Assembly: GCF_006345805.1 (NCBI RefSeq) | Contig: NW_021829081.1 | Location: forward strand, 1-6,978 | Source: Octopus sinensis | Taxonomy: Eukaryota | Reading direction: 5' to 3' | Length of the DNA stretch: 6,978 nucleotides | In this document: positions 1-6,978 of the stretch, piece by piece | Layout: the number at the start of each line of letters is the position of its first letter | Numbering within the stretch: position 1 is the stretch's first letter | Notes under the pieces: model-generated | Database searches by the model: none | What the model was told of the DNA's origin: nothing | Seen by the model: the letters and a program-made list of their open reading frames with translations, nothing else | Made by a program: the position numbers and the translations under genes

Positions 1-43
1 ACGACCACGCCTACATTTCTCTCCCTATTTCTGTTTTTAATTA

Positions 44-189
44 TCATCGTCGTCTTCGTTATCATTGACATTATCACCAGCAGCAGCAGCAGCAGCCACA
101 GTAGCAGCAGCACCAACAGCGGCACCAGCAGATCTAGCAATGTCGTCCTTATCGTTGTCGTGATCATCGCCGTCATCATCCTTATCATT

Positions 190-270
<81 letters not shown>

Positions 271-499
271 GCCATCATCATCATCGCAGCATACATCACT
301 ATCATCGTCATCACTATCATCGTCATCCTATCATCATCATCGTCGTCGCCGTCGTTGTCATCATCCACATCATCATCTCTGCATTCATCACCATCATCAT
401 CATCATCATTATCATCATCATCATCGTCGTCCTCGTGGTCGTCGTTGCCGCCGCCATCATCACCTCCATCATCATCATCTTCGTCATCATCATCATCAA

Positions 500-551
<52 letters not shown>

Positions 552-583
552 GTCGTCGTCGTCGTTGCCGCCGTCATCATCAC

Positions 584-615
<32 letters not shown>

Positions 616-640
616 TTATCATCATCGCCATCCCCATCAA
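44..640. repeat. Compound trinucleotide microsatellite: (CAG)n at ~78-130, then long (ATC)n with GTC/GCC interruptions
   Basis: Directly visible. Produces the spurious poly-I, poly-S and poly-M ORFs. Confidence 0.97.
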
Positions 641-985
641 CAAACAAGCTTTAATAAGAAACCTAAAAATGAAAAGAACTGAAATACGAAACTTTAAAAA
701 AAAAAGAAATTAATTAAACAAAATAAACGCGAAGATTAAGAAGCGAAGAATCCTGTTTAATTGCGCAGCATCAAAAGTAAAGTGCAACAAGCGGTGGCAG
801 CAGCAGCATAAGCAGCAGCAGCAGCAGTAACGAAGAGACGAGAGTTGAGGATCACTTGAGCCTCGTTAATCTCGGCTCAGCCGGATCTGAACGGAGAAAA
901 ACGAGTTTAAGACGAATAGCAACGACGAAAGAAAATAGCAAAAAAAAAAACTGTCACAAAATCACGGACGGATGTCAAAAGCAAT

Positions 986-1425
986 ATCATCATTATAATC
1001 ATCATCATCATCATCACCACCACCATCATCATCAACAGCAACATCATCGTCGTTGTCATCATCAATATCATCACCATCATCATCATTATCTTCACCACCA
1101 CCACCGTCATCATCAACATCATCATCATCATCATCATTGTCACCATCATCAACGTTGGTGCATTCATCACCGTCATCTTCATAATCATCATCATCATCGT
1201 CGTCATAATCATCATCATCATCATTGTCACCATCATCATCAATATCATCGTCGTCGTCATTGTTATCATCAACTTCACCACCGTCACCATCATCTTCACC
1301 ACCACCACCATCATCATCATCATCGTTGTCACCAGCATCATCGTCATCGTCGTCATCATGAACATAAGTAGTATCGTCTTTGTTATCGTCTTCATCATAA
1401 CCATCGCATGAACAACAACATCGTC
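986..1425. repeat. Degenerate (ATC/CAC/GTC)n microsatellite
   Basis: Directly visible. Source of the poly-His ORF 856..1371 and the poly-Met ORF 907..1404. Confidence 0.95.
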
Positions 1426-1432
1426 ATGCTTA

Positions 1433-1626
1433 TCTCCCCCCCCCCCCTGCGCCTTCTGACTCCCCCTATCCTGCTCCTTTTGTTCCTCCTGTGCCTCCTG
1501 CGCTTCCTGCCCCTTCCTGCCCTTCCCATTAATCTACCTCCTCATCTTCATGATCATCATCTTTATAGTCATCATCATCATCATTAAAATCATCATCATC
1601 CTTATCATTTACATTGTCACCATCAT
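1433..1626. repeat. Poly-C and C/T-rich low-complexity tract followed by short (ATC)n
   Basis: C run at 1435-1447, CCTG/CCTT-type units to ~1527, ATC units ~1540-1626. Confidence 0.85.
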
Positions 1627-1795
1627 ATTTACTACAATAAGTCCAAGCTACATAAAACATATTATCATTCATTAGCGCAATTAACGAGAAGCAACAAAGT
1701 TCACGCTAATTAAATTCAAGAAGAATATATTGTAGCGATTCAGGATTATCGACATTTTCTCTTTTATTTTATTTATTTATTTATTTATTTTAAAG

Positions 1796-2088
1796 AAATA
1801 GAGATTAGCAACCCAAAAAAGATGGATGCGATTGTCCCAGACTTAGAAACAAACCAAGTTTCTGGAAACGAAACCGATAACGGAATGACACACATAATTG
1901 CTTCTTCAGAGGATTGCAGTTTGATGGAATTTTCTGGATACAAGAGAGGAGATCCTGTACCAGGCGAAATAATTCTTCTGAAAGACACATATATGGAAGC
2001 CGTGGAATTGAAAAGTTTTTACGAGTAACGAATGGTAAAGAGGGAAGCTGGAAGAGAATTCAACAAGATTCCAGAGAGGAACTTCACC
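1796..2088 (+). CDS. Candidate internal exon of an unidentified protein, with in-frame TAA at 2026-2028 (possible pseudo-exon or sequence error)
   Basis: A ~300-bp complex, purine-rich island between microsatellites. T-rich tract and AG acceptor at 1794-1795, GTATGT donor at 2089. Reads IEISNPKKMDAIVPDLETNQVSGNETDNGMTHIIASSEDCSLMEFSGYKRGDPVPGEIILLKDTYMEAVELKSFYE*RMVKREAGREFNKIPERNFT. Product not recognised with certainty. Confidence 0.5.
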
Positions 2089-2143
2089 GTATGTAAGGTT
2101 AATGTTATTTCTGTAAAAAGGACAATTGAATTGTAAAGTTTCC

Positions 2144-2870
2144 ATGTATGTATGTATGTATGTATGTATGTATGTATGTATGTATGTGGTATGTATGTAT
2201 GTATGTATGTATGTATGTATGCACGTACGTATTATGTATGTATTATGTATGAATGTTTATATCTATATATGTATGTATTTATGTGTGTATCTATGCATGC
2301 ATGTATATATGTATGGACCTATATCTATTGATCAATCTATATATATATATATATATATATATTATATCTATGTATATATTCATCTAGGTATATATACATA
2401 TGTATATATACATATACATATAAACATATGTATAAAGGCATATATTTATATAAATATATATACTTGTAAAATTGCGATTTAGCCACCCATGTTTTTTATA
2501 TATATATGTATGTATATTATATATATATATATATGTGTGTGTATATATTTGTATTATGTATACGTTAGAGAGCTAGGGCGGGATTGTTTTGTGAACTATG
2601 TACATGTGTATACATATATATATGTGACTGTGTGTTTGTAATGTGTGTATACATATATGTGCGTGTGTGTATTTGTGTGTGTGTACTTGTGCGTTTTGTG
2701 TGTCACTGTGTGCGTAAATTTATATATATATATATATGTAAGTGTATGCTTGCATGTATGTATGCATGTATGTATTCATGTATGTATGTATGTATGTATC
2801 CATGTATGTATGTATGTATGTATGTATGTATGTATGTACGTACGTATATGTGTATGCACGCAAGCATATA
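2144..2870. repeat. (TATG)n / (TA)n / (TG)n compound microsatellite
   Basis: Directly visible. Explains the MYVC-repeat ORFs. Confidence 0.96.
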
Positions 2871-3365
2871 CATCAATTGTTTTGTTAAACATTGGTAAAT
2901 ACATTCAGGACCCACTCTCAAGTTTTGAGTTCACTCTGTTAGAAACGCCACAATAGCCCTGTAATATCTCACTTGTAAATCACAAATATAATAACTTAGG
3001 AATTACCATTTTATGAATTACCCAATTTCCTCTCTATAAATATAAAGAATAACACCATTCAATTTGTTTTCTATCTATTCCGATACTACAAGAGTTATTT
3101 AAAGGACTTTTACTGATTTAGTTTGAATAGATAACATTTAGTTGTAATTTATTCCATTTAATTCTCAGAAGAATAACTATATTTTGTTATCTTTGCTATT
3201 CCTAGAAATTGTGTTTTCTACGAAATAATTCTATCTTTTGAGAATCTATCTTATCATTTTATGATTTATCAAATATCTTTTGTTGCATTACATTTCTTAG
3301 TAAAAATTCGATTATTCTTCTAAGTTCCTAAATTCTATTATTATTATTATTATTATCATTATTAT

Positions 3366-3525
3366 TGTCGCTACGTTCTCAGTTCAAATTCCACCAAGGT
3401 TGACTTTGCCTTTCATTTTTTCCGTGTCGATAAATTGAGTACTAGTGAAACACTGGGGTCGATATAATCGAATAGTCTCCTCCCCACAAATTTCAAGCCT
3501 TGTACCTTTAGTAGAAAGAATTATT
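3366..3525 (+). mobile_element. 5'-truncated tRNA-derived SINE (octopus-type)
   Basis: B-box-like GTTCAAATTC at 3382-3391. Core GACTTTGCCTTTCAT...GATAAATTGAGTAC...CACTGGGGTCGATATAATCGA aligns with the adjacent copy. Preceded by (ATT)n at 3337-3366. Resemblance to octopus SINEs is from recall. Confidence 0.85.
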
Positions 3526-3533
3526 TTAATTCT

Positions 3534-3768
3534 GCGGCGAAATGGCAGGTTCGTTAGCATGCACAACAAAGTGTTTAGCATCATTTCATCCGTGGTTACA
3601 TTCTGAGATCAAATTCTGTTGAAGTCGACTTTGCTTTTCATCAATTGAGGATCGATAGAGTAAGTACCAATTGAACACTGGGGTCGATGTAATCGACTTA
3701 CCCTTTCGCTCGAAATTGCTGGCCTTGTGCCAAAATTTGAAACCATTATTTTATTATTATTATTATTA
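3534..3768 (+). mobile_element. Near full-length tRNA-derived SINE with (ATT)n tail
   Basis: Head GCGGCGAAATGGCAGGTTCGTTAGC (A-box-like at 3543-3553), degenerate B box GATCAAATTC at 3607-3616, core hairpin GTCGAT-GTA-ATCGAC at 3683-3697, 3' end GGCCTTGTGCCAAAATTTGAAACC plus (ATT)n. Confidence 0.88.
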
Positions 3769-3864
3769 GGAATTAACCGTCGCTATGCTGCCGATAAAAG
3801 TATATCTCAATTATACACGAACCTTCTTGTAATAGTAGACTGCTATATAGTGAAAGTCTCGTTA

Positions 3865-3878
3865 GTTACTATGGCGAC
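3865..3878. promoter_or_regulatory. Candidate RFX X-box
   Basis: GTTACTATGGCGAC matches 11/14 of the palindromic X-box GTTGCCATGGCAAC and lies in unique sequence. No functional evidence. Confidence 0.3.
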
Positions 3879-3987
3879 AACAGTCTACCTATCTGTCTGT
3901 CTTTTACATAGGCTCCCCGACTCGCACTGTATTTCTCTCTCAAAAACAAGAAATTGTTTTTTTTTAAACAAATTTTGATTCCATCTT

Positions 3988-4066
3988 TCACACACACAAG
4001 CATGCACACAAATACACACACAAATGCGCGCGCACACACACATTCCTTTCTTCTCTCTCTCCTCTC

Positions 4067-4104
<38 letters not shown>

Positions 4105-4208
4105 GATTTTCTCTCTCAACAACAATCTGTCACTATAGTGAAAGGTTTTTTAAATGTATGTGTTTCATTGTTTCAGTGTTCAAAAACATACAAAAAGGCA
4201 CAGGCAAC

Positions 4209-4239
<31 letters not shown>

Positions 4240-4250
4240 ACAAACAAACA
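3988..4250. repeat. (CA)n, (CT)n and (CAAA)n microsatellites
   Basis: Directly visible, with a short unique spacer at ~4120-4205. Confidence 0.92.
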
Positions 4251-4354
4251 AATTATCAAAATAAGTTGTCTATATTGTTACGCAATGAAATTCTTTATTA
4301 GTGATACATATGCCACTGGGTTTACTTCAGGAATTCCTTGGTATTGATAGAGCT

Positions 4355-4710
4355 TATATAAGTAGACCAGAGACGGAACATAGAATTGACCTGTTGCTCT
4401 ATTCAAATCCACTACAATTGTTTCGACTCTTTCTGCATCTATATACCAGAAATGAGATGTACGAGAGTGTTGCATCACAGGTGTAGATTGCGACTTCTTA
4501 AGGGTCTTTCAATCAAGTAGTTCGCTCTTTCTTCTCTTCATTTCACGCGTTTAAAAGTTACCTGAGGTGGCCTGAACTTGTAATACGTCAAGATTGATTG
4601 TATAGCATCGCATGTGTGAGATACAGGTGAAGGATGAGACGAAACAATTGTAGTGGATTTGAATAAACTCTTCCGTGCATATCATTTTCTGTTTCAGATC
4701 TATTTATACA
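4355..4710. repeat. Long imperfect inverted repeat (arms 4355-4460 and 4605-4710) with a perfect 26-bp core; probable relic of hammerhead-bearing retroelement termini
   Basis: TATTCAAATCCACTACAATTGTTTCG (4400-4425) is the exact reverse complement of 4640-4665. The ungapped alignment extends both ways (hand count 74/106). Confidence 0.85.
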
Positions 4711-4792
4711 CACACACACATATATACAGACATACATATATACATACTACATACATACACATACACAAGATAGTCAGACACACAAACACATA

Positions 4793-4828
<36 letters not shown>

Positions 4829-5261
4829 CACACACAAACGATCACTCAAAATATAAAAAAATATTTTTACAACGTACTTAGTTTACAGTCATAAGTGTAC
4901 AGGAAGACGAATATCTTTCGGAAAAATAAATATATAAACAAATATATACACACATGTACACACACACCCACATTCACACACACACACTTCATGCACACAT
5001 GACCTATCACGCATAATAAATTCATAAATATCAGTACCCACATTCTTATGAAGGCACAAGCCTGTCTTTAAATCATATATCTGTGTATGCGTGCCTGTTT
5101 GCATACATAGACACATACGTACATACATTATATATATATATATATAATATATATATATGTATATATATATGTGTATATATAATATATAATATATATATAT
5201 ATGTGTGTGTATTATATTATATATCATATATATGTGTAATATGTAAATGTATGTATGGAAA

Positions 5262-5292
<31 letters not shown>

Positions 5293-5293
5293 G

Positions 5294-5325
<32 letters not shown>

Positions 5326-5440
5326 TGTATGTATGTATGCATGCATGTATGTATGTACATGTGTATATACACACATTATGCAGACAGAAACATATGCATG
5401 TGTATGAGTGCATTAGTATGCTTATGTATTTATGTATATA
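4706..5440. repeat. (CA)n/(CATA)n then (TA)n/(TATG)n microsatellite field with short unique spacers
   Basis: Directly visible. Confidence 0.93.
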
Positions 5441-5564
5441 TGGTGAGCCACATTCATGAGGTATAACGCAGAGTACCAGACAAATATATGTTCAAAATCA
5501 ATTATTTAGAATCCAATACACGTCGTGTATATTTGAGATCTGCAATGTAAATATAATCCCGGGC

Positions 5565-5666
5565 TTTTGTTTTTGTTTTGTCTTTTTGCCGTTGTTTATT
5601 ATTATTATTATCATTATGATTATTATTATTATCATTATTGTTATTATTGTTATTATTGATATTATT
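5565..5666. repeat. (TTTTG)n-like and (TTA)n microsatellite
   Basis: Directly visible. Source of the poly-Asn ORF 5502..5687. Confidence 0.92.
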
Positions 5667-5817
5667 CGTATAAACATTATTCAGCAAATATTTAATAAAT
5701 TTGGTTTGAATTTAGCATCCATTTCTTATAGTATCGTTTAGAAGTTGGAAGATGTTTACATCTACATATTTAGATGCAAATATATACAAGAATACAAAAC
5801 GTTCGTTCATAAAGAAT

Positions 5818-5965
5818 CATATATATATATATATAATATACACTTGTGTATGTATGTATATTTGCATGCTGTATCATATTCGTGTGTATGCTTGTGTGCA
5901 CTTATGCATATATTTATGTATGTATATTAGTATGTATGTATTTGTGTGTGTCTGTACACATAAAT
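5818..5965. repeat. (TA)n/(TATG)n microsatellite
   Basis: Directly visible. Confidence 0.88.
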
Positions 5966-5997
5966 ACTTACCCACCTGTATCTATTTTTTTATGTTT

Positions 5998-6200
5998 TTC
6001 TTGTTTCACTCATTGGATTGCGGCCATCCTGGGGCACCGTCTTAAAAGCATTAGTCGAATATATCGACTCAAGAACTTAGGTTTTCAAAGCCTGACAATT
6101 ATTTTATCGTTATCTCTTTTTCAACCACTAGGTTATTAGGAGGAAAACATAACAACACCGCTTGTTAAGCGGTGGAGGACAAAGCAAACACAGAGAAACA
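5998..6200 (-). mobile_element. 3' half of a second, diverged octopus-type SINE family in antisense orientation
   Basis: Reverse complement of 6051-6070 (GAGTCGATATATTCGACTAA) matches the core GGGTCGATGTAATCGACTTA at 3681-3700. CTTGTTTCACTCATTGGATTGCGGCCATCCTGGGGCACCG resembles a very common octopus repeat end (recall). Confidence 0.75.
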
Positions 6201-6203
6201 CGA

Positions 6204-6367
6204 ACATACATATATAAATAATACATACACATATTTATACATGCATACACATTTATATATGCATACTCTTCTTTGTATAAATACATATACATAAATGTAT
6301 GTATATTTATTTTCTAAGTTTCTCTTTCACACACTTTCTCTCCCTTCAGCATGGTATGTGCACGTAT

Positions 6368-6401
<34 letters not shown>
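6204..6401. repeat. (CATA)n/(TA)n low-complexity tract ending in pure (TA)15 at 6371-6400
   Basis: Directly visible. Confidence 0.9.
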
Positions 6402-6405
<4 letters not shown>

Positions 6406-6978
6406 AATAATGAAGGGTGAAATTAATTAATTTGGATAATATCAATTACACCAAGTAGTCTTCGGCATGTAAAAGCCTCATTCGAGGAAAATTTAAGTAA
6501 TACTAAGCAATAAAGGGTTTAGCAACGAATTGCCTTCAATACCGAATTTAGAAATAGCAGTCAAAGAGTTATAGCTATTTCTTCTACTAAAAGGGAGATC
6601 TCAGTAAAAACAGCAATTGGAAGGCAGACAAAACAGGTAAGAGAGAATGAATTGACGGCAATCTATCATACAATTTTAATTATCTACGGACGTACGTTTC
6701 GAAATCAAGTTTTTAGGAAAGCATAAGAATTAAATATTAAATAATTCTATCTTACCAAAAACTTCTTTTCTCTTCAGCGTAGAATACTATAATCATAAAT
6801 GATTATATATTGAATTTTGAGATACTAGAAGGCACCAACTCAACTCAGTATCAGAGCGAGCTAGAACCCGCAACTAGTATCACCAAATTCAATGCGTGAA
6901 TGAAAAGATTGTGTCACCAGCCCCTTCCCCACCCGCGTGTAGCCAAAACAAGATGCTGTGGTCATCTACTGAGATAAA
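6402..6978 (-). mobile_element. Hammerhead-containing retroelement terminus (Penelope-like pLTR or retrozyme-like); probably continues beyond the window end
   Basis: Abrupt switch from (TA)n to complex sequence at 6402, an intact hammerhead, many hairpins, and no ORF in the track. Minimal type I hammerheads are an established feature of Penelope-like elements and retrozymes. No RT or GIY-YIG sequence is visible here. Confidence 0.65.
6683..6783 (-). ncRNA. Type I hammerhead ribozyme (minimal stem III, extended stem II)
   Basis: Minus strand reads UCUACG-CUGAAGA-[G...70-nt hairpin...C]-GAAA-C-GUAC-GUC^-CGUAGA. All core nucleotides are present, stem I is a perfect 6 bp, the G10.1-C11.1 pair is present, and loop 3 is palindromic. 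Predicted cleavage between + coordinates 6689 and 6688. Confidence 0.92.

Follow-up and report, generated by a model that had tools for sequence, protein, structure and literature searches.

The last 577 nucleotides of a 6,978-nucleotide stretch of Octopus sinensis DNA (the whole stretch is called the window here) probably represent nearly the whole unit of a non-LTR retrozyme, whose self-cutting transcripts would give circles of ~590 nt and which would borrow a Penelope-type reverse transcriptase (RT) and endonuclease for insertion at TA microsatellites. What the analysis establishes is a unit that closes on itself, with its hammerhead motif, its fold, the lack of an open reading frame (ORF) and, for this copy, the TA flank. 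The kind of element is already known; modestly interesting in this new member are the long helix II and an insertion end lying 287 nt past the cut site. A previous reading made from the letters alone (the sequence-only reading) had proposed a retrozyme or a non-autonomous Penelope element, and the multi-copy, non-coding, strongly folded and head-to-tail closed unit reported here bears that proposal out. The features are collected in Table 1.

A search of public sequencing runs gave 24 rows, 20 of which hold the element, from 11 studies and under seven organism labels. The contigs of four of the 20 holder runs (X1, X2, X11 and X17) were placed on 6402–6978 at 80% likeness. X1 and X2 are DNA-type; the RNA status of X11 and X17 is a guess, and no holder is recorded as RNA in the run search. 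The contigs placed numbered 4486 in X1, 1905 in X2, and 39 and 109 in the two putative RNA runs, with all 29 bins covered in every run. Summed depth in X1 and X2 ranged from 2 × 10^4 to 1.3 × 10^6 per bin, contig depth not being a copy count. As the two DNA-type runs yield variant contigs by the thousand, the element is a many-copy family, and its presence in 20 runs likewise speaks against single-copy sequence. Several single bases present in most relatives are missing from this copy, through private loss or, it may be, assembly error.

The unit closes head to tail. Contigs from one of the two DNA-type runs and from both putative RNA runs carry a joint leading from 6978 to 6402 through a 10-letter linker. 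With the letters of this copy the unit is 587 nt long, and 577 of its ~587–600 bases lie inside the window. In the DNA run X2 the joint has a depth of 266, with four linker variants listed; in X1 no joint is listed and the linker appears as a loose end. In X11 the end bins have depths of 142.5 and 134.6 and the joint contig one of 133; nearly all depth at either end therefore passes through the closure, and the closed form dominates. The X17 joints (12.8, plus 2.8 for a variant, giving 15.6) reach ~64% of the right-end depth and together ~5% of the left-end depth (297.8), to which diverged subfamilies also contribute. At 6402–6600, the subfamily that dominates X17 has only a small share in the DNA run carrying the same label (variant 6459: 81% versus 1.3%); the X17 loose ends behind 6588 are more diverged relatives, one of which could be the terminal repeat of a helper. 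The units of relatives are slightly longer, as seen in X11 pieces of 111 letters over 109, 112 over 109 and 260 over 253.

Because DNA also has the joint, its occurrence in X11 and X17 is explained equally by tandem read-through or by library DNA. Contigs separate neither a circle from tandem read-through nor one strand from the other. The longest contig piece among those listed has 293 letters, and none of the listed pieces spans two hammerheads. Excision between two hammerheads had been envisaged for this element; each element has one, and the second would be the same motif in the next unit, reached through the joint. The window ends 10 letters before a full turn, which may reflect a second TA tract or a tandem collapsed at the contig end.

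In the window the unit opens 287 nt downstream of the predicted cut site, that is, circularly permuted relative to the ribozyme cut. It abuts a pure (TA)15 with a sharp edge (6371–6400 plus one T), exactly as had been described. The last three letters of the tract (6399–6401) equal the end of the unit's own linker, a microhomology of 3 nt that places the boundary within 6399–6402. A TA run also stands before 6404 in one X17 contig (24 loose ends listed, 198 further). Together, this copy and that contig suggest a shared TA boundary and an insertion preference for TA.

Table 1. Features of the unit and its flank, with positions in the window.
Feature	Positions	Strand	Basis
(TA)15 + T tract, inferred insertion target	6371..6401		15.5 copies, 100% pure
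Retrozyme-like monomer, head-to-tail repeat unit	6402..6978	minus	joint, fold z, GC 34.8%
Hairpin domain (predicted) close to the 3' end in the RNA sense; includes the pairing of 6532-6546, in place of one with 6651-6662	6461..6546	minus	predicted fold
9-bp hairpin	6550..6582	minus	sequence and predicted fold
Long interrupted stem, 6959-6897 with 6672-6610, around the ribozyme domain	6610..6959	minus	prediction
ATTAAA of this copy; rejected as family signal	6675..6680	minus	interrupted by an extra base in relatives
Helix I, 6 bp: 6783-6778 with 6688-6683	6683..6783	minus	pair probability in circle 0.74-0.89
Core GAAA (6700-6697), helix III, GUC triplet; predicted cut 6689/6688	6689..6700	minus	sequence
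Helix II, G10.1-C11.1 closing pair (6770/6701), 70-nt arm	6701..6770	minus	fold prediction
Hammerhead core C3-A9 (CUGAAGA)	6771..6777	minus	sequence and descriptor match
8-bp hairpin just upstream of helix I	6788..6807	minus	sequence and predicted fold
Long hairpin with 18/20 inverted repeat	6809..6893	minus	sequence and predicted fold

The hammerhead that the sequence-only reading had placed in the element holds up. One complete type I motif per unit lies on the minus strand and is the sole descriptor match in the whole window; the descriptor, a custom one and not that of Rfam, matched 1 of 5000 shuffles of the region, and none of the 5000 with helix lengths as observed. The helix II arm contains 24 predicted pairs in four helices (4+10+3+7), with pair probabilities of 0.93–1.0 at the six pairs checked. 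The pairs of helix I are also predicted in the linear cleaved monomer, both ends of which this helix would keep together. Helix III, two pairs (A-U and C-G) capped by a GUAC loop, lies within an 8-nt palindrome (6697–6690). It barely forms in the monomer (p<0.05), and the duplex of the palindrome with a second copy reaches −9.8 kcal/mol. In metazoan type I motifs a weak palindromic helix III favours dimer cleavage, according to the excerpted text of PMC4209133. Helices I and II are part of the lowest-energy fold of the closed unit, with the active fold 2.4 kcal/mol higher.

Rfam gave no match in the whole window at the gathering score. With E up to 10, region 6300–6978 gave 17 matches, mostly miRNA models on the TA run, with no ribozyme among them. 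This miss is probably due to the long helix II arm; if type I hammerheads with a 70-nt arm evade Rfam even at E 10, families of this sort may escape standard screens. Motif pattern scans returned 0 and 0 matches in viral contigs, 0 and 0 in prokaryote genomes, and 0 and 1 in metagenomes. The single metagenome match (L001, 390–410) is an exact 21-mer of the 3' half of the ribozyme alone, without the upstream core, and was taken as chance. Phage blastn gave no match.

The element had been described as densely base-paired and non-coding, and both parts of the description proved correct. The minus strand of 6402–6978 folds at −157.1 kcal/mol (z −5.68), as well as which none of 100 shuffles folded; the plus strand gives z −2.55 (1 of 100 shuffles). 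The bias is stronger in 6808–6978 alone (z −5.8 minus versus −0.8 plus), and the unit closed as a circle has z −5.5 on the minus and −3.0 on the plus strand, with 0 of 40 shuffles in each case. With such a bias, an RNA fold relying on G-U pairs of the minus strand is more plausible than a plain inverted duplication. Good folding by itself is not rare in the window, as other repeats reach z ~−3.2 (the SINE-like 5990–6200) and −4.1 (4270–4700); four other stretches do not go beyond −2.1. Exact inverted repeats of at least 9 nt number three, against 0.83 ± 0.87 in shuffles (3 of 100 reach three), and those of at least 8 nt number six, against 3.2 (10 of 100). With counts this modest relative to shuffles, the short inverted repeats alone are weak evidence.

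Of the individual pairings that had been reported around the ribozyme, 6809–6828 with 6874–6893 (18/20) and 6550–6558 with 6574–6582 (9/9) were reproduced. The 9/9 match of 6788–6796 with 6799–6807 is also there, with just eight pairs possible, as the ninth would leave a 2-nt loop. The 11/12 match between 6529–6540 and 6651–6662 exists in the letters and was dropped as a feature of the element: it is missing from the predicted folds and lies at a variable spot, an extra letter standing behind 6538 in 77–100% of the depth. Its proposed competing partner, 6616–6626, matches at only 7 of 11 positions without gaps, and ten bases pair if one bulge is allowed, as read from the sequence. Likewise, the ATTAAA noted at 6680–6675 is present on the minus strand of this copy and was rejected as a poly(A)-like signal of the family, a G behind 6679 interrupting it in 58% (X1), 55% (X11), 26% (X2) and 25% (X17) of the depth.

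The longest stop-free frame in the unit has 67 codons and no Pfam match, and none of seven frames of the window matched Pfam. No frame for RT plus GIY-YIG was found in the repeating unit, which closes at ~587 nt without an ORF, and no coding frame was found beyond the 24 loose ends listed (198 further). Combining the 12 listed indels over the linear stretch rescued at best 111 codons, which 18 of 129 shuffles equalled; round the circle the best combination gave an uncalibrated 153 codons. A remnant ORF was therefore rejected, the indel-aware frames of the linear stretch being no longer than chance. A SECIS-type reading, prompted by PMC8557442, was dropped, since no frame adjoins. The bacterial promoter scan stayed at chance level and is not relevant here.

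The remainder of the window is AT-rich, microsatellite-dense and animal-type, with 54 tandem-repeat rows and several short interspersed repeats. Segments 4400–4459 and 4606–4665 form a 60-nt inverted repeat (82%), each arm of which carries the 3' half of a different hammerhead-like motif (GAAAC, a palindromic AATT loop and GUA; 4424 minus and 4641 plus). The upstream core is damaged or missing in these motifs and 4395–4500 minus folds no better than shuffles; the arrangement is reminiscent of two Penelope-type ends in inverted orientation that have since decayed. At 3372–3528 and 3597–3753, an interspersed repeat of ~157 nt, SINE-like by appearance, occurs in two neighbouring copies with 69% likeness. 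The SINE-like stretch 5990–6200 has a CA/TA-rich tail, folds at z ~−3.2 on both strands, and presumably resembles a common octopus repeat. Between microsatellites, 1798–2094 is GC-richer and exon-like, with a frame of 76 residues, a stop and 24 more, and no Pfam match. Long arrays of degenerate (CAT)n/(CGT)n/(CAC)n occupy 173–626 and 986–1359; the frames in them, up to 217 residues long and rich in His, Ser, Ile and Asp, are spurious.

Variation within the family was compared with the fold. Among 40 listed substitutions (a further 11 substitutions and 17 indels fall outside this set), 14 break a pair, against 14.6 expected. The family variants thus add nothing in support of the fold, as expected if copies are old and neutral and subfamilies are mixed. 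None of the 40 hits the 15 core positions, where the expectation is just 1.0. Compensatory change gave no signal in the same 40, the contig tables giving no haplotypes; deletions at 6710 and 6758, near-equal in X1 and X2 and compensatory-looking in helix II, are uncoupled in X11. Variant fractions correlate well between the two DNA runs (Spearman 0.85) and poorly where a putative RNA run is compared with the DNA run sharing its label (0.17 and 0.13). The mismatch is consistent with expression of selected copies, a reading weakened by the low depth, by the listing rule and by the runs coming from different individuals. Twenty variants are enriched tenfold or more in the putative RNA runs, among them eight T>C (A-to-G on the ribozyme strand) versus four A>G, counts too few for a conclusion on editing, the individuals being different as well.

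An autonomous Penelope-like retrotransposon could have left its pseudo-LTR here, 5'-truncated, with the joints coming from tandem pseudo-LTRs. The terminal repeats of such elements have type I hammerheads (PMC4209133), and the elements make partial tandems and prefer microsatellites (PMC8557442), as far as the excerpts of both papers go. The window stops at 6978, so the continuation of this copy lies outside it; summed depth declines towards 6978 in X1, X2 and X17, as expected of 5' truncation, and X17 depth at 6402–6600 is far above that through the joint. We nevertheless regard this origin as rather unlikely: nearly all X11 end depth crosses the 587-nt closure, the listed loose ends lead into no coding frame, and on the downstream side of the ribozyme the beginning of an ORF is not retained (at most 111 codons, as long in 18 of 129 shuffles). 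The 6-bp helix I and the absence of an extra base before helix II are, moreover, unlike the metazoan Penelope-like minimal motifs in the available part of PMC4209133.

A tandem repeat of satellite type that arose from a retrozyme or pseudo-LTR and now spreads by amplification at the DNA level, its ribozyme no longer relevant, would accord with the joint found in DNA and with variants that fail to protect the fold; Xenopus families with satellite-type amplification and mostly inactive dimers are described in the preprint excerpts (10.64898/2026.07.22.740005). Yet this copy is dispersed, its core is intact, its start within a TA tract is sharp and shows microhomology, its folding is biased to the ribozyme strand, and the putative RNA variant mix differs from that of DNA, on correlations that the listing rule and the individuals bias. 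We give this reading very little weight. A chance fold and motif in single-copy AT-rich DNA could point to the lack of an Rfam hammerhead match and to short inverted repeats merely two to three times the shuffle level; it is refuted by the many-copy family, the z of −5.7 and a motif found in 1 of 5000 shuffles, and its probability is close to nil.

For the retrozyme reading that we prefer, the following cycle is proposed. The minus strand would be transcribed by read-through over tandem units and cleaved at 6689/6688, once per unit. Two ribozymes pairing via the 8-nt palindrome would probably aid cleavage, a dimer step proposed because helix III is too weak alone. The new ends would be held by helix I, and a host ligase would close the ~590-nt circle. 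A Penelope-type endonuclease would nick (TA)n, and the free TAT end would pair with three RNA bases; reverse transcription would begin at an internal position of the RNA that lies 287 nt downstream of the cut, and run through the ribozyme and round the unit. An internal start of this kind would leave an insert permuted relative to the cleaved monomer, matching this copy. A Penelope-type helper is proposed on account of the TA target and of the genomic end being permuted; no helper element for the unit was found. The agreement over 3 nt could be incidental, and the template could be a tandem transcript that was never cut.

Several steps have counterparts in the excerpts available of earlier work. 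Tandem read-through, once-per-unit cleavage, ligation and a helper RT make up the retrozyme cycle (PMC7229834; PMC7761336), and the ribozyme helices of most metazoan retrozyme circles are compatible with the stable fold (Cervera and de la Pena, PMC7229834). One Penelope-like enzyme starts reverse transcription in vitro within the RNA, downstream of the hammerhead, and cuts AT-rich DNA; with the same element, priming proceeded without homology and hammerhead cleavage was dispensable in vitro (PMC11167929). Neptune and Naiad elements have a microsatellite bias (PMC8557442). Eight of nine Xenopus retrozyme dimers were without cleavage in vitro (10.64898/2026.07.22.740005).

We consider it unlikely that an abundant ~590-nt circle is copied from a fixed internal point into (TA)n, with the RNA pool altered by heavy editing of the rod or by RNA-to-RNA copying; if it were so, dispersed monomers would be direct prints of circle-templated reverse transcription, one turn each. 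The route of retrozyme circles back into the genome is still hypothetical, and a very high-copy family with a sharp end and a defined target makes the model of a Penelope helper and a circular template testable by boundary counting.

The comparison with known systems draws on the excerpts available of each cited source. Plant LTR retrozymes (via PMC7761336) share the size class of 600–1000 nt and a ribozyme-processed unit; they have a type III motif, LTRs, a primer-binding site and GC above 55%, whereas the present unit is type I with 35% GC. Naiad elements (PMC8557442) share the insertion bias for (TA)n. They are coding elements of 3.4–4.4 kb with an N-terminal endonuclease frame and no canonical hammerhead in the text available; the unit here has the full hammerhead motif and no frame.

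The pseudo-LTR hammerheads of Penelope/Poseidon, Neptune and related elements (PMC4209133, PMC11167929) are likewise type I, with a palindromic helix III and a conserved G10.1-C11.1, and have in common with the present case an insertion end downstream of the ribozyme and an AT-rich target. An autonomous Penelope-like element would carry RT plus GIY-YIG, and the unit contains a frame for neither. In PAc the insertion end lies ~85–92 nt past the cut (+26; +111 to +118; PMC11167929), compared with 287 nt here. The Penelope-type minimal hammerhead has a helix I of 4–5 bp, a helix II of 7–8 bp and an extra base between A9 and 10.1 (PMC4209133); here helix I has 6 bp, helix II is a 70-nt arm, and there is no extra base.

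No description of cephalopod retrozymes was found in the literature searched; Repbase or Dfam may already contain the family. A paper on octopus repeats assigns 6.83% of the genome to Penelope-like elements and does not contain the word ribozyme (PMC13282606). Li, Clavereau and Pollet, in a 2026 preprint (10.64898/2026.07.22.740005), argue that non-LTR retrozymes derive from Penelope-like pseudo-LTRs and are non-autonomous. Their retrozymes have units of 51–972 bp, a range that includes ~590, occur as dispersed solo monomers, and are proposed to be mobilised by Penelope-like elements. They sampled 31 vertebrates, three insects and a coral, and their supplements may list similar units. Their 'active' class has two consecutive units with the full motif, whereas the contigs here cover one ribozyme; they derive retrozymes from a parent pseudo-LTR, and none was identified for the present unit.

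The unit comes closest in kind to metazoan non-LTR retrozymes (PMC7229834). It has their type I motif with a full core, one per non-coding, head-to-tail joined unit, many copies, a length of some hundred bases and a GC content (34.8%) below 50%, as well as the weak palindromic helix III and a self-paired fold that leaves the ribozyme free. It differs in size, their repeats measuring 150–450 bp (350–390 in mussel) and this unit ~590 nt, and in its 70-nt arm in place of a short capped helix II. Circles and cleavage have been demonstrated in those retrozymes, whereas our case is built on sequence and predicted fold; the excerpts mention no TA target, and this copy is flanked by (TA)15. Following the preprint of Li et al., the two names first offered for the element, retrozyme and non-autonomous Penelope, are probably one thing.

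Follow-up and report, generated by a model that had tools for sequence, protein, structure and literature searches.

The window is a 6,978-nt stretch of Octopus sinensis DNA, an entire contig from a genome of 2.72 Gb, and on its minus strand lies a type I hammerhead whose stem II is 70 nt long. The motif sits in a non-coding, 593-nt unit arranged head to tail, and we judge it quite likely that the ribozyme cuts as a dimer and that this unit, likely a non-LTR retrozyme, depends on Penelope-like elements (PLEs), whose enzymes would insert copies of it at (TA)n sites. The element is likely of a known kind, a retrozyme that is a non-autonomous PLE, with a long stem II that takes it below the Rfam cut-off. 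The long stem is of modest interest on its own; it is the insertion footprints that make the mobilisation question testable. The movement of animal retrozymes has so far been proposed, and this family offers footprints against which the proposal can be checked, namely two exact reverse transcriptase (RT) start sites, a target and homogeneous arrays. The features are as follows, with the strands of stem I, the two core segments and the GUC triplet read directly from the sequence.

6683..6783, minus strand: type I hammerhead motif, predicted to cleave 3' of C6689
6783-6778 and 6688-6683, minus strand: stem I strands, UCUACG and CGUAGA
6777-6771, minus strand: core CUGAAGA
6700-6697, minus strand: core GAAA
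6696-6691, minus strand: stem III, C-GUAC-G, 2 bp and palindromic
6691-6689, minus strand: GUC triplet
6701..6770, minus strand: stem II, 70 nt, with 4 bp, an A.A/G.G internal loop, an interrupted hairpin and a length-variable tip
6690..6697, minus strand: self-complementary ACGUACGU, predicted to pair between the two units of a tandem dimer as an 8-bp helix III
6399..6978, minus strand: retrozyme unit, 580 of 593 nt, its 5' side cut by the contig end
6500..6545, minus strand: first GGU...ACCCU hairpin and first fixed 3' end (about 194 nt past the cleavage site; window position 6500)
6399..6455, minus strand: second GGU...ACCCU hairpin and second fixed 3' end (about 297-304 nt past the cleavage site)
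6399-6499, minus strand: PLE-like tail
6371..6401, no strand assigned: (TA)n microsatellite target, adjoining the 3' end

Elsewhere in the window, a 60-nt inverted repeat (4400-4459 and 4606-4665, 82% complementary, 146 nt apart) is possibly a small DNA element, and a short, non-repetitive ATG frame on the plus strand (1822-2028), with a donor-like site near 2090, is possibly an exon or gene remnant. Dispersed repeat fragments at 3366-3480, 3530-3750 and 5908-6180, which have matches in other loci, we take to be SINE-like.

The hammerhead and its long stem II

The sequence-only reading had named every element of the motif (stem I, core, GUC triplet, a stem II of 70 nt and a stem III of 2 bp with a palindromic sequence), and all were recovered base for base on the minus strand; they make up a type I hammerhead motif, with a CUGANGA, GAAA and NUH core, three helices and ends that open in stem I. 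A strict descriptor that allows for a long stem II (stem I of 6 bp, the core, four base pairs at the foot of stem II and an insert of 18-85 nt) matches the window once and does not match any of 1000 dinucleotide-resampled windows, whereas a short-stem hammerhead pattern does not catch the motif and returns a single chance-level site at 1846-1909. The predicted pairing probability is 0.64-0.98 for stem I and 0.94-0.98 for the basal four pairs of stem II, and the fold of the region has a z-score of -2.36. Stem II comprises 24 bp in total in the minimum-free-energy (MFE) fold. Its length and base stand as first described, but its distal register is ambiguous, the MFE, centroid and alignment folds disagreeing; the internal loop given as AG/GA is present but opposes A.A and G.G, with no tandem G.A pair. 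That the motif is real and under selection seems to us practically certain.

Would standard models have missed it? At the curated threshold the expectation that they would holds true. The Rfam model Hammerhead_1 (RF00163) shares with the motif the core, the 6-bp stem I and the short palindromic helix III, and it matches exactly 6683-6783 when the scan covers 261 nt, at 20.9 bits against a gathering score of 34 bits; the shortfall comes from a stretch of 66 nt to which the model allots 10. The site is not among the 140 matches from an Rfam scan of the whole window, and a genome search with RF00163, in which 74 candidates were scored, returned seven short-stem hammerheads and none from the window motif's family. 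Thousands of hammerheads in one genome can fall beneath a curated Rfam threshold.

Related hammerheads in the genome form a series in stem II length. Among 139 distinct sequences, assigned to groups by diagnostic motifs of our own choosing, stem II measures 65-72 nt in group A (that of the window, with 70 nt the commonest length), 69-76 nt in B, 59-61 nt in C (plus two deletion variants of 40-41 nt), 57-60 nt in D, 61-62 nt in E and 51-56 nt in F (one of 38 nt), and 24-31 nt (one of 38 nt) in the short-stem sister group S. Family S has 3,446 pattern matches in the genome, forms a tandem unit of 540-560 nt and has its 3' module in common with the long-stem retrozyme. Duplications of 7 nt lengthen the tip of stem II as one passes from C through A to B. 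The tree of 14 sequences is unrooted and so does not tell gain of stem II length from loss. This natural series (about 25, 55, 60, 70 and 76 nt) lets the effect of stem II length on cleavage be asked.

Comparison across copies supports the base of the hammerhead and not its tip. In 12 sequences from the six families A-F, 97.2% of 144 cells are paired, against 19-42% in slid-register controls, and 7 of the 12 pairs show two-sided change, stem I and the base of stem II having compensatory changes between families; independent events are nonetheless few, because these changes mostly trace a single split, F versus A-E. The distal part of stem II fared otherwise: in an alignment fold of 13 A-E sequences a distal helix of 6 bp is all that is recovered of stem II, and no pair of it changes on both sides, though single representatives do fold there as a hairpin (z -1.8 to -4.6). 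The core, stem I and palindrome are retained across families only 54-70% alike. An A.A opposition occupies the fifth stem II position in all seven groups (20/21 in A, 11/12 in B, 3/4 in C, 4/4 in D, 7/7 in E, 19/26 in F and 62/65 in S), and a U.U comes next after the 6-bp stem I. We read the conserved part of stem II as the 4 bp and the purine-rich proximal internal loop, which by analogy likely serves, instead of an apical loop 2, to dock on stem I. Since family S has the same proximal loop on a short stem II, the long tip is probably a tolerated, length-variable appendage rather than a needed one. We also considered, and rejected, an intron inside stem II, given a donor-like GGUAAG in families A-E; F lacks this motif, an acceptor AG is missing from the stem in the window's family, and no joint that skips stem II appears in the contigs of four runs, which can show presence, not absence.

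The tandem unit and its insertion ends

The sequence-only reading had placed the ribozyme in a cephalopod retroelement family. Membership of a young, high-copy family is borne out, and the element can be placed more narrowly, as a tandem retrozyme that is non-coding and whose insertions bear PLE footprints. Across the genome a core-(50-80 nt)-core pattern matches 1,955 times, against once for the reversed control, and a 151-nt query gave 876 first-look candidates, of which the 40 scored are 98-100% identical. The 593-nt unit has a GC content of 34% and a longest ATG frame of 36 aa, folds with a z-score of -6.6 against shuffles and is 67% paired when folded as a circle; tandem units that each hold a type I hammerhead, are non-coding, have GC under 45% and are highly self-paired are the mark of non-LTR retrozymes. 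The unit has no RT or GIY-YIG open reading frame, which an autonomous PLE would require. In the window a single unit is visible, ending at the second fixed 3' end beside the (TA)n run, and the 5' arm of its first hairpin is about 3 nt shorter than in locus L005. In L005 itself the left flank (1-127) resembles, by eye, a LINE-like stretch of the right flank (2772-2898) turned round.

Arrays reach 15 units, with most sampled insertions at 1-4. Two loci hold very long arrays: G000:C1:70560472-70568941, with 15 direct units, and G000 C1:95522395-95534962, with two long arms in inverted orientation. The median number of substitutions is 0 between units of one array (35 pairs) and 6 between family-A arrays (75 pairs). 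The near-identity within arrays fits rolling-circle copying of one template, and it may alternatively come from DNA-level amplification or a homogeneous multimeric source. In three runs that we guess to be RNA, contigs span each of the 30 bins of the unit as well as the unit junction; contigs of a presumed DNA run do likewise, so these contigs say nothing on expression or circles.

Of 62 3' ends at 60 loci, where a few ends may be double-counted through overlap, 55 lie in one of two clusters, either 188-198 or 289-304 nt past the cleavage site, and TA follows in 58 of the 62. Each 3' end lies 14-15 nt past a GGU...ACCCU hairpin, and both hairpins are recovered in an alignment fold of 14 sequences. 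Nearly every inverted insertion (14/15) combines one short and one long 3' end, and the 27 5' ends at these loci are scattered. Two 3' ends with a tail between them, inverted 5'-truncated arms and a microsatellite target are together what PLE mobilisation leaves behind: Frangieh et al. tied the PLE tail to two internal RT start sites (PMC11167929), and Craig et al. described inverted, microsatellite-targeted PLE structures (bioRxiv 2021.04.23.441226). Because the (TA)n targets, the two fixed 3' ends and the mixed-end inversions match this tail pattern, we hold it likely, and with considerable confidence, that PLE enzymes mobilise the retrozyme. Many short inverted insertions of family F (L199-L228) consist of the two-hairpin 3' module alone, the hammerhead being absent.

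At the 5' side, three apparent ends at the cleavage site were seen among the 60 loci, one of them a BLAST boundary artefact, and genome-wide there is no enrichment there, with 2 matches against 5 at one control position. The missing pile-up speaks against cleaved linear monomers as templates; the 5'-end distribution does not separate circles from uncleaved multimers. Insertions repeatedly span the cleavage site.

Which element supplies the enzymes? The genome does contain TA-flanked elements whose open frames, 775-781 aa long, combine RT and GIY-YIG. None of the 58 PLE loci screened, out of 5,029 first-look candidates, proved to be an autonomous element that shares retrozyme sequence. Against these 58 loci, blastn and a profile of the conserved 3' module gave no hits but nested retrozyme insertions, in L076 and L083; two adjacent endonuclease fragments turned out to be separate insertions; and the search for more distant relatives reached only the non-coding families E, F and S. 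Among the PLEs themselves, one family (L091:674-4374 and L094) has a 479-aa upstream frame, with no Pfam match, that overlaps the 781-aa RT-GIY-YIG frame, as would a frameshift-linked two-ORF layout. Hammerhead-like motifs lie downstream of PLE frames at L068, L077, L081, L082, L083 and L096, where UUGAUAA replaces CUGANGA, and at L097, with the variant core CCGAAGA.

Predicted dimer folding and a proposed route of cleavage and mobilisation

The idea that the palindromic stem III acts through a dimer finds support in secondary-structure prediction. The monomeric stem III has a predicted pairing probability of 0.04, and the ACGUACGU self-duplex is put at -9.8 kcal/mol against +2.4 kcal/mol for the monomer hairpin. 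All six natural tandem dimers of the long-stem families are predicted to fold as double hammerheads, with probabilities of 0.95-0.96 for the inter-unit helix III and 0.96-0.97 for the swapped stem I, whereas in all four S dimers the inter-unit helix III is predicted and the swapped stem I is not (P 0.00-0.17). The palindrome of family F differs (ACGCGU in 21 of 26) and cannot close stem III as a monomer because the loop would be 2 nt. At the level of the family the long-stem hammerhead is probably active as a dimer; the window contig ends after one unit, so the window copy's own partner is out of view.

From these elements we can outline how the element might move. A tandem array would be transcribed through, and neighbouring units n and n+1 are predicted to exchange stem I strands while their palindromes pair as the 8-bp helix III. 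Cleavage after GUC would free 593-nt monomers, which a host ligase may circularise, as in known retrozymes. Because helix III is predicted not to form in it, a lone circle should resist re-cutting. With a cut (TA)n site as its primer, the reverse transcriptase of a PLE could begin at either of the two sites 14-15 nt past a GGU...ACCCU hairpin, then circle the template and leave a homogeneous multimer, in many cases one that has an inverted arm. We lean towards mobilisation through a circle. More tentatively, and at rather less than even chances, everything could hold jointly: a type I hammerhead that works only as a dimer, a new docking class in which the A.A loop inside stem II may face the U.U internal loop of stem I, a stem II tip that may accept extra sequence, a natural 593-nt circular RNA, and rolling-circle copying by a PLE RT that may begin at two hairpin-defined sites. 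If this dimer-only circular reading were true, the insertion scars would be direct genomic evidence on how animal retrozymes mobilise.

How far could the hammerhead be a bystander? The element might derive from PLEs and be non-autonomous, with a hammerhead that cleaves weakly or is not needed and with uncleaved multimeric transcripts that serve as templates, no circle being made. The lack of 5'-end enrichment at the cleavage site and the insertions that cross it point this way, as do two reports, that insertion of an Anolis PLE in vitro did not need hammerhead cleavage (PMC11167929) and that in Xenopus one of nine predicted retrozyme dimers was cleaved in vitro, the other eight remaining uncleaved (bioRxiv 10.64898/2026.07.22.740005). 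Retention of core, stem I and palindrome in families so dissimilar argues against it, as do the 15-unit arrays, uncommon as these are among the insertions sampled, and we regard it as unlikely. We give very little weight to the proposal that the long stem II stabilises a hammerhead active as a monomer, for which a dimer would be unnecessary: stems I and II do form well in the monomer prediction, and most invertebrate retrozyme hammerheads are reported to cleave efficiently with no dimer required (PMC7229834), but the monomeric helix III is predicted to be unstable, and the 2-nt loop of family F could not close at all.

Slighter still is the chance that the copies are solo terminal-repeat fragments of an unfound autonomous PLE, or a satellite spread by unequal crossing-over. 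The screen for such an element covered a small part of the candidate loci, and DNA-level amplification also yields homogeneous arrays; against this stand the head-to-tail units without an open reading frame, the dispersed insertions with precise 3' ends and inverted arms, and the nearby PLE protein hits, which lie past separate TA runs where viewed. Mobilisation of a dimer-cleaving retrozyme by PLE enzymes remains our preferred reading.

Relation to known hammerheads, retrozymes and Penelope-like elements

Most type I hammerheads have a helix II of 4-5 bp, and viral ones described as long have 6-8 bp (PMC13725137). In the literature that we searched, neither an octopus retrozyme nor a stem II as long as this in a type I hammerhead is described, though repeat databases or supplements may hold the family; the giant squid genome paper gives 235 Hammerhead_1 matches, with no analysis alongside them in the part of the paper available to us (PMC6962438). 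A close parallel is the CChMVd (-) hammerhead of Dufour et al. 2009 (PMC2632901), which likewise has an extended helix II and an internal loop that replaces apical loop 2 and docks on domain I. It is, however, a viroid hammerhead that has an apical loop 1, whereas stem I of the window motif is open, so any docking would bring two internal loops together.

Corals, mussels and amphibians are known to carry non-LTR retrozymes, and PLEs have been proposed to drive them (PMC7229834); a 2026 preprint on 35 mostly vertebrate genomes argues that retrozymes are non-autonomous PLE sequences, adding co-occurrence and terminal-repeat homology to the case (bioRxiv 10.64898/2026.07.22.740005). As described in these two sources, animal retrozymes share with the octopus element non-coding, low-GC, highly self-paired tandem units, one type I hammerhead per unit and proposed mobilisation by PLEs. 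The octopus unit is 593 nt, against 170-400 nt in Cervera and de la Pena 2020 and 51-972 bp in Li, Clavereau, Pollet 2026; it further differs in its 70-nt stem II and in insertion ends that display the PLE tail pattern, and it is known from genome sequence.

Endonuclease-containing (EN+) PLEs (PMC4209133; Craig et al. 2021; PMC11167929) resemble the octopus retrozyme in a hammerhead with a palindromic helix III, in inverted 5'-truncated arms, in a tail between two 3' ends and in microsatellite targets. By contrast, the retrozyme has no RT or GIY-YIG frame, its tail is about 105 nt rather than 30-40, and its 70-nt stem II stands against a helix II of 6-8 bp in the minimal hammerheads of PLEs (PMC4209133).
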